Shown here: positions 1 to 64,000 of the stretch, piece by piece
Position numbering within the stretch: position 1 is the first letter of the stretch
Layout of the letters: the number at the start of each line of letters is the position of its first letter
DNA from: an uncultured Desulfobacterales bacterium
GTDB taxonomy: Bacteria > Desulfobacterota > DSM-4660 > Desulfatiglandales > JALVZP01
Direction: 5' to 3'
DNA: 64,000 nt
Assembly (NCBI GenBank): GCA_964513995.1
Contig: CAZEOQ010000004.1
Coordinates: 23,719 to 87,718 of the forward strand
The notes under the pieces: model-generated
Databases searched by the model: none
What the model saw: the letters and a program-made list of their open reading frames with translations, nothing else
What the model was told of the DNA's origin: nothing
Position numbers and translations under genes: made by a program

Positions 1-264
1 AGGGTAAAACCTTATTATCTCTTTTATCCAGACTATGTAAAAGGGACTTCTCATTTTTGGACGAGTATAGAAGTTGGTTTAAAGATAATGGAGAAGATGT
101 ATGGATACATATCAGGACTTTGTATTCCACAGTTTGCTATAGATCTTGTTGGTGGAGGAGGAAAAGTCCCTCTTTTTCCAGAATACATTAAAGAAAAGAG
201 AAGAGACTGCTGGATAATAAGGAATTATGAAGGAAGGATATTCCGTTTTAATCTATATGCATGA
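1..264 (+). CDS. KamA-family radical SAM protein (lysine 2,3-aminomutase-like), C-terminal fragment; 5' end lies outside the window
   Basis: Frame +1 is open from the window edge to TGA at 262-264. The translation VKPYYLFYPDYVKGTSHFWTSIEVGLKIMEKMYGYISGLCIPQFAIDLVGGGGKVPLFPEY matches the conserved C-terminal block of KamA-family enzymes (PYYL..D.v.G..HF ... GGGGK.P). Confidence 0.75.
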   Translation, partial: RVKPYYLFYPDYVKGTSHFWTSIEVGLKIMEKMYGYISGLCIPQFAIDLVGGGGKVPLFPEYIKEKRRDCWIIRNYEGRIFRFNLYA

Positions 265-1318
265 TCATGTATATTCCTAAGAGGAGAAAGAAGAGATTTG
301 CAGACCAGGCAGAGAGAAAAGGAGGCAGAATTCCAGATATTCCAAGTGATCTGAATATACTCATAACAAGAAGGTATGTAAAACAGATAAGGATGCCTAA
401 GGAAACAGCTAAGGGTATGTTGTCTGACTTTAGTTTTAAAGTAGCAGGAATACCTATAAGGACTACTATGATGTTTATAAAAGGAAAAGCAGTCTTTACA
501 TAAGCATCAACAAGATATCTTCTTGCATCATAACCTTCTTCCTCTATCTGTTTTGCAAATCTCTTTAGTTCCCAAAAATTCATTTCTTCTGGCTTTCTTA
601 CAGGTCTTAAGAAGGATTCAGGAGTTTCTGAGATACTTAATTTTAACCTTCTCAATCTTTTAGTAACATACCTTTTTCCACACCTTTCCTGAATCAGGAC
701 ATCTTCTGCTATCCATTCACTTCCATTCCATAATACTTCTTTTGCCTGAATCCTTTTTTTTAAAAAAAATCCTCTTTCAAAAAAATAAAATATAGCCCTT
801 TTCATCCTTCTTCCTTCAAGACATTCTATCCAGTAGATGTAGTTTTTTCCCTTATACCATATATTTCTCCTTCTGAAGAATCTCCTGTATTTTCCTTTTC
901 TTACTTCCTTGTTCCAAACCTCCTGACACATTGAACTTGAATAAGGAACAACTGTTTCAGAGAATAAGAATGAAAAAAGACTCGTAAGAAGAGAAAAAAA
1001 GAAAAAAGGCATAAATATCCTGTAAAGACTTATGCCTGAACTTCTTAGACTTATCAGTTCATTGTTTCTTTTCATCAGTCCAGCTGTAATTATAACTGAA
1101 AGAAGTAGGGAAACAGGAATCAGCTGGCTTATGATAAATGGACTTTTGTAAAAAAAGAATTTTATTATCGTAAACTTTGAGACCTTTGCCTCAATAAAGT
1201 CATCTATCTTTTGAAAGAAGTCCACGACGAGATAAATAAAGAACAAAACCGCATGACATATCATCATGTATCTGAAAACTTCTTTTATGAGATACTTATC
1301 CAGGATCTTTAAAACCAT
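248..1318 (-). CDS. lptG: LPS export ABC permease, LptG-like (YjgP/YjgQ family)
   Basis: 356 aa. The N-terminus (ILDKYLIKEVFRY...) is typical of YjgP/YjgQ permeases, and there are six hydrophobic segments. It is the second of two paralogous permease genes that overlap by 10 nt. Confidence 0.8.
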   Translation of the reverse strand: MVLKILDKYLIKEVFRYMMICHAVLFFIYLVVDFFQKIDDFIEAKVSKFTIIKFFFYKSPFIISQLIPVSLLLSVIITAGLMKRNNELISLRSSGISLYRIFMPFFFFSLLTSLFSFLFSETVVPYSSSMCQEVWNKEVRKGKYRRFFRRRNIWYKGKNYIYWIECLEGRRMKRAIFYFFERGFFLKKRIQAKEVLWNGSEWIAEDVLIQERCGKRYVTKRLRRLKLSISETPESFLRPVRKPEEMNFWELKRFAKQIEEEGYDARRYLVDAYVKTAFPFINIIVVLIGIPATLKLKSDNIPLAVSLGILICFTYLLVMSIFRSLGISGILPPFLSAWSANLFFLLLGIYMIMHID

Positions 1319-2397
1319 CTTTTTTCTGTCTTTTTCAGAGCAATTATATTCAAAATAACCAAAAGGATGTCAGGGATCCATATTCCCACATAAGGAGATA
1401 TAAAACCAGTTTCAGATATGCTTTTTGCTCCTGCAAGCAGTGTGTAATATATGAAAAATACAGCCAATCCTACAGTTATTCCTACAGGCTTGCTTTTTGT
1501 CTTTATTTGCATACCTAAAGGTGCTCCAATCAATCCCATAAGGAAGACTCCAAAAGGAAGTGAGATCCTTTCCATAAGCTCTATTATCATGAGATTCCTC
1601 TTTATAGGATCATTCTCTTCTTTTATACCCTTCAGAAGCTCTGAAAGATCCATCTCTTTAGGCTTCATTTTAAGTATCACATCTTTATCCCTTTTCAGAT
1701 TTAGACTTAGATCATAGCTTTCAAACTGTATTATCCTTACTTTCTCAAAGCTTTTATCAGTAGAAAATAATGTTCCTTTAGAAAAATGAAGTATTACGGC
1801 TTTCTTCCATCTTATTATCCTTGCTTCTTCTGCTATAATTGTAGAAAACTCTTCACTTCTTCTGTCTACTACAAAAACCTTTTTCATGATTTTTTCTTTT
1901 GGAAAAAAGGAATTCACATAGAAGACTATTCCTTTAAAAGGTTCACAAAACATCCTTTCTTTAATTCCAATCTCTGTCTTTTCTTTTAAAAGCCTTATAA
2001 AAATCTTTTTTATCTCCCTGTTTCCCCAAGGAACTGCAAACATGGAAATAGCAAAGGCTAAAGAGGATGAGAAAGCTGAAATGAGGATAACTGGTGGAAG
2101 AAGCTGATAGAAGCTTATTCCTGAAGACTTCAAGGCTATTATCTCATTATCTGAAGATGATTTGAGGAATACTATGAGGACAGATATAAGAAGGGCTGCA
2201 GGAAAGGAAAAAAGAATAACTTCCGGGATGAGTAAAAGGAATATTTTTATTATCTGGGAAATACTTGCACCATATCTTATTGCTGTATCAGTAAATGTAA
2301 ATATCTTTGCTGTAAGGACGACAAATGTAAGGACAGAGAAACACACAAAGACCGTAAAGCTTATTTCTTTTAGGAAATACCTGTATAGGATTTTCAT
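1309..2397 (-). CDS. lptF: LPS export ABC permease, LptF-like (YjgP/YjgQ family)
   Basis: 362 aa. The start MKILYRYFLKEI... is typical of the family, and the protein is polytopic. It sits immediately upstream of the lptG-like paralog. Confidence 0.8.
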   Translation of the reverse strand: MKILYRYFLKEISFTVFVCFSVLTFVVLTAKIFTFTDTAIRYGASISQIIKIFLLLIPEVILFSFPAALLISVLIVFLKSSSDNEIIALKSSGISFYQLLPPVILISAFSSSLAFAISMFAVPWGNREIKKIFIRLLKEKTEIGIKERMFCEPFKGIVFYVNSFFPKEKIMKKVFVVDRRSEEFSTIIAEEARIIRWKKAVILHFSKGTLFSTDKSFEKVRIIQFESYDLSLNLKRDKDVILKMKPKEMDLSELLKGIKEENDPIKRNLMIIELMERISLPFGVFLMGLIGAPLGMQIKTKSKPVGITVGLAVFFIYYTLLAGAKSISETGFISPYVGIWIPDILLVILNIIALKKTEKRWF

Positions 2398-3102
2398 CTA
2401 AAAGAAAAGTTTCTTTCTTCTGAGTTTTCTTACCTCTTCCTTCCAGGTCTTTTTCTTCTTTCCCTTCTTTTCTTTCAGAGGAAATGTCCCTGCAGAAAAT
2501 GCCTCTTCTATTTTCTTCTTCTCCTTCTTCTTTTCTTCTTCTTCAAAAGGTGGTCCAATAATCCATGATTTATTTATCCATTTGCTCAGATAAAGTTCTC
2601 CAAACTTAAAAAAGACACTTCCATCTTCTTCTGCCTTATGAGCTATGACTTCTAAAAGAATAGGTTTACTGTCTTTTCTTTTTCCTATCCTGAAAGCCAT
2701 ATCTTTTGATTCAGAAAGGATAAGGAATGAGTCAGAAGGGGCTATAAGACCATTCTTTAAGACAAAAGGATAAGCTCTTCTTCTTATGCATGTATAAAGG
2801 AGTTTTGGGATTTCAGAAGCTGGATTTTCAAGGTCTAATTTCCAGTCAAATCCTTTTAATCTTATCCTGTTTTCCTGAATCTCAAGCTCTTCTCTTAAAG
2901 AAGGCTCTGTTAATATGAGTTCTCTTATGTGTGATTCCCTTACATAGGTAAGACCTTCTTCATGAAGTGCTTGAATAAGCTCTTTTAATTTTACAAATCC
3001 TTCCCTGTCAGGTAAAAGTCCAAATTCATCAGGTCTTTTTCCAAGTATGTAAAAGATCATTTTTTTTAGTGTCTCTTTCCTAAACTCTTCCCTTTTACTC
3101 AT
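2398..3102 (-). CDS. Divergent Tpt1/KptA-like (RNA 2'-phosphotransferase fold) protein with a Lys-rich C-terminal tail
   Basis: The protein is collinear with E. coli KptA. FYILGKRPDEFGLLPDREGFVKLKELI aligns with [26 protein letters not shown]. IRLKG aligns with IRAVQGHS. LLYTCIRRRAYPFVLKNGLIAPSDSFLILS aligns with [30 protein letters not shown]. The R-H dyad is replaced by G-K. The tail reads EEEEKKKEKKK...GKKKKTWKEEVRKLRRKK. Confidence 0.6.
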   Translation of the reverse strand: MSKREEFRKETLKKMIFYILGKRPDEFGLLPDREGFVKLKELIQALHEEGLTYVRESHIRELILTEPSLREELEIQENRIRLKGFDWKLDLENPASEIPKLLYTCIRRRAYPFVLKNGLIAPSDSFLILSESKDMAFRIGKRKDSKPILLEVIAHKAEEDGSVFFKFGELYLSKWINKSWIIGPPFEEEEKKKEKKKIEEAFSAGTFPLKEKKGKKKKTWKEEVRKLRRKKLFF

Positions 3103-3782
3103 ACTCTTATCCTCTCTTTTCCAGAGTATACGATAATCCCATCTTTTGCCAGACTTATAAGAGATAATCTTATCTTTTCAGAAAAAAGGATAGCCATGGA
3201 AGTAGGTCTTGAAACAGCAAAGACTATCTTTATTCCTGTCTTTGATATCTTCTTTACCATTTCAAAGCTTATCCTTGATGAAAGAACAGCCAAGAAGACA
3301 TCATCTATTTTATCTTCCAAAAGAGCCTTTCCAATTGCCTTATCAAGTGCATTATGTCTTGCAACATCTTCTGAAAAAGAGATAGGTTCAAGTTTATACG
3401 AAAAAAGCATTACTGCATGAGATGCCCTTGTTCTTTTTCTGAGCTTTTGCCTTTCTTCCATTTCCTTTAAACAGCTTATCAGCTCTTCAAGACTTACCCT
3501 CCCTTCTCTATTCCAACTTTTCTCTCTAACAGACAGAGACTTAACTTTTACTTTAGCCTCCTCATTTTTGACCTCAAAAGAGATAATCTCTTTCTTGTCT
3601 TTTATGATTCCTTCTGTAAAACAGAATCCTAAAATAAGAGGCAGATCTTCACCAGGTGTCCTGAAAAATGTCCTGTATTTTTTTTCGTTCACATAAAAGT
3701 CAAGTGGCTCCTCTTCTATTACTTCTTCTATCTTCTTTTGAACAGCATCTTTTGAAATCAGATATACTTTATGCTTCATCAA
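3099..3782 (-). CDS. fdhD: FdhD-like formate dehydrogenase accessory protein (short form)
   Basis: 227 aa. Recognisable FdhD blocks are EEPLDFYVNEKKYRTFFRTPGEDLPLILGFCFTEGII, HAVMLF, DVARHNALDKAIG and VLSSRISFEMVKKISKTGIKIVFAVSRPTSMAI. The canonical SSCGVCG loop is not visible. Confidence 0.75.
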   Translation of the reverse strand: MMKHKVYLISKDAVQKKIEEVIEEEPLDFYVNEKKYRTFFRTPGEDLPLILGFCFTEGIIKDKKEIISFEVKNEEAKVKVKSLSVREKSWNREGRVSLEELISCLKEMEERQKLRKRTRASHAVMLFSYKLEPISFSEDVARHNALDKAIGKALLEDKIDDVFLAVLSSRISFEMVKKISKTGIKIVFAVSRPTSMAILFSEKIRLSLISLAKDGIIVYSGKERIRV

Positions 3783-5118
3783 CTTCCTTAAGTTTCCTTA
3801 TTATGTTATCCTTTAACCAGTGATAGTCCAGCCATTCTTCTGGATTTACAAATATTCCGTTTACGATGATGCTGAAATGAAGATGATCTCCTCCTGCAAG
3901 ACCAGTCTGACCTGTTATCCCTATGATTTGACCTTTTTTCACTTCTTGTCCAACTTTTACATTTATTTTGCTCAGATGTCCGTATAAAGAAAACAGTCCT
4001 TGTCCGTGATCAAGGATAACTGTAAATCCGTATATTCCAAGTATTCCTGCAAATATGACCCTTCCATTATTTGATGCTGGAACTTCTGTATTTGCAACAG
4101 ATGCAAGATCTAAGCCAAGGTGAACCTCTTTGTCTATGAGTTTTCCCTTATAAAAATAAGACCTGTAATCAGCAAATCTTGCAGTGCACTTTGCTCTTTT
4201 AAGACATATCCACCTTCCTTCCCAGAGTCTTTTCTTAGATGTCTTTTTCAGAAGCTTTCTTAAGAATAAATTATTCTCTCTTCTTAACTCCCTGTTTATC
4301 TTTAAGAAATTCTCTATGTCGCTTTTTTTTGGATCAAGGTTGTAAAATGAGAAAAATGGAAGAACTTTTTTCAAAAACCTTTCTGTAACGATTATCCTAT
4401 CCTTCCTAAATCTTTTCTTCTTTATCCTGTAATAAAAATAAGAAACAGACTCATTTCCTGCCTTATCTTTTGCCCATATATAAAAATCCACAGGAAGCTT
4501 AATGTCATAAGGAATTGCAATGTATGCCACACAAAATATCCCTTCTTTCAAGCATCTCACAGGATATCCTGGAAAGAAGATGTTATTCAAATATATTCCA
4601 CTTTCAGTTGTATCTGGTGAAACCTCGTATGTTATAACCCCTGATCCTCCTATGGTAAAATAATTCAGCCTGCTTATAGGTCTTATACTTGGTGGTATGG
4701 TATCTAAGATTATCTCCTCAGTAAAAGTAGAGACATTTCTCCTTCTTGAATAATCACATACAGATATCTTAAGAAGAAGGCTTCCTTGAGGCAATTCCAG
4801 ATACTTTGGATCCAGCCTTATCTTTTCCCTTATCCTGTGGACTCCATTTATGTTCAAGATGCCTTTATAAGGAAATCTTTTCTGAAATATAAGAAACCTT
4901 TCATTTCCTTTAAGTATCTCTGCCTTTATACTCCTTATCCCCATTTTCCTGTCTTCACAGATAACGGTTATATCTTTTGGTTTTGAAATATACCTTGGAA
5001 TCTCTTCAACCTTTATAAAAGGGGCTTCATTTTCATATATCCTGAAAAGAAGAAAAAAGAGGATCAATACAGAAACTGCTAAAATAAAATAAAGGAACCT
5101 TTTTCTTTTTCCTCTCAT
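3769..5118 (-). CDS. M23-family metallopeptidase, membrane-anchored
   Basis: There is an N-terminal transmembrane segment. The C-terminal LytM/M23 motifs are HLGLDLAS, DHGQGLFSLYGHLS and GQTGLAGGDHLHFSI. Confidence 0.85.
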   Translation of the reverse strand: MRGKRKRFLYFILAVSVLILFFLLFRIYENEAPFIKVEEIPRYISKPKDITVICEDRKMGIRSIKAEILKGNERFLIFQKRFPYKGILNINGVHRIREKIRLDPKYLELPQGSLLLKISVCDYSRRRNVSTFTEEIILDTIPPSIRPISRLNYFTIGGSGVITYEVSPDTTESGIYLNNIFFPGYPVRCLKEGIFCVAYIAIPYDIKLPVDFYIWAKDKAGNESVSYFYYRIKKKRFRKDRIIVTERFLKKVLPFFSFYNLDPKKSDIENFLKINRELRRENNLFLRKLLKKTSKKRLWEGRWICLKRAKCTARFADYRSYFYKGKLIDKEVHLGLDLASVANTEVPASNNGRVIFAGILGIYGFTVILDHGQGLFSLYGHLSKINVKVGQEVKKGQIIGITGQTGLAGGDHLHFSIIVNGIFVNPEEWLDYHWLKDNIIRKLKEVDEA

Positions 5119-5178
5119 TTTCCTCTTGCCTTAGACAATTTTTTATAGCAAATCAAAAATAAAAAAGGAACTTTAAAG

Positions 5179-5628
5179 ATGAGACAGATAGGAGTTATAG
5201 GAGCATCAGAATGTCCTTATCATGTTTATAAGATAGCAGAAGATATAGGAAGAAAGATAGCCAGAAAAGGATGGATACTTATATGTGGAGGGCTTGGAGG
5301 AGTTATGGAAGCAGCTTCAAAAGGATGCAGTATGGAAGGAGGAATAACTGTTGGGATACTTCCTGGAAAAGAAAAAAAAGAAGCAAATCCTTACATAAAG
5401 ATCCCTATACCAACAGGACTTTCTGAAGGAAGGAATCTTATAATCATAAACTGTTCTGATCTTCTCATTGCAATAGGAGGAGGATACGGAACCCTTTCTG
5501 AAATAGGATTTGCACTGAAGTCAGGAAAGCCTGTTATAGGAATAAACACATGGAAAAACATTCCAGGAATACACTATGTTGAAGATCCAGAAGATGCAAT
5601 ATCTTTAGCAGAGAAACTTCTTGGATAG
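5179..5628 (+). CDS. TIGR00725 / LOG-family Rossmann-fold protein
   Basis: 149 aa. IGVIGAS...ICGGLGGVMEAASKGC...GGITVGILPG...IAIGGGYGTLSEI is the characteristic LOG/TIGR00725 pattern. Confidence 0.75.
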   Translation: MRQIGVIGASECPYHVYKIAEDIGRKIARKGWILICGGLGGVMEAASKGCSMEGGITVGILPGKEKKEANPYIKIPIPTGLSEGRNLIIINCSDLLIAIGGGYGTLSEIGFALKSGKPVIGINTWKNIPGIHYVEDPEDAISLAEKLLG

Positions 5629-6909
5629 GTATCTTATCCTGTCTGATATTTCCTCTACATCCAGAGTAATTATCTTTTTATCTCTCATAACAATTCTTCC
5701 TTTAACTATAACATCTCTTATGTTTCCTCCATTTGAAGAATAGACAACTGCTGTTATTGGATCGTATAAGGGATTCATATACGGGACAGAGAGATCTAAG
5801 GTTATAATATCAGCTGATTTTCCAACTTCTATGGACCCTATCTCATTTTCCATTCCAAGGACCTTTGCTCCTGAAATCGTCATCATGTCAAACAAGGTCT
5901 TGCTGTCTAAGAAGGAAGGATCTCCTTCACTTATCTTTGCAAGCCTTCCAGCCATTTCTATTTCACACAGAAGATTCAGATTATTATTAGAAGCACAACC
6001 GTCTGTTCCTATTCCAACTGTTACTTTTTTCTCAAGGAATTTCTTCACAGGAAATATACCTGATGCAAGTTTCATGTTACTTTCAGGGACATGAACGACT
6101 TTTGTGTTTCTTTTTGCCAAAAGCTCTACTTCTTTTTCATCCACATGTATTACATGAACACATATGAGGTCTTCCTTAAGTATTCCTATCTCATCAAGAT
6201 AAAAAACAGGTCTTTTTTTCTTTTTACTTACTATCTCTGATACCTCTTCATGAGTTTCAGAAAGGTGAATCATAAGAGGAACTTCGTATTTCTCGCACAG
6301 TTTTTTTGCACCTCTCAGTGTATCTTCAGAACAGCTATAAGGGCTATGACAGAATACAGAAGGAATTATGAGATCAGAATGTTTTCTCCATCTTTCCAGA
6401 AATTCTTCTGCTTTAAAAAGATTCTTTTCTGGATCAGGAATGTCTGGAGTAGGAAAATCAGCTATTCCTTGACCAACAATACCTCTGAGACCTGCTTTTA
6501 AAAGAGCTTTTATTGTCTCTTCCTGAAAGAAATAACCATCAGCTATACATGTTGTCCCAAAAGAGATAAGTTCTGCACATCCAAGAAGTGCACCAGTATA
6601 AACTGTTTCAGGATTCATTTTCTTTTTTTCCAAAGGAAATATCACCTCAAACAGCCATTTTCTTAGAGGAAGATCATCTGAGATCCCTCTAAAAAGTGTC
6701 ATGGGAAGATGCGTATGGCAGTTTATAAGACCAGGCATGACAATGCAGTTTCCTGCATCAATAAAATCCTTGAATTCTATCTCAGGATCTAAGAAATCTG
6801 AAATCTCTTTTATCTTTCCGTCTTTTACCAGTATGTATTTATCCCTGAGGATCTTTTCTTTTGTGCTGATAAGGATTCCTGCCTTTATCACAAGATCAAA
6901 TTTTTTCAT
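5605..6909 (-). CDS. mtaD: Amidohydrolase, 5-methylthioadenosine/S-adenosylhomocysteine deaminase-like
   Basis: 434 aa. GLINCHTHLPMTLFRGISDDLPLRKWL, HLSET, GTDGCASNNN and a C-terminal beta-sandwich are typical of MtaD/TrzA-class deaminases. Confidence 0.8.
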   Translation of the reverse strand: MKKFDLVIKAGILISTKEKILRDKYILVKDGKIKEISDFLDPEIEFKDFIDAGNCIVMPGLINCHTHLPMTLFRGISDDLPLRKWLFEVIFPLEKKKMNPETVYTGALLGCAELISFGTTCIADGYFFQEETIKALLKAGLRGIVGQGIADFPTPDIPDPEKNLFKAEEFLERWRKHSDLIIPSVFCHSPYSCSEDTLRGAKKLCEKYEVPLMIHLSETHEEVSEIVSKKKKRPVFYLDEIGILKEDLICVHVIHVDEKEVELLAKRNTKVVHVPESNMKLASGIFPVKKFLEKKVTVGIGTDGCASNNNLNLLCEIEMAGRLAKISEGDPSFLDSKTLFDMMTISGAKVLGMENEIGSIEVGKSADIITLDLSVPYMNPLYDPITAVVYSSNGGNIRDVIVKGRIVMRDKKIITLDVEEISDRIRYLSKKFLC

Positions 6910-6960
6910 AGACTGCTTTTTTCTGTTATGTATAATTTTATTTCAAAAAAAGGAGGATCT

Positions 6961-8277
6961 ATGGCAACCTTTAGACCTTTTAGAGGTATTACATATAATT
7001 TTGAAAAGTTCAAGAAAGACATCTCAAAGCTTTTAACTCCACCATATGATGTTATCTCTCAAGAAGAACAGGAATACTATTACAGACAGAGTCCATACAA
7101 TGTAATAAGGATTATCCTTGGAAAAGAGAAAATAGGGGATACAGACTGGGATAACAAATATACTCGTGCAGCAGAATATTTCAGAAGATGGCAAGAAGAA
7201 AAGATCCTTATAAGAGCTGATTCCCCTTCAATCTATGTAACATCTATCCTATACAGCATAGAAGGAAAGGTAAGACAGAGATGGGGCTTTATTGGATTGG
7301 TAAAGATAGAAGATGATTATATAATTCCTCATGAAAGGACATTTTCTGCACATAAAGAAGATAGACTGAGACTTATGAAGGCGTGCAGTGCTCAGCTAAG
7401 TCAGGTATTCGGACTTTATAGTGATCCAGAAAATGTGATATTAAAAAAAGTCATTGAGCAGATAGACATAGAAAATCCTGTATTGGATTTTGAGTTCATA
7501 GACAATACAAGACATAGGATGTGGATTATAAAAAACAGACCTGAGTTCTTCAAGCAGATCTCTGATCTTATGAAGGATAAGAAGATAATAATTGCAGATG
7601 GACATCACAGATACGAGACTGCAAAGCTTTTCAGGGACATGATGAGACTTAGATATGAAAGAAAGCCATCTGATAGATCATATGAATTCATAATGATGTA
7701 TCTCAGCAATATAGATGATGAGGGAATTACGATTCTTCCATCTCATAGACTGATAAAGAAGGCAAATTTTGAACTCAGAGATTTCTTAAAGAGGATGGAA
7801 TTTTATTTTGAGATAAAAGAAGAATCAGATGAAAAGATAAAGGAAAAGCTTTTGAAGTATGGAAAGGAAAGGACGGCTATTGGTTTTGTCTGTTCAAATT
7901 CTGATAACATTTATCTTTTTATTGCCAAGGCTAAAGCAATTGAATCAATGGACGATCTTCATCCTTCATTAAAGAAACTTGATGTTACTGTCCTTTCAAA
8001 GGTCATTTTTCAAAAAATACTTGGATTCTCAAAGGAAGACTTAGATAATGACAAGCTGTTTCATTATACGACAGAGATATCTGATGCTATAAGAAGGGTG
8101 AGGAGAGGAGAATATCAGATGGCTTTTCTTTTGAATCCAACAAAGATAGAGCAAATAAAAGAGATAGCTGAGAATAGATTGATCATGCCAAGAAAATCAA
8201 CTTACTTTTATCCAAAGATCCTTACAGGATTAGTCTTTAACAAGATAGATCCAAATGAAGTCATATCTATCACATAG
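6961..8277 (+). CDS. DUF1015 family protein
   Basis: MATFRPFRGITYN...LLTPPYDVIS...IADGHHRYETA are DUF1015 hallmarks. I prefer the ATG at 6961 because AGGAGG sits 6 nt upstream. The ORF-track start at 6928 has no Shine-Dalgarno sequence. Confidence 0.8.
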   Translation: MATFRPFRGITYNFEKFKKDISKLLTPPYDVISQEEQEYYYRQSPYNVIRIILGKEKIGDTDWDNKYTRAAEYFRRWQEEKILIRADSPSIYVTSILYSIEGKVRQRWGFIGLVKIEDDYIIPHERTFSAHKEDRLRLMKACSAQLSQVFGLYSDPENVILKKVIEQIDIENPVLDFEFIDNTRHRMWIIKNRPEFFKQISDLMKDKKIIIADGHHRYETAKLFRDMMRLRYERKPSDRSYEFIMMYLSNIDDEGITILPSHRLIKKANFELRDFLKRMEFYFEIKEESDEKIKEKLLKYGKERTAIGFVCSNSDNIYLFIAKAKAIESMDDLHPSLKKLDVTVLSKVIFQKILGFSKEDLDNDKLFHYTTEISDAIRRVRRGEYQMAFLLNPTKIEQIKEIAENRLIMPRKSTYFYPKILTGLVFNKIDPNEVISIT

Positions 8278-8986
8278 GGTATATCTTGAGCCAGATGAAG
8301 AGATAGACTTCTTTCTGAACGGTAAGATAAAGATAATTCAGTCAAAACACGGATACAGGTTTTCTGTAGATGCTGTTTTTCTTTCAAGATTTGCTACAGT
8401 AAGAAAAGGGGATACGGTAGTAGATCTTGGAACTGGATGTGGAATAATTCTTCTTTTGCTCCTTTACAGGGAAAAAGATATATCTGTTGCAATAGGACTT
8501 GAGATTCAAAAAGAGCTTGCTTCTCAAGCATACAGAAATTCTATTCTCAATGGATTTGAAAAGAAGATGCACATAATTGTAGGAGACATAAGAAGACCTC
8601 CTTTTTCTGCAGAATTTGCTGATCTCGTTGTCTGCAATCCTCCTTACAGACCAGTAAAAAGTGGAAGGATAAATCCTGACATATCAAAAGCTATAGCAAG
8701 ACATGAGATACTTCTGTCCTTAGATGACATCATAAATACATCCCGCAGGATACTTAAGAAAAAAGGAAGACTCTGTCTTATTTATCCTGCAGAAAGGATG
8801 GCAGAGGTAATAGCAAAACTTAAAAAGGGAGGTTTTGAGATAAAGAGGGTCCAGATAGCTTATCCTGATCTTTCTTCAAGAGCAAGTCTTGTCCTTATTG
8901 AATCATATCTTGGAGCAAAACCAGGGCTTATAATAGAACCTCCTATTGTTGGGCAAGGTGAAAGCTTGTCTTTTAGTGTTCATTAA
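8255..8986 (+). CDS. SAM-dependent N6-adenine methyltransferase, tRNA1(Val) m6A37 (TrmN6/YfiC)-like
   Basis: The SAM-binding motif is VVDLGTGCGII. The amino-methyltransferase motif is VVCNPPY. Size and layout resemble YfiC-type enzymes. The exact start is uncertain. Confidence 0.7.
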   Translation: MKSYLSHRVYLEPDEEIDFFLNGKIKIIQSKHGYRFSVDAVFLSRFATVRKGDTVVDLGTGCGIILLLLLYREKDISVAIGLEIQKELASQAYRNSILNGFEKKMHIIVGDIRRPPFSAEFADLVVCNPPYRPVKSGRINPDISKAIARHEILLSLDDIINTSRRILKKKGRLCLIYPAERMAEVIAKLKKGGFEIKRVQIAYPDLSSRASLVLIESYLGAKPGLIIEPPIVGQGESLSFSVH

Positions 8987-9001
8987 AGTATAAAAGCCAG
9001 T

Positions 9002-10315
9002 ATGAAAGATATCTGGAAGATACTGAAGTCTGTAAAGCTTGCTGTTTTTCTTTTAATAATCCTGGCCATAGCATCTACCTTGGGAACAATTATTCCACAG
9101 GGAGAAGAAGCTATATGGTTTGCAATGAAAAGACCAGAACTTTTCAAAATCCTTCATTTTCTCGGACTTTTTGACTTGTATCATACATTGTGGTTCAGGG
9201 CAATCTTAGGACTTCTTGCACTTAATCTAATCGTCTGTTCTGTTGACAGACTTCCAGATACATGGAAGAGGATAAAGGAGGTTAAAGAGCCAAAAAAAGA
9301 GGAATTTAGGATAAAAGTAAAAGAGGATTTTTCTGAAGTAAGAAAGAAGATAGAAGTTCATCTGAGATGCAGACTTCTTAAGGAACAAAAAGATAAGGTA
9401 TGTTTTTTTATTGAAAAGGGAAGATTTTCATGTTTTGGTGTCTACATAGTTCACTTCAGCATCATACTGATACTTCTTGGAGGAATCATAGGTTCTATTT
9501 TTGGATTTGAAGGATATATGAGTATTCTGGAAGGGGAGAAAAAAGATACGGTAAGATTGAAGAATAAAAAGGAGCTTAAACTTGATTTTCAAGTAAGATG
9601 TGATAAGTTTCTGGTAGAATTTTATGAAAATGGTATGCCAAAGGAATATGTATCTTTTTTGACATTTATAAAAGGAGGAAAGGAGTTCAGAAAGACTTTA
9701 AAAGTAAATCATCCTGTAAGATTTGATGGTATAACATTTTATCAGGCAAGCTATGGAATAGCTGTTGGAGATTCTGTCCTTATCAAGGTCTTGGATAAGA
9801 CTACGAAAAAAGAAAAAAAAGTAAAGATCTCCTTAGGAGAAGAGGCTTCTGTTTTTGGTATAAGGATTAAGCTCTTGGACATAAGAGAGGATTTTGGAGG
9901 GGCAGGTCCTGCTGTTTTTCTCAAGCTAAAAAAGGATGGAGAAAAAAGAAAGCTTATACTTTTCAGAGAAAGGAAAAAAGCAGAAAGGATACTTCCTTCT
10001 GAAATGTTAAACTCACCTATATTTGACCCATCTTTTTTTAATTATTCATTTTCAGTTGAATCTTTGGAAACAAAGTATTATACAGGTTTACAAGTAAGTA
10101 AAAATCCAGGAGTTCCTGTTGTATGGACTGGTTTTTTCTTTATTTCATTTGGTCTTATCCTTACTTTTTTTTCTTCTCACAGAAGGATCTGGATATATGT
10201 TCGGAAAAAGGAAGATGGAACCGAAATAGCTATATCAGGAATGTCAAACAGAAAGGATAAAGGCTTTCTTGAAAATATAAAGGAGAACATATCAAGAATA
10301 TGTATAACACAGTAA
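9002..10315 (+). CDS. resB: Cytochrome c biogenesis protein ResB/Ccs1 (system II)
   Basis: 437 aa. The N-terminus (LKSVKLAVFLLIILAIASTLGTIIPQG) is typical of ResB. There is a large soluble loop and a C-terminal transmembrane segment. ccsA follows directly. Confidence 0.8.
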   Translation: MKDIWKILKSVKLAVFLLIILAIASTLGTIIPQGEEAIWFAMKRPELFKILHFLGLFDLYHTLWFRAILGLLALNLIVCSVDRLPDTWKRIKEVKEPKKEEFRIKVKEDFSEVRKKIEVHLRCRLLKEQKDKVCFFIEKGRFSCFGVYIVHFSIILILLGGIIGSIFGFEGYMSILEGEKKDTVRLKNKKELKLDFQVRCDKFLVEFYENGMPKEYVSFLTFIKGGKEFRKTLKVNHPVRFDGITFYQASYGIAVGDSVLIKVLDKTTKKEKKVKISLGEEASVFGIRIKLLDIREDFGGAGPAVFLKLKKDGEKRKLILFRERKKAERILPSEMLNSPIFDPSFFNYSFSVESLETKYYTGLQVSKNPGVPVVWTGFFFISFGLILTFFSSHRRIWIYVRKKEDGTEIAISGMSNRKDKGFLENIKENISRICITQ

Positions 10316-11109
10316 TACTTAGCTATACGACATTTGGATATTTTATTTCATTTCTTTTTTATCTCCTTATGTCTGTAATGAAAAAAGAAGTATTTGGGAA
10401 GATTGCATCTTTTTCCTCCATCCTTTTCTTTCTGCTTCATACCTCAGGCATAATCCTGAGATGGATAGAATCCTATAAGTTAGGAATAGGACATGCTCCA
10501 CTTTCTAACTTATACGAATCTCTGATATTTTTTTCATGGGCTATAATGCTTTTATACATAATCCTGGAACTTAAGACAAAAACAAAGATCTTTGGTGTAT
10601 TTGTAACACCTCTTTCATTCCTAATTATGGCCTATGCATCATTTTCACCTTCAGTTACAAGTAAAATTCAGCCTCTTATTCCTGCTCTTAAGAGCAACTG
10701 GCTTATAGCTCATGTAATAACTTGTTTTATGGGATATGCTGCATTTGGAATCTCTATGGCTTTAAGTATTGTGTATCTTTTAAATGAAAAAAGCAGATTT
10801 TCTATTTTTCTTGAGGAGTTAAATTATCAGATAGTGGTAATAGGATTTATGATGCTTACACTTGGAATAATTACGGGATCTGTATGGGCACATTATGCAT
10901 GGGGAAGCTACTGGAGCTGGGATCCAAAAGAAACATGGTCACTTATAACATGGCTTGTATATGCTGCTCTTATCCATTCCCGTATGGTAAGAAGGTGGAG
11001 GGGAAGAAAGATAGCTATACTTTCTATTATAGGATTCTCGTGTGTCCTTTTTACATACCTGGGAGTAAACTTTCTCCTTTCAGGACTTCACAGCTATGCA
11101 AAGTCTTAG
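10300..11109 (+). CDS. ccsA: Cytochrome c biogenesis protein CcsA/ResC (system II heme handling)
   Basis: A polytopic membrane protein with the Trp-rich WWD-type motif WAHYAWGSYWSWDPKETWSLITW. Confidence 0.85.
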   Translation: MYNTVILSYTTFGYFISFLFYLLMSVMKKEVFGKIASFSSILFFLLHTSGIILRWIESYKLGIGHAPLSNLYESLIFFSWAIMLLYIILELKTKTKIFGVFVTPLSFLIMAYASFSPSVTSKIQPLIPALKSNWLIAHVITCFMGYAAFGISMALSIVYLLNEKSRFSIFLEELNYQIVVIGFMMLTLGIITGSVWAHYAWGSYWSWDPKETWSLITWLVYAALIHSRMVRRWRGRKIAILSIIGFSCVLFTYLGVNFLLSGLHSYAKS

Positions 11110-11981
11110 CTTCTTTCTGCCTCTTGAATAAGATCCTCTCCGTATCTTTCCAAAAATTCCTTTAAATCATCCTTCCAGTTTTTCATAATGCTTACACGAA
11201 ACAATCTCAGTTCTTTATTTTCCAGAAGACAGTTTATAGGTCTCTTTGCAGGAACATCCCATTCTTTTATGCTAAATGTCTCTATCTTTGCAGGAATCTT
11301 TAATGTAGCCAGGATAAACTTTGCCCATTCAGCTCTCGTGCAATATCCTTCAGATGTAACATGAAATATTCCTTTCAGGTTTCTTTCTAAAAGCAAAAGT
11401 ATCTGCTGAGCTACTCTGTATGTCCATGTAGGAGATCCATACTGTTCTCTTATTACTCTTATCTTCTCTCCCTTTATAGCCTTCCTTATTACCCACTTTA
11501 CAAAGTTGTCTCTTTTTCTTCCATAAAGCCATCCTGTCCTTATAATTATGTAATCATCTATGTTATCAATAACTGCCTTTTCACTTTCTGCTTTTGTCTT
11601 TCCATAAAAGGAGATTGGATTTGGTTCGTCATCTTCAAAATATGGCTGTGGAACAGGCTTTTTTCCATCAAATACATAATCACTTGATATATGAACAATC
11701 TTGCAGTCAAATCTTGCACATACCTGTGCAAGATTCCTTGCTCCTTCCACATTTATCTTTTGAGCAACCTCTTTTTCTTTCTCACATCCATCCACATCTG
11801 TATATGCTGCACAGTTTACAACTACATCAGGTGAATTTTTCTGAATTACTTCTATTACCTTATCCCATTTTCTTATATCCATCTCCTCTTTTGTAGGACA
11901 GACAACCTCATGTCTTTCTGAAAACACTTCCTTACAGTCACTTCCAAGCATTCCTGTGCTTCCAACAAGAAGGATCTTCAT
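11106..11981 (-). CDS. rfbD: dTDP-4-dehydrorhamnose reductase
   Basis: MKILLVGSTGMLG (Rossmann fold), HISSDYVFDG, YGKTK and ~290 aa all fit RmlD/RfbD. Confidence 0.85.
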   Translation of the reverse strand: MKILLVGSTGMLGSDCKEVFSERHEVVCPTKEEMDIRKWDKVIEVIQKNSPDVVVNCAAYTDVDGCEKEKEVAQKINVEGARNLAQVCARFDCKIVHISSDYVFDGKKPVPQPYFEDDEPNPISFYGKTKAESEKAVIDNIDDYIIIRTGWLYGRKRDNFVKWVIRKAIKGEKIRVIREQYGSPTWTYRVAQQILLLLERNLKGIFHVTSEGYCTRAEWAKFILATLKIPAKIETFSIKEWDVPAKRPINCLLENKELRLFRVSIMKNWKDDLKEFLERYGEDLIQEAERS

Positions 11982-12415
11982 CTCTTCACCTCCTTAAACA
12001 GATATAAGCCAGTTATAACGAGTATTCCATCTCTTATAAGATACCATATCATGGATATCCTTGCTGATGGATTCTCTTTTAGATCAAAACATCCACATTC
12101 TACATTCATTCCTCTTATTGTGTTTAAAAGGATGGCTAAAAAAAAGCTGATAAGCAAGATGTTTACCAGAAGAATAGCTCCTTCCAGCATGAATCCAGAT
12201 ATGAGACATATCCCTAAGAAAAGCTCCAGCCAGGGAAGAACAATGGCTATAAGATTGGATAATGTATCAGGGAAGAGTCTGTAGTTGTAAACTACTTTTA
12301 AGAAATCTAAAGGAAACCTTATCTTGCTTAGACTTGCATATATAAAGACTGCTCCCAAGAACAACCTCAAAAATGTTACTTTCCTGATTCCAAAGGAAGA
12401 CCAAGAGCTTTCCAT
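11978..12415 (-). CDS. MauE/DoxX-family redox-associated membrane protein
   Basis: 145 aa with four hydrophobic helices and an ECGCF motif typical of MauE-like proteins. It overlaps the rhodanese gene upstream. Confidence 0.65.
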   Translation of the reverse strand: MESSWSSFGIRKVTFLRLFLGAVFIYASLSKIRFPLDFLKVVYNYRLFPDTLSNLIAIVLPWLELFLGICLISGFMLEGAILLVNILLISFFLAILLNTIRGMNVECGCFDLKENPSARISMIWYLIRDGILVITGLYLFKEVKR

Positions 12416-12834
12416 CCCTTTATTCCATCAGGAAGATAATAGACATTTCTGTAACCTAAGGCATACAGTTTAAAAACCAGCTCTTTACTTAATCCACATC
12501 CCTCTTCACTGCAATATACTATTATAGGTCTCTCCTTTGGAAGTCTTATATTTCTTATTTCCTTATCAGGAGGAATATTTATTGCTCCTTTTATGTGTGC
12601 TTTTTTGTAATAATAAGAAGGTCTTGCATCAACAAAGACAGCTTCTTTTGAAAAAAAAAGCCTTTCTGCATCTTTTATGTCTATCCTAAACCTTTCTTCT
12701 GAAGTATCCTCAGAAAACAGATCTATCTTTTGTTTTCTAAATTGATTTACAGACATCCCAGCAAAAAAAGAAAGACTCAATATAAGAAACGCCTGAAATA
12801 TCATGTTTCTTAACGAAAATATCCTTTTACCCAT
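12376..12834 (-). CDS. Membrane-anchored rhodanese-domain protein
   Basis: There is an N-terminal transmembrane or signal segment. The rhodanese core is FVDARP...YKKAHIKGAINIP...IIVYCSEEGCGLS...GYRNVYYLPDGIKGW. The start could instead be the internal MIFQAF at 12804. Confidence 0.75.
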   Translation of the reverse strand: MGKRIFSLRNMIFQAFLILSLSFFAGMSVNQFRKQKIDLFSEDTSEERFRIDIKDAERLFFSKEAVFVDARPSYYYKKAHIKGAINIPPDKEIRNIRLPKERPIIVYCSEEGCGLSKELVFKLYALGYRNVYYLPDGIKGWKALGLPLESGK

Positions 12835-13469
12835 ATCTCTATGTATGGCATCCTGGAATAGCTCGTCTTTATCTTCAGTCTTCCAGCAATCTCTTTGTCT
12901 TCTGAAGGAAACTTTACAAATTTTATCTCATACTTTTTTCCTCTCTCTATTTCTGAAATATAATACTGAACCTTCCTTTTATCCAGATCAAAAGACATTG
13001 GCTTTATAAAAAGAGGTTCTTTTAGATTTGCTTTTATCATTACCCTTGCTTTTATTATATCCGTCTTTCTTCCAATAAGATATACCCTTTTTGGAGAAAC
13101 CTCTATGGGAGATATAACCTCTGCCTTTACTACAAGAAGAAGATTTCTCTGTTCAACATCATCTGTTTCTATAGCAACAGTCCTTCTTATCTCTCCTTCA
13201 TCTTCCGAAGTATCAATGTATACCTTTACCTTTCCTTCTTTTCCAGGAAGTATGGTCTCATCCCATGAGACCACAGTGCATCCTCATCCAGGAACTACCT
13301 TTCTTATACTCACCTTCCTTTTTCCCAAGTTCTTTATGACAAATGTATAGACTATAGGTCTTCCTTTTATAACCTTACCAAGACTTACTTCTCTTTTCTC
13401 TATAAGAAGTCTTCCATAGGAAGGGCTAACAAGAGAGATTAAAAAAAAGAACAAAAGAGCTTTTTTCAT
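12810..13469 (-). CDS. DUF1573 protein with a signal peptide, containing one in-frame TGA (13284-13286), a putative selenocysteine at the C-G-C-T motif
   Basis: ORFs 13469..13284 and 13274..12810 share one frame and are separated only by the TGA. The joined sequence ...FVIKNLGKRKVSIRKVVPG-[TGA]-GCTVVSWDETILPGKEGKVKVYID... is collinear with the DUF1573 core (F.f.N.G...l.I..v..sCGCT......i.PGe.g.i.v). The N-terminal signal peptide is found only in the upstream piece. Confidence 0.7.
13254..13272 (-). promoter_or_regulatory. SECIS-like stem-loop downstream of the in-frame UGA
   Basis: The mRNA reads UGA GGAUGCACUGU [GGUCUCAU GGG AUGAGACC]. The stem is a perfect 8 bp, the apical loop is G-rich, and the stem begins 11 nt after the UGA. 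That spacing matches the minimal E. coli fdhF SECIS. Confidence 0.55.
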
Positions 13470-14419
13470 AGTTCAATCAGTTTTACTCTGTTTCTTCCTT
13501 CTTTTTTTGCTTCATAAAGCATCTGATCTGCTTTTTTTATAAGAATGTCTGAAGTAACTACCTCCTTTTTCTTTTTAGGATCAAATCCAGCTACTCCAAA
13601 ACTTGCAGTAATCCTTATCTTTTCTCCTCCTGCATCTATCAGACTTTCCTCTATACTCCTTCTGATCCTTTCTGCAACTGTTCCAGCTCTGTATGCATCT
13701 GTTTCAGGAAGGACTATAAGAAATTCCTCTCCACCATATCTTGCAATCCAATCTGAACCATCCCTTATCTGCTTTTTTATTATACCTACAAATTCCTTAA
13801 GAACCATGTCTCCTGCTTGATGACCATATGTGTCATTTACATCTTTGAAGTGATCAATGTCACACATAATAACAGACAGAGGATGACTGTATCTTATGCT
13901 TCTTTTTATCTCTGAAGGAAGAAATTCCATAAGATAACCCCTGTTATAACATCCTGTAAGAGGATCTGTTATAGAAAGCCTTCTTATCTTTTCATTTGCT
14001 TCTCTAAGAGATCTTTCAAGCTTAAGTATCCTTATTCCTGTCTTTATTCGTGCAAGGAGCTCTGCCTGATTAAATGGCTTACTTACATAGTCATCTGCTC
14101 CTGCTTCAAGCCCCCTTACTATGTCTTCTTTTGCGTCTTTTGCAGTAATGATAATTATAAAGACATAACCTGGAGATTCAATCTTTCTTAATGTCCTGCA
14201 CAGCTCAAGACCATCTATCTTTGGCATCATCCAGTCCGTAAGAACAATAGGAAAATACTGTTTTTTAAAAATCTCTAAAGCCTCCTCTCCATCCTTTGCA
14301 CTCTTTACGCGAAAACCTTCTTTTTTCAGAAGATTCTCTAAGATGATCCTTGATATAGAATCGTCATCTACTACGAGGATAGGAAAAAGGTGCTTGTTGT
14401 TTTCAGAAATTTCCTGCAT
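13466..14419 (-). CDS. Response regulator with GGDEF output domain (diguanylate cyclase)
   Basis: The receiver domain shows ILVVDDD...TDWMMPKIDG...KP. The GGDEF domain shows DPLTGCYNR...DIDHFKDVNDTYGHQAGD...ARYGGEEF. Confidence 0.9.
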   Translation of the reverse strand: MQEISENNKHLFPILVVDDDSISRIILENLLKKEGFRVKSAKDGEEALEIFKKQYFPIVLTDWMMPKIDGLELCRTLRKIESPGYVFIIIITAKDAKEDIVRGLEAGADDYVSKPFNQAELLARIKTGIRILKLERSLREANEKIRRLSITDPLTGCYNRGYLMEFLPSEIKRSIRYSHPLSVIMCDIDHFKDVNDTYGHQAGDMVLKEFVGIIKKQIRDGSDWIARYGGEEFLIVLPETDAYRAGTVAERIRRSIEESLIDAGGEKIRITASFGVAGFDPKKKKEVVTSDILIKKADQMLYEAKKEGRNRVKLIEL

Positions 14420-14427
14420 ATAGATGA

Positions 14428-15408
14428 TTAGATCTTCTGTATATCTTTTATGAATCTGTCAATTATCTTTTCATTCATCTCTTTTGACAGCTCCTTTCTC
14501 AGTCTTTCTTCAACAACAGCTATAGCCATGTTCATCATCTCGTCTGAAAGCATCCTTTTTGCCTTTTCAAGTTCTGTCTTATAATACAGATTTGCATCTT
14601 CTATCATCTTTTGAGCCTCTTTTTTTGCATCCTCTATTATCTTTTCCTTTTCCCTTTTTGCCATCTCCAGGATACTTTCCCTTATCTGTTCAGCATAAAC
14701 CTCTGCATTACTTATCTTTTCCCTTTGTTCTTCTATTTCCTTCTTTACTCTATTATACTCTTCTTCAAGCTTTGAGATATTTCCCTGGATCTTATCCCTT
14801 TCGTTTTTTAAAAACTCCAGAAGAGGTCTTTTTCCGTAGCGAATAAAAAGGAAGACAATTATTCCAAAGTTTACAAAGAGCATTATGTTGTTATAGATGA
14901 TCCTTGCCTTAGAAGGGGCTGTCTTTGCTGAAAGACAGATTGAAGGAAAGATAAGAAGGATAAGAGAAGCAACTGTTATCTTTTTTATAATCTCTTCTGC
15001 TATCTTTTGAGCTTGCTTTTCCAAACTTGGTCTTACTTTTTCTATCTGCTCCCTAATTCTTTTTTCAGCCTCTTCTTTTATAACAGAAACTTCCTTTCTT
15101 GATTTTTCTAAAATCTTCTCAGCTTCCCTCAATCCTTCTTCTCTTATCCCAGCTCTTTCTTGAGCTGCCTTAAGCTTTGCTTCAGTTTCTATTTTCAAAA
15201 ACTTATCCTTAAGTCTTTCAGCCTCTTCTTTTATCTTTTCAAGCTCTTTTCTTTTATCCTCAATGAATTTTCTTCTTTCTGCCATTATCTTCATTACTGG
15301 TTTAAAAAGGATACGATCCAGGATAAACATAAGTATTAAGAAATGAAGGATCTGAAGGGGGAGTGTGGCATTTATCGTTATAAGTCCTCTTACGGTTTCA
15401 AATTCCAT
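14428..15408 (-). CDS. atpF: F-type ATP synthase peripheral-stalk protein, apparent b'-b fusion
   Basis: 326 aa. Residues 1-145 form a transmembrane segment (LPLQILHFLILMFILDRILFKPV) followed by a long charged helix. Residues ~172-326 form a second transmembrane segment (IMLFVNFGIIVFLFIRYGKRPLLEFL) followed by a second long charged helix. An extra hydrophobic segment at 145-161 links the two halves. Confidence 0.75.
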   Translation of the reverse strand: MEFETVRGLITINATLPLQILHFLILMFILDRILFKPVMKIMAERRKFIEDKRKELEKIKEEAERLKDKFLKIETEAKLKAAQERAGIREEGLREAEKILEKSRKEVSVIKEEAEKRIREQIEKVRPSLEKQAQKIAEEIIKKITVASLILLIFPSICLSAKTAPSKARIIYNNIMLFVNFGIIVFLFIRYGKRPLLEFLKNERDKIQGNISKLEEEYNRVKKEIEEQREKISNAEVYAEQIRESILEMAKREKEKIIEDAKKEAQKMIEDANLYYKTELEKAKRMLSDEMMNMAIAVVEERLRKELSKEMNEKIIDRFIKDIQKI

Positions 15409-15420
15409 CCTTCTTCACCC

Positions 15421-15675
15421 TTATACGACGAATATAAGAAGGAGTGCAATGACGAGAGAATATATTCCTGTAGATTCTGAAACTGCCTGTCCAACAAGCA
15501 TTGTTCTTGTTATAAGTCCTGCCTCTTCTGGTCTTTTTCCTATGGACTCACATGCCTTTCCTGCAGCAAAACCTTCTCCTATCCCTGGTCCAATTGCACC
15601 AAGTCCCATTGCAATTCCTGCACCAAGCATTGCTGCTGCTTTAATAAGATCGTGTCCTGTGATGTTTACAGCCAT
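15421..15675 (-). CDS. atpE: F-type ATP synthase c subunit (single hairpin), Na+-type two-carboxylate signature
   Basis: 84 aa. [57 protein letters not shown] is nearly collinear with the Ilyobacter and Fusobacterium c subunits. Confidence 0.9.
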
Positions 15676-15694
15676 CTCTTAATCCCTCCTTTTT

Positions 15695-16423
15695 TTATAT
15701 TACGACAAATATCAAAACAAGGCTTATTACCATGGCATATATTGCTGTTGACTGTGATACTGCCTGTCCTATAAGCATTACTCTCGTAAGAGTTGCTGCT
15801 ATTTCTGGATTTCTTGCAATCCCTTCACAGCTTTTTCCAGCAGGTATTCCTGCACCTATTCCAGGTCCTATTGACGCAAGTCCTGTGCTCAAGCCAGAGC
15901 TGAGAAGTGCTGCCCATGCAGGATGAAAAGGAACGCCTTTCAGATTTACAAACATAAGCACCAGAGATATGACCATTGCAAATATTGCAGGGGTCTGATC
16001 AACTGCAGATCCTATAAGCATATTAGTAATAAGTTTTCCTGTTACAGCAGGCTGCCTGCTTATTCCAACACAGCATTCTGCTGCAGGAAATCCTCCTCCA
16101 ATACCAGGACCAAAAGCACCAAGTCCCATACATATTCCAGATCCAATAAGTGCAAATGCTTTAAGGAGTGGAGCACCTGAAACATCTAAGAAAAGAAGGA
16201 GGATGGCTATGACAAGTGCAAATATTGCAGAAGTTTCTGCCATTGCCTGTCCTACGAGCATTGCTTTTGCAATGTCTCCTCCTTTTTCAGGTCTTATAGA
16301 GATTGCCTCATTTGCCTTTCCAGCAGTATATCCTTCTCCAAGTGCAGCACCTATTGCACCAAGTCCCATGCAGAGACCTGCACTCAGAAGCTTTGAAAGG
16401 TTTACTGCTGCCTGAACATCCAT
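15695..16423 (-). CDS. Triplicated (three-hairpin, six-helix) F-type c subunit with one conserved ion-binding Glu
   Basis: 242 aa made of three tandem c-subunit repeats of ~80 aa. Each repeat has a GxGxGxG helix 1 and a helix 2. Glu is present in repeat 1 (AMAE63TSAIF). The aligned position is Gln in repeat 2 (AVDQ143TPAIF) and repeat 3 (AVSQ224STAIY). Confidence 0.8.
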   Translation of the reverse strand: MDVQAAVNLSKLLSAGLCMGLGAIGAALGEGYTAGKANEAISIRPEKGGDIAKAMLVGQAMAETSAIFALVIAILLLFLDVSGAPLLKAFALIGSGICMGLGAFGPGIGGGFPAAECCVGISRQPAVTGKLITNMLIGSAVDQTPAIFAMVISLVLMFVNLKGVPFHPAWAALLSSGLSTGLASIGPGIGAGIPAGKSCEGIARNPEIAATLTRVMLIGQAVSQSTAIYAMVISLVLIFVVI

Positions 16424-16424
16424 C

Positions 16425-17102
16425 TTACTTCACCTGAACAGCAATGTATACAAGGGTCAAAAGTGTGAATACAAGTGCCTGAATCGTTCCAACAAAGAGT
16501 CCAAAAAACAGGTTTAAAATAGGAGGAAGAAGAAGACTGTATACGAGATATGAAACAACGATTATGATTATTGCTCCTCCCATTATGTTTCCAAAAAGAC
16601 GGAATGAGATAGAGATTACCTTGGAAATCTCTCCTATTACGTTAAGTGGTGCCATTATGAAGATAGGTTCAAGATAACCTTTTATGTATTCCTTAAAACC
16701 TTTTTCCCTTATTCCAGCATACTGTGCAATAAAGAATCCCATAATTCCCATACCAAGAGGAGTATTCAGATCTCTTGTAGGTTCTGAAAGCTTTGGAATT
16801 ATTCCAAGCCAGTTAGATACAAGGAGGAACATAAAAAGTGCGCATATAAGTGGAAAATACTTTTTTCCAAGCTCTTCGTCCTCAAGTGTATCAATGCATA
16901 TGTCATAGAATGCAGTAATAAGGAGTTCTGCAACTGTTTGAAATGGATTTGGGATTATTCCCATCCTTTTTCTTGCAAGAAGAGAAAACACAATAAGTAT
17001 TCCCATAACGATCCATGTCATTATTATTGTCTTCACATTGAACCTTAGGACTATTCCAAAAAGGTTTACCTTCAGCTGAAGTATCTGAGTAAAATCTTCC
17101 AT
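16425..17102 (-). CDS. atpB: F-type ATP synthase a subunit
   Basis: 225 aa and polytopic. The conserved stator-Arg helix is ISISFRLFGNIMGG, and the C-terminal helix is LFVGTIQALVFTLLTLVYI. Confidence 0.9.
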   Translation of the reverse strand: MEDFTQILQLKVNLFGIVLRFNVKTIIMTWIVMGILIVFSLLARKRMGIIPNPFQTVAELLITAFYDICIDTLEDEELGKKYFPLICALFMFLLVSNWLGIIPKLSEPTRDLNTPLGMGIMGFFIAQYAGIREKGFKEYIKGYLEPIFIMAPLNVIGEISKVISISFRLFGNIMGGAIIIIVVSYLVYSLLLPPILNLFFGLFVGTIQALVFTLLTLVYIAVQVK

Positions 17103-17104
17103 GT

Positions 17105-17503
17105 TTATTCTCCCAGCAGAAGAGGTTTAAGAATTACATAATAGCCAAAAAGGACCATCTGAACAGAAAATATCCCTGCAACAGTTGCAGCGATATTAAA
17201 GCTTCTGTCCTTTATTGCAACTATTATTGGTATAGAAAGAACGGCATATCTTATAAAAAGAGAACCAAGAGAGAATGCTCCTGCTTTCCTCCTTTCTTTT
17301 CCCCATGAAAAAGGAAGGAATGAACACATAAGGATGAAGTTTATTACACTGAAACATGTTCCAAGAAGAAAACCTTTTGCTACAGAAGGCATACCTAAGA
17401 TAAGTGAAAAAAAAGAGACAGAAGAACCAAAAAGAAGAGCAAAACTGCATACCCTATTCTGAAATCTTTTTACTTCTTTTGCTGGAAACCTTTTTTCTTC
17501 CAT
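17105..17503 (-). CDS. atpI: ATP synthase protein I (AtpI-like small membrane protein)
   Basis: 132 aa with four hydrophobic segments, located directly upstream of atpB. The 50-nt overlap with the preceding gene leaves the start uncertain. Confidence 0.55.
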   Translation of the reverse strand: MEEKRFPAKEVKRFQNRVCSFALLFGSSVSFFSLILGMPSVAKGFLLGTCFSVINFILMCSFLPFSWGKERRKAGAFSLGSLFIRYAVLSIPIIVAIKDRSFNIAATVAGIFSVQMVLFGYYVILKPLLLGE

Positions 17504-17741
17504 CTTCTACTTCAAGAATCTGTCTATATGCAGTATAAGCTCCACCTATTATTCCAAGGATTATGAAGATCGTAGTAAAAACACCTTTTATATGAAGCCA
17601 CTTGTCTAAGTAATAACCTATTGCAAAGCAGAAAAGTATAGATCCTATTACTGTGAGTCCAAGCTGTGTAACGAGTATAAGGTATTCTGTCCATCTTTCT
17701 TTTTTTCTAATCTTTCTTTCTCCTTTTTTGTCTTGGAGCAT
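17454..17741 (-). CDS. AtpZ/AtpI-family small membrane protein (ATPase gene 1)
   Basis: 95 aa with two transmembrane segments. It shows the pattern LVTQLGLTVIGSILFCFAIGYYLDKWL...FTTIFIILGIIGGAY and is the first gene of the Fo cluster. Confidence 0.6.
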   Translation of the reverse strand: MLQDKKGERKIRKKERWTEYLILVTQLGLTVIGSILFCFAIGYYLDKWLHIKGVFTTIFIILGIIGGAYTAYRQILEVEDGRKKVSSKRSKKISE

Positions 17742-17763
17742 ATAAAAAATTATCTGTCAACTG

Positions 17764-19209
17764 TCAAGGAATTTTTTTTAGCTTATATCTTTTTGCTATT
17801 TTGTCATTAAGGATCAGAAGTAAAAATATAAGAATCCCCCACTGAAATATACATGTTCCAAGACTATACTTGCAAAAAGGATTCCACCATTTTTCAAAAA
17901 GCATAACTGCCTTATAGAACCACCAGAAGATAAGTCCAGCAAATTCCAGAGGAATAACATATTTGACCAATACATCAAACCAAGATCCAACCTTTATCTT
18001 CCTTTCATGTGGATTTATCAGATCCTTTCTAAAATCAGAAATACCATACCTTATTGAAGCAAGACAGAAGAAGAATCCACTTAAAAGAAGTCCTATTCCC
18101 CATACCCAATCCTGATTACACAAAAATTCTATGCTTATTGCTGAAGGGATTCCAAAAATGATTCCTAAGACAACAACAAAAACAACTGCCTTCCTTCTTT
18201 CATATCCCATATCCATAATAACTCTTACTGCAAGCTCTATCATTGCAATAAGAGAAGAAAAAGCAGCAAAAAAAAGAGAGATAAAAAAGATGGATGTAAA
18301 AAGATATGCACTGGTTATCTTTTTAAAAAGTGAAGGAAGCCAGATAAATGTAAGTCCTACATTTCCTGATGATACTGCCTTAAATGCCTCATCCTGAGGA
18401 AGGAATGAAAAAAGCGTGCAAAGGACAGCTATTCCAGCAAGTATTGAGGCAAGGTTATTTCCAAGTCCTATAATAAGAGAACTTGAAACGATGTCTTCAT
18501 TCCTTGAATATACTGCATATGTAAGGATAAGCCCCCATCCAGGTCCAACAGACCATGCAGACTGAGATATTGCTGAAAGCCATGTCTTATAGTCAAAAAG
18601 ATTTTCTATTTTTGGAAAAAAAAGGTATCTTATTCCTTTTATAGAATCAGGAAGAAAGATTGATCTTAGTGCAGCTATAAACATAAGAAGAAAAAGAAGT
18701 GGAATAAGTATCTTGTTTATCCTTTCTATTCCACCTTCTATTCCAAAGGCTACTACGAGTCCTGCCAAAAGAAAAGAGATTATGTGAAAAAAAAGAGGTT
18801 CAAAACCTGAGATAAACCTTTTCCAAAAGATTTGAGGATCTGAATGAAGTATACTGCTTTTTAATGAACCTATTGCGTATCTTATAAACCATCCTGTAAC
18901 AACACTGTAATAAAACATTATTGCCATTGTGCAGAATGCAACAAATCCTCCCATCCAGCAATACTGACCTCCACAGATCATTCCAAATGACTTAACAACA
19001 CCTGCCCTTGTCTTTCTTCCTATTGCAAATTCAAGGATGATTATTGGAATGGACCACATAAAAAGTGCTATCATCCATGCTATGAGAAAAGATCCTCCAC
19101 CGTTTTGTGCTGCAACTCTTGGAAATCTCCAGATATTTCCAGCACCAATTGCCATACCAAGTCCAGAAAGTATAAATCCCCATCTTGAAGTAAATGATTC
19201 CCTTTCCAT
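17764..19209 (-). CDS. Sodium-dependent transporter, NSS/SNF family
   Basis: RWGFILSGLGMAIGAGNIWRFPRVAAQNGGGSFLIAW is the NSS signature. The protein is 481 aa with about 11-12 transmembrane segments. Confidence 0.9.
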   Translation of the reverse strand: MERESFTSRWGFILSGLGMAIGAGNIWRFPRVAAQNGGGSFLIAWMIALFMWSIPIIILEFAIGRKTRAGVVKSFGMICGGQYCWMGGFVAFCTMAIMFYYSVVTGWFIRYAIGSLKSSILHSDPQIFWKRFISGFEPLFFHIISFLLAGLVVAFGIEGGIERINKILIPLLFLLMFIAALRSIFLPDSIKGIRYLFFPKIENLFDYKTWLSAISQSAWSVGPGWGLILTYAVYSRNEDIVSSSLIIGLGNNLASILAGIAVLCTLFSFLPQDEAFKAVSSGNVGLTFIWLPSLFKKITSAYLFTSIFFISLFFAAFSSLIAMIELAVRVIMDMGYERRKAVVFVVVLGIIFGIPSAISIEFLCNQDWVWGIGLLLSGFFFCLASIRYGISDFRKDLINPHERKIKVGSWFDVLVKYVIPLEFAGLIFWWFYKAVMLFEKWWNPFCKYSLGTCIFQWGILIFLLLILNDKIAKRYKLKKIP

Positions 19210-19212
19210 TTT

Positions 19213-20478
19213 TTATGAAAGAAGGACTCTGACAGGTTCTAATCCAAAAGGACTTCCCTGCTCTATTGCTTTAAGCACAGATCCACCACCAGTAAAGAAG
19301 TAATACTGATCAGGACTGTCAATCCCTTTCAGATACACACCAGGACAGAGTTCCTTTAGTTCCTGAAGTGTATCTCCTCCTGCAAAAAGCTTAATTGCAT
19401 TCTGATTTCTGCTTATGAGTTCATAAAGTGCCTTTGATCCTTCAAAAAAATAGGGCATAAGTCCCATTACTGCATTCACAAAAATCGTCTTTGCCTTTTC
19501 TATCTCTTCCTTTATCTGAGCATATGAATCAGGAGCTATGTCAACTATATATGAAGCAGAACCTTTTTTCTTAAGTTCTTCAAGACTTACTTTCCTATAC
19601 ATTCCCTCTTTTCTTTCAAGATCTTCTGATTCTATAACTTCTGGAAGCTCAAGTATCTTTTTTTTCTTTTTGTCCATCTCTATAAGCTCTTTTGCAAGCT
19701 CTATGTCCTCTTCTGAAACACCTTTTATACGGATGTCATACTTTGCACAGAGATAAGTATTATACATGACCCCACCAAGTATAAGCCTGTCTGCTTTTTC
19801 ATAAAGGACCTTAACAGGACCTATCTTTGTGTCATACTTTGCTCCTGCAACAATTGCAACAAATGGTCTTTCTGGATAAAGGACCTTGTCAAGATTTGAT
19901 ACTTCCTTCTGCATAAGGATTCCTGCATATGAAGGAAGCCTTTTTGCAATGTCATATGTAGATGCATGAGGCTGCCATGAACCAAATGCATCATTTATGT
20001 ATATCTCTGCAAGGGAAGAAAGCTCTTCTGTAAACTCTTCCCTTTCTTTTCCCTTTGCTTCTTCTCCCTGAAACCATCTCGTATTTGGAAGATAAATCAT
20101 GTCAATCTTTCCTCTTTTCAGTTCCTCTATCTTTGGTCTTATAGAATCATCTATATGAAGGATACCTTTTTCTGGATCTATCTGAAACTCAGGGACATGT
20201 ATCTTTACAGGAAGCTTCTTTTCAAGATATTCTACGATTGGTCTTACAGACTCATCACTGCTACATCTTATCCTTCCAGTCTTTTTATCCCTTGGTCTTC
20301 CTATGTGTGTCATAAGGATTGGTCTTCCACCTTTTTTTGCAATCTCATAAAGTGTGCAGAATGTAGCATCTATCCTGTATGGATCCTTTATTTTCCCTTT
20401 TTTTACGACATTGTGATCAACACGAACAAGGACGACCTTATCTTTCATATCAGCATCCTGTATTACCCTGAGCTTCAT
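19213..20478 (-). CDS. pgk: Phosphoglycerate kinase family protein (divergent)
   Basis: Recognisable PGK blocks are VLVRVDHNV, RID, MTHIGRP, NDAFGSWQPHAST, AGAKYDTKI, GGVMYNTYL, AGGDT and FTGGGSVLKAIEQG. I chose the start at ATG 20478 (MKLRVI) because GGAGGG lies 7 nt upstream. This removes the overlap with the upstream gene. Confidence 0.75.
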   Translation of the reverse strand: MKLRVIQDADMKDKVVLVRVDHNVVKKGKIKDPYRIDATFCTLYEIAKKGGRPILMTHIGRPRDKKTGRIRCSSDESVRPIVEYLEKKLPVKIHVPEFQIDPEKGILHIDDSIRPKIEELKRGKIDMIYLPNTRWFQGEEAKGKEREEFTEELSSLAEIYINDAFGSWQPHASTYDIAKRLPSYAGILMQKEVSNLDKVLYPERPFVAIVAGAKYDTKIGPVKVLYEKADRLILGGVMYNTYLCAKYDIRIKGVSEEDIELAKELIEMDKKKKKILELPEVIESEDLERKEGMYRKVSLEELKKKGSASYIVDIAPDSYAQIKEEIEKAKTIFVNAVMGLMPYFFEGSKALYELISRNQNAIKLFAGGDTLQELKELCPGVYLKGIDSPDQYYFFTGGGSVLKAIEQGSPFGLEPVRVLLS

Positions 20479-20491
20479 ATTTTCCCTCCTT

Positions 20492-20902
20492 TCATGCAGC
20501 TTCTTTTGCAAGCTTTCTTGCAATCTTTCTTGTCATCTTCTTAAGCCTGCTTATTCTTCTTCTAAGCAGTGCTGCTCTTTTTTTATCATTATTTTTGAGA
20601 GCTTCTTCCCTTTCTTTCTTAAGCTCTCTTATCTTCCTTTTTAGCTCTCTTATCTTTTCCTTTCCTTCTGCTGGCTTAGCCTTTTCTTCTTTTATCTCCA
20701 GGAAATCCTTTATTATCTTTACGAGCTCCTCTTTCTGCATTGCATGTGCACCTTTTACCCATGGAATCTTCATTGCAATCTCTCTTAGCTCTGTTGCAGT
20801 AATCTTTTCTATTCTTCTGTCTCCTATAATTCCCTTTATCTCTTCCTGGATCTTCTTTTTCTCTTCTTCTGGTATCTGCTCTTCCCTTCTTTCCTCCATC
20901 AT
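20492..20902 (-). CDS. Hypothetical protein with a Rho_N/HeH-like motif and a Lys/Arg-rich coiled-coil tail
   Basis: [35 protein letters not shown] resembles the Rho N-terminal (SAP/HeH-like) motif. The rest of the protein is charged low-complexity sequence. It overlaps the stomatin gene end by 4 nt. Confidence 0.4.
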
Positions 20903-21660
20903 TCTCCTCCTTCAAGTTTTTTTGCTTTCTTTATAAAAGGAATGACAAGGTCTATAGGAATTGGAAAAAGTGTTGTTGAACTTCCTTCTGCTGCAATTTC
21001 CCTAAGTGTCTGAAGATATCTGAGCTGAAGTGCTTCTGGATACTTCTGAATGATTCCTGCTGCCTCTGCAAGCTTTGCTGCAGCCTGATATTCTCCTTCT
21101 GCATTAATTATCTTTGCCCTTCTTTCCCTTTCTGCCTCTGCCTGACGAGCCATAGACCTTTGCATCTCTTCTGGAAGATCAATGTGTTTCAGCTCTACAG
21201 TAGTTACTTTTATACCCCATGGATCAGTATGCTTGTCAAGGATGCTCTGAAGCCTTGTATTTATCTTTTCCCTTTCTGCAAGGAGTTCATCAAGCTCTAC
21301 CTGTCCACAGACACTTCTAAGCGTTGTCTGTGCAAGCTGTGATGTTGCAAAAAGATAATCCTCTACTTCTACTACTGCCTTTACTGGATCAACCACACGA
21401 AAGTATACTACAGCATTTACCTTTATGGAAACATTGTCCCTCGTTATGACATCCTGTGAAGGAACATCCATTGTTACGAGCCTTAAAGATACCTTTACCA
21501 TCCTGTCAATTATCGGAATAAGAAGTATAAGTCCTGGTCCTTTTGTTGCAACGACTCTTCCCAGTCTAAAGATCACTCCTCTTTCGTATTCCTTAAGGAT
21601 CCTTATAGCTGAACTGAGAAGCATTATCAGGAATATGATTGCAAGTATGTAAAATAACAT
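20899..21660 (-). CDS. SPFH-domain protein (stomatin/slipin-like)
   Basis: An N-terminal transmembrane segment is followed by [12 protein letters not shown]...[28 protein letters not shown]...[10 protein letters not shown], which is typical of bacterial stomatins. Confidence 0.9.
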
Positions 21661-21678
21661 AAAAAATCCCTCCTTTTT

Positions 21679-22953
21679 TTAATCTCCTTTTTTCACACTT
21701 AATGTCAATCCTTTAAAAGACCTTACCTTTACCTTATCTCCTGGCTTCAAATTTTCATCAGATTCTGCATTCCAATATTCCCCATGAACAAAGACAATAC
21801 CTCTTCCATCCTTCCAGCTTTCTACGATCCCTTCCTCACCAATCAGTGCTTCAAGACCTGTTTTTGGGCGTATTCTGTGAGCCTTTATTGCAAAAAGTGT
21901 TATAAGAAGGAAAAAAAGTGCAAACATAATTATTGTAGGAAACATTACCTTTAAAGATATTCTCATGTCTTCAAAAAGCATCATTGATCCAAGAAGAAGA
22001 GAGATGATTCCTCCAATTGTAAGAAGCCCATAACTTGTTACCTTTACTTCAAGTATGAACATGATTATTCCAAGTGCTATAAGGAGAAGACCTGCATAGT
22101 TTACGGGAAGTGTGTGAAATGCATAAAATGCAAGGATAAGAGATATTGCTCCTATTATTCCTGGAAGGATTGACCCTGGATGGGCAAGTTCAAAATAAAG
22201 TCCAGTAAGACCTATCATCATGAGTATATATGCTATGTTTGGATCACTTATTGTCTCAAGTATCTTATCTCTCAGATTTGGCTTAAAATAAACTACCTCT
22301 ATTTTCTCTGTTGAAAGTGTTATCTCACCTGAAGGAAGCTTTACTTTCATTCCATTTATCTTTCTGAAAAGCTCATCCATGTCTTTTGCAATGATGTCTA
22401 TTACATTCTTCTTAAGTGCTTCATCTGCAGTTATAGAAACACTTTCCCTTATTGCCCTCTCTATCCAACGAGCATTTCTTCCTCTCTGCTTTGCTATGCT
22501 TCTTGCATATGAAGCCATATCATTTACAATCTTTTCAGACATATTCCTTCCTATATCCCTTCCACCAACAGCTACAGGATGAGCTGCACCAATGTTTGTC
22601 CCTGGTGCCATTGCAGCAATGTGAGCAGAGATCGTGATTATTGCACCTGCTGATGCAGCTCCTGCACCACTTGGAAATACATAGCAGACTACAGGAACTT
22701 TTGAATTAAGTATTGCTTTTATTATCTGCCTCATAGATGTTGCAAGTCCACCAGGAGTATCTATCTGGATTACTACGAGATACGCCCCTTCTTTTTCAGC
22801 ATTCTTTATTCCTCTTACGACATATCCTGCTGATCCAGGGTTAATCGTTCCCGTAAGCCTTATTACAAAAGCTTTTTTAGAACAAAGTGCTTCTTTATTC
22901 AGAAATATCAAAAATAGCAAAAGAAGAATCTTATTTCTTAACATCAAGACCAA
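21679..22953 (-). CDS. NfeD-family membrane-bound ClpP-class serine protease (stomatin operon partner)
   Basis: There is an N-terminal ClpP-like domain (IDTPGGL...GAASAGA), a central transmembrane bundle and a C-terminal OB-like domain (VFVHGEYWNA...GDKVKV). It lies directly upstream of the stomatin gene. Confidence 0.85.
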   Translation of the reverse strand: MVLMLRNKILLLLFLIFLNKEALCSKKAFVIRLTGTINPGSAGYVVRGIKNAEKEGAYLVVIQIDTPGGLATSMRQIIKAILNSKVPVVCYVFPSGAGAASAGAIITISAHIAAMAPGTNIGAAHPVAVGGRDIGRNMSEKIVNDMASYARSIAKQRGRNARWIERAIRESVSITADEALKKNVIDIIAKDMDELFRKINGMKVKLPSGEITLSTEKIEVVYFKPNLRDKILETISDPNIAYILMMIGLTGLYFELAHPGSILPGIIGAISLILAFYAFHTLPVNYAGLLLIALGIIMFILEVKVTSYGLLTIGGIISLLLGSMMLFEDMRISLKVMFPTIIMFALFFLLITLFAIKAHRIRPKTGLEALIGEEGIVESWKDGRGIVFVHGEYWNAESDENLKPGDKVKVRSFKGLTLSVKKGD

Positions 22954-23632
22954 GCCTTTCCATAATCTTTTTCATATCTTCCCATACAAGCTTCTTTGCA
23001 GAAGGATTCCTGAGAAGGTATGCTGGATGAAATGTTGGCATAACAGGAATGTCATTATATGTATACCAGTTTCCTCTGTTTTGTGAAATCTTAAAGCTTT
23101 TTCCAATAAGTGCCTGAGATGAAATCCTTCCCAATGTGCATATTACCTTTGGTCTTATAAGCTTAAGCTGTGTTTTTAAAAAAGGAAAGCACGCCTTTAT
23201 TTCATCCTCCTGTGGATCTCTGTTTCTTGGAGGTCTGCACTTTACAACATTGCATATGTATACCTGATTTCTTTCAAGTCCCATTGCTCTTATAATCCTT
23301 GTAAGAAGCCTTCCTGCTTCTCCAACAAAAGGTCTTCCTTCCCTGTCCTCTTCTCTTCCAGGAGCTTCTCCAACAAAGACGAGATCTGCTTCAGGATTTC
23401 CTTCTCCAAAGACGATATTTTGCCTTTTCTGATAAAGTTTGCATCTTGTGCATCCTTCTATGTATCTTTTCAGCTCATCAAGTGTCTTTATCCTTTCAAG
23501 GACAGCTTCTTCCATTAGCTGATCTCCTGAAAGTGACTTTTTTGATAATGGAAAAGATTCAAGACCAATTTCTTTATAAAAATGAACAGTCTTTTTTAAA
23601 TCAGCAATTATTTCTTTTAACTCTTCTTTCAT
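22931..23632 (-). CDS. Uracil-DNA glycosylase, family 4
   Basis: CTRCKL...VFGEGNPEADLVFVGEAPGREEDREGRPFVGEAGRLL...HPAYLLRNP are family 4 UDG motifs, including the Fe-S cysteines. Confidence 0.85.
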   Translation of the reverse strand: MKEELKEIIADLKKTVHFYKEIGLESFPLSKKSLSGDQLMEEAVLERIKTLDELKRYIEGCTRCKLYQKRQNIVFGEGNPEADLVFVGEAPGREEDREGRPFVGEAGRLLTRIIRAMGLERNQVYICNVVKCRPPRNRDPQEDEIKACFPFLKTQLKLIRPKVICTLGRISSQALIGKSFKISQNRGNWYTYNDIPVMPTFHPAYLLRNPSAKKLVWEDMKKIMERLGLDVKK

Positions 23633-24803
23633 AGATCTCTTTTACTCTGTCAAGTATAAGATTTGCAAGTTCTTCCTTTTTCATAAGAGATGTCTCTTCT
23701 ATCCTTCCATCCCTGTAAATTATCTTTGCAATGTTTGTATCTGCTTCAAAACCAGAATCCTTTCTTGAAACATCATTTGCAACGATCATATCAAGACCTT
23801 TTTTTTCAAGCTTCTCTTTTGCATTCCTTACGAGATCCTCTGTCTCTGCAGAAAATCCAACGAGGATGCATCTTCCATTATTCTTCCTTCCAAGCTCCTG
23901 TAATATGTCTGGATTCTTTATAAGCTTCAGCTCCAAAAATTCCTTTTCCTTTTTTATCTTTCTCTGAAAAGTCCTTTCTGGTCTATAATCTGATACTGCA
24001 GCAGCCTTTATCACAACATCACACTCCTTCCACTTCTCCAAGACCTTATCCCTCATCTGAATTGCCGTATCTACTTTGTAAAACTCAACTCCTCTTGGTG
24101 GATCAATCCTTGCTGGTCCACTTATAAGTATCACATAAGCTCCTCTTCTTTTTGCCATCTTTGCTATAGAATATCCCATCTTTCCACTTGATCTGTTTGT
24201 AATAAATCTTACAGGATCAATTGGTTCAACAGTAGGTCCAGCAGTAACGAGTATCCTCATTCCTTTAAGATCTTTTTCTGTAAGTGTGTCCTTTATCTCC
24301 TCAAGGATATCTTCTGGTTCAGGAAGCCTTCCCTTTCCATAAGCCCCACATGCAAGCTCCCCTTCTTCTGGTTCAACAATTATAAAACCCCTTTTCCTTA
24401 GCTTTTCCAAGTTTTCCTGAACAGCAGGATTCAGGAACATGTTTGTGTTCATAGCTGGACAGATCATAATCTTTGAAGAAGATGCAAGGACAAGTGTTGA
24501 AAGGAAGTCGTCTGCTATTCCATTTGCTATCTTTCCGATTATGTTTGCTGTTGCAGGAGCAATGACAATAAGATCTGAGTCCTGTGCCCAGAGGATGTGC
24601 TCCATCTCCTTTCCCTGCAAAAACATGTCCCAGATAACCTTGTTTCCTGTAATTGCTTCAAATGTAAGAGGAGAAATGAATCTCGTAGCATTCTCTGTCA
24701 TTGCAACCCTTACATAGAATCCTTCTTTTATGAGAATCCTTGCAAGCTCTGCTGCCTTATATGCAGCAATGCCTCCTGTTATTCCCAGAAGTATCTTTTT
24801 CAT
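23601..24803 (-). CDS. coaBC: Bifunctional phosphopantothenoylcysteine decarboxylase / phosphopantothenate-cysteine ligase
   Basis: 400 aa. The N-terminal flavoprotein domain shows ILLGITGGIAAYKA...PAMNTNM. The C-terminal CoaB domain shows TAGPT.EPIDPVRFITNRSSGKMG...AAAVSDY. Confidence 0.9.
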   Translation of the reverse strand: MKKILLGITGGIAAYKAAELARILIKEGFYVRVAMTENATRFISPLTFEAITGNKVIWDMFLQGKEMEHILWAQDSDLIVIAPATANIIGKIANGIADDFLSTLVLASSSKIMICPAMNTNMFLNPAVQENLEKLRKRGFIIVEPEEGELACGAYGKGRLPEPEDILEEIKDTLTEKDLKGMRILVTAGPTVEPIDPVRFITNRSSGKMGYSIAKMAKRRGAYVILISGPARIDPPRGVEFYKVDTAIQMRDKVLEKWKECDVVIKAAAVSDYRPERTFQRKIKKEKEFLELKLIKNPDILQELGRKNNGRCILVGFSAETEDLVRNAKEKLEKKGLDMIVANDVSRKDSGFEADTNIAKIIYRDGRIEETSLMKKEELANLILDRVKEIYERRVKRNNC

Positions 24804-24869
24804 GACATTTTTATTAAAAAATAAAAATTACTGCTTGACAACAAAAATATGTCATGGAAAATTCAAAAA

Positions 24870-25781
24870 ATGGATTTCAGTTTTAAACAGCTTGAGGTAT
24901 TCTGCAAGATCGTAGAAACTGGAAGCTTTTCAAAAGCAGCAGAAGAAGTATTTCTTACTCAGTCATCCGTAAGTGAAAGGATTGCAAATCTTGAAAGACA
25001 GATAGGTGCAAAGCTCTTTGACAGGATTGGAAAAAAGGTATTTCTTACAGATGTTGGAAAGCTCTTTTACAGATATGCAAAAAGGCTTCTTGAAGAAAAA
25101 GAAAGGATATCAGAGGAGATTCAGGATTTTCTTGGAGTAAAAAAGGGCAAGCTAAGTATTGGAGGAAGCACAATCCCAGGAGAATATATACTTCCAAAGG
25201 TCATAAAGAAATTCAATGAAAGATATCCTCTTATAAATGTAAACATCTCTGTTCATGATTCAAAAAAGGTTCAGAACATGGTCTTAAACGGAACTTTTCA
25301 GCTTGGTATCATAGGCTTTATTCAGCCAGATCAGAACATAAGATGCAAAAGTCTGTGGAAGGATGAACTCGTTGTGGCTGTTCCTAAGGGACACAGGTGG
25401 ATGGAGAGAAAAGAGATAGAACTGAAAGAGCTTTTTGAAGAACCTTTTATAATGAGAGAAGAAGGTTCAGGAACACTTAGGACGATGGAAGAGTATCTGA
25501 AAAGGTATGAACCTGATTTCAAAAAGAAGTTCAAAGTAATTACTCATCTTGGATCATCAACTGCTGTAAAGGAAGGAATAAAAGCTGGTCTTGGGATATC
25601 CATAATATCAATAAGGGCAATTGAGACTGAAGTAAAGGCTGGAATCATCTTTCCGTTAAGGATAAAAGGAGTAAAAATGTTCAGGAATTTCTATCTTATA
25701 TGGGATAAAAGAAGGACGAGAAGTCCTATTGCTGAAGAGTTTATAAAGTTTCTTGAGGAATGGAAAGATGAACAGCTTTGA
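24870..25781 (+). CDS. LysR-family transcriptional regulator
   Basis: MDFSFKQLEVFCKIVETGSFSKAAEEVFLTQSSVSERIANLE is the LysR helix-turn-helix, followed by a substrate-binding domain. It is divergent from coaBC. The ORF track starts 21 nt earlier at 24849, and either start is possible. Confidence 0.85.
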   Translation: MDFSFKQLEVFCKIVETGSFSKAAEEVFLTQSSVSERIANLERQIGAKLFDRIGKKVFLTDVGKLFYRYAKRLLEEKERISEEIQDFLGVKKGKLSIGGSTIPGEYILPKVIKKFNERYPLINVNISVHDSKKVQNMVLNGTFQLGIIGFIQPDQNIRCKSLWKDELVVAVPKGHRWMERKEIELKELFEEPFIMREEGSGTLRTMEEYLKRYEPDFKKKFKVITHLGSSTAVKEGIKAGLGISIISIRAIETEVKAGIIFPLRIKGVKMFRNFYLIWDKRRTRSPIAEEFIKFLEEWKDEQL

Positions 25782-26373
25782 AAGGATCATCTCAGATAAC
25801 CTGAAAAAGGCATTCTCTTCTGCCTCATTAGAAGAGATTGGAAAAAGAATTGGAGCAAAGCTGCTTGAAGATTCTCTTTTTTTAAAGGCATTTGGAGAAC
25901 CGTGTATTATAAAAAGAGACAGTATACTCCTTTCAGGAAAAAAGGATACATCTGCTATGGCAGTGATAGTTTCAATATATACACTCAGTGCAAAAGATGA
26001 GGAGGTAAAACTTGAGCCTTTTGTATCATTCAGAGAACTTCCTGGAAGTATGCCGTATCAGGCTGGATTTAAGAAAAATACAGAGATTCCACTCGTCCCT
26101 TATGTAAGATACATATGGGAAAAAAGGGAAAAGATAATAGAAAGACTTGGAGACGAAAGATACAGGACATCTCAGGAAGGAGACTTCAGTCTTCTCCTTT
26201 TTCCTCTTCCAAAGATTGCCCTGAAGTATATATTTTACTTTGAAGACGAAGAATTTCCTGCTTCTGTAACATGTCTTTTTTCAAACAATGCCTTAAGTTT
26301 CCTTCCTGTTGATCCACTTGCAGACCTTTCAGAATACTGCTCAAAAAAGATCCTGGAGATAATAAATGAATGA
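25753..26373 (+). CDS. Hypothetical protein, possibly DUF3786-like
   Basis: 206 aa. The block FVSFRELPGSMPYQAGFKKNTEIPLV resembles the DUF3786 core as I remember it. No other motif is recognised. Confidence 0.4.
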   Translation: MRNGKMNSFERIISDNLKKAFSSASLEEIGKRIGAKLLEDSLFLKAFGEPCIIKRDSILLSGKKDTSAMAVIVSIYTLSAKDEEVKLEPFVSFRELPGSMPYQAGFKKNTEIPLVPYVRYIWEKREKIIERLGDERYRTSQEGDFSLLLFPLPKIALKYIFYFEDEEFPASVTCLFSNNALSFLPVDPLADLSEYCSKKILEIINE

Positions 26374-26590
26374 AGAAGTAAAAAGACTCCTTAAAGCAAT
26401 TGGTTTTTTAAGCACAGTAGGACTTGCAATGGTCCTATCTATTGTAATAGGTGTTTCTGTTGGGTATTATCTTGACAGATGGCTTAAAACAAAGCCCATC
26501 TTTTTTTACACATTCCTTGTTATAGGAATAGCAGCAGCATTCAGAAGTCTTTATGTATTTTACAAGAGAGGAAAAAAGATATTTGAATGA
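26366..26590 (+). CDS. AtpZ/AtpI-family small membrane protein (second copy)
   Basis: 74 aa with two transmembrane segments. LSTVGLAMVLSIVIGVSVGYYLDRWLKTKPIFFYTFLVIGIAAAF is paralogous to the 17454..17741 product. Confidence 0.6.
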   Translation: MNEEVKRLLKAIGFLSTVGLAMVLSIVIGVSVGYYLDRWLKTKPIFFYTFLVIGIAAAFRSLYVFYKRGKKIFE

Positions 26591-26964
26591 ACTGGGATGA
26601 GCTTTACAGAAACATCATAAATGTAAATCTCTTTCTTATCCTTATATTTGGGCTTTTTTTTAATATCCTGTTTGAGCCAAAATTTACATTTGGTTTCCTT
26701 TCAGGAGCAATCCTTGCCTTTGGAAATTTTCACATGCTTCAAAGAAGCATAAAAAAACTTTTCAAAAATGGGACATTTACAGGAAAAAAAGAAACTGTTC
26801 TTCTGAGGTTTTATTTTAGACTTGCAATTCTTGGAATAATTGTTTATATACTGCTCGGCAAAGATGTAAATCCTGTTGGAATAGTAACTGGGGTGTTTTG
26901 CACTGTTTCAGGAATTATGCTAACAGCTATATGTTGTGAGATGAAAAATAAAAAAAGGAGATAA
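26587..26964 (+). CDS. atpI: ATP synthase protein I-like small membrane protein (second copy)
   Basis: 125 aa with four hydrophobic segments. It has an ATGA overlap with the upstream gene and lies directly upstream of an atpB paralog. Confidence 0.5.
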   Translation: MNWDELYRNIINVNLFLILIFGLFFNILFEPKFTFGFLSGAILAFGNFHMLQRSIKKLFKNGTFTGKKETVLLRFYFRLAILGIIVYILLGKDVNPVGIVTGVFCTVSGIMLTAICCEMKNKKRR

Positions 26965-26967
26965 GAG

Positions 26968-27663
26968 ATGGAACATCATACTCTGTTATTTTTAGAAGAA
27001 CTTTTTAAAGCATTAGGTCTTGAGCACTTTGCTCACAGCTATTCTCATGTAATCCATACATGGTTTGTTATGCTTATACTTATCTGTGCATCAATTATAT
27101 TTGTAAGAGGGGTCCAGCTTATTCCAAAAAGGGGACAGGACTTTTTTGAATTTCTTATAGAAAGACTTGAGAACTTTATGGTAAGTATCTCAGGTCCTGA
27201 AGGAAGGTTCTTCTTCCCATTTATTGCCACTCTATTTATATTCATCTTTGCAGCAAATCTTCTTGGACTTATTCCAGGATTCACCTCTCCTACAGCAAAC
27301 ATAAATACTCCACTTTCTATGGCAATCTGCACATTCTTCTATACGCACATAATAGGAGTAAAGTTTCACGGAATAAAGTATATAAAACACTTCTTAGGAC
27401 CTATCTGGTGGCTTACACCACTTTATATGCCAATAGAGATCATAAGTCATTTTGCAAGGGTTCTTTCTCTTACTGTCCGACTCTTTGGTAACATATTTGG
27501 AAAAGAGCTTATCCTTTCAATCCTTTTTATGATTGCTGGTCTTTATCTTGCACCACTTCCAATACTTTTCTTAGGTCTTCTCGTAAGCTTTATTCAGGCT
27601 CTTATCTTTACTGTTCTTGCAATCCTTTATTTTGTCGGAGCAATGGAAGAGGCACATGAATAA
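26968..27663 (+). CDS. atpB: F-type ATP synthase a subunit (second copy)
   Basis: 231 aa. The stator-Arg helix is VLSLTVRLFGNIFGKE, the C-terminal helix is LLVSFIQALIFTVLAILYF, and PLSMAICTFFYTH is present. Confidence 0.9.
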   Translation: MEHHTLLFLEELFKALGLEHFAHSYSHVIHTWFVMLILICASIIFVRGVQLIPKRGQDFFEFLIERLENFMVSISGPEGRFFFPFIATLFIFIFAANLLGLIPGFTSPTANINTPLSMAICTFFYTHIIGVKFHGIKYIKHFLGPIWWLTPLYMPIEIISHFARVLSLTVRLFGNIFGKELILSILFMIAGLYLAPLPILFLGLLVSFIQALIFTVLAILYFVGAMEEAHE

Positions 27664-27703
27664 AAGGAAGAAGGCCATATAAAAAAAAGAGAGGAGGTGT
27701 ATT

Positions 27704-28084
27704 ATGAGAAAGGGGTTGCTTATAGCTTCTCTTCTGCTTCTTTCTGCTTCATTAGCAGAAGCAGCTCAGGCTGTGGGAAAGGAGGTTGTCTGTGCTGCAG
27801 GACTTAAGATCTTTTCAGCAATTGCAATAGGATGTGGATTTGGAATCGGGATTGCTGCATTTGGAACAGGACTTGGGATGGGACATGCAATAAATGCTGC
27901 GCTTCAGGGAACTGCAAGGAATCCTGAAGCAGGCGGAAGGATTATGACGACAATGATCATTGGTCTTGCTCTTATTGAGTCTCTTTGTATTTATGCGCTG
28001 GTTATATGCTTTATCCTTGTCTTTAAGATTCCTGATCTCTCAAAGCTTTTTGACCTTATCCTGAAATCACTTGGTGGAGCATAA
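27704..28084 (+). CDS. atpE: F-type ATP synthase c subunit with an N-terminal signal-peptide-like extension (second locus)
   Basis: 126 aa. MRKGLLIASLLLLSASLAEAAQA is followed by the hairpin GFGIGIAAFGTGLGMGHAINAALQGTARNPEAGGRIMTTMIIGLALIESLCIYALV. AGGAGG lies 8 nt upstream. Confidence 0.85.
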   Translation: MRKGLLIASLLLLSASLAEAAQAVGKEVVCAAGLKIFSAIAIGCGFGIGIAAFGTGLGMGHAINAALQGTARNPEAGGRIMTTMIIGLALIESLCIYALVICFILVFKIPDLSKLFDLILKSLGGA

Positions 28085-28089
28085 ATCAT

Positions 28090-28119
28090 TTAAGGGATGC
28101 CCTTTAGGGCATCCCTTAA
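28090..28119. terminator. GC-rich perfect palindrome (13-bp stem, 4-nt loop) between convergent atpE and uvrA-like genes; possible bidirectional terminator
   Basis: The sequence is TTAAGGGATGCCC-TTTA-GGGCATCCCTTAA. It starts 6 nt after the atpE stop and covers the last 9 codons and the stop of the uvrA-like gene. A short T-run lies upstream on the + strand, with an A-run downstream (the complements flank it on the - strand), but no canonical U-tract directly follows the stem on either strand. Confidence 0.4.
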
Positions 28120-30522
28120 AAACCTTCCTGTCCAAGAATCCGAATTGCATACATCTTCTGGTCTTCCTTCTGCCATAATCCTTCCACCAGCTTCTCCTCC
28201 TTCTGGACCAAGATCTATTATCCAGTCTGCATGCCATATTACATCCAGGTTATGCTCTATAATGACAACAGTATTTCCTGAATCAACAAGACGGTCTATT
28301 ATTCTTAAAAGCCTTTTTATGTCAGAGTTATGAAGACCTAAGGTTGGTTCATCTATAAGATAAATTGTTCCAGAGCTTCCTTTTCCCATAAGCTCTTTTG
28401 CAATCTTCAGTCTCTGTGCTTCTCCTGCAGAAAGCTTATCAGCAGTCTGTCCAAGCCTTATATATCCAAGACCTATCTCTTTAAGTATTTCCAGTCTTTC
28501 TCTTATTGCCTTTATGTTCCTGAAAAACTCAAATGCCTGATCAACTGTCATATCAAGGACATCTGCTATATTCATTCCCTTATATCTTATCTCAAGGATG
28601 TCTTTCCTGAACCTTTTTCCACCACACTGATCACACCTTATGTATACATCTGGCAAAAAATCCATCTCAACCTTTATAACCCCTGCTCCCTTACATAGCT
28701 CACACCTTCCTCCTTCAGTGTTCAGACTGAATCTTTTTTCAGTAAATCCACGCTCTTTTGACTTTGGAAGGGCTGAAAAAAGCTTTCTTATATGATCAAA
28801 TATCCCACAGTATGTTGCAGGATTTGAACGAGGATTCTTTCCTATTGGAGACTGATCCACATAGATCACCCTTTTTACAGAATCTTCCCCTTTAATGCTT
28901 CTGTATTTTCCCTCCTTCATCCTTCCGCCATGAAGTCTGTTATAAAGAGCAGGATACAGTATGTCTCTAAGGAGTGTGCTTTTTCCTGATCCAGAAGGAC
29001 CTGTTATGCATGTAAATACTCCTAAGGGAATCCTTACATCTATTCCTTTGAGATTGTGTTCAGATGCTCCTTCAATGACGAGAAACCTTTCAGTCTTTCT
29101 TCTTTCCTTTTTCTCTTTTTTAAGAAAGAGATGTCTTCCTGTAAGTGTATCTGAACTTAGAAGCTCCTTAGGAGTTCCTTTAAATACAATTTCTCCTCCA
29201 TCCTTTCCTGAAGAAGGACCAAGCTCTATAATGTAGTCTGACTGCATTATTATGCTTCTTTCGTGCTCTACTATGAGAACAGTATTTCCAAGTTCTTTTA
29301 GTTTTTTTATGCTTCTTATAAGCTTTTCACATTCTTTTGGATGAAGACCAACAGTTGGCTCGTCAAGTATGTAAAGGATTCCAGAAAGTGATAAATTTAG
29401 CTGAGAAGAAATCCTTAATCTCCTTTCTTCTCCAAGAGAAAGTGTTGGAAGAGGTCTGTCAATTGAAAGATAGCCTATGTCAAGATCAATCATGCTCTTG
29501 AGCCTTCTTTTTATTTCATAAACCACCCTTTCTGCTATCTTTTTTTCATTTTCAGAGAGTTTTAACTTTTCAAAAAATCCGTAAAGTTCTTCTGCAGACA
29601 TAGAACAAAGATCAGTTATTGACCTTCCATCTATCCTTATACACTCAGAAATCTTCTTTAATCTCTTTCCATTACACTCTGGACATACATCATCATTGTA
29701 AGTCCCAATTCCTTTACAGAGAGGACATGCACCTTCTGGATTGTTAAAAGAAAAAAGAGAAGGTCTTATTTCAGGAAGGCTGAATCCACAAAGAGGACAT
29801 ACTGGTTTTTTTGAAAAAAATATCTCTCCTTCTCCTATAACATCAACAATAATGCTTCCATCAGAAAGAGAAAGTGCAAGTTCAACAGAATCTGTAAGTC
29901 TTTTTCTTATACCTTCCTTCAGTATGAGCCTGTCTATGAGCACATCTATTCTTTTTTCAGCTGTCTTTATTTCCTCATCCAAGGATCGTATTTCTCCACC
30001 TATCCTTACCCTTACAAAACCATCCCTTCTTAGTCTTTCTATGGCAGAATTAGGATCTTCACACAAAAGAGGAGAAAAAAGCTGAATTTTTTTTCCGTAT
30101 CCAAGATCAAGGATCTTTTCAACTATCTTTTCCAAGGTAAGAAAACTTATCTGAAGATTGCATCTTGGACAGAATACCTTTCCTATCTTTGAAAAAAGAA
30201 GTCTGAGATAGTCATATATTTGTGTTATTGTTCCTACAGTAGATCTTGGATTCCTCTGTGATCCTCCCTGAATAAGGATGCATGGTGGAAGACCTTCTAT
30301 AAGATCTACATCAGCAGCTTCTATCTGTTCTATAAAATAAGGACTTTTAAAGTAAGAAACAGAATCCATGAATCTTCTATATGCCTCACGATATATTGTA
30401 TCAAACACAAGAGAAGACTTTCCTGATCCAGATGGACCTACAACTGTTATGATCTTTCCTTTTGGAATATCAACAGAGATGTTTTTTAGATTATTCTCCC
30501 TTGCTCCCCTTATCCTTATCAT
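28090..30522 (-). CDS. UvrA-family ABC ATPase, short form (810 aa)
   Basis: MIRIRGARENNLKNISVDIPKGKIITVVGPSGSGKSSLVFDTIY is the UvrA N-terminus. Zinc modules are CPRC...CPLCG...ACPLCKGIG...CPEC. The second ABC half begins near residue 481 (LVIEGASEHNLKGIDVRIPLGVFTCITGPSGSGKSTL), with a C-terminal zinc module CELCKGAG...CDQCGG. Signature sequences are LSLGE and LSAGE. Confidence 0.85.
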   Translation of the reverse strand: MIRIRGARENNLKNISVDIPKGKIITVVGPSGSGKSSLVFDTIYREAYRRFMDSVSYFKSPYFIEQIEAADVDLIEGLPPCILIQGGSQRNPRSTVGTITQIYDYLRLLFSKIGKVFCPRCNLQISFLTLEKIVEKILDLGYGKKIQLFSPLLCEDPNSAIERLRRDGFVRVRIGGEIRSLDEEIKTAEKRIDVLIDRLILKEGIRKRLTDSVELALSLSDGSIIVDVIGEGEIFFSKKPVCPLCGFSLPEIRPSLFSFNNPEGACPLCKGIGTYNDDVCPECNGKRLKKISECIRIDGRSITDLCSMSAEELYGFFEKLKLSENEKKIAERVVYEIKRRLKSMIDLDIGYLSIDRPLPTLSLGEERRLRISSQLNLSLSGILYILDEPTVGLHPKECEKLIRSIKKLKELGNTVLIVEHERSIIMQSDYIIELGPSSGKDGGEIVFKGTPKELLSSDTLTGRHLFLKKEKKERRKTERFLVIEGASEHNLKGIDVRIPLGVFTCITGPSGSGKSTLLRDILYPALYNRLHGGRMKEGKYRSIKGEDSVKRVIYVDQSPIGKNPRSNPATYCGIFDHIRKLFSALPKSKERGFTEKRFSLNTEGGRCELCKGAGVIKVEMDFLPDVYIRCDQCGGKRFRKDILEIRYKGMNIADVLDMTVDQAFEFFRNIKAIRERLEILKEIGLGYIRLGQTADKLSAGEAQRLKIAKELMGKGSSGTIYLIDEPTLGLHNSDIKRLLRIIDRLVDSGNTVVIIEHNLDVIWHADWIIDLGPEGGEAGGRIMAEGRPEDVCNSDSWTGRFLRDALKGIP

Positions 30523-31507
30523 ATCTTCTTTTTGAAATAAGGACAGCCATCCTTATAGCAGACTTAAGACTTTCTGGATCTGCTATTCCTTTTCCTGCAA
30601 TGTCATATGCTGTTCCATGATCCACTGATGTCCTTACAATAGGAAGACCAAGTGTTATGTTTACTGCATCTGAAAAATGAAGAAGCTTAAGAGGAATTAG
30701 TCCCTGATCATGATACATACTTACAACGACATCAAACTCACCTTTTGCTGCCCTGAAATACAGAGTATCAGGTGGAAGAGGCCCATATATTTTCATATTC
30801 AGCCTTTTTTCTGCTTTTTTTATTGCTTTTGATATAACGGCTTCCTCATCTCCAAAAAGCCCTCCTTCTCCTGCATGTGGATTAAGGGCTGCTACAGCAA
30901 TGCGAGGCTCTTTTATTCCAAAATCCTTTTTCATTGCCTCTGCTGTAATAATTATTGTCTTGTATACTGACTTTTCTGTAATAAGACGAGGGACATCTCT
31001 TAGAGCACAGTGAATTGTAACAAGACTTACTTTTAGTCTTTCTCCTGCAAGCATCATAACATAGTCTTTTGTTCCTGTAAGATGAGCTATAAAAGGAGTA
31101 TGTCCATCAAAGCTATATCCTGCCTGATGCATAAGCCTTTTGCTTATAGGACATGTTACAATAGCAGATATCCTTTTTTTTACGGCAAGTTCTACTGCTT
31201 TTTCTATATAAAGGACCATTGCCCTTGCATGTTCTAAACTGGGAGATGCAGGCTTCCAGTCAAGTGAAGAAAGGCTTATAAGGTCAATTGTTCCTTTTTT
31301 TGAAAGAGCTTCAGAAGGATCAGATATTTCGTTTATAAAAATCCTTTCTCCGAATTTTTCTATTACTGAAGAGATTATTCTCTTGTCTCCTATTACAACT
31401 GGTCTGCATATCTCATATATTCTCCTGTCAGACAAAGCCTTTACAGTTATCTCTGGTCCTATTCCAGATGGATCACCAATTGTTATACCTATATATGGCT
31501 TAAACAT
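30491..31507 (-). CDS. pdxA: 4-hydroxythreonine-4-phosphate dehydrogenase
   Basis: ITIGDPSGIGPEI, GHTPF, NPHAGEGG, MYHDQGLIPLK, RTSVDHGTA. Confidence 0.9.
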   Translation of the reverse strand: MFKPYIGITIGDPSGIGPEITVKALSDRRIYEICRPVVIGDKRIISSVIEKFGERIFINEISDPSEALSKKGTIDLISLSSLDWKPASPSLEHARAMVLYIEKAVELAVKKRISAIVTCPISKRLMHQAGYSFDGHTPFIAHLTGTKDYVMMLAGERLKVSLVTIHCALRDVPRLITEKSVYKTIIITAEAMKKDFGIKEPRIAVAALNPHAGEGGLFGDEEAVISKAIKKAEKRLNMKIYGPLPPDTLYFRAAKGEFDVVVSMYHDQGLIPLKLLHFSDAVNITLGLPIVRTSVDHGTAYDIAGKGIADPESLKSAIRMAVLISKRRYDKDKGSKGE

Positions 31508-31535
31508 AATTTGATTATATGATCCTCTTTTCTGA

Positions 31536-31563
31536 TTGACAATGTTTTCATTTTGGATATATT
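31536..31563 (+). promoter_or_regulatory. Sigma70-like promoter for tRNA-Arg(CCU)
   Basis: TTGACA (31536-31541), a 16-nt spacer, then TATATT (31558-31563). The mature tRNA 5' end lies 17 nt downstream of the -10 box. Confidence 0.4.
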
Positions 31564-31579
31564 TCTAAAATATAGAAGT

Positions 31580-31653
31580 GCCCCCGTAGCTCAGGTGGAT
31601 AGAGCACCAGATTCCTAATCTGGTGGTCGCGTGTTCGAATCACGCCGGGGGCA
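31580..31653 (+). tRNA. tRNA-Arg (anticodon CCU)
   Basis: A 74-nt cloverleaf. The acceptor stem is GCCCCCG/CGGGGGC, the D arm is GCTC-AGGTGGATA-GAGC, the anticodon arm is CCAGA-TTCCTAA-TCTGG, and the T arm is GCGTG-TTCGAAT-CACGC. The discriminator is A, and no CCA is encoded. Confidence 0.9.
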
Positions 31654-31698
31654 CTATCTTTTTTGTCTAAAAAAAAGCTCTTTCTGCTTAAGGAATGA

Positions 31699-31959
31699 AT
31701 GAAAGAAATGGCAAGGTTTCAAGAGCCTCTTATGCCTCTTTCAATAGCAAAGCCAGGAGAAAGGCTTATTATAAGAGACATTATTGGAGGAAGAGGAATT
31801 ACTGAAAGACTTTTGTCTATGGGAATAAGGATAGGTGATAAGATAGAGGTTATATCAAATATGGGATTTGGGAGGCTTATAATAGCAAAAGATCAGATAA
31901 GGATTGCTGTTGGAAGAGGTGTGGCAAATAAGATACTCGTTTCAAAGACAGAAGGTTAA
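31699..31959 (+). CDS. feoA: FeoA-domain protein
   Basis: PLSIAKPGERLIIRDIIGG.GITERLLSMGIRIGDKIEVISNMGFGRLIIAKDQIRIAVGRGVANKILV matches the FeoA SH3-like domain. The start could be the internal Met at 31732. No feoB is adjacent. Confidence 0.7.
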   Translation: MKEMARFQEPLMPLSIAKPGERLIIRDIIGGRGITERLLSMGIRIGDKIEVISNMGFGRLIIAKDQIRIAVGRGVANKILVSKTEG

Positions 31960-32621
31960 ACTATCTTTTGGAATATAGGAAGAAGAAAGTCCCTTATCTT
32001 TCTTATAAGTCTTTCAAAAGGGCTTTTGTATTCATACAATCTCCTTTCCCTTTCTGTAACAAGCTGAGGAGCAAATCTCAGCTTGTGTTTTATTATTGCA
32101 AGATTGTCGTCTTGAAGAAACCTCTTGTAGATGAGTCTCAATACTGGAAGATCAAATTCTTCTTTGTGTATAGCTGCCCCCCAGTCAATTATATATGGTC
32201 TTCCATCAGTTCCAAGTATGATGTTATTTGCTTTTTTTAAATCGCAGTGAACAACTCCCATCTTGTGGAATCTCCTTACAGTTGATTCAAGCTGATCAAA
32301 AAAGCTTTTTGGAAGAGGTGTTCCTTTTTTTATCTTTCCAAGTCTCACACCTTCTATTTTTTCAATAACAAGGGCAAGACCTTTAATGTTTCCATAAAAC
32401 TTTGGAATCCCTTTTATCCTGCTCAGCTTCCTGTAAGCCTTTTCTTCTCTCCATATAAGAAGCCTTCCTATTGTGTTTCTAAAAAAGAATCCATTTTTCC
32501 TGTAATCCTTTACGATAAATCTTTTTCCATTCAGACTTATCTGCCATATAATTGGTCTTGTATTTGTTGGTCTTCTTATAATCTCAGCTTCCATAACCTC
32601 CTGTATGCCCAAATCCTCCAT
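31956..32621 (-). CDS. Small protein-kinase-fold protein (Kdo/WaaP lipopolysaccharide kinase or RIO-like)
   Basis: 221 aa. FIVKDY provides the Lys, the catalytic loop is [14 protein letters not shown], and the metal-binding motif is IIDWGAA. Confidence 0.6.
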
Positions 32622-33048
32622 TTTTTCTTTTTGTTTCTGAAAGCTCTTCTTTCTGTGTTATTTTAGCATAAAATACTTTGCTTATTACGAGCTGTGCAAT
32701 CCTGTCTCCTCTTTTTATCCTGAATGGCTTTTCTCCAAGATTTATAAGAAGGACTTTTATCTCTCCTCTATAGTCTGAATCAATTGTTCCTGGAGAATTG
32801 AGGACCGTTATTCCATATTCTGCTGCAAGACCACTTCTTGGTCTTACCTGTGCTTCAAATCCCTTAGGTATCTCAACAGAAATCCCTGTAGGGATAAGGA
32901 TCCTTTCTCCAGGATTCAGAATCACTTCTGAATCAACAGCAGCATAAAGATCCATTCCAGATGATCCTTCTGTCATGTATGAAGGAAGAGGAAGGTCTTT
33001 TCCGTTTTCAAGTCTTTTTATTTTAACCTCCACAAACATATCTTCCAC
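32584..33048 (-). CDS. dut: dUTP diphosphatase
   Basis: [37 protein letters not shown] and GDRIAQLV are the five dUTPase motifs. Confidence 0.9.
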
Positions 33049-34057
33049 TTAGCTGTCCGCATGCTGCCATTATATCCTTTCCTTTGCTTTTTCTTATGAT
33101 TGCTGTAAGGTTCCTTTCAAAAAGTATCTTCTGAAAAGCAAGAATCCTTTCTAAAGGAGGTGGAGAAAAATCTATCTGTGGACAGGGATTAAATGGAATA
33201 AGGTTTATCTTGCATTTTATTCCTTTTACAAGCTTACAAAGCCTTATAGCATCTTCATCACTGTCATTTACTCCATCTATGAGCACATATTCAAATGTGA
33301 TCCTCCTTCTGTTTGAGAAAGGAAAACTTCTGCATGCAGAGATAAGTTCTTCAATGGGATATCTTCTGTTTATTGGCATAAGAAAGGATCTTGTTTTGTT
33401 TTCTGTTGCATTAAGTGAAACAGCAAGGTTTACATTTGTATCTTCACCAAGCCTTTTTATCTTTGGAACAATCCCACATGTAGATACAGATACTCTTCTG
33501 TGTGAGAAGTTCATTCCATGATTGCTTATAAAGACCTCTATAGCCTTCAATACAGAATCGTAGTTTTCAAGAGGTTCACCCATTCCCATAAATACGATAT
33601 TTGTAAGTCTTGAAGGTTCAGACATCCTTCTTCTTACCTGTATTACCTGTTCAATTATCTCAGAAGCAGAAAGATTTCTTTTAAATCCCTGTTTTGCCGT
33701 AAAACAGAATCTGCATCCCATTGCACATCCTACCTGTGATGATACACAGACAGTAAAATATTCCTTTTCTGGAATGAGGACAGTTTCTATAAGATTTCCG
33801 TCTCTTAATCTAAACAAAAACTTTTCTGTTCCGTCTTCCTCTGATCTTACAGTCTGAACCAGCTGAAGAGGATTTAGATCTGCTTCTCTGTTTAGAAGCT
33901 CTCTCAGGCTTTTTGGAAGATCTGTCATCTGATCAAATGATGTGCTGAGCTTCTTAAAGATCCAGTGCCATATCTGTCTTGCTCTATATGGTTCGTATCC
34001 CTTTTCAGTAATCCATTCTTCAAGCTCTTTTAAGCTCAGGTTTTTTATGTCTATCAT
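33023..34057 (-). CDS. rlmN: 23S rRNA/tRNA adenine-C2 methyltransferase RlmN (radical SAM)
   Basis: [35 protein letters not shown] and the C-terminal MAACGQL Cys. Confidence 0.9.
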
Positions 34058-34707
34058 GGCTTCATCCTTCTTTTTTTTGCAATCTCCCAGACATAATCAT
34101 AAAGATGAAGTCCTTTGCTTGATGCAATAATCTCTCCATCTTCTACTCCTATCTCACCTGCCATATATTCTTTAAGAAGCTGAATAGATGCAAGATTTGC
34201 AGGCATTCCATTCCAGAGATCCCATGATCTGAAATACACAAAAAAATGTAGTCTTCCATCCCTTATCCTCGTATCAATGAGTCTTAAGCATGGAGGATCT
34301 TTCATATATATACAGCTTGGATCTCCTACTGTCATGCATGCCTGATTCGTCTCAAAACCATCTTCCTTATACATACGAATAACTTCCTGTATCTGCTTTT
34401 CAAGATACTGACCATATGTATATTCTTCTTCTGGTCTTTTTACAGATGTCATAAGATATAAAAGATACCTGTTCAGGTATTCCTCACTTACAGGATTAGG
34501 GATTCCAAGGTGTGGAGGAATGTCTGGAAGGAGTGGTCTTGTCCCAGGATATTTGATCCTTATTACCACATAATCAAGTTCAAGCCTTTTCTGTCCTCTA
34601 TAACTTCCCCTTTCTATCCTATACTCCCTTCCTTTTTCAAGGACCCTGTCTATGCACTGAAACCATGCATCAGGAATATCACGTGCTTCTATAAATTCTA
34701 TATTCAT
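34054..34707 (-). CDS. Thymidylate synthase, short archaeal-type ThyA-like
   Basis: 217 aa. PPCLRLIDTRIRDGRLHFFVYFRSWDLWNGMPANLASIQLL...GLHLYDY matches the ThyA catalytic-Cys and RS.D...G.P.N blocks. The protein is about 50 aa shorter than bacterial ThyA. It is adjacent to rlmN and one gene from dut. Confidence 0.7.
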   Translation of the reverse strand: MNIEFIEARDIPDAWFQCIDRVLEKGREYRIERGSYRGQKRLELDYVVIRIKYPGTRPLLPDIPPHLGIPNPVSEEYLNRYLLYLMTSVKRPEEEYTYGQYLEKQIQEVIRMYKEDGFETNQACMTVGDPSCIYMKDPPCLRLIDTRIRDGRLHFFVYFRSWDLWNGMPANLASIQLLKEYMAGEIGVEDGEIIASSKGLHLYDYVWEIAKKRRMKP

Positions 34708-36287
34708 CTTTCTTCTTCCTCCAGTCCTTTCAGTCTCAACCTAAGATAAGCATCTTGTGCTTTTTCGTTTTCAGGAGAGATCTCAAGTATCTTCTTATAG
34801 ACCTTTATAGCCCTTTCGTATTCTCCTCTTTTTTCATAAATCCTTGCAAGCTGAAAAAGTGTATCTATGTCATCAGGTTTTATCTTTAGTATATTTTTTA
34901 TCTCTGCTATTGCCAATGCATCTTTTTTGTTTTTAAGATAACAGAGCAGTAGATACTTCCTCAATGTAAGATCATCAGGATTATGTCTTATACCTCTGTT
35001 CAGAAGAGGAATTACCTTTTCACAACTTCCCTTTTTCCACATATATTCAAACACAAAATAGTATGGATCAGGAAGATCAGGATAAATAGAAATCAGGATC
35101 TTTGCTTCTTCGTATGCCATATCATCAAGGGATTTCTCTTTGTAGATGTGAAATAGGAGTTCGTGAGCATCTTTATCTTTTGGTCTTTTTTTCAGATATC
35201 TCTTTATATAACTCAGAGCATCATCAAGATTGTTTGATTCATATTCTAAGACAGCAAGATTATACAGAACTGTTGTATCTTCTGAAATTTTCAATATTTT
35301 TTTATATGCATCCCTGAGAGAATCTCTTTCTCCTTTTTTATCCAGGATCTTGCACAAAAGAAAAAGTGCCTCTAAGGAATCAGGTCTTCTTTTTAGTATA
35401 TCCTTTACATAGTATTCTGCTTTTTCCAGATCTCCTTTTTCTAAGAAAGTATTTGCAAGTTTTATTTCTGTTTCTATGTCTTCTGGTTTAATTCTTGTTA
35501 ATTTCAGGAGATAATCATTTGCCTTTTCTTCATTTCCTATGTTTTTATAAAGCTGAAACAGGTTATAATAGATCTGAGGTCCTTTTTTCCCCATATCAAT
35601 TAAAGCCTCATAACATCTTATAGCCTCTCTGTATTTTTTCAAAGCAATGTAAAGTCCTGCAAGTCTTTCATATACAGATTCAGATCTTTCTCCAAGATTT
35701 AAGATTTCCTTATATTCCTCTATAGCTTTTCTTATGTCTTTTTTTTCAAACTGCTGTGCAAGTTTCAGTTTTAGCTCTAAAAGCAGATCTTTCTTTTTTG
35801 GAAAAAGAGAAAAAGCCTCATCTAAGTATTTTTCCTTTTCATAAACATCCTCTATTCCTTCATACCTTTCCAACCAGTCTTTAAAGAACGGCTTAACAAT
35901 ACAGTCAGTATAGCCTATAGGGATTTCTTTGAATTTTACATATATCCTGAACTTCTTTTTTGTATATATCCTTTCAGAAAAAAGAGGCATCTCCTTATAT
36001 CTGAATGCTTCTATGTCAAGCTGGCTTGAATAAAGTCTCACATAGAGATTAAAAGGGACATCTGTATGGATTTCCAAAATCCTTAGTCTGTCTGAAGGAT
36101 AAACCGTAAAACTTTCTTTGTTTAATATAGTCTTAAGCCTTCCATTTATTGAAATGACAAGAAAATCAAATCTGTGAGGAGAAGAGAATCTCTTCCAGAT
36201 CCAGAAAGAATAAAGCAGGAGTAACATAAAAGACGAATAGATTATTATGCTTTTATAGAAGTCTTTTTTCTTTCTAAAAGACTCCAA
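34704..36287 (-). CDS. TPR-repeat protein with an N-terminal membrane anchor
   Basis: One N-terminal transmembrane segment is followed by more than 8 recognisable 34-aa TPR units (A..Y...L...P....A...LA..Y). Confidence 0.8.
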   Translation of the reverse strand: MESFRKKKDFYKSIIIYSSFMLLLLYSFWIWKRFSSPHRFDFLVISINGRLKTILNKESFTVYPSDRLRILEIHTDVPFNLYVRLYSSQLDIEAFRYKEMPLFSERIYTKKKFRIYVKFKEIPIGYTDCIVKPFFKDWLERYEGIEDVYEKEKYLDEAFSLFPKKKDLLLELKLKLAQQFEKKDIRKAIEEYKEILNLGERSESVYERLAGLYIALKKYREAIRCYEALIDMGKKGPQIYYNLFQLYKNIGNEEKANDYLLKLTRIKPEDIETEIKLANTFLEKGDLEKAEYYVKDILKRRPDSLEALFLLCKILDKKGERDSLRDAYKKILKISEDTTVLYNLAVLEYESNNLDDALSYIKRYLKKRPKDKDAHELLFHIYKEKSLDDMAYEEAKILISIYPDLPDPYYFVFEYMWKKGSCEKVIPLLNRGIRHNPDDLTLRKYLLLCYLKNKKDALAIAEIKNILKIKPDDIDTLFQLARIYEKRGEYERAIKVYKKILEISPENEKAQDAYLRLRLKGLEEEER

Positions 36288-37305
36288 ATTCTTTTTCCCA
36301 TATCAAAAGAATAGGACTTGCTACATATATGGAAGAATAAGTTCCTACGGTTATCCCTACAATCATTGCAAATGCAAAATCATGTATAACACTTCCTCCA
36401 AAAAGATAAAGTGCAATAACCACAATAAGTGTCGTTGATGATGTAAGGATTGTCCTGCTGAGTGTTTCATTTATGCTTCTGTTTATTATAAATGAGAAAG
36501 GCTTTTTCTTTATTTTCCTCAGGTTCTCTCTTATTCTGTCAAATACTATTATCGTATCATTCAAGGAATATCCTACGATTGTAAGAAGTGCAGCAACAAT
36601 TGCAAGTGATATCTCTTTTTGAGTAATAAGGAATGCTCCTATGGTTATTGTTACATCGTGGATAAGAGCAATTATGGCACCAAGTGCATATCTGAGCTTT
36701 AATATAAAACAAAGGGCAATTGTCACACACATGGCAATCATTATAAGCCATGTTATTCTTATCCTGAAAAGTGAAGCAATATATACAGATCCTATAAGTG
36801 CTGCTGCCATAACAGCACTCATCATCCACTTCATCTCAAAGCGTCCAGATATGTATATTGCTATAAAGAGTATGGAATAAAAGATTGCAAGAAGTGCCTT
36901 CTGTTTCAGTTCTTTTCCTATCTTTGGTCCAACCATTTCAACCCTTCTTATCTCAAAACCTTTCCCAAATTTCTCCTTCAGTGCAACTTTTACATCCTCA
37001 TAAATCCTTGTAAGCTCTTTTTCTTTTTTTCTTATCCTTATAAGATACTCTGAACTTCCTTTAAATTCTTGAATGATGCTATCTCCAAGTCCTATTCTCT
37101 TAAGAGCATCTCTTATATCATCTATCCTTTTCCTTTCATCAAATCTTACCTGAACTAATGCTCCTCCTGTAAAATCAACACCATATCTTGGTCCTCTTAC
37201 TATAAGAAGGATGAGAGTAAGAAGTATAAGACTTCCTGAAAGAAGATAAGCAAATCTCCTTTTTCCTATGAAGTCTATATCTATGTCAGGTCTTATGATC
37301 TGCAT
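36274..37305 (-). CDS. secF: Protein translocase subunit SecF
   Basis: IDFIGKRRFAYLLSG...GVDFTGG..., a six-transmembrane SecF core, and a position after secD. Confidence 0.9.
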   Translation of the reverse strand: MQIIRPDIDIDFIGKRRFAYLLSGSLILLTLILLIVRGPRYGVDFTGGALVQVRFDERKRIDDIRDALKRIGLGDSIIQEFKGSSEYLIRIRKKEKELTRIYEDVKVALKEKFGKGFEIRRVEMVGPKIGKELKQKALLAIFYSILFIAIYISGRFEMKWMMSAVMAAALIGSVYIASLFRIRITWLIMIAMCVTIALCFILKLRYALGAIIALIHDVTITIGAFLITQKEISLAIVAALLTIVGYSLNDTIIVFDRIRENLRKIKKKPFSFIINRSINETLSRTILTSSTTLIVVIALYLFGGSVIHDFAFAMIVGITVGTYSSIYVASPILLIWEKEFGVF

Positions 37306-37316
37306 ACCAGAACTCC

Positions 37317-38906
37317 TTATATACTTACTTTCTTCATTCTTTTTATTCCATAAAGATAATCAAATATGATCCTTGAGATAAATATTGCGGTAAACATGCT
37401 TGCAATAATACCTATGCTAAGTGTTACAGCAAATCCTCTTATAGGTCCTGTCCCAAACTGAAAAAGTATAAGTGCTGCTATAAGTGTCGTAAGGTTTGCA
37501 TCAAGTATTGTGACAGTTGCTCTTCTAAAACCAGTATCTATTGCTGCAAGAGGTCCTTTTCCAAGTCTAAGCTCTTCACGAATCCTTTCAAATATAAGAA
37601 CATTTGCATCAACTGCCATTCCAACAGTAAGGATTATTCCAGCAATACCAGGAAGTGTAAGGGTTGCTCCAAAAAATGCTAATCCAGAAAGTATAAAGAT
37701 GATATTCATAAAAAGGGAAAAGTCAGCAATTATTCCTGCAAGCTTATAATACAGAGCCATAAATATAACGACAGCTATCCCACCTATAATCGTTGCCTTT
37801 ATCCCTTTTTCTATAGAATCCCTTCCAAGACTTGGTCCAACAGTCCTTTCCTCTATTACTTTTACTGGTGCAGGAAGTGCTCCTGCTCTTAAGACAATTG
37901 CAAGGTCATGTGCTTCTTCTATTGTAAATGCACCTGTGATTTGTGCCCTTCCTTCTGTAATCTTATCCTGAATGATAGGTGCAGAATAAACATTCTTGTC
38001 AAGGATTATGGCAAGTCTTTTGTGAAGGTTTTCTTCTGTAATCCTTGCAAATATCCTTGCACCTCTTGAGTCAAATGTAAGAAGGACATAAGGTTCATTT
38101 GTCCTTGGATCAATCTGAACACGAGCATCTGTTATGTATTCACCAGTAAGAAGTGTCCTTCTTTTAAGAAGATACGGTATCCTTATCTCTCTGCCCGTAA
38201 CAGGATCTTTTTTTATCTGATAAAGGATCTCATCTCCTGGAGGAATCTTTCCTTTTAATGCTTCTTCAACAGAGTGTTCGTCATCTACGAGTTTAAATTC
38301 AAGCAGTGCTGTCTTTCCTATGAGCTTTATTGCCCTTTTTGGGTCCTTTAGACCAGGAAGTTGCACAAGTATGGTATTTTTCTGCTGTTTTCTTATATCA
38401 GGTTCAGCAACTCCAAACTGATCTATCCTGTTTCTTATAGTCTCAAGTGCTTGATCAACAGCCATATTCATTATCCTTTTCTTTGCCTCAGCAGTAAGAA
38501 TCATTCTTATCCTTAATCCTTCCTTTTTTAGGTCAAAATCAGGATAATCCCTCTTTATAAGCTCTTCAATCTTTCCTATGTCCCTTTTTCCCATAAGGAC
38601 TAAATCAATCCCATCTTCTCCTATCCTTTCTATCTTCCTGTATCTTATCCTTTTTTTCCTCATACTATACCTTAAGTCTTCTACCATCCTGTCTAAATAA
38701 TTCTCAACTGCCTTTTTTACATCTACATCAAGGACAAGATGAATTCCACCTTTTAGGTCAAGTCCAAGATTTATTTTCTTCTTAGGAAGGATCTTTTTTA
38801 AGGAAGAAGGGATCTTTTCGTAAAAAGGTAAACTTGGAATAAGATAAATTATTGCAAAGATTATAGAAAAAACTGCTATAGCTGCCCTCCATTTTATTCC
38901 TTTCAT
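37317..38906 (-). CDS. secD: Protein translocase subunit SecD
   Basis: INLGLDLKGGIHLVL, a large periplasmic domain, and a C-terminal six-transmembrane core with GIAGIILTVGMAVDANVLIFERIREE. Confidence 0.9.
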   Translation of the reverse strand: MKGIKWRAAIAVFSIIFAIIYLIPSLPFYEKIPSSLKKILPKKKINLGLDLKGGIHLVLDVDVKKAVENYLDRMVEDLRYSMRKKRIRYRKIERIGEDGIDLVLMGKRDIGKIEELIKRDYPDFDLKKEGLRIRMILTAEAKKRIMNMAVDQALETIRNRIDQFGVAEPDIRKQQKNTILVQLPGLKDPKRAIKLIGKTALLEFKLVDDEHSVEEALKGKIPPGDEILYQIKKDPVTGREIRIPYLLKRRTLLTGEYITDARVQIDPRTNEPYVLLTFDSRGARIFARITEENLHKRLAIILDKNVYSAPIIQDKITEGRAQITGAFTIEEAHDLAIVLRAGALPAPVKVIEERTVGPSLGRDSIEKGIKATIIGGIAVVIFMALYYKLAGIIADFSLFMNIIFILSGLAFFGATLTLPGIAGIILTVGMAVDANVLIFERIREELRLGKGPLAAIDTGFRRATVTILDANLTTLIAALILFQFGTGPIRGFAVTLSIGIIASMFTAIFISRIIFDYLYGIKRMKKVSI

Positions 38907-39226
38907 TCTTCCTTCTCCTCTGATCCTCTACTCAACACATATGAAATAGACCCTTTCTGTACCTTTATTCTTACCTTTGGAGCTATCTCCAAAGTCACAG
39001 TATTTTCTGATATGCTTGTTATTGTTCCGTGAATTCCTCCAGCTGTAACGACCCTGTCTCCTTTTTTCAAGGAAGCAAGCATCTGCCTGTGCTGTTTTAT
39101 CCTCTTCTGTTGAGGTCTTATAAGAAGGAAGTAGAAGATGAGGAATACGAGGATAAGTGGAACAAATATGCTCCAGAGAGATCCTTCCTGTTGATTTGCT
39201 CCCATTGCATAAGCTAAGGTTAACAT
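38903..39226 (-). CDS. yajC: Preprotein translocase subunit YajC
   Basis: 107 aa with a single transmembrane segment, then RPQQKR...L.KGD.VVT.GGI.G.I. Confidence 0.85.
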   Translation of the reverse strand: MLTLAYAMGANQQEGSLWSIFVPLILVFLIFYFLLIRPQQKRIKQHRQMLASLKKGDRVVTAGGIHGTITSISENTVTLEIAPKVRIKVQKGSISYVLSRGSEEKEE

Positions 39227-39227
39227 A

Positions 39228-41363
<2,136 letters not shown>

Positions 41364-41386
<23 letters not shown>

Positions 41387-41969
41387 GGATACCCTCTAAT
41401 GGATAACTGAAAACCGGTTCAAAGTCCTTTATCTTAGGAAATATCTTTCCGATTCCATATATAACAAGTATAGCAGATCTTTTTCCTCTTTTTCTTATAA
41501 GATCAGCAATCTCCTCATACATGAAAAGGTAAGTATAAAATATATCAAAGTCCTCTATGCTGAATCCTGTCTTCTGTTTTATTATTCCATATGTAGAAAG
41601 GTCTGTTGCATCTGCATGAAAAAGATAAATGTTCTTAGGTGGAAGAAGAAGTCTTTTCTTTTTAAGTTCTAAGACAAGCTCTTCTAAAAGTATCTTATAA
41701 TCATCAAGTGACCAATCATCTATCTCTATCCCAACAGATGCCTTACACAGATAGCTGAAAAATACATTTACTCTTCCATCTGCACAGCCAATGTCTAAGA
41801 AAACAGACTCCTTTGGTTTTATTATCCCTTCTTCTATCATCCTGTCAACTGATCTGTAGATTGTCATAAGATCAGACGACCTTTTGAATCCAAAGCGTCC
41901 ATCCTCTCCAACTTTTCTTTTATCAAAGAATATCGCAACCTGATAAAGTGTCTTTTTTAAAAGATCCAT
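41364..41969 (-). CDS. Putative class I SAM-dependent methyltransferase
   Basis: VFLDIGCADGRV...ASVGIEID resembles SAM-binding motifs I and II. No further family assignment is possible. Confidence 0.5.
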
Positions 41970-42436
41970 TTTTTTACAATATACTCATGAAGCTTAAATG
42001 TAAGGCTTATAAAATCTCCCTCAATTTCTCTCAGCTTAGAAAGATCTTCCTTTCTAACACCTCTTTCTATCTTCTCGCATATGTAATTTATACAGATCAC
42101 ATGAGGAACTAAAAGCTTGCAGCCATCCTTTCCTAAGAAAAGACAGCTCCTTTCCTCTTCTCTGAATTCAGGAATATCACATCCAAGGATTGCATTTATA
42201 AATAAAAGAGCTTCATCAAACTTTTCTTCAATCCCTCTTCCACAACAAGATCCTCCTTCTTCCTTTTCACATCTCCTGCATATATCACTCATTCCAGATC
42301 TTATCATCAAATCTCTTCTTTCAGCTATCTTTTCTTTCAGCTCCTTTATTACACCTCTTACATAACTGTCACCCAATACCTCATCTTTTATCTTCTCATA
42401 TACCCTTTTTACCCTTCTTATCCTTTCCTTTATCAT
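41957..42436 (-). CDS. Cys-rich hypothetical protein (possible YkgJ-type zinc/iron-chelating domain)
   Basis: CRRCEKEEGGSCCG ... CLFLGKDGCKL ... CINYIC loosely resembles the CxxC...CC pattern of the YkgJ family. Confidence 0.35.
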   Translation of the reverse strand: MIKERIRRVKRVYEKIKDEVLGDSYVRGVIKELKEKIAERRDLMIRSGMSDICRRCEKEEGGSCCGRGIEEKFDEALLFINAILGCDIPEFREEERSCLFLGKDGCKLLVPHVICINYICEKIERGVRKEDLSKLREIEGDFISLTFKLHEYIVKKWIF

Positions 42437-44208
42437 CTTCCTCTTTCTCTTTTTAACTCCTCCACCTTCTTATTATAAAACTCTATCACTTCTTTTCTAT
42501 CCAGCATTCCTATAAGCTCTGTATGATCCTCGTCTTTTACAACAGGAATCCTGTTTAGATTCTTAATCGTAAACTTCCTCATCACCTGATTTAGGTCCTC
42601 TGAAGGTGTGGTATATATTATATCCTTGTTTGCTATGTCCTTCATGACAACAATATTGTCTATCTCACTGTCAAACAGGACAGCTCTTACATCATTTATT
42701 GAAAATATCCCGGTAAGTTTGTTATCCTTGTTTACAACAGGAAAATACTGCTGACTGCTTTTTGTAAATATCTTTTTTTTGAATTCCTCAAAAGGCATAT
42801 CTTCTGGAATAAGCTGAACTTTTCTGAGATATGGCATAAGATCCCTTACCCTTATCTGACTCAGGACATCAACAAAGAAGTCTCCTCTGTGAGCTCCTGA
42901 TTCTAACTTATTCCTTACCTGTTTTATGTATATAGTCCATGGAGTTGAGAAAAGATATGTAAGGGAACATACAAGTAGACATGGAAGAAGAAGGTGATAT
43001 GATCCTGTCATCTCACTTACGAATATTATCGTAGATATAGGTGCATTTGATACTCCTGCAAAAAATCCAGCCATTCCAACAACTACATATGCACCTGGAC
43101 TGCTTACAACATCTGGCATAATCTGATGAAATATCTTTCCAACAGCTCCTCCAAGTGCACCTCCTATAACGACAGATGGTCCAAATACACCTCCACTTCC
43201 ACCAGAACCAATTGAAAAAGATGTGGTAAGGATTTTTCCAAATGCTATAAAAAGGAGCATAAGGACAGGAAGCTTTTCTTCTATAGCCATCTGTGCATAT
43301 CCGTATCCAAAAGAGAGTGTTTCTGGAAGGAAGTATCCTATGATTCCTGTAAAAAGTCCACCAATTGCTGGTTTAAGATGTGGAGCAATATTTATGGATT
43401 TTGCAAGAGCGTGAACCCCATAAAAGCATTTTACATAAAGATATCCTGCTCCAACAAGGACAAATGCAAGGACAGTGTAAGGAAAAAGCTCAACTGGATT
43501 GTTAAATACAAAATCAGGAGAAGAAAAAAGTGAACCCCATCCAAATACGAGACAAAAAAGGCAGTATGCAACAACAGATGCAATCCCTGCAGGAATAATT
43601 ACCTCTGCTTCAAATTCTGGATCTCTGTATAGGACTTCTGCTGCAAAAAGTGCACCTGCAAGTGGTGCACGAAATATAGCACCAATTCCTGCACCCATTC
43701 CTGCAGCAAGCATTATCCTTCTTTCTCTTTCAGAAAGACCAAGCCTTGTTGCAAGAAATGATCCAAATCCTGCTCCAATCTGTGCAATAGGACCTTCTCT
43801 TCCTCCTGATCCACCAGTCGTAAGTGTTATTGCAGAGGCAATTGTCTTTATGATAGGAATTCTTCCTCTTATAAATCCTCCTTTTTCATGATATGCCTCT
43901 ATTGCTGCATCTGTTCCATGACCTTCTGCCTCTGGTGCAAACCTGTATACTATCCATCCAGAAATAAGTCCTCCTGCTGCAGGAAGAAATATAAGAAGCC
44001 ATTTTCTGAATGGTGTATCAGATGGTGGAAAAATGTGATCTTCTCCTGCTGGAGAAGGTGGTCTATATCCTGCAATAAGATCAAGGAAAAGATATTGTCC
44101 AAGCTGACATAGAAAGTGAAATACAATTGCTCCAAGTCCTGAAATGATTCCAATGATTATATAATAGAAGAAGCCACTTTCTGAAATCTTCCTTAAGATT
44201 CCTTTCAC
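42433..44208 (-). CDS. ClC-family chloride channel/antiporter with a C-terminal CBS pair
   Basis: GSGGREGP, GIGAIFRAPLAG and GGVFGPS are selectivity-filter motifs. Two CBS repeats follow at the C-terminus. Confidence 0.9.
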   Translation of the reverse strand: MKGILRKISESGFFYYIIIGIISGLGAIVFHFLCQLGQYLFLDLIAGYRPPSPAGEDHIFPPSDTPFRKWLLIFLPAAGGLISGWIVYRFAPEAEGHGTDAAIEAYHEKGGFIRGRIPIIKTIASAITLTTGGSGGREGPIAQIGAGFGSFLATRLGLSERERRIMLAAGMGAGIGAIFRAPLAGALFAAEVLYRDPEFEAEVIIPAGIASVVAYCLFCLVFGWGSLFSSPDFVFNNPVELFPYTVLAFVLVGAGYLYVKCFYGVHALAKSINIAPHLKPAIGGLFTGIIGYFLPETLSFGYGYAQMAIEEKLPVLMLLFIAFGKILTTSFSIGSGGSGGVFGPSVVIGGALGGAVGKIFHQIMPDVVSSPGAYVVVGMAGFFAGVSNAPISTIIFVSEMTGSYHLLLPCLLVCSLTYLFSTPWTIYIKQVRNKLESGAHRGDFFVDVLSQIRVRDLMPYLRKVQLIPEDMPFEEFKKKIFTKSSQQYFPVVNKDNKLTGIFSINDVRAVLFDSEIDNIVVMKDIANKDIIYTTPSEDLNQVMRKFTIKNLNRIPVVKDEDHTELIGMLDRKEVIEFYNKKVEELKRERGR

Positions 44209-44873
44209 TCTGAACCTACTTCTCTCAGCTTTTCAAGAGATTCATCAGGTCCAAGAAGTATAAGGACATCACTGTCCTTTACAACGAATTTTCCCGTAGG
44301 AATAAGCTGAAGTCTGTCAGGGACCGTCTCCCTTACTGCAACGACCTGAACTCCGTATTTATTTATAAGATCCAGCTCCTTCAGGCTTTTTCCAATAAAC
44401 TGCTTTGGAGGAACAAACTCAACGATACTGTATCCTCCAATTACTGGAAGATATTCAAGCATGTTTGGATTGTGAAGCTTTTCTGCAAGAGAATATGCAA
44501 GATCTTTTTCAGGGAAAAATACCTCTGTTGCACCAACCTTATAGAGGATCCTTCCATGAGGCTCATTCTTTGCTTTTGCAAGTATCCTTTTTACACCTAT
44601 TTCACGAAGATTAAGTGTCGTAAGTATAGATGCACTCAGATCACCAATACACACTATAACTGCATCCATTTCTGTTATGTCAAGTGATTGAAGGACTTTT
44701 GGATCAGTTGCATCTGCTACGATTGCATGTGATACTTTATCCTTTATCTCCTGAATCCTTGATGGATTTATGTCCATGACAAGGACATCATGACCTTTTT
44801 CATAAAGTCTTGTTGCAAGATAATATCCAAAATTACCTATCCCTATTACAGAAAACTGCTTTTTTTTTGCCAT
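44205..44873 (-). CDS. trkA: Trk/Ktr potassium uptake system, NAD-binding subunit
   Basis: An RCK_N Rossmann fold (FSVIGIGNFG...V.VMD) and an RCK_C domain (GKSLKELDL...VVAVR). Confidence 0.85.
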   Translation of the reverse strand: MAKKKQFSVIGIGNFGYYLATRLYEKGHDVLVMDINPSRIQEIKDKVSHAIVADATDPKVLQSLDITEMDAVIVCIGDLSASILTTLNLREIGVKRILAKAKNEPHGRILYKVGATEVFFPEKDLAYSLAEKLHNPNMLEYLPVIGGYSIVEFVPPKQFIGKSLKELDLINKYGVQVVAVRETVPDRLQLIPTGKFVVKDSDVLILLGPDESLEKLREVGSE

Positions 44874-44877
44874 TCCC

Positions 44878-46191
44878 CTATCCTACCATAATCTGCTCTT
44901 CTGCATAATAATATCTTTTTACCTCTTGCCTGCTTATGGCTATTGCTATGGCAAGAGGTCCAACCCTTCCTATGATCATTATAAATATAAGAATAAGCTT
45001 TCCTGTGCAACTCAAATCTGGTGTAATACCTGTAGAAAGACCGACTGTTCCAAATGCACTTATTGTTTCAAACATAAGATTCAGGAATCCTTTGTCAGAT
45101 TCAGATATAAGAAGGAGCATAAGTCCTGAAATAACTACAGCAGTGCTTATCATAACAATACTTATTGACTTTGCTATTGTCTCTTTTGCTATTGTCCTTC
45201 TGAATGCATGAGGGTATTCATATCCTCTCAGTCTTGAAATTCCAAGAAGAAGAATACTTGCAAATGTCGTTGTCTTTATTCCTCCTCCACACGATCCAGG
45301 AGATGCACCAATGAACATAAGAAGGATAAGAAAAAAAAGTGTTGCATTTGTCATGTCCTCTATAGGGACAGTATTAAAGCCGGCTGTTCTTGCTGTTGTT
45401 GACTGAAAAAATCCTGCAAGGATCTTATATGGAACAGGAAGCCCTTTCAGTGTATTCTTCCATTCCATAAGCGTTATAATAGCTGTTCCTGAAAGAAGGA
45501 GGATAAGAGTAGTCGTTATTGCTATCTTTGAATGAAGGCTTAAAGAAGAAAACCTCTTTTTTTCCTTTATCTCAGATATAACGAGGAATCCTATTCCTCC
45601 AGAGATTATAAGAAGGCAGACAGTAAGGTTAAAAAAAAAGCTCCTTTGGAATCTGATAAAACTGTCTGAAAAAAGAGAAAATCCTGCATTACAAAAAGCA
45701 CTTATAGAATGAAATAAAGAAAAGTATAAGGCGTTTAGGAAAGAGCATTTTTGGATAAAAAAGAAAAATATAAAAAGAAGAAGGAAGCCTGTGGTTTCTG
45801 CAATTAATGTAAGAGCTGCTATTCCTTTAATTATAGAAGGGAAACCTCTCCTTTCAGGTCTTGGAAAAAGTGTATCATGGACTGCTATCCTGTCTTTAAG
45901 ACTTGGTCTTTTTCCCATCATAACGATAAACATGGTTGAGATTGTCATGATTCCAAGACCACCTGCCTGGATAAGTATGAGAACAACTGACTGTCCAAAT
46001 TTTGAAAGATCTCTTCCTATGTCCAGAACAGTAAGACCTGTTACACATACTGCTGATGTTGCTGTAAAAAGTGCATCTATAAATGATATGGATCTTCCAG
46101 AAGATGAGACAGGGAGAATGAGTAAAAAAGCACCTATAAGACTTGCAACAATAAAGCTAAGAATTATGGATCTTTCAGGGCGAGAGATCAT
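44878..46191 (-). CDS. trkH: Trk/Ktr potassium uptake system, membrane subunit (TrkH/KtrB)
   Basis: 437 aa with four MPM repeats carrying filter-like glycines (VCVTGL, FCNAGF, RTAGFN, FGTVGLS). Confidence 0.85.
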   Translation of the reverse strand: MISRPERSIILSFIVASLIGAFLLILPVSSSGRSISFIDALFTATSAVCVTGLTVLDIGRDLSKFGQSVVLILIQAGGLGIMTISTMFIVMMGKRPSLKDRIAVHDTLFPRPERRGFPSIIKGIAALTLIAETTGFLLLFIFFFFIQKCSFLNALYFSLFHSISAFCNAGFSLFSDSFIRFQRSFFFNLTVCLLIISGGIGFLVISEIKEKKRFSSLSLHSKIAITTTLILLLSGTAIITLMEWKNTLKGLPVPYKILAGFFQSTTARTAGFNTVPIEDMTNATLFFLILLMFIGASPGSCGGGIKTTTFASILLLGISRLRGYEYPHAFRRTIAKETIAKSISIVMISTAVVISGLMLLLISESDKGFLNLMFETISAFGTVGLSTGITPDLSCTGKLILIFIMIIGRVGPLAIAIAISRQEVKRYYYAEEQIMVG

Positions 46192-47189
46192 TCTATTTCC
46201 ATCTTCAGTCTTCTTGTCATAAGCTCTCTTACTGCCTCTTTTGGATCTTTTCCTTCATAAAGGATCCTGTATACCTGTTCTGTTATAGGCATCTCTACAT
46301 TCATCCTTTTTGAAAGCTCATAAGCAGATCTTGTAGTCCTTATCCCTTCTGCAACCATCTTCATACCTTTTACAATCTGTTCAAGCCTCATTCCTTTTCC
46401 TATCTTAAGTCCTACGGTTCTGTTTCTGCTGAGATCACCAGTGCAGGTAAGGACAAGATCACCAACTCCTGCAAGTCCAGAAAATGTTCTTGGATCTGCT
46501 CCCATAGCTTCTCCAAGACGGATTATCTCTGCAAGTCCCCTTGTTATAAGAGCAGCCCTTGCATTACTTCCAAACTCAAGTCCATCTGACACTCCTGCAG
46601 CAATTGCTATTACATTTTTCAGGGCTCCACCAAGCTGTGCACCAATTATGTCCTTGATAAGATATACCCTGAAGTATTCTGTATAAAATATCTTCTGAAG
46701 CTCCTTTCCAAGAGAAACATCATTGCATGCAACTGTTACAGCAGTTGGACACCTTCTTGCAACTTCTTTTGCAAATGAAGGTCCTGCAATACATGCAAAG
46801 TATTTTTTTGGGTCAAGTTCAAGGACATCTTCCATAATCTGTGAAGAAAGCATAAGTGTTTTATTTTCTATTCCTTTTGTTGCAAATACAAGAGGGATTC
46901 CTTCAGAAAGATATGGCTTTAGCTTCAGAAGGACATCTCTTAAGACATGTGATGGAACAGCAATAACAAGGAGATCTTTTCTGTAAAGGGCTTCTTCAAA
47001 TGAAGAAACAGGATTTATCCTTTCAGAAAGCTTTATTTCTGGAAGAAATACTTTATTTTCCCTTTCTTCCTTTATCTGTTTCAGGACCTCCTCTTCTCTT
47101 ACCCAGAGATCTATCCTGAATCCCTTTTCTGCAAGAAGATTTGCAAGTGTTGTTCCCCAGCTTCCTGCACCAATAACTGCTATCCTCAC
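46188..47189 (-). CDS. gpsA: NAD(P)H-dependent glycerol-3-phosphate dehydrogenase
   Basis: IAVIGAGSWGT, KGIE, GPSFA.EV, LKNVIAIAAG, GDL..TC....SRN...G. Confidence 0.9.
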   Translation of the reverse strand: MRIAVIGAGSWGTTLANLLAEKGFRIDLWVREEEVLKQIKEERENKVFLPEIKLSERINPVSSFEEALYRKDLLVIAVPSHVLRDVLLKLKPYLSEGIPLVFATKGIENKTLMLSSQIMEDVLELDPKKYFACIAGPSFAKEVARRCPTAVTVACNDVSLGKELQKIFYTEYFRVYLIKDIIGAQLGGALKNVIAIAAGVSDGLEFGSNARAALITRGLAEIIRLGEAMGADPRTFSGLAGVGDLVLTCTGDLSRNRTVGLKIGKGMRLEQIVKGMKMVAEGIRTTRSAYELSKRMNVEMPITEQVYRILYEGKDPKEAVRELMTRRLKMEIE

Positions 47190-47191
47190 AG

Positions 47192-49615
47192 CTATTCCTC
47201 CACAATCTTTGCAGCATCTACAACTTTCTCATCATCTCCAAGCTGAATAAGTCTTATACCCTGTGTATTTCTTCCCTGAACAGATATATCCTTTACCTTC
47301 ATCTTTATAAGCATTCCCTTATCAGTAATAAGCATGATCTGATCCTTTTCCTTTACATGACCAGAATATACCACGAGTCCATTCCTTTCCTTTACCTTTA
47401 GTGTAATAACTCCTTTTCCTCCTCTTCCTTGAACAGGATATTCTTTCAGTTCAGTCCTTTTTCCATATCCATTTTCTGTAATCGTAAGTATGTATCCCTG
47501 ATCCTCCTTTATTATCTCCATATCTACCACTTCATCCTTATCCTCAAGCCTTATTCCTATTACACCAGAAGCAGTCCTTCCTGTTTCACTTATCTGACTG
47601 CTTTTGAAACGTATAGCCTTTCCAAGCTTTGTGCTTAGAAATACATCTTCATCTGCTCTGATTGTTTTTACTCCTATAAGGCTATCATCTTCTTTTAACT
47701 TTATAGCCTGGATTCCATCTGACTTTATTTTGCTAAAAAGACTCAGCTTTGTCTTTTTTACGATCCCTTTTTTCGTTGCAAATATAAGATACTCCTCCTC
47801 AGAAAACTCCCTTACAGGAATCACAGCATCAATTCTTTCTCCTTCCTTAAGTCTCAGAAGATTCACTATTGCCTTTCCACGAGATGTCCTTCCCTCTTCT
47901 GGAATCTCATAAACCTTTTTGCTGAATGCCCTTCCTCTGTTTGTAAAGAAAAGAAGTGTATCATGTGCAAGTGCAAGAAACATGTGTTCTATGAAGTCTC
48001 CATCCTTTATCTTTGCTCCAAGAAGACCTTTTCCTCCTCTTTTCTGAGTCCTGTATGTGCTTGCTGGAGTCCTTTTTATGTATCCTCTATGAGTTATCGT
48101 TACGACCATCTCTTCATTTTCAATAAGATCCTCTGCTTCTATTTCAGCATCCTTTGAAGCAATTATCTTTGTCCTCCTTTCATCTCCATATTTTTCCTTT
48201 ATCCTTCTTGTCTCCTCCTTTATTATCTCAAGAATAAGCTTTGGATTTGAAAGAATTTCTCTGTATCTTGAAATGTCTTTCATAAGCTGTCTGTATTCAG
48301 CATCTATCTTTTCTCTCTCAAGTCCCGTAAGTCTCTGAAGTGTCATGTCAAGTATTGCCTGTGCCTGTTCATCTGTAAGTCCAAGCTCTTTTATAATTCT
48401 TCTTTTTGCCTCTTTTGGATCAGATGAGCTTTTTATAAGCCTTATTACTTTTTCAAGACTCATAAGTGCTTTTCTCATTCCTTCAAGTATATGCGCCCTT
48501 TTTTCTGCTTTCTTTAGCTCATACAATGTCCTTCTTCTTATCACTTCCCTTCTGTGAAGTATAAAATGCTCAAGTATCTGTTTCAGGTTAAGAATTTCTG
48601 GTCTTCCATTTACAATTGCAAGCATAATTATTCCAAAAGATACCTCCATCTGAGTGAACTTATAGAGCCTGTTAAGAATTACCTGAGGATTTACATCCTT
48701 TTTCAGTTCTATAACTATCCTTATTCCTTCTTTATTTGACTCATCCCTTATGTCAGTTATTCCCTCAAGCTTTTTCTCTCTTACAAGCTCTCCAATTCTT
48801 TCAACAAGCTTTACTTTGTTCACCTGATATGGAATCTCTGTAATGATTATCCTGTTCCTTTTTTTTCCTTTTTCTATATGTGCCTTTGCCCTTATCTTTA
48901 TTATCCCTTTTCCAGTCTTATATGCCTCCTTTATCCCTTTTCTTCCTATGATGAATCCTGCTGTTGGGAAATCAGGTCCAAGGATTATCTTCATAAGCTC
49001 ATCTACGCTTGTATCAGGATCATCTATGAGCTTTATCAGTGCATCACACACTTCACGAAGATTATGAGGAGGAATGTTTGTTGCCATTCCTACTGCAATT
49101 CCTGATGAACCATTTATGAGGAGATTTGGGATTGTTGTTGGAAGGACAGTTGGCTCCATAAGTGTTCCATCATAGTTTGGGACAAAGTCAACGGTGTCTT
49201 TTTCTATGTCTAAAAGAAAGTCCTTTGCCATTTCTGTCATTCTCACTTCTGTATAGCGCATTGCAGCAGGTGGATCTCCATCAATTGAACCAAAGTTTCC
49301 CTGTCCGTCAATAAGAGGATATCTCATTGAAAAGTCCTGTGCCATCCTTACAATTGCATCATATACTGGTGCATCTCCATGTGGATGATATTTTCCTATT
49401 ACATCTCCAACGATCCTTGCAGACTTCTTATATGGTCTGTCAGGGAAATTTCTCATCTCATACATACTGTAAAGGATTCTTCTGTGAACTGGCTTAAGTC
49501 CATCCCTTACATCAGGTATAGCCCTTCCAATTATTACACTTAAGGAATATTCAAGATAAGATCTTTTCAGCTCTTCTTCTATGCTTACTACTTCTATGTT
49601 TGCCATTTCTTCCAT
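47192..49615 (-). CDS. gyrA: DNA gyrase subunit A
   Basis: [48 protein letters not shown], and C-terminal beta-pinwheel repeats. I set the start at ATG 49615 (MEEMAN), which has GGAGGG 7 nt upstream. Confidence 0.95.
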
Positions 49616-49631
49616 CCTTTTTCCCTCCTTT

Positions 49632-50846
49632 TTATGATGCAAATACTGCAGCCATCTGAAATATTGGAAGATACATTGAAATTACAAGACCTCCTATTGT
49701 TCCTCCAAGAAATACAATAAGTATTGGCTCAATCATAGAACTTAATGCCTCAACTGTTGCATCTACTTCCTGCTCATAAAATTCTGCTATCTTTGAAAGC
49801 ATCTTATCAAGTTCACCTGTTGCCTCACCTACTGCTATCATCTGAACTACCATAGGTGGAAATATGGGATGTTCTAAAAGAAGCTCTGCAATTGAAAATC
49901 CTTCTGCTATACCTGATTTTACATCAAGTATAGCTTCTTCAATAACTGAATTTCCAGCGGTCTTTGAAACTATGTCAAGTGCTTCAAGGATCGGAACTCC
50001 ACTTTTTACCATTGTGCTAAATGTTCTGGTAAATCTTGCTATACAGCTTTTTTTTATAAGCTCACCAAATACAGGAAGTCTGAGTGCAAGGGCATCTGTT
50101 ATGTATCTTCCTTTTTTTGTTCTTCTTATCTGTTTAAAGACGAAAAATAAAGCAGCAGTCATTGCTATCATATAATGTATATGTGACTTTACAAAATGAC
50201 TCATTCTTATAACCATCTGTGTTGGAAGAGGAAGTGCCATTCCTGCTTCAGAAAACATCTTCTCAAACACAGGAATAACAAATGTCATTATTATTGCCAC
50301 AACAATTATCGCTATTGCTATAACAACTGCTGGATATGTAAGAGCTCCTTTTACTTTTGATTTTATCTTTTCAAGCTTTTCAAGATATTCTGCAAGTCTT
50401 TGAAGAACAACCTCAAGTGTTCCACCTGCTTCTCCAGCAGATACAAGGCTTACATAAAGCCTGTCAAATACATCTGGATGCTTTGAAAGGGCTTCTCCAA
50501 GACTTTTTCCTTCCTTTTCCACATCATCTATTATCTGTTTCAGGATCTTTTTGAATGTTATGTTCTCTGTCTGATCTGCAAGGATACTTAGTCCTTGAAC
50601 AACAGGAAGACCAGCTTCTACCATGGTAGAAAACTGCCTCGTAAATACAACAACATCCTTTGTCTTTACCTTTGGCTGAAGGAATGGAACATATTCAGAA
50701 AGATCTTTTGGTTTCTCTTTTATCTTTATAAGTCTCAGTCTTCTTCTTCTAAGCTGTGCTCTTACAATCCTTTCATCTGCTGCCTCCATTTCACCTTTTA
50801 TGATTCTTCCTCTTTGAGTTTCTGCAACCCAGCTGTAAACTGGCAT
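49632..50846 (-). CDS. pilC: Type IV pilus / type II secretion platform protein (PilC/GspF family)
   Basis: There are two GspF repeats ([15 protein letters not shown]..., [19 protein letters not shown]) and three transmembrane segments. I chose the start at ATG 50846 (MPVYSW) because the ORF-track start is a TTG without a Shine-Dalgarno sequence. Confidence 0.85.
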
Positions 50847-50894
50847 AAAAAAATCCCTTTCTGTTTTTTTCAAATAAAATTATTTTATTAAAAA

Positions 50895-50923
50895 TTGCTT
50901 GTCAATTTTCTTTAGTTTATATT
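50895..50923 (+). promoter_or_regulatory. Candidate sigma70-like promoter upstream of hisD
   Basis: TTGCTT (50895-50900), a 17-nt spacer, then TATATT (50918-50923), about 80 nt upstream of the hisD ATG. The surrounding sequence is AT-rich, so a chance match is possible. Confidence 0.3.
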
Positions 50924-51004
50924 ATTGATGCTATAGTAGAATTTGTCTGCTGGAGCGATAATCCGTCGTGCAGGAGATGAAGCAAAAGAAGGAGGCTTGC
51001 AGAA

Positions 51005-52300
51005 ATGAAGATCCTAAGGATAAAAGAGCTTTCTGCTGAAGAAAAAAGAAGGATCCTTGAAAGATCAATGATTGATATAAGTTCTGTATATGATGAAGTA
51101 AGGAGGATAATAGAAGATGTAAGAAAAAGAGGAAACAAAGCAATAGAGGATCAGCATGAAAGGTTTTTTGGAGAAAAGATCCTGGAAGAAGAGCTTGAGG
51201 TAAAAAAAGAAGAGATAGAAGATGCATACAGAAAGGTTGATCCTGAGATAATAGAAAGTCTTAAAAATTCAGCAAGGAACATAAAGGTATTTCATGAAGC
51301 ACAGATTGAAAAACAGATGTGGATAAAAGAAGTAGAAAGAGGAATACTTGCAGGAAGGATGACTGTTCCAATAGAAAAAGTTGGCTGTTATGTCCCTGGT
51401 GGAAGAGCAATATATCCAAGTTCACTTCTTATGACAGCAATTCCAGCAAAGGTTGCAGGAGTAAAGGAAGTTATTGTTACAACCCCACCAAAAAAAGGAA
51501 AAAAAGTTGATCCCCTTATTCTTGTCTCAGCAGATATAGCAGGTGTTGACAGGATCTTTAAGATAGGAGGACCATGGGCTATTGCTGCACTTGCATTTGG
51601 GACAGAGACTGTTCCAAAAGTAGAGAAGATCGTTGGTCCTGGAAATATATATGTAACAGCAGCAAAGCTTATTCTTTATGGAAAGGTAAGTATTGATCTT
51701 CCTGCAGGACCAAGTGAGATACTTATCATAGCAGACAAGGATCAGGATCCAAAGTGGATTGCAACAGATCTTTTATCCCAGCTTGAACATGATCCAGATT
51801 CATCTGCAGTCCTTATAACAGATTCTGAAAAGCTTGCAAATGATGTATACAGGATAATAGAAAAAAGCTATGAAAGACTTCCAAGAAAAGACATACTTTC
51901 CTCATCTCTAAAAAAATACTCATACATACTCATATCAGAAGATCTTGATGAGGCAATAAGATTTGCAAATGAATATGCTCCAGAACACATCCAGATCATG
52001 ACAAAAGATCCATTCCTTATACTTCCAAAGATAAGGAATGCAGGATCCATCTTTCTCGGTCCATACAGCCCTGTCCCTGCAGGAGATTATGCATCTGGAA
52101 CAAATCATGTTCTTCCTACAGGAGGAAGTGCAAAAGGATTTTCAGGACTTTCTGTGGATGACTTCCTGAAAAGGATCACCTTTCAGTATATAACAAAACA
52201 GGGACTTATGAGTATAAAAGATACGGTTATAAGACTGGCTGAAAAGGAAGGTCTTCCACTTCATGCTCAGTCAATAAAAATAAGGTTTAGAGATGATTAA
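51005..52300 (+). CDS. hisD: Histidinol dehydrogenase
   Basis: 431 aa. VGCYVPGG.A.YPSS, GPGN.YV, SQLEHDP, EYAPEHI, GDYASGTNHVLPT. Confidence 0.95.
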   Translation: MKILRIKELSAEEKRRILERSMIDISSVYDEVRRIIEDVRKRGNKAIEDQHERFFGEKILEEELEVKKEEIEDAYRKVDPEIIESLKNSARNIKVFHEAQIEKQMWIKEVERGILAGRMTVPIEKVGCYVPGGRAIYPSSLLMTAIPAKVAGVKEVIVTTPPKKGKKVDPLILVSADIAGVDRIFKIGGPWAIAALAFGTETVPKVEKIVGPGNIYVTAAKLILYGKVSIDLPAGPSEILIIADKDQDPKWIATDLLSQLEHDPDSSAVLITDSEKLANDVYRIIEKSYERLPRKDILSSSLKKYSYILISEDLDEAIRFANEYAPEHIQIMTKDPFLILPKIRNAGSIFLGPYSPVPAGDYASGTNHVLPTGGSAKGFSGLSVDDFLKRITFQYITKQGLMSIKDTVIRLAEKEGLPLHAQSIKIRFRDD

Positions 52301-53666
52301 AAAAGAGGCTCTGGAAGAGCTAAAAGAGATCGTTGGAAAGGATGGGTTTATTGATAAAATGCCAGAGCTTATTTCCTATTCGTATGACGCAACAACTGAT
52401 TGGAAAAAGGTTCCTGACATAGTCCTTTTTCCAAAAAACAAGGAGCAGATCTCAAGAATAATGAAGGTTGCATACAGGTATGAGATACCTGTTACTGTAA
52501 GAGGTGCAGGGACAAATGTATCAGGTGGATCAATCCCCATAAAAGGAGGAATTGTTCTTTGCACAACAAGGATGAACAGGATAATTGAGCTTGATAAAGA
52601 GAACCTATATGTAAAGGTAGAAGCTGGAGTAGTTCTGAATGATCTTTATGAGTTTTTGAAAAAACACGGGCTCTTTTTTCCTCCAGACCCACAGAGCTAT
52701 CTTGCAGCAACTGTTGGTGGATGCGTTTCTGAAAATTCAGGAGGTCCATATGCAGTAAAATACGGTGTCTTTAAACATTATCTACTTGGGCTTACATGCA
52801 TCCTTCCAGATGGAACACTGATTGAACTTGGTGGAAGGACAATGAAAAATGTCACAGGATATGATCTTCCACAGCTCATATGTGGATCAGAAGGAACACT
52901 TGCAATAATTGCAGATGTTACACTTCGCGTCATACCCCTTCCTGAATCAAGAAAGACAATAATTTCTGCATTCAGAGATGTTATAGATTCTGGAAGGGTT
53001 GTAAGCAGGGTCATATCAGAAGGAATAATTCCTGCAAAGATAGAGCTTATTGACAACTGGATCATAAGAAGGATTGAAGAAACAGATCCTATAGGTCTTC
53101 CAATAGAAGCAGATTCTGTCCTTATGTTTGAAGTAGATGGAAGAAGAGAGGCTGTTAAAAGAGAAGCTGATCAGATAATAAAAATTTGCAGGAAAGAGGG
53201 AGCAATAAAGATAGAAAGTGCTGAAGAAAAGGAAGCTGAAAGATTCTGGAATGCAAGAAGAAAAGGATTTTCCATGATATTTTCTCGTGCAAGGACTGTT
53301 ATAGCAGAAGATGTTGTTGTTCCACCAAAAAGACTCCCTGATCTTATTCTGAAAATAAAAGACATAGCAAAAAGGTATAAATTGCAGATCGTGCTTATTG
53401 GACATGCAGGTGATGGTAATCTTCATCCAAGTATCCTTACAGACAGATCTGACACTGATCATTACAGGAGAGCACAAAAGGCTTCTGAAGAGATATTCCA
53501 GTGTGCAATAGAGCTTGGAGGAGCAATATCTGGTGAGCATGGAATAGGACTTGAAAAAAGAAGGTTTCTGAAAAAGATCCTTCCTGAAAGGGAACTCAGG
53601 CTTCTAAGGGAAATAAAAAAAGTATTTGATCCAAAAGGAATACTTAATCCAGGAAAGATATGGTAA
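52293..53666 (+). CDS. glcD: FAD-linked oxidase (GlcD / D-lactate dehydrogenase family)
   Basis: PCMH-type FAD-binding domain (PVTVRGAGTNVSGGSIP), and a C-terminal domain with GHAGDGNLHP and GGAISGEHGIG. Confidence 0.85.
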   Translation: MIKKEALEELKEIVGKDGFIDKMPELISYSYDATTDWKKVPDIVLFPKNKEQISRIMKVAYRYEIPVTVRGAGTNVSGGSIPIKGGIVLCTTRMNRIIELDKENLYVKVEAGVVLNDLYEFLKKHGLFFPPDPQSYLAATVGGCVSENSGGPYAVKYGVFKHYLLGLTCILPDGTLIELGGRTMKNVTGYDLPQLICGSEGTLAIIADVTLRVIPLPESRKTIISAFRDVIDSGRVVSRVISEGIIPAKIELIDNWIIRRIEETDPIGLPIEADSVLMFEVDGRREAVKREADQIIKICRKEGAIKIESAEEKEAERFWNARRKGFSMIFSRARTVIAEDVVVPPKRLPDLILKIKDIAKRYKLQIVLIGHAGDGNLHPSILTDRSDTDHYRRAQKASEEIFQCAIELGGAISGEHGIGLEKRRFLKKILPERELRLLREIKKVFDPKGILNPGKIW

Positions 53667-54850
53667 AGGATGCTGAAAGATGTATGAAGTGTGGTTTTTG
53701 TATGTCTGTATGTCCTGTTTATTCTGCAGATCACATAGAAGCACATGTTGCAAGAGGAAGAAATGTCCTTATAAGCATGGATCTTCCAGAAAGATCCTAC
53801 AAAGATGTCCTTTCATTCTGTCTTCTTTGCAAAAGATGTGAGGCAGTATGTCCAGCAAAAGTTCCCAGTGCGGATATAACGATTCGGGCAAGGGAAAGAC
53901 TTGTAAAAGAAAGAGGTCTTGGAATAGTTCAGTTCATAATATACAGGATTCTTCTCTTTAGAAGAGATCTCCTTGCAAGAATCCTTTATCTTCTTTCAAA
54001 GATCCCCCGATTTTCCTTAAAAGATGCACCTTTTTTAAGACACATGGCTGACAGCTACTTTATTTTTTTTAAGGAAGTCTTAATTCCAAAGCTTTCTGTC
54101 CCTTTTCTTTCAAAAAGGATAAAGAAGGTAGAAGGCTCTGGAGAAAAGATTGCCGTATTTCCTGGATGTTCATTTGAGTTTTTCTTTTCTTACATAGGAG
54201 AAAAGATATTCCTTTTTCTCAGCAAAAATGGATACCTTCCAGAATATCCTTCTGAAACAGGCTGTTGTGGATTTCCCATATATGTTGCAGGAGACATAGA
54301 TACGGCAAAAAAGCTTGCAAAAAAAAACATTGATGCACTTCTTGGATATGAAAAGATCGTTACAGGATGTGCAACATGTGCTTCTGCACTTAAGGGATAC
54401 AGAGATTGGTTTGAGGAAAAGGAATGGAAGGAAAAAGCAGAGGAAATTTCAAAAAAAGTTATGGTTCTTTCTGAATTCATAGTAAAAGAAGGAATAGAAC
54501 CTGAAAGCAGATTAAAAGATGTAACTGTTTCATATCATGATCCATGTCACTTAAAGTGGCATCAGGGGATATACATAGAACCAAGACAGGTTATAAAAAG
54601 GATGAAGGAAGTAAAGTTTCTGGAAATTCCTGACATCTGCTGTGGACTTGGAGGGGCATTTGGAATAATCCACAGAGATGTAAGTCTTAAGATACAGAAG
54701 AAAAGAATGGAGTCAATAAAAGAAGTTTCACCTCAGATAATAGCTACAGAATGTCCAGGATGTCTTCTTCAGCTTCAGGATGGAGTAAGAAGATTTGGTA
54801 TTAAAGCAAGAGTAGTTCATCTCGTTGAATTATTGATGAATGGAAGATGA
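53660..54850 (+). CDS. (Fe-S)-binding oxidoreductase subunit, GlcF/GlpC-like
   Basis: Two ferredoxin-type clusters (CMKCGFCMSVCP, CLLCKRCEAVCP) and two CCG domains (FPGC..., CCGFP; HDPCHL, CCGLGG). It overlaps glcD by 7 nt. Confidence 0.8.
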   Translation: MVKDAERCMKCGFCMSVCPVYSADHIEAHVARGRNVLISMDLPERSYKDVLSFCLLCKRCEAVCPAKVPSADITIRARERLVKERGLGIVQFIIYRILLFRRDLLARILYLLSKIPRFSLKDAPFLRHMADSYFIFFKEVLIPKLSVPFLSKRIKKVEGSGEKIAVFPGCSFEFFFSYIGEKIFLFLSKNGYLPEYPSETGCCGFPIYVAGDIDTAKKLAKKNIDALLGYEKIVTGCATCASALKGYRDWFEEKEWKEKAEEISKKVMVLSEFIVKEGIEPESRLKDVTVSYHDPCHLKWHQGIYIEPRQVIKRMKEVKFLEIPDICCGLGGAFGIIHRDVSLKIQKKRMESIKEVSPQIIATECPGCLLQLQDGVRRFGIKARVVHLVELLMNGR

Positions 54851-54950
54851 GGCTTTAATTTCTTACAGAAACAGCCTTCTGGAAAAGAGAGCTTTGTTAC
54901 TTCAGATAAAGACAACGAATTGAACAGATCTATTGAAGAGTTTAAAAAAA

Positions 54951-55024
54951 TGCGCCCGGCAGGATTCGAACCTGCGACCTTTGGATTCGTAGTCCAACGC
55001 TCTGTCCAGCTGAGCTACGGGCGC
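54951..55024 (-). tRNA. tRNA-Arg (anticodon ACG)
   Basis: The reverse complement folds as a 74-nt cloverleaf. The acceptor stem is GCGCCCG/CGGGCGC, the D arm is GCTC-AGCTGGACA-GAGC, the anticodon arm is TTGGA-CTACGAA-TCCAA, and the T arm is GCAGG-TTCGAAT-CCTGC. The discriminator is A. Confidence 0.9.
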
Positions 55025-55055
55025 ATTTTTTCTAATTCTACTACAAAAAATTCTT

Positions 55056-56120
55056 CTATACAAGAAGATGCAGATTCCCTATTTTTACATTCCTGAGTCC
55101 TGCCTTTTTTGCCTCAAAATAACACTCCTCAGCAAAATGCTTTGATATAAATCCAAGATCTTTCATGAAGAAGTGTGGATAAAATGCAAGGAGACTATAA
55201 GGGATTTCTGGATCTATGTTTGCAATGAATCTTGCTATATTTCTCACTTCTTCCACATCTATATATCCTGGAACAAGAAGTGTGCTTGCAACAAGAGGAG
55301 GTGGCTCTCTTCTTTCTTTTAACATAGATGCTGCATACTGAAAGTTGCTGAGTGTTCTTTTGTTTGTAACTCCTGTAAGTGCAATATGAAGATTTTCATT
55401 CCATGCCTTAAGGTCAAACTTTATTGTTCCACCAGACTGAACAGAAAGCCTCATCATCTCTTTCAAAAGCCTTCTGTTCATAGATCCATTCGTCTCCCAG
55501 CATATCCTCAAAATCCTTCCCTTTTTCCTTTCAAGTGCAATCCTTGAAAGCTTTATTGCAAATGGAAGCTGTGGTGTTGGATCTCCTCCAAAATAACAGA
55601 TGCATGATACCTTCTCATCTATGTCTGAAAGGACATCTTCCAGTGTCCTTTTTTCTGGAAGAAGTGTTTCCTTTCTATAGTGCCAGTTCTGGCAATAAAG
55701 ACAGTTGAATGAGCATGCATGAAAAAATACAGCAAGATTTTTGTATCCATACTCAGGACCATTCCTGTATGCATATTTTGGATATCCTGCTCCTTTTCCT
55801 CCAGCACATACCCAGTCTGCTACACAGTTTGTTGGAAGTGGATCATGATACCATGAAAGCTTTGCTTCATTTGAGCTATGTTTATCAAGTCCGCAGTATC
55901 CTATATCTTTTGTCTTACATTCGTTGACACATATCTTGCATCTTCTTCCATCTTTTTCTTTTGGAGGAAAAGGTGGAAGACCAAATATTTCTCTGCTCTT
56001 TCTGTGTGCTTCAAGTGCAATAGGAATTGCAAGCTCTGGTTTTTTTCTTATGCATGAAAGGCATACCTTGAGTGATTCAGATATCTCAGGAGATTCTTTT
56101 CCACAGATCTTACACCTCAT
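55056..56120 (-). CDS. Radical SAM protein (PflA-activase / AmmeMemoRadiSam-like) with an N-terminal Cys-rich region
   Basis: The N-terminus shows CKICG...CLSC and CKICVNEC...GYCG. The radical SAM triad is FFHACSFNCLYCQNWHY. GGDPTP is present. 354 aa. Confidence 0.75.
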   Translation of the reverse strand: MRCKICGKESPEISESLKVCLSCIRKKPELAIPIALEAHRKSREIFGLPPFPPKEKDGRRCKICVNECKTKDIGYCGLDKHSSNEAKLSWYHDPLPTNCVADWVCAGGKGAGYPKYAYRNGPEYGYKNLAVFFHACSFNCLYCQNWHYRKETLLPEKRTLEDVLSDIDEKVSCICYFGGDPTPQLPFAIKLSRIALERKKGRILRICWETNGSMNRRLLKEMMRLSVQSGGTIKFDLKAWNENLHIALTGVTNKRTLSNFQYAASMLKERREPPPLVASTLLVPGYIDVEEVRNIARFIANIDPEIPYSLLAFYPHFFMKDLGFISKHFAEECYFEAKKAGLRNVKIGNLHLLV

Positions 56121-57033
56121 TTTCCATCTTCCTTATTATATCCTCTGCCTCTTTTATGTCAGATTCCTTTATCTTTTCTTCATTCTTGCAGAATGAACAT
56201 CTTATTATCCCTTTTCTTTTTAAAAGCTCCTTTGTAATCTTTACGGGATTCTTTTTTATAATTGAATAAAGCCTTTTTAGAAGAGTTCCTTTTTCCAGAA
56301 TTGAAAGATTATCCTTTTCTTCATCTATCTGAATTATCTCTTTCCACACATGCGGAACAAGGTTTGCACTAACTGATACAACTCCTGTTTTGTTTGGATA
56401 ATCCAAAAAGAACCCCTCGTCTCCATCATATATCCTAAAAGAAGCTCTTTCTTTTACAGCTCTTTGATAATTCAGTGCCCTTTTTATGCTTCCAAAAAAT
56501 ATAAGACCAGCTATTTTTTCTATCTTTGAGAGCTTTTTCAGAACAGATGTCCTTATGTTTTTTCTTCTAAAGTGTCCTTTTACCTTTTCTACGATCTTTG
56601 GATTATTATAAAGGACAAAAGGATATGAACTTATAGCTGTCATCCTGTGATACATAGAAGGAAGTCCTCTGTTTCCGTGATAATAAAGAGGAGAATCTAC
56701 CCAGAATATCTTTCCAGAATATGAAGCCTCTTTTATCGTCTTTTGAAAAATAATGATGTTTCTTTTTGTATCATCTTCTGTATCCTCTGTTATGTAAACA
56801 AAAAGAGGAATATTTTCAGAGACTGAATAAAGAAGCCTTTTAAGTATCTCGTTTTTTTCCTGAATTGTAAGACTTTGAGCCTCTCCTGCTTCTGGGCTAA
56901 AAAGAAGGATCCCATCAGAATATCTTTTTATTCTTTCTATAAGATTCAGGAAGCTTTCACTGTCAAAAGAAAGCATTTCGTCCATTGGAATAACAAGATC
57001 AACTATCAGACCTTTTGGAAGGTATTCCTGCAT
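56110..57033 (-). CDS. DapA/NAL-fold (dihydrodipicolinate synthase family) protein, divergent
   Basis: The protein is collinear with DapA. GLIVDLVIPMDE aligns with GSIVAIVTPMDE. EAGEAQSLTIQEK aligns with TTGESATLNHDEH. SPLYY aligns with TPYY. VLYNNP aligns with ILYNVP. VSVSANL aligns with ISVTANV. The Schiff-base Lys position (IIGIKEA) reads IAGLIFF. Confidence 0.55.
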   Translation of the reverse strand: MQEYLPKGLIVDLVIPMDEMLSFDSESFLNLIERIKRYSDGILLFSPEAGEAQSLTIQEKNEILKRLLYSVSENIPLFVYITEDTEDDTKRNIIIFQKTIKEASYSGKIFWVDSPLYYHGNRGLPSMYHRMTAISSYPFVLYNNPKIVEKVKGHFRRKNIRTSVLKKLSKIEKIAGLIFFGSIKRALNYQRAVKERASFRIYDGDEGFFLDYPNKTGVVSVSANLVPHVWKEIIQIDEEKDNLSILEKGTLLKRLYSIIKKNPVKITKELLKRKGIIRCSFCKNEEKIKESDIKEAEDIIRKMENEV

Positions 57034-58000
57034 TTATCCTGAACTCCTCTTTTTCCAGGATGTCATAAAGGTGAATTATACCTTTTACACGACCAATATC
57101 GTCTATAATGACAAGATGAGTTATTCCATAAGATCCCATAATTGCCAGAGCTTCTGTTATACTCTTATTTTCGTCTATAATCTTTGGAGACTTTGTCATT
57201 ATCTGCTCTACCTTCATATCCTGTATTTCTCCATATTTGAGAAGAGCCCTTCTTATATCTCCATCACAGATTATTCCTGCAAGTCTTTCATCATCCTTTA
57301 CGACAACAGTTGCTCCTATCTTTTTTCTTTCAATCTCCTTTATTGCATCCTTTATAAGTGTTCCGACCTTTACTTTTGGAATCCTTTCTCCCCTGATCAT
57401 TATGTCCTTTACCCTGCTTGAAAGTCTTTCTCCAAGAGATCCTCCTGGATGATATCTCTTAAAGTCCTCCTTTGTAAAATTCCTTTTTTTCATAAGTGCA
57501 ACTGCAAGTGCATCTCCCATTGCAAGTGCTGCAGTGGTGCTTGCTGTAGGAGCAAGTCCCATTGGACATGCTTCCCTTTCTACTCCACAGTCTATTACAA
57601 TATCACACAGCTTTGCCATAGGAGAACTTAGGTCTCCAGTAAATCCTATAATCTTTACTCCCATCCTTTTCAGGATCGGAAGAATCCTGTTTATCTCAGC
57701 AGTCCTTCCTCCATTTGATATAGCAATGACTATGTCGTCCTTTGTAACCATTCCAAGATCACCATGAACAGCCTCTGCTGGATGAAGGAAGAAAGAAGGT
57801 GTTCCTGTGCTGTTCAGTGTTGCTGAAATCTTTCTTGCAACAAGTCCTGATTTCCCCATTCCAGTAAGGATTACCCTCCCACTTGAATTAAGTATTGCAT
57901 CTACTGCCTTCTCAAACTCATCACCTATCTTTTCTACAAGATTCAGTATTGCTTCTGCCTCAATTCTCAAGACCTGTTTTGCATTCTCAACCGTGCTCAT
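56999..58000 (-). CDS. kdsD: Arabinose-5-phosphate isomerase (KpsF/KdsD; SIS + CBS pair)
   Basis: The SIS domain shows GRVILTGMGKSGLVARKISATLNSTGTPSFFLHPAEAVHGDLGM. Two C-terminal CBS repeats follow. Confidence 0.9.
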   Translation of the reverse strand: MSTVENAKQVLRIEAEAILNLVEKIGDEFEKAVDAILNSSGRVILTGMGKSGLVARKISATLNSTGTPSFFLHPAEAVHGDLGMVTKDDIVIAISNGGRTAEINRILPILKRMGVKIIGFTGDLSSPMAKLCDIVIDCGVEREACPMGLAPTASTTAALAMGDALAVALMKKRNFTKEDFKRYHPGGSLGERLSSRVKDIMIRGERIPKVKVGTLIKDAIKEIERKKIGATVVVKDDERLAGIICDGDIRRALLKYGEIQDMKVEQIMTKSPKIIDENKSITEALAIMGSYGITHLVIIDDIGRVKGIIHLYDILEKEEFRINAGIPSKRSDS

Positions 58001-59664
58001 CCTGTAATTTTCTTACAGATCTGAAGATATTCTTTTGCCTGAGGAGAAAAAGGAAATTTTTCAAAACAGGATATGGCGTCCTGAATCCTTCCTTCATTCA
58101 TATAGCTTATTCCAAGACAGATATGAAGCTCCTCACTTTTTGGAAAATAACCTATCCCTTCTTCAAGGATCTCTATTGCTTCTTTATTCCTTCCCATCAT
58201 CTGAAGAAGTGATCCAAGTCCAAGATATGCCCTTTGATTTGGAGCATAACTTAAAGATGCTCTGTAAAGCTTTTCAGCAACCTTTTCCTTATCAGGAATG
58301 TTCATCCTTGAATAATCTCCATGACTGAATGTCATTGCAAGTCTTGAAAGAAAGTCTGCATGTTTTTCATAAAGGTCTTTTCTGTCTATAAGTAAAAGAG
58401 ATTCTGCAAATTCTGGAAGACTCCTGTAAAATTCATCTCTCAGTCTTTTTCCAAATTCAAGTATAAGCTCCTTTGAAAGACTTCTGTCAATCTCCCAATA
58501 CATGATCCCTTCAATCCTGTTCAGCCATACATCATCATCTATTCCAAGCTTTTTTATACTTTCATAAAGCTGTGTTCCAGGAAATATGTCAAGTATGTAA
58601 AACATACAGCTAAGAGGTTTTATCTTATGAATAAGATCTATCGTCTCATTTATTGTTTCCCAGCTTTCTGTTGGAGAGCCATATATGAAGTATGCCCTTG
58701 GAAGTATTCCGTATCTTCTCGTAAGATCAAATGCCCTGAGTATATTTTCTGTATCTAACGGCTTTCCAAGGATCTTTCTTATCCTTTCTGATCCACTTTC
58801 CACACCATAGCTTATCTGGATGCATCCTGCTTTTCTCATCCAAAAAAGGACATCTTCGTCAACACAATCAACCCTTGATATTGCATACCATGATATCTCA
58901 AGCTTCCTTTTTATTATCTCCTTGCATATGTCTATTGCCCTTTCTTTTTTTATCGTAAGATTGTCATCAGAAAAATAGAAAAAGTCTATTCCTTTTCTGT
59001 AAAGGATCTCTATTTCATCTACGAAATTTTTTGGAGACCTGAACCTTACCTTCCTTTCCCAAAAAAGTGGTGAACCACAGAATATGCAATTCCATGGACA
59101 TCCACGACTTGATATTACATGTCTGTATGTAAAGTATCTTGAAGGAATGGGAATTGAGTCAAGATCAGAAATGAGCTTTCTTTTTTCTGTCTTAAATGGC
59201 TTTCCATTCTTTCTAAAAGCAATCCCTTTTATCTCATGCTCTTTTTTCCCTTTTTCTATATCCCTTAAAAGCTCAAGAAATGTATATTCTGCTTCTCCAA
59301 GAAGGATATAGTCAACAGAAGGGAAATTCTTAAGGAAGTGCTTCCAGAGAAATGTTGCGCTTGGTCCTCCAAAAACAATCTTTATCTTTGGATCTATCTT
59401 TTTTGCAATCTCTGATATCTCTATTGCTGACCATCTGTTTGCATTAAGAACTGAAAATCCTATTATGTCAGGTCCTATCTTCCTTATCTCTTCTTCTATA
59501 TATCCCCTTTCCTTTTCCTCGTACCAGTTTATTATCTCAACATCATATCCATTTTCCTTAAGGACTGATGCAACATAGTATATCCCAATAGGAGGAACTT
59601 TTATGTCTTCTTCGTAAAATACCCTTTTTTCAAGGGGATAGGAATATACGAGGAGGATCTTCAT
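57997..59664 (-). CDS. B12-binding-domain radical SAM protein with C-terminal TPR repeats
   Basis: There is an N-terminal cobalamin-binding-like Rossmann domain (KILLV...PPIGIYYVASVL). The radical SAM triad is SSRGCPWNCIFCGS. The C-terminus carries about 3 TPR units. Confidence 0.8.
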   Translation of the reverse strand: MKILLVYSYPLEKRVFYEEDIKVPPIGIYYVASVLKENGYDVEIINWYEEKERGYIEEEIRKIGPDIIGFSVLNANRWSAIEISEIAKKIDPKIKIVFGGPSATFLWKHFLKNFPSVDYILLGEAEYTFLELLRDIEKGKKEHEIKGIAFRKNGKPFKTEKRKLISDLDSIPIPSRYFTYRHVISSRGCPWNCIFCGSPLFWERKVRFRSPKNFVDEIEILYRKGIDFFYFSDDNLTIKKERAIDICKEIIKRKLEISWYAISRVDCVDEDVLFWMRKAGCIQISYGVESGSERIRKILGKPLDTENILRAFDLTRRYGILPRAYFIYGSPTESWETINETIDLIHKIKPLSCMFYILDIFPGTQLYESIKKLGIDDDVWLNRIEGIMYWEIDRSLSKELILEFGKRLRDEFYRSLPEFAESLLLIDRKDLYEKHADFLSRLAMTFSHGDYSRMNIPDKEKVAEKLYRASLSYAPNQRAYLGLGSLLQMMGRNKEAIEILEEGIGYFPKSEELHICLGISYMNEGRIQDAISCFEKFPFSPQAKEYLQICKKITG

Positions 59665-62660
59665 ATCTGGAAAAGGCTGAGCTGTTTTGCAAAAATCTTT
59701 TTCTTCTTTTCCATCTTTTCACTTTTTACGATATCTTCTGGAATCTCTTTTATAAAAGGAGACGGAGAACTTTTTATGATCCTTCCATTAATCCTTCTCC
59801 TTTTTGCACATGAAAGTATAAGAAGGTCTTTTGCCCTTGTCATTCCTACATAAAAAAGTCTTTTTTCCTCTTCTTCTTCTGCATCCCTGTAAGGAATTAT
59901 CCCATCCTCCAATCCTATTATAAACACCACCTTCCATTCAAGTCCTTTTGATGCATGAATCGTCATAAGAGATACCCTGTCTCCTTTTAGCTGAAGGTGA
60001 TCAATTCCTCTTTCAAGCATTACTGTATCAAGAAAAGAAGACAGGTCATCCTTAAAGGAAAGGGCAATCTCTTTTATCCTTTCTACTGCCTTTTTTGAGT
60101 CTTTATCAAGTTCAATCCTGTGTGCTTCTATAATCCTGTCTATTACTTCACATACAGGACCAGATATCTCCACATCTGAAGCAGAAAGACCATTTTCTGA
60201 AATTATCCTTTTGTAGGAATTCAGAAAATAGCTGTTTTTGTAAAGCTTATAAAGAAGATATCTGCATATAAGATTTACTGGAAAGATCTCTCTTAGAGGA
60301 GTTTCTCCTGATCTTATATACGGAATTCCTGCCTTTTTTAAAGCCTCTTCCACAGGATCTCCAAGTGAGTTTATCCTGTAAAGAACAGCAATATCACTGA
60401 ATGAGATATTGTAGTTTTCATGACCAAGGACCTTTTTGCTGTCTAAGGAAAAATAAGAGATTCCTCCAATAAGCTTTTCTATCTTTTCTGCAACAAATCT
60501 TGCCTCTTCTTTTTCCGTAGAAAACTGAAAAATACTTATTTTTTCTCCTTCTTCCTTTCTCTCACACTCCATACTCTCTTTTTTCATAAATGCTGAAGCA
60601 GCCTTAAGGATCCTTTCTGTAGACCTATAATTCCTTTTTAAGACGATCTTTTTTGCTCCTCTGAAGTCTTCCTCAAATCTAAAGAAGTTTTCTCTTTCAG
60701 CTCCCCTGAATCCATATATTGCCTGATCAGGATCACCAATTGCAAATATCTTGCTTCCAGCCTTTGCAAGACTTTTCAGGATATCTACCTGAACTGAATT
60801 TGTGTCCTGATATTCATCAACAAATATGAATGGTCTTTTTTCTGAAAGCTCTTTAGAGACTTCAGGAAAGCTTTCAAGAAGTCTTTTTGTCTCAATCTCA
60901 AGATCATCAAGATCAAGCATGTTTAGCTCTTTTAGTCTTTTTCTATAATTCTCAAAAAAGCTTAAGACCTTTTTATCAGAAACCTCTTTTCCCCTTTTCA
61001 GGAATGGAATAAGGTCAAGAAGCTTTGTATAGAGCCTTTTTTCTGGAACTATCTCTTTCAGTATCTCCTGTCTTTCCCATTCAGAACATACTGTAAAGTT
61101 TTCTTCTATTCCAAGAAGAGATCCTTTTTCCCTAAGCAAAGAAAGACAGAATGAATGAAATGTAGATATCCATACATCTGAAGGACCAATAAGGTTTTCT
61201 ATCCTTTTTCTCATCTCTTCTTCTGCTTTTCTCGTAAATGTAAGAGCAAGGATCTGATCAGCTTTTGCAATCCCTGATTTTATAAGATGAGCAATCTTTT
61301 GAGTAAGTGTAAATGTCTTTCCTGATCCTGGTCCTGCAACTATTATGAGATGTCCTTCTTTGTGAAGGACTGCTTCTTTTTGTTCAGGATTTAGACCTTC
61401 TAAAACAGGGCTTTCTTCTTTTTTTTCAAATGAAAAAAGAAGAGCTTGTCCAGAAAGCTTCCTCTTTTCATCCTCATCAAATATCCTTATCTTTCCATAT
61501 TCTCCATCATATCCAGGTTTTTTTATGACCTGCTTTTTTCTCATCCTTCTTATTGCTTCTGCAAGAAGAAGTCCAGCCTTTTTCTCTATCTGATCTTCTG
61601 GAACTTCCATAAGTATAGATATCTCAGAACCAAATTCAGATATCAGCCTTTCATACTCATCCTTTACTTTTTTGCTTTCTGGACTGCTTTCCATTATCTC
61701 TGATATAATCTCGCAAAGAGGTATAAGATACCAGAAATCTTTTGTTATCTTTGGCTCGGTTCTGTCTGCAAGCTCATATACCCTGTGAAGAACACCAATT
61801 GTAAGAGGACTTCCACATACAGGACACCTATTTCCAAGCTTTATACTCTCTTTTGGATCAAGACATACATTGCATCTTCTGTGTCCGTCAAAGTGATATT
61901 TTCCTTCTTCTGGAAAGAATTCTATTGTCCCAAGAAATCCTTCACCTGTCTTCATTGCATGTATTATGTCTTTGTAGCTAAGATCTGTATCAAAAACATT
62001 TGCTTCTCTTCCGATTCTCATAAGTGAATGTGCATCAGAATTTGATACGAGAATGTATCTGTCAAGAGAAGATACAAGACGGTTCATTGGTGGATCTGAA
62101 GAAAGACCTGTCTCAAGTGCATATATGTGATCTTTAAGTTCTTCAAAGCATTCTTCAATGCTGTCAAATCCTGACATTGATCCAAAAAGAGAAAACCATG
62201 GAGTCCATATGTGTGCAGGGATAAGAAAGGACTTTTCTGATGTTTCTAAAACCAATGAAAGAAGTTCTTTTGAATCTATTCCAAGAGCTGGTCTTCCATC
62301 TGCTTCAAGATTCCCTATCCTTTCAAGTTTTCTGTTCAACTTTTCTGCTGTTTCTATGTCTGGAAGAAGAACAAGATGATGTATCTTTCTTATTTTTTTA
62401 TCCTTTTTATAGATACACCCTATTTCACCAGAAATAACAAACCTTACCTTTTCATTTCCTTCAACCTTATACAGCCCATCTTCTGCCTGTTTTAGTTTCT
62501 GTTTTAGCTCTGAAAGCCATGCAGGATGAGTAAAGTCTCCTGTCCCTATAACAGTTATTCCTTTTTTTTCAGCCCATTTTGCTATGTTTTCAGGAGTAAG
62601 AAGATGTGATGTTGCTCTTGAATATGGAGAATGGATGTGGAAGTCTGCAACAAATTTCAT
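59661..62660 (-). CDS. Fusion protein: N-terminal EndoQ-like PHP nuclease domain + C-terminal UvrD/PcrA-type SF1 helicase
   Basis: Residues 1-~425 show DFHIHSPYS, GTGDFTHP, IPAHIWTPW, SNSDAHS, GKYHFDGHRRC..C....CPVCGSPLTIGVLHRV and PGYDGEYGKIRIF. This matches the layout of archaeal endonuclease Q / TIGR00375 proteins. Residues ~430-999 show LNPEQKEAV, AGPGSGKT, VDEYQDTN, GDPDQAIYGFRGA, TIHASKGLEW and YVGMTRAK. Confidence 0.8.
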   Translation of the reverse strand: MKFVADFHIHSPYSRATSHLLTPENIAKWAEKKGITVIGTGDFTHPAWLSELKQKLKQAEDGLYKVEGNEKVRFVISGEIGCIYKKDKKIRKIHHLVLLPDIETAEKLNRKLERIGNLEADGRPALGIDSKELLSLVLETSEKSFLIPAHIWTPWFSLFGSMSGFDSIEECFEELKDHIYALETGLSSDPPMNRLVSSLDRYILVSNSDAHSLMRIGREANVFDTDLSYKDIIHAMKTGEGFLGTIEFFPEEGKYHFDGHRRCNVCLDPKESIKLGNRCPVCGSPLTIGVLHRVYELADRTEPKITKDFWYLIPLCEIISEIMESSPESKKVKDEYERLISEFGSEISILMEVPEDQIEKKAGLLLAEAIRRMRKKQVIKKPGYDGEYGKIRIFDEDEKRKLSGQALLFSFEKKEESPVLEGLNPEQKEAVLHKEGHLIIVAGPGSGKTFTLTQKIAHLIKSGIAKADQILALTFTRKAEEEMRKRIENLIGPSDVWISTFHSFCLSLLREKGSLLGIEENFTVCSEWERQEILKEIVPEKRLYTKLLDLIPFLKRGKEVSDKKVLSFFENYRKRLKELNMLDLDDLEIETKRLLESFPEVSKELSEKRPFIFVDEYQDTNSVQVDILKSLAKAGSKIFAIGDPDQAIYGFRGAERENFFRFEEDFRGAKKIVLKRNYRSTERILKAASAFMKKESMECERKEEGEKISIFQFSTEKEEARFVAEKIEKLIGGISYFSLDSKKVLGHENYNISFSDIAVLYRINSLGDPVEEALKKAGIPYIRSGETPLREIFPVNLICRYLLYKLYKNSYFLNSYKRIISENGLSASDVEISGPVCEVIDRIIEAHRIELDKDSKKAVERIKEIALSFKDDLSSFLDTVMLERGIDHLQLKGDRVSLMTIHASKGLEWKVVFIIGLEDGIIPYRDAEEEEEKRLFYVGMTRAKDLLILSCAKRRRINGRIIKSSPSPFIKEIPEDIVKSEKMEKKKKIFAKQLSLFQI

Positions 62661-62923
62661 CTTTCACTATCTTCTTCCTCTATTTCTAAGGATTCAAGAC
62701 TTATAGGCTCAATTTCAACCTCTTTTTTCTGTTCCTCTATCCTGAGTGAACTGAGGTCAACAGATTCAAGTTCTAATTCTTTTTCTTCCTTTAGCCAGTT
62801 TACAGAACCTTCCCTTGTTGGAAAAATTATAATCCTTCTTTTGACCTCTGAAAGATCCATTCCACAGTTAGGGCATACTTCATTTGAATCAAAACTTATA
62901 TAATTGCACTTTGGACACTTCAT
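62657..62923 (-). CDS. Small zinc-ribbon protein with an acidic tail
   Basis: [21 protein letters not shown] is a CxxC...CxxC ribbon. The C-terminal half is Glu-rich. ATGA overlaps occur on both sides. Confidence 0.5.
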
Positions 62924-63570
62924 TTAAGATCCTTTACCTTTTCCCAATCCTTAAGGAATCTTTCTATTCCTATATCAGTAAGTGGATGTCTTACAAGCTG
63001 CATAAGGACACGAAAAGGAATTGTTGCAATGTGAGCACCAGAAAGTGCTGCTTCAAGGACATGAATAGGATGCCTTATACTGGCAACTATTACCTGTGTC
63101 TTAAATTCATAGTTTCTGTATATTGTGAGTATCTTTCTTACGAGATCCATTCCTATGTGACTTATATCATCAAGTCTTCCAACAAATGGACTTATGTATG
63201 TTGCTCCTGCCTTTGCTGCAAGGAGTGCCTGTGTTGGAGAAAAGCAAAGTGTGACATTTGTCTTTATTCCTTCCTGTGAAAGGATTCTTACAGCCTTAAG
63301 TCCTTCTTCTGTAAGTGGTATCTTTATTACTATGTTTGGTGCAATCTTTGAAAGCTCTCTTGCCTCTTTTACCATTCCATCTTTGTCAAGACTTACTGCC
63401 TCTACACTTACAGGTCCTTCAACAATCCTGCATATCTCTTCTATAAGCTTTCTTGGACTTTTCCCTTCTTTTGATATAAGAGTAGGATTTGTTGTTACAC
63501 CATCTATAAGTCCAAGCTCTACTGCTTTTTTTATCTCATCAAGGTTTGCAGTATCAATGAAGAACTTCAT
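62920..63570 (-). CDS. tal: Transaldolase / fructose-6-phosphate aldolase (short, subfamily 3B)
   Basis: [14 protein letters not shown]....[22 protein letters not shown]. Confidence 0.9.
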
Positions 63571-63797
63571 CCATCTCCCTCCTTCATCTTTTTTTCAAAT
63601 ATGTCAGCACACTCCTTTGAACAAAAAAAATACCTCTTTCCACCTATCTCCCTCATATATGCCTGTTCCTTTGGTATGTAGGTCTTGCAGTTTGGATCCT
63701 GTATCATCTCTCCTATATCATAAGATTCTTTTTTTTCCTTTTTTACAAAAAGCCTGTAAAGGACATAGATGAGGATTGCTAAAAGTAAAATTCTCAT
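63567..63797 (-). CDS. YHS/TRASH-domain small membrane protein
   Basis: An N-terminal transmembrane segment is followed by [14 protein letters not shown]...YFFCSKEC, the YHS-type metal-binding motif. Confidence 0.65.
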
Positions 63798-63800
63798 CTT

Positions 63801-64000
63801 TCAGTCTCTTATCTTTATGACCTTTTGTCCTTCTTCAGGAACAAGCTCAAGTATTTCTTTTATCTTTTTGTTCAAAACTGGATGAACAAGATCTGGCTCA
63901 ATCTGACTCATAGGAACAAGGACAAACCTTCTTTCGTGCATAAGGGGATGTGGAATCTTAAGCTCTTCAGTGTCTATTACTATGTCTTCAAAAAGGAGTA
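63801..64000 (-). CDS. folK: 2-amino-4-hydroxy-6-hydroxymethyldihydropteridine pyrophosphokinase, C-terminal fragment; 5' end lies outside the window
   Basis: The reverse-strand frame is open from the window edge to TGA (63803-63801). The translation ...DTEELKIPHPLMHERRFVLVPMSQIEPDLVHP... contains the HPPK motif L.iPHP....R.FVL.P. It is absent from the ORF track because no start codon lies within the window. Confidence 0.8.
   Translation of the reverse strand, partial: LLFEDIVIDTEELKIPHPLMHERRFVLVPMSQIEPDLVHPVLNKKIKEILELVPEEGQKVIKIRD

Follow-up and report, generated by a model that had tools for sequence, protein, structure and literature searches.

The locus lies on the minus strand of the window (the whole 64-kb stretch of DNA that was analyzed), in which two open reading frames (ORFs), 13469..13287 and 13283..12810, are separated solely by a TGA codon at 13286..13284. 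The upstream ORF begins with an ATG at 13469 and runs for 61 codons up to this TGA, past which the same frame proceeds through GGA-TGC-ACT-GTG to a TAA at 12812..12810. An earlier, sequence-only reading of this DNA had proposed that the two ORFs share one frame and are split by a single TGA, and inspection of the minus strand from 12810 to 13469 bears this out: the gene is continuous across the UGA from 13469 to 12810. Public MAG annotation records the region as two ORFs of 61 and 154 amino acids. Reading through the UGA gives a 219-amino-acid product with the junction KVVPG-U-GCTVVSWDETILPGK at codon 62. The Pfam model of DUF1573 (PF07610) matched residues 23 to 118 of this product (E = 6.9e-21; 74.5 bits, with a cutoff of 26.1), passing the gathering threshold and using profile positions 3 to 98 of 98. 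Besides, a hydrophobic 19-mer is present at residues 4-5, and homologs have equivalent N-terminal leaders. The 219-amino-acid protein is predicted to be exported because it carries a signal peptide of the Sec-pathway type. The Pfam match and the signal peptide agree with the initial view that read-through yields an intact, secreted DUF1573 protein. In all likelihood, 12810..13469 constitutes one gene, whose product is an exported DUF1573 protein with two Ig-like domains and with selenocysteine (Sec) inserted at UGA codon 62. The features of the locus are collected in Table 1.

Table 1. Features of the predicted selenoprotein gene and its neighbors (positions in the window)
Feature	Position	Strand	Description
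Response-regulator/GGDEF diguanylate cyclase, upstream	13466..14419	(-)	Also upstream in the closest relative (L089)
Complete predicted selenoprotein gene	12810..13469	(-)	219 codons including UGA-Sec at codon 62; stop TAA 12812..12810
Signal peptide MKKALLFFFLISLVSPSYG	13413..13469	(-)	Sec-pathway type, without lipobox; read from sequence
DUF1573 (PF07610) Ig-like domain	13116..13403	(-)	Residues 23-118; spans the UGA
In-frame UGA, codon 62, proposed Sec	13284..13286	(-)	First position of U-G-C-T (13286..13275)
SECIS-like hairpin 1	13251..13275	(-)	11-bp stem UGUGGUCUCAU / AUGAGACCAUA; apical loop GGG 13264..13262
Weak hairpin 2	13232..13249	(-)	5 bp, 8-nt loop; over L-P-G-K-E-G codons
Second Ig-like domain	12813..13115	(-)	Residues 119-219; C-terminal family signature LK(T/I)xYxxxP
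Rhodanese-domain protein, downstream	12376..12834	(-)	N-terminal membrane anchor; Y-C-x4-C loop
MauE/DoxX-family membrane protein, downstream	11978..12415	(-)	C-G-C-F motif

The split annotation might reflect two real products, namely, a 61-amino-acid peptide and a signal-less 154-amino-acid protein restarted at the GTG at 13274 from a GAGGA Shine-Dalgarno sequence. GAGG does overlap the UGA, with the GTG 9 nt downstream, and gene callers split the gene in this way in many genomes. However, this GAGG follows of necessity from the codons UGA-GGN and does not vary within the family, and the GTG is a conserved Val codon within the hairpin stem. The DUF1573 match encloses codon 62, which places the UGA inside the domain; therefore, neither half-ORF could fold alone. 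In an AlphaFold (AF2) model of a Cys paralog family member (pLDDT 91.5), which consists of two Ig-like β-sandwiches, the C-x-C motif forms a tight turn between strands 51-58 and 63-68, and strands 19-58 and 63-118 build one β-sandwich domain. Functional half-proteins are thus ruled out, since one domain extends on both sides of the UGA. Furthermore, the downstream part has no signal peptide, and the Cys homologs are single polypeptides. The sequence-only reading had raised the GTG restart as a caveat and judged it unlikely to give a functional protein; with the codon-forced GAGG, the conserved Val, and a domain spanning the UGA, we also consider it very improbable, and we continue with a single selenoprotein gene.

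We examined the conservation of the UGA among homologs. A word-based search found almost nothing, and a scan of the genome collection with the single protein returned two distant Bacteroidetes Cys homologs only; an exhaustive HMMER search of cluster representatives, using the 157 residues after the UGA as a query, gave 972 homologs. About 20 of the best 60 of these 972 begin right after the motif, on the next Val or Met, and a cutoff at exactly this point is the footprint of a TGA. In the ten full-length homologs of alignment A1, the UGA column corresponds to the first Cys of C-[GDS]-C-[TS], in agreement with the proposal that the UGA occupies the first Cys of a C-G-C-T motif. The closest relative, P0005 on locus L089 (GC content, 28.5%), is about 50% identical to the window protein, and 54% identical if only the region downstream of the UGA is considered; its equivalent of codon 62 is likewise TGA, in the context ITPD-U-GCTVVSFD. 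Alignment A2, which is tighter than the diverse A1, served as the query of a metagenomic scan that yielded 80 loci 37 to 45% identical to the query. The equivalent of codon 62 is TGA in 79 of them and TGC in the remaining one. These orthologs have no other disruptions, and the protein is conserved on both sides of the TGA. Separate assemblies of this species (two NCBI MAGs and seven Logan runs) provided at least nine contigs with an identical TGA; over the loci that were compared, these contigs are 99.5 to 99.9% identical to the window and differ from it at other sites, which leaves a sequencing or assembly error that created a false TGA with a negligible probability.

The main question raised by an interrupted frame is whether the gene is a pseudogene, in which a random nonsense mutation hit a Cys-type DUF1573 gene. 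The two-ORF annotation and the lack of Sec machinery genes in the window are compatible with such a lesion. On the other side, the TGA in L089 and in the 79 metagenomic loci is the opposite of a pseudogene pattern, and the stop hits the very position at which a published protein family, described below, has Sec in place of Cys. The hairpin also bears on this point, as it proved to be selected beyond coding constraint. The earlier argument that a random nonsense mutation would hardly fall on the redox Cys and be accompanied by a suitable hairpin is strengthened by the ortholog TGA codons and by the recoding test described below, and we regard a pseudogene as exceedingly improbable. We therefore return to the reading of codon 62 as Sec.

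The stem core GGUCUCAU-GGG-AUGAGACC is located at 13272..13254, with its first nucleotide 11 nt past the UGA; it had been described as a perfect 8-bp stem with a GGG loop, and in fact the full stem extends to 11 bp. The distance from the UGA to the loop is 19 nt. The folding energy of the surrounding 76 nt is -24.3 kcal/mol (z = -2.8 versus dinucleotide shuffles; equalled by 1 of 200 shuffles). To separate the RNA structure from the peptide, the 20 codons after the UGA were resampled with the codon usage of this genome while the peptide was kept. The local energy of hairpin 1 is -14.4 kcal/mol, compared with a mean of -4.8 kcal/mol, and only 0.03% of 3000 recodings reached it. Since it beats 99.97% of synonymous recodings, the hairpin exceeds chance and coding constraint and is no by-product of the peptide. 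Weak hairpin 2 lies at the position of a strong CCCCCC-GGN-GGGG hairpin of the metagenomic orthologs, and hairpin 1 is the dominant one in the window.

Rfam searches of this region, at the gathering threshold and at permissive ones, returned noise but nothing SECIS-like. Bacterial SECIS-like elements are poorly modeled in Rfam. Published constraints on bacterial SECIS (bSECIS) elements call for a loop of 3 to 9 nt, a stem of 4 to 16 bp, and a G in the first two loop positions (PMC13188914, Fig. 2), together with a distance of 16 to 37 nt from the UGA and a minimum free energy (MFE) of -7.5 kcal/mol or lower (PMC13188914). Hairpin 1, with its 3-nt GGG loop, 11 bp, 19-nt distance, and -14.4 kcal/mol, lies within every one of these ranges, so that the original statement that spacing and loop type fit a bacterial SECIS holds. 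Compared with the E. coli fdhF-type SECIS and the bSECISearch consensus, it is alike in the 11-nt start, the small G-G loop, the 19 nt, and an MFE below -7.5 kcal/mol, whereas it differs from the fdhF-type element in having no bulged U, a perfect stem, a triloop, and no Rfam match. It is plausible that hairpin 1 is a bacterial SECIS that SelB would bind. Recoding would then be local: the GGG-loop hairpin 11 nt past the UGA would act as the SECIS and recruit SelB and Sec-tRNA(Sec) to UGA codon 62, while other UGA codons of the genome would stay stops.

Hairpins were compared among orthologs in a gapless RNA alignment of 63 nt from the UGA, comprising 65 distinct sequences. The ortholog stem joins columns 13-19 and 29-35 and keeps the register (i + j = 48) of columns 12-22 and 26-36 of the window. 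Its cells are paired in 85% of cases, versus 42 to 59% with slid partners, and pair 19-29 shows two-sided changes (CG 22, UA 15, UG 10); pair 17-31 is nonstandard in 27 of the 65 sequences, mostly as C·A. The expectation that a hairpin would recur in related sequences was borne out, in that the orthologs pair in the same register; their hairpin 1 is weaker than that of the window, and its loop of 9 nt does not begin with G. Hairpin 2 of the orthologs covers the P-P-G-G-E-G codons, with 91% pairing, and in the family both hairpins are more stable than synonymous recodings (mean z, -1.7 for hairpin 1 and -2.1 for hairpin 2), and in the main clade hairpin 2 may be the more important of the two. 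The window differs in that its hairpin 1 is much stronger, with a GGG triloop, and the strong hairpin 2 of the family is degenerate. Because hairpin 2 is more strongly selected and hairpin 1 is weaker in the orthologs, the exact SECIS is not uniform across the family.

A covariance model was built from 64 metagenomic sequences with the window excluded; as it is partly driven by coding similarity, we take it as supporting evidence only. Running such a model on the hairpin region had been suggested at the outset, and across the 64-kb window its sole match was this site (39.8 bits, E = 6.6e-8), with all seven hairpin 1 pairs formed. The model scored 52.8 bits on L089 and 17.8 bits on the Cys form L009, where five of the seven pairs are broken, and it gave no match in the Cys paralog of the window's own species.

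We then considered whether the organism uses Sec. The 64-kb window contains no selA/B/D-like ORF, and no tRNA-Sec was found in the window or the fetched loci. The gene itself is present in MAGs GCA_053940125.1 and GCA_053987455.1. A Cys-type homolog, P0009 (47% identity), has cluster members in both of these assemblies; the contigs concerned are ...008.1 and ...035.1 of GCA_053940125.1 and ...017.1 and ...012.1 of GCA_053987455.1. L090, a near-identical contig with the P0009-type paralog locus, has the same GC content as the window (0.364), and its tetranucleotide correlation with the window is 0.989, compared with 0.992 between the window's own halves. This Cys paralog adjoins two classic selenoprotein genes, HdrA-like and FlpD/MvhD. 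The HdrA-like gene has an in-frame TGA in FPTNECSV-U-ILAPK, the known CxxU Sec site of HdrA, and 22 nt downstream of this TGA there is an 8-bp GC-rich stem with an AGGC loop. The FlpD/MvhD gene has a TGA in FLCYW-U-AYGAADLAG, the CxxU site of that family, followed by a GGU-loop hairpin. In the synonymous-recoding test, HdrA(U) gave a P value of 0.0007, and the Cys paralog, which has no such stem, gave a P value of 0.23.

HdrA and FlpD/MvhD, CxxU proteins of Deltaproteobacteria and methanogens, resemble the window gene in having an in-frame TGA at a conserved Cys, and their hairpins carry GG or GU in the loop and lie 20 to 37 nt downstream of the TGA. Being cytoplasmic Fe-S/flavin proteins unrelated to DUF1573, they serve only as evidence of Sec decoding. 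Their presence in the two MAGs, linked to this gene by MAG binning through cluster members on NCBI contigs, is a strong argument for a functional Sec system in this organism. The sequence-only reading had named an fdhD-like gene as at least compatible with Sec usage; that indication is weak, and HdrA(U) and FlpD/MvhD(U) are a much better one. By its GyrA, the organism groups with uncultured "Deltaproteobacteria"/Desulfobacterales MAGs (76 to 77% and 65% identity) and is thus an uncultured deltaproteobacterium of the Desulfobacterota type, and members of the Deltaproteobacteria/Desulfobacterales group have large selenoproteomes (PMC1976440).

The UGA might also be read through without Sec, either by near-cognate insertion of Trp or Cys or by read-through stimulated by the hairpin. 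Downstream RNA structures can stimulate read-through in general, and such a structure is present here; besides, the Sec machinery was not directly seen, and one homologous representative, P0051, has W at the UGA position, which may simply be a code-4 gene call. Against this stand the location of the UGA at a redox-type Cys in a family listed among selenoproteins, the HdrA and FlpD/MvhD genes of the two MAGs, classic Sec genes whose TGA codons occupy known Sec sites, and a hairpin that fits the SelB-type consensus with GG in its apical loop. We therefore rate read-through without Sec as improbable. Genome-wide reassignment of UGA was ruled out, as 20 of the 60 ORFs in the window terminate in TGA as an ordinary stop, and a scan for other TGA-split frames in the 64-kb window gave none that were credible. 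Codon 62 is very probably a selenocysteine codon, a reading that we base on its conservation, the hairpin, and the Sec genes of the two MAGs.

The sequence-only reading had proposed DUF1573 as a candidate new selenoprotein family, and this claim has to be withdrawn. "DUF1573 domain-containing protein, PF07610, motif UGC" is already listed as a prokaryotic selenoprotein family (PMC9312934, PMC13188914), and the 2022 review (PMC9312934) credits its DUF1573 row to Zhang & Gladyshev 2007. In that study, OS_HP2 appears in Table 2 of novel selenoproteins (PMC1976440), with two Sec genes from the delta-1 and delta-4 symbionts of Olavius (PMC1976440). The reviews report no experimental evidence for Sec in any family member (PMC9312934, PMC13188914). 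The only NCBIfam match of the window protein was NF041425, "OS_HP2 family (seleno)protein" (E = 3.7e-24). Based on the shared citation and this NCBIfam result, we infer that the DUF1573 "UGC" row and OS_HP2 are one family.

The window protein scored 84.9 bits against NF041425, below the curated cutoff of 100; the nearest relative on L089 scored 96.7 bits, four metagenomic Sec orthologs scored 111 to 115 bits, and Cys forms scored 67 to 106 bits. Because of its score below the cutoff, the window gene is a divergent edge member of the predicted OS_HP2/DUF1573 "UGC" selenoprotein family. It has the PF07610 domain, the Sec position, and the U-G-C motif in common with the family, with U-G-C at the conserved U/C-G-C position of DUF1573, and it shows the same architecture of a leader, DUF1573, and a second Ig-like domain ending in an LKTNY-like sequence. 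A downstream rhodanese-MauE module occurs in some bona fide OS_HP2 members (e.g., L070, 113 bits), as in the window. From typical OS_HP2 Sec orthologs the window gene differs in its score and in its AT-rich genome (36% GC).

The ATG of the selenoprotein gene overlaps the TGA stop of the upstream GGDEF gene (ATGA), and the rhodanese ORF overlaps the 3' end of the selenoprotein gene. In L089 the genes for the GGDEF regulator, DUF1573, and rhodanese follow one another as they do here. In 10 ortholog loci a rhodanese gene lies downstream of the DUF1573 gene, followed by MauE in 6 of the 10, and the Cys motifs are conserved throughout these ortholog modules (Y-C-x4-C in rhodanese and C-[GS]-C-F in MauE). 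Only one closely related ortholog group has a CcdA/DsbD-type transporter just upstream, an SBF transporter, and TauE; the window has no CcdA neighbor. We also considered a link to cytochrome c biogenesis through adjacent ResB/CcsA and rejected it, since neither ResB nor CcsA was found near any ortholog locus.

With respect to function, Foldseek returned only generic PapD/ASH/HYDIN-type Ig domains and the uncharacterized 2qsv, with no catalytic analogue, and a PDB sequence search gave nothing significant. U-G-C would form a vicinal selenol-thiol center in a β-turn of the first domain, and the protein would be located outside the cytoplasm, where it may have a redox function. Its putative relay partners, a rhodanese with a membrane anchor (YCx4C) and a MauE/DoxX membrane protein (CGC), would be transcribed together with it. 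Given the conservation of the module and its Cys motifs in ortholog loci, we tentatively suggest that DUF1573, rhodanese, and MauE/DoxX might constitute an extracytoplasmic selenol/thiol-disulfide or persulfide relay with U-G-C as its reactive center. Whether the trio is an uncharacterized relay in which the U-G-C Ig domain would shuttle reducing equivalents or sulfur/selenium species between the membrane protein and periplasmic targets is doubtful on present evidence. In such a shuttle role the Ig-like domain would be comparable to DsbD-alpha. The likeness to DsbD-alpha/CcdA-type relays lies in an exported Ig-like domain, a paired Cys/Sec center, and Cys-pair membrane proteins encoded nearby. 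However, the analogy concerns function alone: DsbD-alpha was matched neither in sequence nor by a specific structure, the motif geometry differs (C-x-C in a turn in DUF1573 versus the cysteine pair of DsbD-alpha), and CcdA is a neighbor in one ortholog group but not in the window. If the relay is real, anaerobic sulfate-reducer-type bacteria would have a new envelope redox pathway, which in one clade would also include CcdA, an SBF transporter, and TauE.

For annotation, what the public MAGs show as two hypothetical ORFs ought to be joined into a single selenoprotein gene, and the same mis-split affects roughly twenty of the best 60 cluster representatives. The locus opens no new category of system; its value lies in the OS_HP2/DUF1573 family, which has been a computational prediction only since 2007. 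It offers an unusually clean SECIS candidate, with a perfect 11-bp stem and a GGG loop, and the Sec/Cys paralog pair in one AT-rich lineage allows a natural comparison of both forms. Thus, the clean SECIS, the Cys paralog, and the conserved three-gene context provide handles for the first experimental test of this selenoprotein family.

The two MAGs that carry the DUF1573 selenoprotein gene (GCA_053940125.1 and GCA_053987455.1) also encode an HdrA-like protein, annotated as two pieces of 70 and 866 aa with an in-frame TGA between them. The TGA lies in the context ECSV-U-ILAPK, which is the known CxxU Sec site, and an 8-bp GC stem closing on an AGGC loop lies downstream of it. The same TGA arrangement as in locus L101 was present in L103 and L090-L092, and we conclude that the HdrA-like gene is a mis-split selenoprotein gene. 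Beside it, the FlpD/MvhD-like gene is a second one: its annotated N terminus is truncated, the in-frame upstream extension reads MAKTTFKPRIIGFLCYW-U-AYGAADLAG (again CxxU), and a GGU-loop hairpin lies downstream of the TGA.

Features described in the text, with their positions and strands
Feature	Position	Strand	Remark
HdrA-like gene	L101:11487-14546	-	in-frame TGA 14336..14334
FlpD/MvhD-like gene	L101:10648-11508	-	TGA near 11424, also in L103
Cys paralog, DUF1573 protein	L101:10001-10651 and L103:10001-10651	+	motif C-D-C-T
Second hairpin	alignment A3 (RNA downstream of UGA) columns 36-53, orthologs L010-L087; window 13232..13249	-	over P-P-G-G-E-G codons
Triple c-subunit ORF, 242 aa	window 15695..16423	-	three PF00137 stretches
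Normal c subunit, 84 aa	window 15421..15675	-	adjoins the 242-aa ORF
ATP-synt_B protein, 326 aa	window 14428..15408	-	two PF00430 stretches
FdhD-like ORF	window 3099..3782	-	start codon TTG; cited in the sequence-only reading
Extended module	L070:211-5476, L084:225-4402	one strand	one closely related group

On its other side, this Flp/Hdr/AFOR cluster flanks a Cys paralog of the DUF1573 selenoprotein, which is bordered by a nitroreductase gene at its opposite end. The paralog shares 47% identity with the Sec form; both forms occur in one genome, and no hairpin was found downstream of its motif in L101 or L103. Among the homologs found with the post-UGA part of the window protein, P0051 has W in place of Sec (KS-W-AC), which represents either a genuine TGG or, under code 4, a TGA translated as Trp. 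P0033 (PG-LDRAT-ARFD) appears to be a gene call that shifts frame over the UGA. Besides, the C-terminal Ig-like domain is tandemly duplicated in some Sec-form orthologs (P0006-P0008 and the 347-aa L050), giving two LKTNY-type repeats.

The orthologs contain a second hairpin, CCCCCC-GGN-GGGGAGGG, with its GGN loop about 39 nt downstream of the UGA. Its pairing was 91% across the orthologs, and its stability exceeded that of synonymous recodings (mean z, -2.1); in the window it is degenerate. In the main clade, this hairpin may be the main SECIS or one half of a two-hairpin element.

Elsewhere in the window, the 242-aa ORF fuses three ATP-synthase c-subunit hairpins in one chain and in this resembles some Na+-ATPases, whose c subunits are fused. 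By eye, the ion-binding Glu is kept only in repeat 1 and the single c subunit, and Gln replaces it in the remaining two repeats. The ATP-synt_B protein (330 aa in the sister MAG) is apparently a fused b-b' subunit. The FdhD-like ORF scored 132.2 bits against TIGR00129, just below the cut-off of 140.9 bits, with the good match limited to the C-terminal ~130 residues, and no formate dehydrogenase gene was found in the 64-kb window.

In L070 and L084, the selenoprotein gene lies in an extended module in the order CcdA/DsbD_TM, SBF-family transporter, DUF1573(U), rhodanese, MauE, and TauE/SafE, whereas other major-clade loci have Rex-like and RNase H-like neighbors instead (judged by eye on representative sequences only). 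In the window, the TGA of the GGDEF regulator overlaps the selenoprotein ATG as ATGA (13466..13469), and the first ATG of the rhodanese ORF sits 25 nt within the selenoprotein gene (12810..12834). These overlaps suggest that the regulator, the selenoprotein, and the rhodanese form a single operon with translational coupling.

Follow-up and report, generated by a model that had tools for sequence, protein, structure and literature searches.

Does the open reading frame at positions 59661..62660 on the minus strand of the window (the whole 64,000-nucleotide stretch of DNA that was analysed, from an uncultured Desulfobacterales bacterium) encode one protein with two DNA-processing modules, and what might a nuclease of the endonuclease Q (EndoQ) type do with a UvrD-like helicase in the same chain?

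A single gene for an EndoQ-helicase fusion

The reading frame begins with ATG and continues through 999 codons in one frame with no internal stop to the stop codon at 59661-59663, and thus encodes the 999-aa EndoQ-like/UvrD fusion that an earlier note, made from the letters of the window, had described; all 12 motifs quoted in that note are present verbatim in the protein. A missed stop codon or a frameshift, which the note had named as the way in which the fusion could turn out to be spurious, is ruled out: contigs of four independent hydrothermal-vent metagenome runs differ over the fusion gene by substitutions only, with no indels, and single contigs from the same runs bridge the fusion junction near 61400-61460. 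Moreover, a homologue search recovered at least 120 full-length relatives (about 1000-1120 aa) with the same architecture, including proteins from finished genomes of cultured species, and in a comparison of 46 family members the linker between the two modules stays in frame. The occurrence of split versions of the two modules in other phyla could be taken as a hint that two neighbouring genes had been joined here by a sequencing or assembly error; given the indel-free assemblies, the many fused homologues and the conserved linker, the chance of this is negligible. The fusion is therefore a genuine single protein.

The EndoQ and helicase modules

Residues 5-402 align with residues 5-391 of Pyrococcus furiosus (Pfu) EndoQ (5zb8; E 1.4e-61, 35% identity), and the TIGR00375 profile is covered end to end (positions 2-374 of 374, E 3.6e-55), which agrees with the assignment of the N-terminus to EndoQ/TIGR00375 in the earlier note. 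The TIGR00375 score of 187.9 bits is below the NCBIfam trusted cutoff of 326.6 bits, and by this threshold the module is a divergent subfamily and not an equivalog. Other PHP families (PolX, PolC, CehA/McbA, PHP_C) were tried and rejected; they gave marginal matches only (E 0.006-0.007, against 1e-55 to 1e-61 for EndoQ), so that the PolX-type alternative considered in the note does not apply. [quoted passage not shown] The last of these corresponds to the Pfam PF27218 MJ0043_C region, as indicated by alignment and structure match; relatives also have a precomputed match to MJ0043_C, and the domain includes a conserved GYDGEYG beta-hairpin loop at residues 383-389, within the quoted C-terminal motif PGYDGEYGKIRIF (residues 382-394). 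An AlphaFold model of the module recovered the three-domain EndoQ fold (PHP, zinc-binding and helical) and superimposed on 5zb8 with a Foldseek TM-score of 0.85-0.86 and an rmsd of 3.0-3.3 A over about 400 columns.

The quoted PHP motifs are found at residues 6-14 (DFHIHSPYS), 39-46 (GTGDFTHP), 148-155 (PAHIWTPW) and 206-212 (SNSDAHS). The metal ligands H8, H10, E79, H94, H150, D209 and H211 correspond to H8, H10, E76, H84, H139, D193 and H195 of the metal site listed for Pfu EndoQ (PMC5961232). In the Pfu enzyme, H139, G169 and S171 exclude T and A from the base pocket and W144 serves as the wedge (PMC8307549, PMC5961232); the equivalent residues are H150, G185, S187 and W155, and R123 is the counterpart of Pfu R114. 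The metal, pocket and wedge positions and R123 are invariant in 46 close family members and in 28 homologues from more than seven phyla, and fold, metal ligands, wedge Trp and pocket are all shared with the EndoQs of P. furiosus and Thermococcus kodakarensis (5zb8, 7k30).

The zinc region, with the quoted motifs GHRRCNVC (residues 259-266) and CPVCGSPLTIGVLHRV (residues 279-294), is present as the earlier note had proposed, but Cys266 at the end of the first motif is not conserved in the family, and the predicted ligands are instead H260-x2-C263 and C279-x2-C282 (Pfu C249, C252, C268 and C271). These positions read H-C-C-C in 29/29 bacterial sequences examined, the three Cys being conserved and the first position being an invariant His, compared with C-C-C-C in Pfu; His is able to ligate zinc. 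As judged by these residues and by the model, residues 1-403 are predicted to form a complete EndoQ in which the catalytic ligands and the uracil/hypoxanthine-selective pocket are all intact.

The C-terminal module (residues 419-980; 59721..61406, minus strand) matches PcrA with an E-value of 2.6e-86 and the Pfam families UvrD-helicase (E 2e-73, 248 bits) and UvrD_C (E 4e-47, 162 bits). Helicase motifs Q, I, Ia, II, III, IV, V and VI are all present and invariant across the family, with the Walker A sequence AGPGSGKT at residues 442-449, DEYQD (motif II) at 615-619, motif III (GDPDQAIYGFRGA) at 642-654, YRS at 678-680, motif V (TIHASKGLEW) at 900-909 and motif VI (YVGMTRAK) at 937-944. The model has the 1A/1B/2A/2B fold and matches UvrD-DNA complexes in Foldseek with a TM-score of 0.74-0.76, and the module shares motifs and fold with UvrD, PcrA and Rep (2is1, 1pjr, 1uaa) at 27-33% identity. 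Together these matches point to a complete, ATP-driven SF1A helicase of the UvrD/PcrA type, and the intact SF1 helicase that the note had placed at residues ~430-999 is thus recovered for residues 419-980.

Compared with PcrA, the 2B region is about half as long (about residues 791-866, 76 aa; the alignment skips PcrA residues 388-531, 144 aa) and there is a family-specific insertion at residues 732-750. Within it F737, S738, D740 and S741 are conserved, but only in the close family, and an [FY]SxDSG loop, considered as a helicase signature, was dropped because it is not universal in the EndoQ-associated helicase clade. The alignment stops at residue 648 of 724 of PcrA, and only a basic tail of 19 residues (981-999; 59664..59720, minus strand), predicted to be disordered (pLDDT <50 for 983-999), follows in place of the PcrA/UvrD C-terminal domain. 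The helicase scores are below the equivalog cutoffs for PcrA (415 against 911 bits), UvrD (308 against 1144) and Rep (342 against 951). Since neither these cutoffs nor that of TIGR00375 are reached, function transfer for both modules rests on residue-level and fold evidence. The AlphaFold pTM for the whole fusion is 0.56, and the inter-domain geometry, being unreliable at this value, was left uninterpreted.

Predicted clamp-binding motifs, split genes and distribution

The bacterial beta-clamp-binding consensus is QL[SD]LF, and two motifs of this type are predicted in the protein, both of which the earlier note had overlooked and which we regard as its most informative mechanistic feature. One, GQALLF (residues 404-409; 61434..61451, minus strand), opens the linker of residues 404-418, which is predicted to be disordered (pLDDT <50 for 404-416); the pattern GQxxLF is present in 46/46 family members, at the position where stand-alone and split EndoQ proteins have their C-terminus. 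The other, QLSLF (residues 993-997; nt 59670-59684, minus strand), is located in the C-terminal tail, and Q[LM]xLF occurs at or near the C-terminus of 45/46 family members and of 29/29 EndoQ-associated helicases, as opposed to 0/14 stand-alone UvrD/PcrA helicases. Q-x-x-L-F can arise by chance, but the terminal position and the conservation argue against this. In Bacteroidota, Desulfobacter and spirochaetes, only x-x-x-LF is left of the linker motif, and therefore the internal clamp site may not function everywhere.

Pyrococcus and Thermococcus EndoQ likewise have a clamp-interaction motif right behind the helical domain, although the archaeal sequence is a PIP box, QRTLLQYI, where the window protein has GQALLF, and the archaeal first zinc ligand is Cys instead of His; the archaeal proteins also differ in that they do not carry the about 580 helicase residues that follow the EndoQ module in this bacterial host. 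The C-terminal PIP box of archaeal EndoQ binds PCNA with a KD of 55 nM, and PCNA stimulates cleavage (PMC4858679); that study also includes a table of beta-clamp motifs in bacterial EndoQ homologues (PMC4858679, Suppl. Fig. S1). By analogy, we infer that the fusion may bind the beta sliding clamp through the predicted motifs.

In Omnitrophota and Planctomycetales, EndoQ and helicase are encoded by adjacent separate genes, each with a clamp-type motif at its end. The split EndoQs of loci L013, L043, L045 and L047 end at the position of the linker motif (with QLSLF, QMAFF, QLSFF and QLTLF, respectively), and their partner helicases group with the fused ones. In the neighbor-joining tree, which has no support values, includes few stand-alone helicases and gives a rough indication only, the EndoQ-partner helicases, fused and split, cluster apart from stand-alone, housekeeping UvrD/PcrA. 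The adjacency of the split genes argues for a functional linkage of EndoQ and helicase that is independent of the fusion, and the split operons suggest that either the partnership is older than the fusion or the fusion has been secondarily dissolved.

A census of EndoQ modules yielded more than 1000 clusters at 50% identity, and among those closest to the module in the window the helicase fusion is dominant. It was found in at least seven bacterial phyla, with further phyla in a table published in 2016 (PMC4858679), and the carriers are mostly mesophilic, e.g., Desulfobacter, Maribellus, Draconibacterium and termite-gut Treponema; the window protein itself is at most 62% identical to any other sequence found. 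The mostly mesophilic character of the family means that thermophily fails to explain the fusion, and the remark in the earlier note that an emphasis on deamination repair is what one would expect of a thermophile does not account for it either. The usual picture of EndoQ is that of an enzyme of archaea, mostly hyperthermophiles, with only a few homologues in bacteria; the census reverses this emphasis, as bacterial helicase-fused, mostly mesophilic EndoQs are abundant.

The architecture has precedents in the literature. A list in Shiraishi et al. (2016) contains 34 EndoQ homologues from bacteria that are 945-1244 aa long and have a beta-clamp motif at the C-terminus (PMC4858679, Suppl. Fig. 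S1), among them long forms from Zymomonas, Geobacter and Rhodococcus, and proteins of Desulfovibrio vulgaris, Geobacter metallireducens, Zymomonas mobilis and Rhodothermus marinus are also named there. These long forms resemble the window protein in architecture, length class and the C-terminal QLxLF; the protein of Desulfobacter curvatus in that table (1088 aa, QLELF at 1084-1088) is our locus L010 and is about 39% identical to window residues 1-981. The window protein, from an uncultured hydrothermal-vent bacterium, is with 999 aa among the shortest. According to Miyazono et al. (2018), Shiraishi et al. [quoted passage not shown] In the searchable literature, which did not include Shiraishi 2017, Shiraishi & Iwai 2020 and Shi 2021, neither a naming of the helicase domain nor any assay of the fusion was found, and the long-form proteins thus appear to be biochemically uncharacterised there. 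The statement in the earlier note that the architecture is uncharacterised stands in this respect, but the architecture as such had already been tabulated in 2016, and the gene in the window is one more member of this large bacterial family. New here are the two clamp-type motifs, the split-gene versions, the grouping of the helicases apart from housekeeping UvrD and the H-C-C-C zinc site.

Possible function and comparison with known systems

The genes neighbouring the fusion are of housekeeping type (transaldolase, KdsD/KpsF, DapA-like, radical SAM enzymes; dap genes in locus L081), and the relatives P0007 and P0011 supplied gene-neighbourhood context. An 88-aa zinc-ribbon ORF immediately upstream (62657..62923, minus strand) overlaps the start codon of the fusion by ATGA; a homologue is located in the same position in L081, the locus of a 58%-identical relative (37% identity, E 2e-20), but not upstream of the fusion in L082, and the ORF might be an accessory gene, with uncertain membership in the system. 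For the radical SAM protein encoded downstream, PADLOC gives a weak match to PDC-M51A, which looks like generic similarity. The genome of one relative encodes a separate conventional UvrD in addition to the fusion, which makes the fused helicase of that organism a dedicated paralogue.

Clamp-activated nicking followed by unwinding by UvrD is known from mismatch repair (MutL, beta clamp and UvrD) and, for UvrABC and UvrD, from excision repair, and the fusion would put this logic into one polypeptide. We consider it moderately probable, on the basis of conserved residues, motifs and models, that the protein is a sliding-clamp-tethered repair enzyme with two activities, which makes a nick 5' of uracil, hypoxanthine or AP sites and starts unwinding there. 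The beta clamp would hold the protein in a way comparable to archaeal EndoQ on PCNA; the EndoQ module would flip out uracil, hypoxanthine, xanthine or an AP site and nick the phosphodiester directly 5' of the lesion, so that a 3'-OH and a lesion-bearing 5'-phosphate result; and the tethered helicase would next load at this nick, move along the intact complementary strand and peel off the lesion-bearing 5' end to give a flap or gap, after which polymerase extension from the 3'-OH would be followed by the action of a 5' nuclease and a ligase to complete repair. Translocation on the complementary strand would be the most useful geometry because SF1A helicases move 3'-to-5', but both the direction of unwinding and the strand involved are purely conjectural. 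The housekeeping neighbourhood, with no defence genes nearby, counts for this repair reading, and so does the nicking at dU, dI and AP sites demonstrated for EndoQs of Bacillus pumilus and B. subtilis, as cited in PMC5961232 and PMC8438529 (the former for the EndoQ activity of the short B. pumilus enzyme), by which the activity is established for Bacteria; the Bacillus proteins are stand-alone, about 400 aa long and without the helicase to which the window protein is fused. The repair reading leaves the need for the motor unexplained, because bacterial Pol I nick translation could clear a 5' lesion without a helicase. An extension of this reading, which is tentative and rather doubtful, is a self-contained, clamp-riding excision machine: the two motifs might fill both pockets of one beta-clamp dimer and place the EndoQ site and the motor on the same duplex, nicking might be allosterically coupled to ATP-driven strand removal, and the result might be a glycosylase- and UvrABC-independent pathway for deaminated bases, widespread in anaerobic and other bacteria.

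The order of events could also be reversed, with a clamp-borne helicase at or behind replication forks feeding single-stranded or nascent DNA past the EndoQ module, which would cut at each uracil, hypoxanthine or AP site encountered; the motor would then be a scanner or an accessory helicase of replication, at work ahead of incision. Helicases of the Rep/PcrA/UvrD type are fork-associated accessory motors, and the two predicted clamp motifs would suit such a role, as would the ability of EndoQ to cut both ssDNA and dsDNA and its proposed PCNA-mediated work with the replication machinery (PMC8307549, PMC4858679). We regard this scanning order as unlikely, since a cut in template ssDNA at a fork would produce a dangerous double-strand break and at stalled forks EndoQ is subject to inhibition by archaeal polymerases (discussion in PMC6202378), although nothing in the sequence separates it from nicking before unwinding. 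A role in defence, i.e., an attack on phage or other foreign DNA with dU or non-canonical bases in which the helicase provides processive degradation, is less probable still. Bacillus EndoQ has been proposed to act in defence against uracil-DNA phage (PMC8307549), some defence systems include UvrD-like helicases, and the PADLOC models for GajB and a DRT helicase match the helicase module with E-values of about 1e-85; however, these matches (291-297 bits, against 415 for PcrA) reflect generic UvrD similarity, PADLOC has no match for the nuclease module or for the small ORF upstream, and the annotated flanking genes, which are metabolic, include neither a GajA-like gene nor any other identified defence gene. 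The wide phyletic spread and the clamp-binding motifs, of a kind typically found in proteins for replication and repair, also speak against it, and membership in a defence system was rejected on the helicase-only, generic PADLOC matches and the metabolic neighbourhoods. In Gabija, a UvrD-like GajB is encoded beside GajA, a nuclease of the OLD family, in a defence-island context, whereas none of the annotated flanking genes in the window matches GajA or another defence nuclease.

It is more improbable again that the protein is a generic helicase-nuclease for DNA ends or flaps, with a PHP domain that lacks lesion specificity and acts in resection similar to AddA/RecB or as a proofreading exonuclease. 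PHP domains of other proteins act as 3'-5' exonucleases or phosphatases (PMC5961232), and the helicase module has AddA and RecB among its weaker matches, but the match covers all three EndoQ domains (PHP, zinc-binding and helical) and not the PHP domain of PolX or PolC, and the invariance of the pocket (Pfu H139, G169, S171) and wedge Trp in more than 70 sequences argues for retained lesion recognition. AddA, RecB and AdnB do have an SF1A motor covalently joined to a nuclease, as in the window protein, but theirs is a C-terminal PD-(D/E)XK nuclease that works on DNA ends in heteromeric complexes, in contrast to the N-terminal PHP/EndoQ module, for which internal lesions are the predicted substrate. 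A functional analogy to the proposed clamp-tethered repair enzyme is the MutL system, in which a clamp-binding nicking endonuclease precedes unwinding by a UvrD-type helicase; it differs in its unrelated nuclease fold and its mismatch trigger, where the window protein is proposed to respond to a lesion and would have both activities in one chain.

If the fusion does nick at deaminated bases and unwind from its own nick on the clamp, it would represent a compact, alternative route of bacterial excision repair, parallel to base excision repair, which could be tested in cultured carriers such as Desulfobacter, Maribellus, D. vulgaris, G. metallireducens, Z. mobilis and R. marinus. EndoQ is in use as a reagent for dU detection in deaminase assays (PMC11234013), and a nicking enzyme that brings its own strand-displacing motor could therefore be of practical value. 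Of the other repair genes that the earlier note had pointed out in the window, the family 4 UDG is confirmed by a TIGR00758 score of 231 bits (cutoff 125), and the supposed short UvrA paralog is instead a bona fide UvrA with about 125 residues missing, its TIGR00630 score of 1009 bits exceeding the NCBI equivalog cutoff of 730.

The fused gene and its two modules

The gene at window 59661..62660 (-) is a single open reading frame of 999 aa with an ATG start and no internal stops, and all twelve motifs quoted in the earlier note lie in the protein where they had been placed. Among solved structures, residues 5-402 matched endonuclease Q (EndoQ) of P. furiosus (Pfu; 5zb8 and 7k30, 5-391 of 400; E ~1e-61) and residues 419-980 matched PcrA (E 2.6e-86) and also UvrD; none of the structures compared held both modules. 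In NCBIfam, TIGR00375 aligned with residues 5-391 over its whole profile (2-374 of 374; E 3.6e-55) and the PcrA, Rep and UvrD models spanned residues 419-980, while Pfam placed UvrD-helicase at residues 423-666 (E 2e-73), together with UvrD_C and AAA_19. An AlphaFold2 model, built from an alignment of 46 close relatives (the family) and with a mean pLDDT of 80, superimposed on PfuEndoQ with a TM of 0.86 and an rmsd of 3.0 A, and on UvrD-DNA complexes with a TM of 0.74-0.76. The gene is covered by contigs of four independent hydrothermal-vent metagenome runs, which differ from it by substitutions alone, without any insertion or deletion, and single metagenome contigs span the EndoQ/helicase junction; error is thereby excluded, an artefactual origin is vanishingly improbable, and the proposed fusion is confirmed in full.

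Pfu EndoQ has the metal ligands H8, H10, E76, H84, H139 and D193 (plus H195), a C4 zinc site (C249, C252, C268, C271) and the wedge Trp144 (PMC5961232), and a steric filter of H139, G169 and S171 keeps T and A out of its base pocket (PMC8307549). Alignment to 5zb8 gave the counterparts H8, H10, E79, H94, H150, D209, H211, W155, G185 and S187, and the metal-ligand, wedge and pocket positions are invariant in the 46 family members and in 28 more distant homologues (Bacteroidota, Spirochaetota, Fibrobacterota, Omnitrophota, Planctomycetota, KSB1, Desulfobacterota). The sole systematic difference across both sets is in the zinc site, which in all bacterial sequences examined reads H-x2-C ... C-x2-C instead of C4, the predicted first ligand being an invariant His (H260). 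Cys266 of the window protein is an extra Cys, conserved neither in the family nor in the distant homologues. The TIGR00375 score (188 bits) lies below the NCBI trusted cutoff (327), and the module therefore represents a divergent subfamily; in every structural and residue feature that could be tested it agrees with EndoQ, except for the C4 zinc site (here H-C-C-C) and that cutoff.

The helicase motifs GPGxGKT, DEYQD, GDPDQ, YRS, KGLxW and YVxxTR are likewise invariant in the family, and because the catalytic residues of both modules are unchanged, both look competent and under purifying selection. Motifs and fold place the C-terminal module with the SF1A helicases of UvrD/PcrA type, although it is not a PcrA/UvrD/Rep equivalog: residues 388-531 of PcrA (2B) have a counterpart of just 76 residues, and the C-terminal extension of PcrA/UvrD is exchanged for a Lys-rich tail and a clamp-type motif. 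A family-specific insertion at residues 732-750 (window 60411..60467 (-), GGISYFSLDSKKVLGHENY) falls in an alignment gap of PcrA; it is predicted to be disordered (pLDDT < 50), F737, S738, D740 and S741 are invariant in the close family, and some partner helicases encoded by separate genes carry FSHDSGR or FSRDSGR, which is not universal.

Clamp-binding-type motifs, split genes and distribution

The fusion protein carries two clamp-binding-type motifs, not one. The C-terminal motif, QLSLF at residues 993-997, takes the form Q[LM]xLF in 45 of the 46 family members (the exception is annotated as partial by NCBI), and a linker motif, G-Q-x-x-L-F at residues 404-409, is invariant in all 46. Besides one helicase insertion, the sole long segments of the AlphaFold2 model with pLDDT < 50 are those containing the two motifs, a placement typical for short linear interaction motifs. 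Four Omnitrophota and Planctomycetales loci have a separate 428-aa EndoQ ORF, ending in ...GQLSLF, ...HQMAFF, ...GQLSFF or ...GQLTLF, directly followed by a second gene that encodes a separate UvrD-like helicase terminating in ...QQITLF, ...QMSLFE, ...QLNLFDL or ...QLTLFK. Judged from these termini, the linker motif of the fusion appears to be the former EndoQ C-terminus, and the pairing of fused and split forms argues for a functional link between both activities that is independent of the fusion itself.

Terminal Q-x-x-LF occurs in 29 of 29 partner helicases, as against none of 14 stand-alone helicases, and in a neighbour-joining tree, a rough one without support values, the partner helicases (fused or split) cluster together, apart from these 14 UvrD/PcrA proteins. 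The stand-alone set includes a conventional UvrD-type helicase of 724 aa (16008..18182 (-) of L082, the locus of a more distant relative) encoded 5 kb from a 1068-aa fusion in an uncultured Desulfobacterium, so that this genome has the fused helicase as an additional, dedicated paralogue. In distant fusions (Bacteroidota, Desulfobacter, spirochaetes) the linker motif is degraded to x-x-x-LF, or unrecognisable (L046, L020), and the internal site may therefore have been relaxed after fusion. Termite-gut spirochaetes show minor variants of the terminal motif: QPELF in L014, and in L020, a Treponema MAG, QASLF with 14 further residues behind it, while the other members stop at the motif.

At least 120 full-length relatives of ~1000-1120 aa (49-60% identity) came out of a word-indexed search, most of them either unnamed or called 'UvrD-helicase domain-containing protein' or 'PcrA'. 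The EndoQ module alone, in an exhaustive HMMER scan of 50% identity representatives, matched 3932 clusters at E <= 1e-3 and 1077 at E <= 1e-30, the best 150 being nearly all of 950-1250 aa (fusions) or contig-truncated fragments. Among species-representative genomes, the fusion is present in cultured Desulfobacter curvatus, D. vibrioformis, D. latus and Maribellus maritimus, and in MAGs of Draconibacterium, Mariniphaga, termite-gut Treponema, Fibrobacteres, KSB1 and others; the uncultured source bacterium of the window recurs in hydrothermal-vent and sediment metagenomes. The family as a whole is largely mesophilic, so the thermophily to which the earlier note had appealed does not account for the fusion. 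One 334-aa fragment from the 90%-identity cluster of the window protein bears the database label 'Candidatus Aenigmatarchaeota archaeon' (RLJ00700.1, on a contig of 2.4 kb), probably a mis-binned contig since all other evidence is bacterial.

A beta-clamp-binding consensus at the C-termini of bacterial EndoQ homologues was reported by Shiraishi et al. 2016 (PMC4858679), whose Supplementary Fig. S1 gives the motif position in 10 short proteins (405-464 aa) and 34 long ones (945-1244 aa), one of them Desulfobacter curvatus WP_020586011 (QLELF at 1084-1088), which is exactly the D. curvatus fusion locus recovered here. As cited by Miyazono et al. 2018 (PMC5961232), Shiraishi et al. 2017 distinguished, 'based on the domain organization', three EndoQ families, of which two are bacterial, and that classification likely names the helicase domain. 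In the searchable literature, which does not extend to the 2017 paper, we found neither a helicase described in long EndoQ proteins nor an assay of a long form, and the bacterial EndoQs assayed there are short Bacillus forms only (PMC5961232, PMC8438529). The architecture, earlier taken as uncharacterised, is therefore biochemically unstudied within that literature, but it is not undescribed, as long forms had been tabulated. The whole fusion protein fits these tabulated forms, the window gene is a further member of a known, biochemically unstudied family, and its architecture will not surprise a specialist, but the size of the family, the pair of clamp motifs and the existence of split as well as fused forms give a testable case for a putative self-contained, clamp-coupled nick-and-unwind repair enzyme.

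Proposed mechanism and alternatives

It is established that both catalytic modules are intact in sequence, that two clamp-type motifs lie in segments predicted to be disordered, that the modules are linked at the gene level and that the context is one of housekeeping genes, and we lean towards a clamp-recruited enzyme that would nick and then unwind. The beta sliding clamp, to judge from the motifs, would recruit the protein to DNA, as PCNA recruits and stimulates archaeal EndoQ through a C-terminal PIP box (KD 55 nM; the delta-PIP mutant loses stimulation; PMC4858679). The EndoQ module would nick directly 5' of a U, Hx, Xan or AP site, and the SF1A motor would load at the nick and displace the lesion-bearing strand; in the most productive geometry the motor would move 3'-5' along the intact strand, in front of a polymerase that extends the 3'-OH, the polarity relative to the nick being a guess, and a 5' nuclease and ligase would complete repair. 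Helicase action after EndoQ incision has already been proposed (Figure 10 legend of PMC4357722; PMC8438529), and this family would have that helicase built in. The scheme resembles in logic MutL/beta-clamp/UvrD mismatch repair. One weak point is that Pol I can nick-translate, which leaves the need for a helicase unexplained.

A variant in which the motor acts first, in replication-coupled scanning, is rather unlikely. A role against phages with dU-containing DNA is more doubtful still, as no defence gene was identified among the annotated neighbours of the fusion in the window, in L082 or in L081 (the locus of a 58%-identical relative), and the PADLOC matches of the fusion reflect generic UvrD/GajB similarity, weaker than its PcrA match. 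Least probable of these is a non-specific helicase-nuclease, set against which are the invariant pocket positions of the EndoQ module.

Neighbouring genes and other repair genes of the window

The fusion gene belongs to a run of co-directional genes and shares an ATGA overlap with its neighbour on either side. Its start codon overlaps an upstream 88-aa zinc-ribbon ORF (window 62657..62923 (-); N-terminal CPKC...CPNC, acidic tail) without matches in Pfam, NCBIfam or PADLOC, upstream of which lie a transaldolase/FSA gene and a YHS-domain gene. The order YHS, transaldolase, small ORF, fusion is retained in L081, and the small ORF there is homologous to that of the window at 37% identity (E 2e-20); in L082 the neighbours are entirely different and the homologue is absent from that position, and the ORF could encode a lineage-specific accessory factor. 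The stop codon overlaps the gene of a B12-binding radical SAM protein with C-terminal TPR repeats (window 57997..59664 (-)), which is therefore probably co-transcribed; KdsD/KpsF, a DapA-like protein and another radical SAM protein follow. The TPR protein has a weak PADLOC match (PDC-M51A, E 4e-16) that looks like generic radical-SAM similarity.

The UvrA of the window (28090..30522 (-)), earlier called a short paralog, is indeed short (810 aa), yet it passes the TIGR00630 cutoff (1009 bits vs 730) and is a UvrA of truncated architecture rather than a distant paralog: its alignment leaps from query ~277 to profile ~403, so that the N-terminal half is short of about 125 residues; it retains the UvrB-interaction domain (PF17760), and the UvrA insertion/DNA-binding domain is not among the matches listed. 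The family 4 uracil-DNA glycosylase (window 22931..23632 (-)) was borne out by TIGR00758 (231 bits vs a cutoff of 125) and a GExPG motif. With both genes in one organism, a glycosylase route and an EndoQ route for uracil would coexist, as has been reported for Methanosarcina acetivorans (PMC6202378).
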